From Catajapyx aquilonaris (taxonomy: Eukaryota): a DNA stretch of 20,000 nucleotides. Of the stretch, positions 1 through 20,000 are shown in pieces. The stretch lies in the NCBI GenBank assembly GCA_000934665.2, contig KZ538540.1, positions 56,621-76,620 on the forward strand, given 5' to 3'. The stretch's first letter is position 1, and the number at the start of each line of letters is the position of its first letter. Position numbers and translations under genes: made by a program. The notes under the pieces were generated by a model, which did not search any database, was not told the origin of the DNA, and was given only the letters and a program-made list of their open reading frames with translations.

Positions 1-247
1 TCGGGACTGTGCAAAGGACTACTTCACTATCCAGGTTAGGGACAAGAGTATTGTTGATGCTGTGTGCCCATTTTGCAAGGAGCCTGACCTGGGCAAGGAG
101 GAGGGAGTAGAAGAGGAAGGAGATTACTTTGTCCACCTTGACATGCTGCTCAAGGGAATTCTTGACCAAAATATGCATGAGCTCTTCCAGAGGAAGCTCC
201 GAGATAGGACGCTTATGAAGGACCCAAACTTCAGATGGTGTAACAAG
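1..247 (+). CDS. RNF31: RNF31 exon (5'-partial): RING1 C-terminal half and linker
   Basis: Frame from base 2: [28 protein letters not shown]...DPNFRWCNK; donor AAG|gtacag at 247/248. Confidence 0.93.
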
Positions 248-2036
248 GTACAGATTGTAACCTATTAAATAGTTTTCCCACTACTACATGCAGATTTTTG
301 TTACAAAGTAGTTCATTAAGCAGATATTACACTGTGCATATTAAACTTTGAAAAATGCATAATGCCATCTCCTATGAGCTTTGAAACAGGTCACTAAATT
401 TTGGCCAGTTTATATCAGTTGTATGCTATGATTTTGATGCTTTTCATTAGCCCTCTCTAACTTGAAGTCTTCTCGTTTAGTGTTCATCTGGATTTATAAC
501 TGATCCCAATCACAAGCGTCACATATGCCCTGATTGCAAGGCTGTCACCTGTGCCATGTGCCGGAAGCCTGTAAGTATTTCAGTGCTGTATGGAAAATAT
601 TACTATGACCAGCAATTTCTTTTTCTTTTAAATGCATCCAGTGGGAGAAGCAGCATGAAGGCATATCCTGTGAGCAGTTTGCACAGTGGAAGGAAGAAAA
701 TGACCCTGAGAATCAGGCAGAGGGTGTGTCTTGTTACTTGGCCAAGAATGGAATCACCTGTCCCCGATGTCATCAGGTCTACTCTCTGGCCAGAGGAGGG
801 TGCATGCACTTCTCCTGTATGCAGTGCAAGTTTGAGTTCTGCAGTGGTTGTGGACAGCCCTTCCGTATGGGGGCCCAGTGCGGTTTGGGACCCTTTTGTG
901 CTAAGTTGGGGCTGCATGCACATCACCCAAGGAATTGTCTCTTCTATCTTAGGGACAAGCAGCCGCATGAGCTGCAGGCACTCTTGCAGGTCAGTCAGTG
1001 TATAGGGAGAACACATGAGTACATAACACAAAAGTTTGAATGAAGTTAATTTGTGGTAGGTGTTTTCAAATTATGGAAACTCAAATAATACAGTATATTG
1101 TATGATAAAAATTCTTAGTAATCATACAAGAAAGTGTCAAGTGAAAATGTCTTTAGCGAGTATTAGACCATTAGAAGGATTTTGAAAAATTAATGTACCA
1201 TTATGGCAGGTCTTCGAGACATTTTAAAATTGATCATGAAACACTTCACATTGAGCATAAACTGATGCCTGTGATGCTATGGGGATTTTATTTCACATAA
1301 TTTTAACTCCTGACTCTTTTTACTTTCAGGAGAAGGACATCATGTTTGATACCTTGGGTCCAGGTGAAGAGGAAGAGGAGGAGGAGGAGGAGGAGGAGGA
1401 GGAAGAAGAAGAAGAGGAGGAAGAGGGGGTTGAAGAGGAGGAGGATGGACAAAAGGTTGAAGGTGACGAAGAACATCTTGAAGTGCAAGGAGCCACAGCA
1501 CCAGTTTTGGTTCGCAAGCCTAAGTGCCTGGTCCAAGTCCAGAAGGAGACTGCTACAGGGTTTGAAGATGGAGTTTGTGGGAATGATGTGGATAAGGGAC
1601 AAGCTGGACTCTGCCTGTAAGTGACAAGAAATGTGTGTAAAGGGACAGCTTCATTTGTCATTTTTAAAATTATTTTACAGAGTACATTATGTGGAGTACT
1701 TGGGCAGTTTGATCCACAAGCATCAACTAGACCCTCTTCCAATCATGAGTAATGATGACTTGGAGACCATCATTCGTAGAGCTGATAAGAAATTGCCTGG
1801 GCGACCAAGGGGAATGTCTGATCATGATTACAGGGAAAGTTTACTTAAGGTAGGAAACAGAAATTGTGTTAGTGTCAAATGAATTGCCCTTGCCACTAGA
1901 GCTTTTGGAGCTGGTGTCAATGTACAGCTCATCATGCAATAACCTGCAGAGTACAAGAATGCATAGCAGGGATTGCCTAAGAACTGGTGACATTTGTCTT
2001 TTGCAGATCATCTATGATGAAATTCCCCTTGAGTGA
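1..2036 (+). CDS. RNF31: HOIP/RNF31 (LUBEL-like) linear-ubiquitin RBR E3 ligase, 3' part; join(<1..247,481..570,642..989,1330..1616,1681..1849,2007..2036)
   Basis: Spliced translation gives RING1 end (CPFC...[20 protein letters not shown]), IBR ([27 protein letters not shown]), RING2 ([26 protein letters not shown]) and LDD ([15 protein letters not shown]...C...C..AGLCLVHYVEYL...EIPLE*). These are diagnostic HOIP motifs. All introns are GT-AG with consistent phases. Confidence 0.96.
481..570 (+). CDS. RNF31: RNF31 exon: IBR domain
   Basis: Acceptor tttag|; [30 protein letters not shown]; donor |gtaagt. Confidence 0.94.
642..989 (+). CDS. RNF31: RNF31 exon: IBR end, RING2 (catalytic Cys 801-803, His 807-809), LDD start
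   Basis: Acceptor tccag|; [10 protein letters not shown]...ARGGCMHF...[23 protein letters not shown]; donor |gtcagt. Confidence 0.95.
1330..1616 (+). CDS. RNF31: RNF31 exon: LDD with poly-Glu insertion
   Basis: Acceptor tttcag|; [12 protein letters not shown](E)20GVEEEEDG...[30 protein letters not shown]; phase-2 donor |gtaagt. Confidence 0.92.
1366..1425 (+). repeat. Coding (GAG/GAA)20 trinucleotide repeat encoding 20 Glu
   Basis: Counted directly in the reading frame of exon 1330..1616. Confidence 0.95.
1681..1849 (+). CDS. RNF31: RNF31 exon: LDD helical part
   Basis: Acceptor ttttacag|; (L)[19 protein letters not shown]...YRESLLK; donor |gtagga. Confidence 0.93.
2007..2036 (+). CDS. RNF31: RNF31 terminal coding exon
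   Basis: Acceptor ttttgcag|; IIYDEIPLE then TGA; resembles the EEVPL C-terminal motif of HOIP. Confidence 0.88.
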   Translation: MIYDEIPLE

Positions 2037-2576
2037 GGAGTGGACCACTTCTGCCAACTGGAGCATTTATTTCTTCACCAGTTTCAAGACTATGTCTACC
2101 ACATCATGGACTCTTAGGAGCAGTTGCACTGGAACTATGAAAGGTTTTTCAGCTGGAGAAATTACATGAATGTGGAAAATCGTATTGTTGTCAACAGACA
2201 AGAATAAGGAATTCTTCCATATTTCTGCATATTTACAGCAGAAAAATATTTCCTGGTTGTGGTGCAAGCAGCTCTTAGGATTAAGTATTAATACTTAACA
2301 GTCGGATAATAATCTGACAAGTCAGTTCATCAGGGTTTTGGTTCTCACTACTGTTTTGTTACCAGATTTTGAGAAAATGAGAATCTATATTATTAATATT
2401 GAAGGAGAAAAACTGTGATACCAAAGCCATGTGTCCTCTGGTCATTTCTATACAGTGTGGTTTGTTCAGCTTTTTTTCCTTATTATCATTTTGTAGTTAT
2501 GTTGATAAAAAATAATGCATATTCAGTTGTCCACCTGTTAATGCAGATAGGGTAGCCTTTTCATTTGTATACATTT

Positions 2577-2582
2577 AATAAA
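2577..2582 (+). terminator. Candidate polyadenylation signal for RNF31 (alternatives at 3086-3091 and 3224-3229)
   Basis: AATAAA hexamers in the AT-rich region downstream of the stop codon; which one is used cannot be determined from sequence. Confidence 0.4.
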
Positions 2583-3699
2583 ATATTGCCCTGTTTTGCA
2601 GATGGGAAGTGCAAGTGAAAATATAAAAATTTGCTTAGCATTACTTTCAGTTTATTATGCATTGCAAGAGTAACCCATGACATAAAAAATTGTGCTTAAA
2701 TAGTATGCAGCACAAACCATAACATAATTAAATGACCTGCAACTCCTAAACTTCCTAAAAAAAACTTACAAGCAATATTTTTCAAGCATCTCACAGCCTC
2801 CCTGTGATTCCAATGCATAGTTGTTGTCGGGGGAAAATACCAGTGGTACCTGGAATGCCAACTTAATTTTATTTATATCAACCTAACATTTTCAAGCCTA
2901 ACCTAATTAAGCTAAATTGACCTAACCTACTCTACCATTATATTATTCCTGTATTGACCACTTAAGTTATTTCGCATTATTTTGTAACTTATGTTGGCAG
3001 TTATGGGCTTAATAGGGACATCTTTGATGTGTCTTTGAGGCCTCCTCATTTTCCTGTTGTAGTCATAGTGAATCATGAATCTCAGAATAAATTGTATGCA
3101 TGACACCCCTGCACTTTCTTTTGATAGATTTAAGACACTAACATGTTTTTATGCAAGAAATGTGTGGGTAAGCGAATGAAAATGATTGGTTATGTTGTAT
3201 CACAGAGTTCAAAGTATTCCGAAAATAAAGTGATACACTTTCTTGGTATGGAAATCTTTTTAGGTACAGATGTCAATTAAACTTCAGCATTCCTCTAGGT
3301 CTGAGTTTGGTGATGGACTCCTTTTGTAGATTATTGTCGTGATTGCAACATGGCCTTTTAAAATTATGTTTGTATCATACAAATATGGCAACTAAGCATG
3401 TATTTCTGAAACATAGCAAGTGAACCTTCTGTTACTGATCTAGCTTGTTTCCATTTGATATGAAGATAGGGAGAAATGATGAAGTATGTATCCTGATATT
3501 TTGTATAAGAGAAGCGCGAGGTGATGAGTTTTGTGAGCACACAGTAGTATGTTACTTTCTGATGCAGGTGTTAAAAAGGAAGGGTCGATTCAGCCTATCA
3601 TTCCAGGTGACCAATACAGATGGTGCACTAACTGCAGATATGCTTAACTGATGATTAAACCAAGGGAGTACGCACCTCTTTCAGGTATATTCTCACAAA

Positions 3700-4755
3700 T
3701 GGCTCACACTTGCCGAGAACGTAACCTTTACACCAGCCTAGATCTCATGCACCTAGGTCGTCGCCCTGTACACTTGCATTGGCCGCGGCAGGTAAACTGG
3801 CATGATTTAGTTCCTTACGTCTGATAAGCAAGAGCAGCAAACCCATAAAGAGGAATATAATATATCTGGATATGAGTTGAAAAACTGACAGCGAGTTCAA
3901 ATATGGCTCCCGGCCAGCGACAGAGTTACCAGCTGTTACCCGTGGTGTTACCAGATCGGCCGCGGTGTCAATATGTTTACTTCTAAAAATTAGTAACTAA
4001 TCCTTCACCCGGTTCCTCTCCCTTGCGTTGATGCCATCTTTATCTTTCCCCTTCTTTCCTTCTCAGTTTTCGCCGCCCCCAGCTCCCCTGGCGTCCTTCC
4101 CTTGAACCAGGTGCCCAACTTTCGCTCTTTCAGTACACCCGACGTCGCGGCGCTCAGTCCCACCGTCTTTCTACACAGGGCAGCAAACTCTCCCATTCGA
4201 TCCCCTTCCCTCCCCCCTCTGGAGTAGGACGACTTTCCCCCTCCCTCCACCTCTTCCTACCCTCCCTTCACCCCCCTCCTCCTCCCCCCTCTCCTTCCTA
4301 CCCTCCCTTCACCCTCCCCCTATTTCCCCAGTTTTCGCTCGTCTCTCGCTCTCTTCTCGCTCCCCCGTATGTGACATGGCGTCCTATGTGTTCTGAACCC
4401 CATCCCCCCCTCCCCTCCTCTCCTTCTGCCCTCACCTCCTCTCTCTCACTCTCCGCCACCACTACCCCATCATCTCCCGCCCTACATTCTATATTTCGAC
4501 CCCTCTCCACCCCCTGTCCCGTCCACCCCCTCCGTCAGACAACCCCAGTGCTCCTCGGCCCCTTCTTCCCGCACCGCCCCCGAATACCACCTTCGCCCCT
4601 GGATCCATGAGCCGATCAGGGGGATAGAGAGAGAGAAAGAGAGGGAGGGAGAGAGAGAGAGAGTCAAAAGGGGGGCATACGCGAAACCAGAGGGAATTGA
4701 CTCCAGGGGGTTGGTTTCACGGCCGAAAACTTGACCCTAAGACAGGCCTGCATTG
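3700..4755 (+). promoter_or_regulatory. CpG-enriched promoter / 5' UTR region of WAC
   Basis: Clear rise in CpG relative to the CpG-poor flanks, directly upstream of the WAC ATG. Inr-like TCAGTT 4063-4068; YY1-like GCCATCTT 4033-4040 and ACATGGCG 4374-4381; C/T-rich tract ~4005-4600; GA-rich tract ~4626-4663. Confidence 0.6.
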
Positions 4756-4796
4756 ATGGTAATGCATGCAAGGAAACTCCAAAGGATCAGCGATGG
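4756..4796 (+). CDS. WAC: WAC coding exon 1
   Basis: [13 protein letters not shown](G); donor GG|gtacgg; too short for the ORF track. Confidence 0.92.
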
Positions 4797-6927
4797 GTAC
4801 GGATGAAAAGGCCATACTTGCCTTGGGTTAATGGTTGGAGGGAGGGAGGGGGTTGCAATAGATCAGGCAAAGGTTTCTAACTTTTCTCTCCTTCTTTTGC
4901 AGGATCGGAGTTTTCAGGGCTGATGTCCGGACCCGAGGAGACCCAGGGTTGGAACCGCATTCTCACTCACTCACCTTCTCATCACTTTTGCTTGAACAGG
5001 GTCAATGACTGCACAACACACTCTCTCAAACCCTGCACATTCTGTAGCTAATGTTTACGTCCTGGTCTGGAATACCAGGCTGGCGCAACATGTGCAGAGC
5101 AATGGTTGGGGTTCAGACCCTGGCAGTATGTTTTGGTTTCGTGCCAAGTTAATGGCATATTCCAGCCGCATTGAAACCTTACACGTTCATTACACTATCT
5201 TTATTGACTCGTAAGGAACAACATTAGTAGGCTAACCACTTATCTCAATTATTGGAGAGTTGAAATGTATAGTTACTTGGTTTTAAAGTTGTGCTGGTCG
5301 TTATGAATAGCAACACGTGTGACTTGATAAGTAGTTATTTTACACATGTTTGAGCGAAAGGTGAAATCTTAGGTTAGAATCGTTAGATGAATGTAACTGA
5401 GTGTCATGCTGACATTGCCAGGAAAGCAGCAACATAGAGCTTAAGAATTAGGGAAGAATATTTAAGAGACATATGGAACAAGCCTAGTCTTCATATTTCT
5501 TGCTGAAAGATCATAATGAAGAGTAATTGGGTTACATTGTGACACTTGAAAAAGCTAAGCCACTGAAGGCAGTGCTTACAAATATGGGGTTTGGTTGTGT
5601 TTATGCAGTAAAAGCCAATAAGCCGGAGAGAATAATACAAATATACGACCTGCATTTACCTGGTTATTCAGTTGGCCTCAGTTATTTTGTAGATTTCATG
5701 TAACACTTCATGGCTCCATTTCAGGTATTTCGAGAAGCATCAGGCCCATCCATACCAGGTTAGTCATTCAACTCCACCAGTGTCAGATGGGAGCACTATT
5801 GCATGTGGTGAAAACATTCTTGACACTAATATTTTTCAGAATTCCAAGTACTCGGGTTCAAAAGGCTACCCAGGGGAGCGTTACAACCACGATCAGCAGA
5901 CTGTCCGCGAGTCCCCAAATGGTAACTCACTCCGGACAGACAGCCCGGATTCCAGGTCACAGAGCCCCAGGGATCAGAGGGGCAGTGCCAACTACCACTC
6001 GAAGCAGAGTTACATGCAGAAACTACGGGAGAAGGATGACAGAGGGGACTACAAGTCTAGGGACAAACATTCAGGTCAGAGTTTATAGTTGGTACGTTGA
6101 TAGGCCGCCAACCCTAACTTGCCATTGACGTCATCGTTTTGTTTCCCAACTAGTCAGCGTAAGTATGCTGGACACACCCCTGGAACCCTTCACTATTCAA
6201 GTTTTCCATGGAGATGCCCTCATGCAACCATTACTCGCATTGTTGCATGAGGGCATCTCCATGGAAAACTTGAAAAGTGGAGGGTACTAGGAGTTGGGAA
6301 ACAAAACGATGACGTCAATGGCAAGTTAGGGTTGGCTTCCTATAGTTCTTGCCATATGTAATGTATTTAGCCTTAGAACAGTACATCATGAAAAACAAGG
6401 AGTGTCAACAATATCAACTGTATTACTTTCAATGAAACCATGCAGACAGTGCTATTCTAAGGTCTGACTGCACCAGAGCCATAAGACCCATTTTGACCAG
6501 ACATCAATGAGAAGCAAAAATGGGTCTTCTGGCCAAGAAAAAGTTTTAGGGCCCTGGTGCAAGCAGATTTCAGTCTGAATACATAATTGTGTTATTAACC
6601 ACAATCTGCCTTGCCTTTTTTTTCTTGAGAATGTTAGGTGTAAGGGGAGGTTTTGCGAATTTGAAATCACAATGTAACCAAGTGAAACATTCAGGAATAC
6701 TTCCTGAAACACTTAATTGTTATGCCGAAGAGGACATAGATGGAGGTGGAAAGTGCTGCAAGAATAATTATCAACTTTAATATATGCGAAAAGATTTTCC
6801 TCAGATGACCCATGGTTATTGGACTTATCCAGGCACAGGCTCAATATCAGACTTTTATTTAATATCCCAATTAGGCAGATATTATAGTAGAGAAAGATGA
6901 TTTGTACATTTTTTCACATATCTGATG

Positions 6928-6960
<33 letters not shown>

Positions 6961-9900
6961 TTATTTATTTATTGATACCCCATTGGGAGAATCGGCGCTC
7001 CATTAGAGGGGTGGAGTACCACCATTGGATGGGGCCAAGGATAGGGAGGGAAGGAAGCGGCTGTGGCCTATTATATGGAAGCAACCCTGGAATTATCCTG
7101 GGGGGACCGTGGAAAACCACAGAAAACCACAGTCAGGGTTGCCGGCCCGGGGAGTCGAACCCAGGACCTCCCAATTAGCAGTTGGGCTCCATAACCACCA
7201 CACCAACTTGCTTTGGTCTATGTGATGAATAATTAGGCAACATTATGCCGAGATAAGCCTGGAATCTTTGGTTATAGCTGCATTTTGATGAAGCTCACTT
7301 GCCAGATTGTTTCTGTTTATGTGGATAAAAGATGGGTCCTTTCCAGGATCATTTCTGGATTCAGTTACAATAATCTTTATTCGGGTGTTCTTTTGATGAA
7401 AATGTGAAACTCAATTTTGTGCCTAATTAGTTCCCCAACCAAGAAATCTTGATTTGAAGAGCTCGATTTGCCAATTTTTCTAACTTCATTGGGCCCCTGA
7501 AAGAGATGATGGCTATGATTATTATCTCCATTCCCTCAATTGGGAATTCTGCATTTGATACAGTGCATTGGAGGGGAGTCCATAATGCTAAAAGTGTTTT
7601 CTTTACTTCATATCATAAAATATTAATACACTGTAAGAGATGTCACATAACTGCGAAAATGGTCTTACAATATCGAGATGAGGATGGGCAGAATCTGTTG
7701 GTGAGGTTTTAAAAATATGAAGTGGGATGTCTCAGCCAAGTTATGGAAATTACAGGGGGTGTGGAGTTTTTAGTAGACTGCTGCTCCAGCCACCTGTGTG
7801 CATGTCAACAGTCTGGACCTTATAGACTATTGTTTGACACATACCTTTTTGCCAAAAAAAATTAAAACTGATTGAATGAAATTCATGGAAATAAGTATAA
7901 CAAGGTGTTGGATAAATATTGAAAAAGTATTATGTGAAAATTCCAACATAGCTTTACTTGACATGTTATTCAATGGTATTGGAGGGAATTGTCAAATCCT
8001 AAACTACTAGTATTCCTGTGAGCTCTTCCATCACTCAGCTGAATAATCCCAGGAAATTTGCTGACATATGAGGGATGCAATTAGGAAGTTCATGCAGGAT
8101 TACATTTACGTACACCTTCATATGGTGTTTCCTGTTTTTGTGAGATAGATTTGAAAATAAGCAAAGTTTTCTTTTTGTGGGCCGGTCTCAAAATTCTAAA
8201 CCATGGGGCGGGCTGGTAGCAACTTGGTAGCAACTTAAAAGCCATGGCACAGCGCAAGTGACTGCACAACAAACCTACCAAGAAGTGGATAAAGCTAAGA
8301 GCTTACTCGTATGACGTATTGTATTTGATAAATTAAATGTCAATCACATTAACCTTGTAGACTTCACACTTTTGCAGACAGGCCGGTTGAAAGACGTCTG
8401 CGGGCCTGGTGCCTGCTGCCCACCCCTGCCTTAGTATCATGTGAAGTCATTGTGAAGTAAAGTTGATATTAAAAATTATTCAGTGACTATCTGTAAAGAC
8501 TACACAATTCTGCAGAAACATTTGAATTGAAATTTTTGCATGGTCCTAGAGGTGATATACAGCAGATATATGTTAAGCAAGGACAATATGGAATGGTGCA
8601 ATTTTGCTATGTGTAAGTCCCATTGCATTTTTGTGCTGCCCAGAAATAATGGTAGTCTTGCCACATTGTGGTATTAATTTTGCTATACATAGCAATAATT
8701 TTTGGGAACATGATTGATTTATGACAGGGTTTTTTAAAGTACTGCTCTTTGTTTTCCTTGTACACTTGTTAATTTGTAGAAATATTGGTTACATATGTCC
8801 AATAATAGATTATCACTTCCAGATAGCACAAGATCTCCAAAAGACCGTCGCCTTCGAGAACACCGGGATTCTGAGCAGAGGACCAATCACGATAAGACAA
8901 GTGGCGAGGTCAGTCTCTTTAAGTTTATCACTTTACACTACGTGAAGGTTATATTTTAACTATGTCGTTTGCCCCAGGAGAAGAGGGAGGAGAGGGAAAG
9001 GGAGAGGGAGAGGGTGCTGCGAGTGGGTGACTGGTCAGAGCACATCAGTTCCTCGGGGAAGAAGTACTACTACAACTGCAAGACGGAAGTGTCCCAGTGG
9101 GAAAAGCCAAGGGAATGGGTGGAATGGGAGAGGGGTGGGGGGAGCAGTGGGGCAGGAAGGTCAGGTCAACCACAGCAGGTCAAAGACAGAGGAGAGAGCA
9201 GCAGAGACAGGGACTATACATCTGCAAGGGGATCTTGTAAGTATAGCATATTAACACATGAAAATGTGTGTTAAATCCCTTGCACTAACTTGACATGTAC
9301 ATAATAAAATTTTATATTAGGGCCTACATATTTTCCCAACTCTTGATTCTGGAGAACAGAATTTGGAAACTGGACAGGATTAAATGGAAATAGAATTAAA
9401 TAATAGTGATGCGTGTCACTGGTCACGAGATTTTTTAAATTCCATTTTTTTTACTAAAATAAAATGCACTTGGATGGCATATCAGTAATGTTTCTCGCCC
9501 TTCACATGGATGGGAAATATCAGAAAATATTACCCTACTAAAGCACAACAATGTGGAAAATGTTTCAAAATATTGGCAGTTTGTGTGGAGTCAAATGCAA
9601 GACCAGGCCAACAAAATGCGTCTCACACAAAGTTTGCAACCAGTCTGTTGACATGCCTACCACAGCATTATGGAACCCCCTATGGCCTATGTGCTTCGTT
9701 CATCTCCTCCACCCACGTGGGGTTTTCGATTTGGCACTCGTGCCCTACCAAAGCTGTGTGGTGCATCCTAGAAGAAACCTCCCAAACCCCCAATTCAAAT
9801 TCAAACCGTCAAACCACCAATTGCGCCCAATGTAAACCACTAGCACCTCGACTCTTGGCCCGTCCATCTTGTAATCACTTCGCCACACTTGGCGCTTATT

Positions 9901-11898
9901 TTCCTGAACACAGTAATGACCCCCTGTATTATAAAGCCCCTCTCTGAGGATATTAGAGGAGGAGGAGGAGGGCGAGGGTGAGATGTAGGATAGAAAAGAT
10001 CTTGCACTTCCCGACGTCGTAGCGGGTCAGGTGATGGCTCGTCAGAAAGCCCTCGTCAACAGTTGGGAAGCGAAGAATTCTCGAAATTGGAAATTGCCCT
10101 GCCGTTTTCCAGCTAAGGCCAAGGAATAATAATTTTGCACTTTCGACCTTGGCCTGCTGGTCATACAGCATCGATCTACCTCTGGACGAGCACCTCTATC
10201 ACGCCACCCACCCAACTCCCCTCCGCCACCCATCCCGTCGGCCGGCCACCCCGCCCCCTGGCCAAGAATGTCAAGAAGCCATACCATCAATTACACCTCA
10301 TCTCAAAGCATTCCTAGCAATTTTAAGACATGCCTTTGTTTGACGATTTATTAATTTTTGCATCACGTGCTTAAGCCTCTTGGAACGAGAACAAAGCTAT
10401 TTTCTCTTGAGTTTTGTATAGGGAGTTGGCAGCAATGCCTATCCACATTCTTTATCCCATCATTGTCACATTTCTATGAACAAAAGAAACCTTTGTGTTG
10501 AAAACAACACAATTGTTGTATAATCATGATGACCTGCAAGGCTTCATTAACAATGTCTATATTAGCAAACAGTTCAGTGGCACATACCTGCTTGAGGAAT
10601 CTTGTAATTGGTAGGAGAATGCATTCGTGTCCTTTGTAATGTTGCAGCCATCTTGAAAGCAAGATGGTGACCTGATCAGGCTCTTCCCATACAGCAGGAC
10701 TAGATTATTACCAATCCACCCTTGTTTGTAGGGTATTCTCAGACTCATCCAGTGATTTGGAAAATGAGCAAAGTGTCTTTGTGATTTGTTGTTGCTGCTG
10801 TTTAATATGAAAGCTATTCAGCAAGGTACAGTATTGAGGAAAAAAGTGAAATTAATGGCATTGTCATGTGATCTGTTGATTATGACGTCACGATAGTGGG
10901 CCGTATGAATGTTGAACTGGGAGTGTGTCATGACTCATGACATGTTAAATTTATTTTTATAAACCTGAGGCAAGCACTTGGTGGAATGCAAGTTCAGATC
11001 TGAATCTGTAAATTTACTTAAAACTAATGCATCAAACTTGTTCTCCTCTATCAACCAATTAAGAACTGGGTAATGACTCTGTCAGTCTGGAGTTGCGATA
11101 GTTGGTTTAGGGGGTTTAGGCATGTTCCCTACGCTGACCTGGTCTCATAGGCCAGGTGTGTGCTGTGTTGAGCCCTGAGGGCTTCACCTGGAGAAAAAAT
11201 GGGGGGGAAATTTAGGGGTAGTGTAGCAAGGGTCGAACCCTTCTCTACATCGGGTGCGATTGGTAAAAACCTTTTCTCCATCAACCACTCCTCTCACAAT
11301 GACTCCCTCGCCTTCCCTCTCCCCTATTGGGCCATGCCTATTCCTTTTATTGTCATGTGAGGACCACATGGTGTATGGAGGAACTTTCCATTCCTACATT
11401 TACACCCTGCGCCCAAGTCAGTCATGTGTGACAAGTTTTGTGCGCAGCTAGCACAGCAAACTTGGCGAACACAACTAGGCATTGCCTGCAATTGCCTGTC
11501 TGGCAGAGCCATAAAAGAAGCCTACACGCAATGCACAAAGTCACTCTCAAGAATGTTGCAATTATGCAGTGAACATGTCTTAGGTGTCTCTTCACAATTT
11601 TCACTATACACATGGATGAAAACTTTCATCCAGGTGGTGTGGAGGGTGCTCCAATTGAATTTTTCCCTAGATGTAACTAACTAACTACATTTTTTTGTAG
11701 CACAAGAGAAACATTCCACATTCAGACCGTCTTCATCATTGCCGTCGTCGTCGTCATCTTCCCGTGACCAGAAGCCCAGTTCGAGGCTGGTTGATGCTCA
11801 TCGGCAATCATCTGGAAGCCGAGATGAAGGGGAGCATAGAGAAAAAAGGAAACATAGCGATGGTAGGCATGCGTACTACGTTGTACTAGGTTGTACGT

Positions 11899-11952
<54 letters not shown>

Positions 11953-14900
11953 AAAACTTGAGTTTGCAGCTTGCCAGACACTGCACTGAATCCATGTGAA
12001 TGAATTGATGTGTAGGCATCTATGCTGTTGCAGACTTGTACTGAACATGTATGGACTTTTTCTTGTTATTATTCCCTAAACAATACAGTATAATATCTAT
12101 TTACAAAGAATTTACATTACATGAGGTATTACACGTAATCTAGAGATGATTTAAAGTGTATGGGAGTGTTCAATTCATTCATTCATTCAATCATTCATTC
12201 ACTTCTTTATGGCCTTGTCCCAAGCATGGGGTAGCCAGCCATGATGAGTGTTCAATGGCTGCAATATATGCAAATACAATGCCATTTCATGTAAGGAACT
12301 TGAGCATTCAGATTTTGATATCTGCCAGAGGTCCTAGAATCAATCCCTCAGTTACCGTGGGCCCATTGTACCGGTAATGTTTGCAGTGGTACTGAAATTT
12401 TCTTTTAAAAAATGGTTTAATTATGTTGCACTTTTTCCTTTTCCCATTGATAGAAATGAATGTTACAATTTTCTAATAATTACAAAGCACGGCAAATATT
12501 AGGCTGAATAATCTTGCCGGTGTTAGTATATTCACTATGTGTGGAAAATCTTTTGCAGAATCGGCTGCTAACCATCAGCTCTCAATTTTGCCACGGAGGG
12601 TTTATTACACAGTCTCCCTCTTACCCAGGAAAAGAAGTGCAATATGACTTTTCAGTTTTCAACTTAATTAACTTCTCATTAACTGCACACTTACAAGTTA
12701 GTGAATAACTACCTCTGCTATGGCCTCTGTAACTGTAAGGCAAGCTGCTTACATGTCACCAATGATATGGCCAGAAAAGAAGGCGGAGGTGCAGTGTTGT
12801 CTGCGTTGCATGTGGCTGGGCCAGTGAAGTTCTTCGTGAAATTACATGTAGCACGTCTGGGGGCACTTTTAGACATAACTGTTGGAGTGTGATGTGACAT
12901 GGATGATAACAAAAAAGACAGCTGGACATAATAGGAGTCTTGGCAAATTTGTCTGGCATTGGTGGCACAGGTGGAGATGGCTCCATGCACCTGGATGACC
13001 CGATGACTAGCTTAAATGCAAATGTTGCATGAGTCAGCTGCAGTATTGTGTGATGGTTATGACACAGTCTGCCCACTACATGTACTGCAGTATTCCTGTG
13101 ATTGTTGCTACTGTTACAGAGAGTGAGTGATGTGGACAACTCCAGATGGGTCTGCCTGCTTGCACTGCATTGCATTGGGATAAGCAGGGTGAGGGGAGAT
13201 TATTCAGAGAAAGTGCTTTATTTTCATCACACTCATCACTTCCTGTGATGACTTGGGATGCAGTTACCGAATGGTTTGGGAAGGAGTCTGGAATGCTACT
13301 GTCTGCCATTTTAATACAAGGTCCACATTGAATGTCATCTACTCCCAAAGTTGTTTAGTTGCTTCACAGGACATGTTACTAGGGCACTCCGCAAGGAGAA
13401 GACTCTGCTCATGCCCCAAATGCTGTTTGACTGATCCCATCGGAACAGATGGTGGAGAGCAGATGGTGGAGAGTCAGAGGTCGAGGTAGTGATCCAAGTT
13501 CTGATTTGTAGTCTACGAGATCCAGTCTCGTAGATCCAGTGTACTGAACTCCTTCCCGAATCATCAAAGGCATGATGATTGTGATGAAAATAAAGGACTC
13601 TCTAAATCAGGGTTTATCAACCAGGGTTCCACAAGCAATTGCCACGGGCACCGCGAGAAATCGTGATGAATAGGCTAATCGTATGTAAAAGTATTTTTGA
13701 GTCATTCATTGCTAGGTCTATAGTTTAATCATTTTTATGAGATGTGAGTATCATTTCAAGAGTTCCACAAGGGTAAAAAGGTTGAGAAACGCCTCTCTAA
13801 ATAATCTGCCGTCACCCTGCTTATCCCGATGCAGTGCACTATTACTGTAAACAAGGAGTCCTGCCTGGGGTCATCCACATTACTCACTCTCTGTAAATAG
13901 TGGCAACAATTGCAAGAATTGCAGCACGCACAGTTTTCTGACTGTCATTACTGGCGCATGATAAGGGGGCTCCCATTCCTGCAACATTTGAATTCAGCTA
14001 GTCCTCACGGCAGGGGTGCCAGGTGCATGGAGCCATCTCCGCCCATGCTGTCCACACAGGAAAAATTTGCAAGGGACTAATACGTATGTGCCATGCAGAA
14101 GCGCTTCAAAATCAAGGAGTCCTGTGTGATCCTAACTGATACAGCATTCCTCATCAGACCAAGATGAGGACTGTGACTACATTTTCCTACCTATTGCTGG
14201 CTCCTAAATTGATCCAGAAATTAAAAACTTAATGTTCATCTTTTTAGGTCTACCTTCTTGCATGTACTGTACTTGCAGAATGTCTAGCAGCACTCGTAAT
14301 TTTTAATGAGTATCCCTAGAAAATTGAATTTATTGCTCTGAGATTAAATTAGCTCCATCTAGCTTCTGAAATAAGATTTTTCTAGAGGTTTCAGTGCATG
14401 AATATGAGAATATCCCAATACTAGCCATTTCCAGAGACTCGAGGTGTGTGAATGAGACAAATGTTTGCCTACAGATGAAGTAGACTGTTCTACACTCAGT
14501 CATGTTTGAGAAATTTAGAGAGAGAAAAGATGCTCCTGGCATATGCATAAAGACATGCTCATATTTAAGACTGTCTGATATAGCCACTTCTTCGTGGGCT
14601 TTTATATGCCACCACACTATCAGCAATGCTAGAATATGATTGTGATGATGTTTCACTTTCAAGTTATGCAAAGCAAAATAGTTACATGTGTATAGCAACC
14701 TGCACAAATCTCCTCTAAAGCAAATATTTAACAATAGCTATGAACTAGTTTTATGAGACTTTTGGAAATCTGAAGAAGGGATAGTGAGATTGCTAAAATG
14801 GGCATCATCTGTATGCTTCCAGATTCCCTTGCACAAGACATGGACATCTCTCCTGGTGACAGCACACCAACGTCAGCAGAGAACTGCTACTCCGTTCATC

Positions 14901-17900
14901 CGAATGCTGCGTCTTCATCATCAACCTCTTCCACCTCCTCTTCCTCCTCTAGTTCCTCCACATCCTCTCACCCACTCCCACAGCAGCAGCAGCATCCAGA
15001 CCAATCTAGTGTAGTGGATCTACATCCCTCCTCCTCCTCCTCCATTCCTGCTTCCTCCGCATTGTCCTCCTCCACCACCTCCACCACTACCACGACCACC
15101 ACCTCACTAACATCAGTATTGCTGAAGCAGTCTACATCCACCATGTCCAAGCCTATTGTCAGCAGCAGCACCAGTGGCACTAAGCCTTCCCCATCCCCCT
15201 GCATTGCTCCTCCCCCTCCTCCCCCTATTCCTTCCACTTCCACTTCCTCCTCATCACAATCCACCACCACAACCCCAGTCACTCTGGCCTCCCTTCCACG
15301 ACTCTTGTCGCAGATAACCTCAGCCAAAGGTGAGCAGATTGAGTTTGGTTGATTGTTGTGAAGGTATAAGGTGTTATATTCTGGTGGAACAATAAAGGGC
15401 TAGGGGAAGAGATGCAATAGAAGCTCCATGTTTGCAGCTGATTACTGGTAGGATACACCAACAACTAAACTAGGATGGGAATTTTTTAGGGCCAGTTGCA
15501 CCGGCCTCAGTATAACTTTGAACCTCAGGTATAACAAGAATTGCCATAGCAATCATTGTTGACCTTTTGAGTTCCAGAGGTATATCACTTGCATGAAGAT
15601 TTGTGGGTGCAAGGCCTCTACAAATTTTGGGGAATCAATTTTAATCCAGCTGTCTCTTTCAGTAATTTCTTTGCAGATAGATAACATAACTCTCACAAAT
15701 ATGCTGAGGATTTCTGTAGGATTTAGCTGTCCATTTGTGTTAGGTGGCAACTGAAATATCAAGATACACAGATGCTAATTGTTATGTCTCTGTTACAGGT
15801 CTCCAAACACTGGATAAGACAGAGCTGAGTACCCAGGAGGCCATTCAGACCATACAGCAGGCTATCATGCTGACGAGACAGGCTAGCATGGAACACCATC
15901 ACCAACATCACCAGCACCAGCATCACCACATGCAGCAGCACCATCACGGGATGCAGCCGCTGGCTGTGGACACAGCAAATGGTGGGGGTGGGAGCACCGG
16001 TGGTAGCAGCACAGGAGGTGGTGGTGGAGGAGGTGGGCCTCCTACACCCACCCACTCTGAGGCACAGGATGCTGTCGATGCTAGAAAAGGTTGGATTATC
16101 TTCTTTTTTTATTATCTCTGTTGTGTATTATCTAGGCTACACCAAGAAGCTGGTTTATGACTACTACTTTTTCCCTCAATGCTATTCTGTAACTTTTCTT
16201 AACATTATATATTGATGAAATGCATATTAGTGATTACAAATTGAAGAATTTCTGCCAGTCCTAGAGTTTGATTATACAAGTTCATAATATAATAATAACT
16301 TATACGAGGTGTGATCGAAAAGTTCCCGGACTGTGTTCATAAAAACATTAATATTTACTTTAAGTCCTAATTTCCACTGCCACCTTCAAAGTAGTCACCT
16401 TGGGCACGTATACAACAATTCCAGCGAATTTCCCATTTTTGGAAGCACCAAAAAAAATTTGACCAACAGTAGTGTGTTCAACACCTGCTGCGATTTTGCT
16501 TAGACCTCTTTAGTGGAGTCAAAATGCCTCCTTTTCTGCCCAAATTTCATTTTAGGGAAGAGGTAGAAATCACATGATTCCAGGACAAACGAATATGCAG
16601 GGTGGGGAACAGTGGTCATGTTATTTTTTATCAGGAAGTCCCTGACTACGCGTGAGGTGTGTGCAGGCAGCATTGTCATGGTGCAGCAACCAGTCTATGT
16701 TCTTCCACATCTTCGGCCATTTGAGGCTAAATCGTCTCAAACCATCGCAGTAACACTTGCCGTTGACAGTTTTACCAGGAGGGAGGAACTCCATATGCAC
16801 AATTCCTAAAATGTCAAATAAAATGATCAGCATTGAGTTGATTTTGCCGCGAACTTGGCGTGCCACCTTTGAAGCTGTTAAACCACTCATATGTTAATGC
16901 TTGTCTTACAACTTGCTCATCAAAAGCCTTGTTCAGCATTCGGTTGGTTGCATCCGAAGTTTTGTTGAGCTGGAAGCAAAATTTAATACAAATCTTTTGC
17001 TCCCTAACATCAGCCATTTCGAAAAATCGCAGAAGCACAACAACACGGTGTCAAGAAAACTGCCGAAACTCGGAAACATGTGCACCTATGAAGACGAGAT
17101 TTTTCAGGCTAATAGATGAAAGTACACCTAGCGCCCCCTAACGTCACAAGTTCATAGCTCCACTGGTTTGCGCGGTATATCGACAGTCCGGGAACTTTTT
17201 GATCACACCTCGTATAATAATGGATACCCCGTGATAGACCCCTTGGGCCTCTTAGGGGATCATCTTTTGAATAACCGATTTTAATCATTTGCCTGTAATG
17301 TAATGGATTTTGATAGTGGGAGGAAACGGGAGAACCCCGAGAAAACTGACGCGAACACGGAGAGAACCCATCGAAACTCTATCCACATAAGTATCCTCCG
17401 TCCAACCCGGGGATCGAACTCGGGACCTTAGAGGTGGAAGGCTGCGGCGCTAACCGCTCGGCCACCGTGTCGCTTTTAATAATAACTTATATATAACAGG
17501 GAGCGTGATAATGACCTCTGAAGGTAATATGGGGAGTATAGTAACTACTCCCCATGTTATATTAGCACACTCCCTGTATGTCCTACCTCGAAATGTCCCT
17601 ATCCAACATTGATCAGGACGGTCTGGGCTACAACATATCCCATTTTCAGGCAAATCGAACAGAAGGCCACTGGCCCACACGTTTTGTGCCATGTCTTTTT
17701 GGCATACAGAGTTGCCCCCAAACCTTCTCAAGAGATTCCACCCTAAAATTAGTGCAAAAGATAATTCAGTAGTTTTAAAATAAATAAAAATTGTTCGTTA
17801 ATGCCAATTAGCAGCTGGCGGGCCACTGCACAACTCCCACCCGTCCTCCGCGAGGATGGAGGGGCGCATGCCCAGCGAGGTTTGAACAGCTGTGGAGCGA

Positions 17901-19536
17901 GGCAGGTTTCCATTCGGGTGGGGAGTGTATGTTTGTCTCTGTAACTGGGATGCCTGTCCTGTGACGCATTATTCATGCATACTGGTCTGTTCAGCAGTGC
18001 CAGGGCGATACACATATCGTACTTCTTGTCATTGCAGGAGTGACAAAAAATTGGAGAAAAAAATACGTAGGTATGATACACACTCCTCGCATCTGTTGAG
18101 ACTTTGAAGATTTTAAATCTCCCCATGGTATGGCAAGAGGGTCCCATAAACATAAATGACCTCAGGATCAAGGCTAGACACTACACCATGTTACTCACTA
18201 GATTAGTCACGTGTGGTACCTCAAATGACAATGCAAGCGATTTTTTTGCAGATTCCTGCAAAAACGCGAAAGAACCGCCCGTCTAATTAGGATTAAAGAA
18301 ATGCCGGATAAGTAGTGGGACACTCTGTACATCCTTGGTGGAAGCTTGGGGAGCTATGTCCTCCGTTAAAATCTGTTAATGAGGGCAAAATAGTGCTGAA
18401 GGATTTCTATAAAAGAATGCAACACTCTTGACTTAGATGTGTGTGTGTTACTCCAGAAATGTTCTGTCCTGAACAAGTTCCTCTTACATGCCACATAAGT
18501 GCTGTGCTCTGAAAATAATGTGCCAGAACCAAACACATTGTACTGACAAGATTCTGCTGCAGCCAGGACTGTCATGGGCAGGTTTCACTGCATTGTTTCA
18601 CTGCATTGATTTACTACTAAGGTCCTGTTGCACAGCCTCCTGCCAACATTATCTGGCTGGTAAAGAAGTATGCCATTCAGTTTGACAACATTGCATTGGT
18701 GACAACAGTGGCAGTGCAGTGGTGTAAATAAATAGTTTGTGCTCTGAGGATGTGAGTTTGACCATAGCACTGCACATTGCACAAGGTTGTGACCAGACAA
18801 GCGTTCCTCTGGGTGATTTTATCCTGGGTTGTGGGAGACTGAACAAAAGAGAGTAATGCACACTTTCTACAATGCACAATTGTTTTCCTGATTCATGTGT
18901 GCATTACTGTCCCCTCTTCAGGGATTCCCACTTTGCATTCCATTGCAAGCCCAGAAAAAGATCTGGCACTGGATTGCATGTGCCCTGCTTCCTCCCTGAC
19001 CATTGGGTATTGCCTGGAGGGAAGTTTGTTTGTCCATAGATTGTGTGATCTGCAGTAGTATTCTGCTATCTTGAGTAAAAATGTTCATGTTATGGAGGAT
19101 ACAACCTATTCCCATGCGTAACATTTTTTGTCACTATTTTTTCTTGACAGTGAGCAGCCCAACCAGCAGCATAAGTTCCCTCCAGTCCTTGTCTGCGGCA
19201 GGGGGCTCTTCATTGAATGCCCTGCGACCCCAAGGCCCAATGCTGACGCCCAGTCTGGCCAACTATTTCAGGGAAGACCTCACAGCACATGTCAGGGACT
19301 GGCCTTCAGAACAATTAGAGAAGCAGGTCAGTGTTTCCAAACTCAGACCTCAATTTTGAAAGGAAATTTCATGTACTTCCACTGCTCACCATGTATTTTT
19401 CACTACAGGTCCAGAGACTGAGTGAGGAGGCCCATGCACTGGGCAGTCTGCACTGCACCAAAGTGTCTGCAGAACTCAAGATGGCCAGGTCGCTTGTGCG
19501 GTTAGCAGAGATTCAAGCCACCCTGCAGGAACAAAG
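4756..19536 (+). CDS. WAC: WAC, WW domain-containing adaptor with coiled-coil (Drosophila wacky), 3'-partial; join(4756..4796,5725..5758,5840..6074,8823..8908,8978..9236,11701..11862,14823..15329,15799..16089,19151..19326,19409..>19536)
   Basis: N-terminus [27 protein letters not shown] domain [28 protein letters not shown]-terminal [17 protein letters not shown]...LEKQ and [22 protein letters not shown] coiled coil. 1919 nt across ten GT-AG exons with consistent phases. Confidence 0.96.
4903..4947 (+). CDS. WAC: Candidate 45-nt alternative cassette exon of WAC ([15 protein letters not shown])
   Basis: CTAAC branch site 4877-4881, pure pyrimidine tract, tgcag| acceptor, donor GG|gttgga; frame-preserving phase 2-2 with no stop. 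Confidence 0.55.
5725..5758 (+). CDS. WAC: WAC coding exon 2 (34 nt)
   Basis: tttcag|G TAT TTC GAG AAG CAT CAG GCC CAT CCA TAC CAG|gttagt = [11 protein letters not shown]. Confidence 0.9.
5840..6074 (+). CDS. WAC: WAC coding exon 3
   Basis: ttttcag|[14 protein letters not shown]...SRDKHS; donor G|gtcaga. Confidence 0.88.
6100..6343. mobile_element. Foldback/palindromic MITE
   Basis: Outer arms 6100-6151 / 6292-6343 (52 bp, 2 mismatches); inner arms 6185-6228 / 6242-6285 (44 bp, 2 mismatches); TA at 6101-6102 and 6341-6342. Confidence 0.8.
6931..7218 (-). mobile_element. tRNA-derived SINE, full length
   Basis: Minus strand: A-box-like TGGTGTGGTGG (7195-7205), B-box GGTTCGACTCC (7151-7161), body GGTTTTCTGTGGTTTTCC...AGGCCACAGCCGCTTCCTTCC as in arthropod SINEs, and (TAAA)n tail. 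TSD tatctgatgaat 6919-6930 / tatgtgatgaat 7219-7230. Confidence 0.88.
8161..8428. mobile_element. Eroded hAT-type MITE fragment
   Basis: Right end GCGGGCC...GCTGCCCACCCCTG (reverse complement CAGGGGTGGGCAGC) and GGCCGG subterminal motifs resemble hAT MITE ends; no matching left TIR or TSD found. Confidence 0.4.
8823..8908 (+). CDS. WAC: WAC coding exon 4
   Basis: ttccag|(D)[28 protein letters not shown]|gtcagt; phases fit both neighbours. Confidence 0.85.
8978..9236 (+). CDS. WAC: WAC coding exon 5 (WW domain)
   Basis: ccccag|EKREERE...[32 protein letters not shown]...ARGS; donor T|gtaagt. Confidence 0.95.
9410..10300 (-). pseudogene. Possible degenerate DNA transposon (piggyBac-like) C-terminal relic
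   Basis: CpG-richer block. Minus-strand fragments [18 protein letters not shown] and a frameshifted Cys-rich GCKLC..HFC lie in piggyBac-like order. Boundaries are uncertain. Confidence 0.3.
11701..11862 (+). CDS. WAC: WAC coding exon 6
   Basis: Branch-like ctaac repeats and ttttttgtag|; (S)[12 protein letters not shown]...EKRKHSD; donor G|gtaggc; phase 1-1. Confidence 0.85.
11901..11948 (+). repeat. (GA)24 microsatellite
   Basis: Perfect dinucleotide run 38 nt into WAC intron 6. Confidence 0.97.
11948..12368. mobile_element. TcMar-Tigger non-autonomous element resembling MER2/MER2B, left end missing
   Basis: Collinear strings match the MER2 consensus as I recall it: TGTACTGAACATGTA 12037-12051, TTATTCCCTAAACAATACAGTATAA 12069-12093, GTAATCTAGAGATGATTTAAAGT 12135-12157. 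Degenerate Tigger-type right end followed by TA (12369-12370). Confidence 0.78.
12175..12245 (-). mobile_element. 71-bp 5'-truncated retroposon 3' end (RTE-like) nested in the Tigger element
   Basis: Perfect 11-bp TSD GAGTGTTCAAT 12164-12174 / 12246-12256. Minus strand GCTACCCCATGCTTGGGACAAGGC stem-loop followed by a (TGAA)n tail. Confidence 0.8.
12922..14093. mobile_element. Old element with long (~340 bp) diverged inverted arms
   Basis: Arms ~12922-13266 and ~13546-14093. Example: GGAGATGGCTCCATGCACCTGG 12973-12994 is the perfect reverse complement of 14019-14040; also CTTTATTTTCATCACA / TGTGATGAAAATAAAG. Confidence 0.75.
13608..13794. mobile_element. hAT (Charlie-like) MITE, 187 bp
   Basis: 8-bp TSD CTCTAAAT 13600-13607 / 13795-13802; imperfect TIRs CAGGGTTTATCAACC ... 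GGTTGAGAAACGCCT; interrupts the right arm of the host inverted repeat. Confidence 0.82.
14823..15329 (+). CDS. WAC: WAC coding exon 7 (Ser/Thr/Pro-rich)
   Basis: ttccag|(D)[17 protein letters not shown]...[18 protein letters not shown]; donor G|gtgagc; phase 1-1. Confidence 0.9.
15799..16089 (+). CDS. WAC: WAC coding exon 8 (His/Gln and Gly tracts)
   Basis: ttacag|(G)[27 protein letters not shown]...[18 protein letters not shown]; donor G|gttgga; phase 1-1. Confidence 0.9.
16305..17212 (-). mobile_element. Internally deleted mariner element (~0.9 kb)
   Basis: 30-bp TIRs CGAGGTGTGATCGAAAAGTTCCCGGACTGT / ACAGTCCGGGAACTTTTTGATCACACCTCG (1 mismatch), TA flanks, mariner transposase remnants inside. 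Confidence 0.95.
16367..17017 (-). pseudogene. Mariner transposase pseudogene
   Basis: [20 protein letters not shown]...EWFNSFKGG is joined near 16860 to [16 protein letters not shown]...WLLHHDNA..H...[20 protein letters not shown]...[15 protein letters not shown]. Frameshifts and a stop are present; the WVPHEL linker and first catalytic Asp are missing. Confidence 0.92.
17217..17476 (-). mobile_element. tRNA-derived SINE with V-domain-like body
   Basis: Minus strand: A-box TGGCCGAGCGG (17454-17464), B-box AGTTCGATCCC (17410-17420), body GTTCTCTCCGTGTTCGCGTCAGTTTTCTCGGGGTTCTCCCGTTTCCTCCCAC resembling the V-SINE conserved domain. TSD TAATAATAACTTATA 16290-16304 / 17477-17491. Confidence 0.87.
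17497..17576. mobile_element. 80-bp palindromic mini-MITE
   Basis: CAGGGAGCGTGATAAT 17497-17512 pairs with ATTAGCACACTCCCTG 17561-17576; inner TAATATGGGGAGTA / TACTCCCCATGTTA; TA on the right flank only. Confidence 0.6.
19151..19326 (+). CDS. WAC: WAC coding exon 9
   Basis: ttgacag|(V)[13 protein letters not shown]...[28 protein letters not shown]|gtcagt. Confidence 0.93.
19409..19536 (+). CDS. WAC: WAC coding exon 10 (coiled coil)
   Basis: ctacag|[42 protein letters not shown](R)|gtcagt; terminal exon not seen in the window. Confidence 0.94.
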
Positions 19537-20000
19537 GTCAGTGCTCACTGGATGCAAAAAATTTAGTCTGTAGGATTGGTTTTCAGCTTGGATGCCACAG
19601 TGTCACAATCATGACCACATGCCACTGCATGCCATCTCCTGTGCATAAATGAGCACTTTGTTATTGGGAGTCGAATGAGTCAAAGAAATGCGAGATCATT
19701 ACTTAACCCAGATATGCCTGAAAGATTTTTTGTTTAAATTTTGGTTTTTGTTTGATTTTATTAGTTCATGATAGTCCCCAAAACACAACAAAAATGATAA
19801 AAAAATTTATGGAATGCTAGATTGTACGAAAAGTGCCGTCCCCTATAGGGGACACTCGGCAAATGTAACATCTAGTATGGCTATACTGTATATACAAGGA
19901 AAGCGTAAAAACGTAAGATAGAGGCTGCTGTATTGAAATAAAGATGGAAGTGTTTTTTAAATTCATTGAAAAATATAGAGAAGAAATATTATAGCTAAGA

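Follow-up and report, generated by a model that had tools for sequence, protein, structure and literature searches.

For a DNA transposon, horizontal transfer is the only way into a new lineage, and we know of no source for MER2, Tigger1 and Tigger2, the families that swept through the genomes of early mammals. Transfer of mariner elements between mammals and insects was reportedly described by Oliveira in 2012. MER2, MER2B and TIGGER2 are human Repbase families of the Mariner/Tc1 class (PMC5753468), and MER2, Tigger1 and Tigger2 are given as active around the divergence of the eutherian orders (PMC1914374). A further study places Tigger1 and Tigger2 far apart within pogo and has "Tigger" as a polyphyletic name (PMC7325037). 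A catalogue of the arthropod Tiggers (Diaby et al. 2022; PMC9219625) lists such elements from 155 species of arthropods, and its authors also claim that Tiggers were transferred between Eutheria and arthropods. Examples of the terminal inverted repeats (TIRs) in its Table S1 are CAGTGGGACCTCG... (millipede) and CAGTGGGTCCTCA... (ascidian), all of them with TA/TA duplications, and the catalogued elements are 1.4 to 3.9 kb long, have a TIR at either end and in most cases contain a transposase ORF. The block analyzed here agrees with the catalogue in its candidate TA target site and in the phylum of its host but is a one-ended, non-coding remnant of 339 bp. MER2, MER2B and Tigger2 are likewise of a short non-coding type, and the block resembles them in having one end, putatively of Tigger type, beside a TA, and in a putative likeness of its body. 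It differs from them in that its host is an arthropod and not a eutherian, and in having a single end, a foreign insert of 71 bp and a left segment of 72 nt that may or may not belong to the element.

The window (the whole 20-kb stretch of DNA analyzed here) contains parts of two genes. The part from bp 1 to about 1050 codes for the IBR/RBR end of a ligase of the RNF31/LUBEL type (Pfam IBR), for which the organism-named homologues among the best 120 matches were arthropods, with the exception of Nematostella, at 61 to 77% identity. The second gene is WAC ("wacky"), with a WW domain at ca. 9020 to 9130 (Pfam E value of 1.3e-11), and here every organism-named match among the best 120 was an arthropod. 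No vertebrate appeared among the best 120 matches of either the RNF31 or the WAC search. Seven of these WAC homologues were used in tblastn, and the matches of all seven follow the order of the protein across the region, to the left and to the right of the block, falling within 4756-4818, 5726-6073, 8822-9280, 15278-15346, 15792-16088, 19195-19377 and 19370-19585. From these collinear matches, it follows that the block lies in intronic DNA of WAC, between the exon with the WW domain and the next supported exon. The exons nearest to the block are as follows.

9017-9280, plus strand: upstream WAC exon with the WW domain (Pfam WW, E value of 1.3e-11; WAC homologues)
11701-11862, plus strand: putative Ser-rich exon, 85 bp upstream of the block (open frame; AG at 11699-11700 and GT at 11863-11864)
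15278-15346, plus strand: downstream WAC exon segment supported by homologues (tblastn, two of the seven)

The Ser-rich frame was aligned by none of the seven WAC homologues and, judging from its open frame and flanking dinucleotides, may be a further exon of the gene. The initial annotation had located the block in an intron of an invertebrate, and both points were borne out, the intron by the exons that all seven homologues place around it and the host by the arthropods that make up the best named matches to the two genes. We also built a tree of the RNF31 fragment with 43 rows, consisting of the window and 42 sequences hand-picked from the 120 hits to span orders. In this tree, the window sits basal to the arthropods without a definite place, and for this reason, we describe the host as apparently arthropod-like and name no subgroup.

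The block itself (11948-12368) is present as described and AT-rich, with a GC content of 0.37 when the insert is left out. Without positions 12175-12256, i.e., the insert plus one copy of its flanking repeat, it amounts to 339 bp. Its parts and immediate neighbors are listed below.

11900-11948, no strand: (AG)24.5 microsatellite adjoining the left edge of the block (repeat listing)
11948-12019, minus strand: left 72 nt, without an inverted repeat of the right end (local alignment)
12020-12163, minus strand: internal non-coding body, AT-rich (sequence; Pfam scan empty)
12164-12174, no strand: left 11-bp target-site duplication of the insert, GAGTGTTCAAT (sequence)
12175-12245, minus strand: nested insert of 71 bp (ATTC repeat at 12173-12201, direct repeats, minus-strand tail)
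12246-12256, no strand: right 11-bp target-site duplication of the insert, GAGTGTTCAAT (sequence)
12257-12368, minus strand: terminal part of the element, starting with CAATGGGCCCACGG... on the minus strand, the candidate Tigger-type end
12369-12370, no strand: TA dinucleotide next to the end of the element, a candidate for one copy of a TA target-site duplication (sequence)

The longest stop-free frame in the block has only 73 amino acids and crosses the nested insert. None of five block frames scored above threshold in a Pfam scan, and among these five frames, a DDE/D transposase with a CENP-B-like DNA-binding domain was not found, as is to be expected of a non-autonomous derivative. The right edge reads ...GGGCCCATTG up to position 12368 and is followed directly by the TA. 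When the terminal 79 nt were aligned locally with the region 11800-12120, the scores were 16 in direct and 14 in inverted orientation, compared with shuffle means of ca. 15 and a 95th percentile of 19, so that there is no second TIR in this region. The missing inverted partner fits a truncated remnant and does not indicate an intact element. With the other end of the block missing, the TA at 12369-12370 is a candidate only. The left 72 nt may be a diverged tail of the element or plain intron. Only two CpGs were found in the 339 bp (observed/expected ratio of 0.17, versus 0.38 for the whole window), and no further copy of the block occurs within the 20-kb window.

The nested insert is bounded by the exact 11-bp direct repeat GAGTGTTCAAT, and, read on the minus strand, it finishes in a run of (TGAA/GAAT)n. 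Its appearance is that of a retroposon truncated at the 5' end, with a tail of the microsatellite type. The features of a non-LTR retroposon insertion, i.e., target-site duplication, 3' tail and 5' truncation, are all found in it, and no further copy of the 71 bp is present in the 20-kb window. Having its own target-site duplication, the insert argues for residence of the block in the present genome.

The assignment of the right end is a different matter. We derived a 13-nt motif from published Tigger TIRs and allowed two mismatches. The block end, CAATGGGCCCACG, matches this motif with two mismatches. In the 20-kb window, there were two matches versus 0.88 expected, and at least two were found in 43 of 200 shuffles; by these counts, the assignment of the end to Tigger is within chance on the computed evidence. 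The arthropod catalogue (PMC9219625) has ends of the type CAGTGGG.CCTCG, to be compared with CAATGGGCCCACG here, and again the match is within chance. Four motifs of 8 to 9 nt from the end were looked for in the supplement of the same paper, and none was present there. Thus, of the initial description of a non-coding block of ca. 350 bp with a Tigger-type end and a TA, the block, its non-coding state and the TA stand, while the end does not exceed chance; the retroposon insertion nested in the block, claimed in the same description, is upheld by the exact 11-bp duplication and the (TGAA/GAAT)n tail.

What points beyond the end is the body of the block. Between the right end and ca. 12020, its minus strand seems to be collinear with the eutherian (human) MER2/Tigger2 consensus, with several long strings that look identical. 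The part at 12257-12368 presumably corresponds, in collinear order, to the 5' terminus of MER2/Tigger2, and many of the sites at which the two differ seem to be CpGs in the consensus. To the left of ca. 12020, where the initial annotation had proposed a MER2B-like segment, we see no convincing likeness. Not independent of the resemblance drawn in the initial annotation, this one is a strong lead only. The anatomy of the block, its place in the gene, the nested insertion and the loss of CpGs are observed; that the element is a Tigger, is kin to MER2 and was horizontally transferred is inferred.

Exact strings of 19 to 23 nt from the block had no match in genome contigs and viral contigs, collections with almost no animal DNA. 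Among metagenome contigs, exact block strings led to three loci, which by blastn had only a 19- to 21-nt seed in common with the block. Translated pattern scans of the block gave 362 and 58 matches, none of which was confirmed, and the protein collection offered no candidate for the 73-amino-acid frame. Six Rfam matches up to an E value of 10 were all far under the gathering scores and unrelated, so no Rfam family was found for the block. In the full-text literature, block strings did not occur apart from a chance match to a primer. As animal DNA is almost absent from the sequence collections, these empty searches are weak evidence. We also looked in open-access full text for reports of invertebrates with non-coding elements like MER2 and found none, only general surveys of Tigger and pogo elements.

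Our preferred reading, to which we give a probability of roughly 0.55, is that the block is what is left, inert and decayed, of a non-autonomous cut-and-paste DNA transposon of the pogo/Tigger type, lying antisense in the WAC intron, and that this element likely belongs to the Tigger2 lineage of MER2, which would then have been horizontally transferred. The first part of this reading, i.e., the remnant, is much safer than the transfer. Horizontal transfer, either direct or from a common third source, would have brought the Tigger2 lineage both into the present arthropod lineage and into the early placentals. An element of this lineage would have integrated at a TA in what is now the intron. 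Without a transposase and with a single recognizable end, it would never have been mobile there or would be so no longer. Its CpGs would have been lost in a CpG-depleted, probably methylated gene body. A 5'-truncated retroposon would then have struck the element, leaving the 11-bp target-site duplication, and the other end would have been lost or obscured beside the (AG)n microsatellite. At present, the remnant would be transcribed, removed with the intron by splicing and functionless.

The transfer itself is plausible but unproven. Should the apparent likeness be borne out, the Tigger2 lineage would have been transferred horizontally in some form, since vertical descent cannot explain neutral DNA that is still alignable between an arthropod and placental mammals. 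The published cross-phylum transfers, of Tiggers between Eutheria and arthropods (as claimed in PMC9219625) and of mariner elements between mammals and insects, are claims of the same kind, drawn from a nucleotide likeness of a Tc1/mariner/pogo element between mammals and invertebrates. However, those claims rest on consensuses, copy numbers and distances between host genes, whereas here there is one decayed copy.

Alternatively, the block may be a remnant of a native arthropod MITE of the Tigger/pogo type, its likeness to MER2 being only of family level (the terminal motif and a few short strings) and with no transfer related to mammals. Tiggers are widespread in arthropods and, in the catalogue (PMC9219625), have TIRs of the CAGT...CCTCG type and TA duplications; besides, the sole similarity that was computed is at the level of the motif and within chance, the identity of the long strings being putative. 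We nevertheless hold a native origin to be unlikely, as the apparent likeness spans more than 200 nt of non-coding body beyond the end. Less likely still is that there is no transposon here at all, and that an ordinary AT-rich intron with a retroposon insertion happens to have a "Tigger end" by chance. The match to the TIR motif is indeed within chance and has no second TIR to accompany it, the block occurs just once in the window, and no relative turned up in any collection searched. On the other side, the TA is placed exactly at the proposed end, and two readings point to the same collinear likeness to MER2, but these come from a shared source and are no test of it. Altogether, we consider it improbable that no transposon is present.

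It should also be considered that a mammalian contaminant fragment with an old MER2 copy might have been joined into an arthropod contig by the assembler. The block seems to have the look of a typical aged, CpG-decayed genomic copy of MER2, and its left edge is a microsatellite, where an assembler misjoin could have taken place. The right edge is non-repetitive, however, and two chimeric joints would be needed within ca. 420 bp, inside a gene with collinear exons on both sides. Young mammalian retroposons have poly(A) tails, and the tail of the nested insert is of the microsatellite type, which is not known from them. It is mostly these two joints in a collinear gene and the type of the tail that make an assembly artefact very improbable to us. 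The CpG depletion also speaks against it, being common to the whole window (0.38). As to the reads, 95% of the words sampled over a 1.1-kb stretch that covers exon, block and intron were present in each of the four listed runs, although the four come from one sample, possibly the one from which the assembly was made, and are not independent, which leaves some room for an error of the assembly.

Returning to the remnant of a horizontally transferred Tigger2 relative, a wider implication would be that the present arthropod lineage has a relative of MER2/Tigger2 at the nucleotide level and that this lineage, or a partner with which it exchanged DNA, was part of the chain of transfers that seeded the eutherians at about the time of their ordinal radiation. 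Compared with the two human consensuses, the present copy might then be closer to the element from which both MER2 and MER2B derive. We put this forward tentatively, as something possible but on the whole doubtful. If confirmed, the locus would be of some help in tracing where the Tigger2/MER2 elements that invaded the eutherians came from, and it would provide a concrete donor or vector lineage for study together with a second calibration of the age of the invasion. Transfer of Tiggers between Eutheria and arthropods has already been claimed in PMC9219625, so the present case, if confirmed, would be another such event. If the likeness is of family level only, the block amounts to yet another defunct piece of a transposon within an intron.

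Some further features of the window deserve mention. The RNF31/LUBEL-like gene (1-1050) ends within ca. 3 kb of the start of WAC (4756 onward), on the same strand, and an open frame includes a stretch of poly-Glu, encoded by a (GAG)25 repeat at 1369-1445. The region 4000-4700, which shortly precedes the match to the WAC start codon at 4756, is a GC-rich (up to 0.57) polypyrimidine/CT-rich tract strongly skewed to C over G, with 41-nt repeats and (AG)19; it is probably the promoter or 5' UTR region of the gene. An imperfect CAC/CAG repeat at 15894-15947 corresponds to a His/Gln-rich run in a WAC exon. The Pfam match to SelP_N at the same position is weak and spurious, a product of this run.

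There are also several other repeats in the window. Directly after the WAC exon segment 5726-6073, there is a palindromic MITE-like unit of ca. 244 bp (6100-6343), in which the two outer arms, each of 52 nt, are 96% complementary and the two inner ones, each of 56 nt, 89%. The intron that harbors the block has, in addition, nested inverted repeats over ca. 1.1 kb (12943-14070), with four arm pairs of 31 to 52 nt that are 76 to 90% complementary; the whole structure may be a foldback-type element. An internally deleted mariner of the Mos1 type, 918 bp long, is found on the minus strand at 16300-17217, within a WAC intron. Its TIRs of 35 nt (16300-16334 and 17183-17217) are 97% complementary, and its broken minus-strand frames match Pfam Transposase_1 and HTH_48. 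The observed/expected CpG ratio, 0.38 overall, ranges from 0.18 to 0.67 among bins of 2 kb and peaks over the bin with the mariner (16001-18000), a profile consistent with methylation of the gene body and a more recent arrival of the insert.
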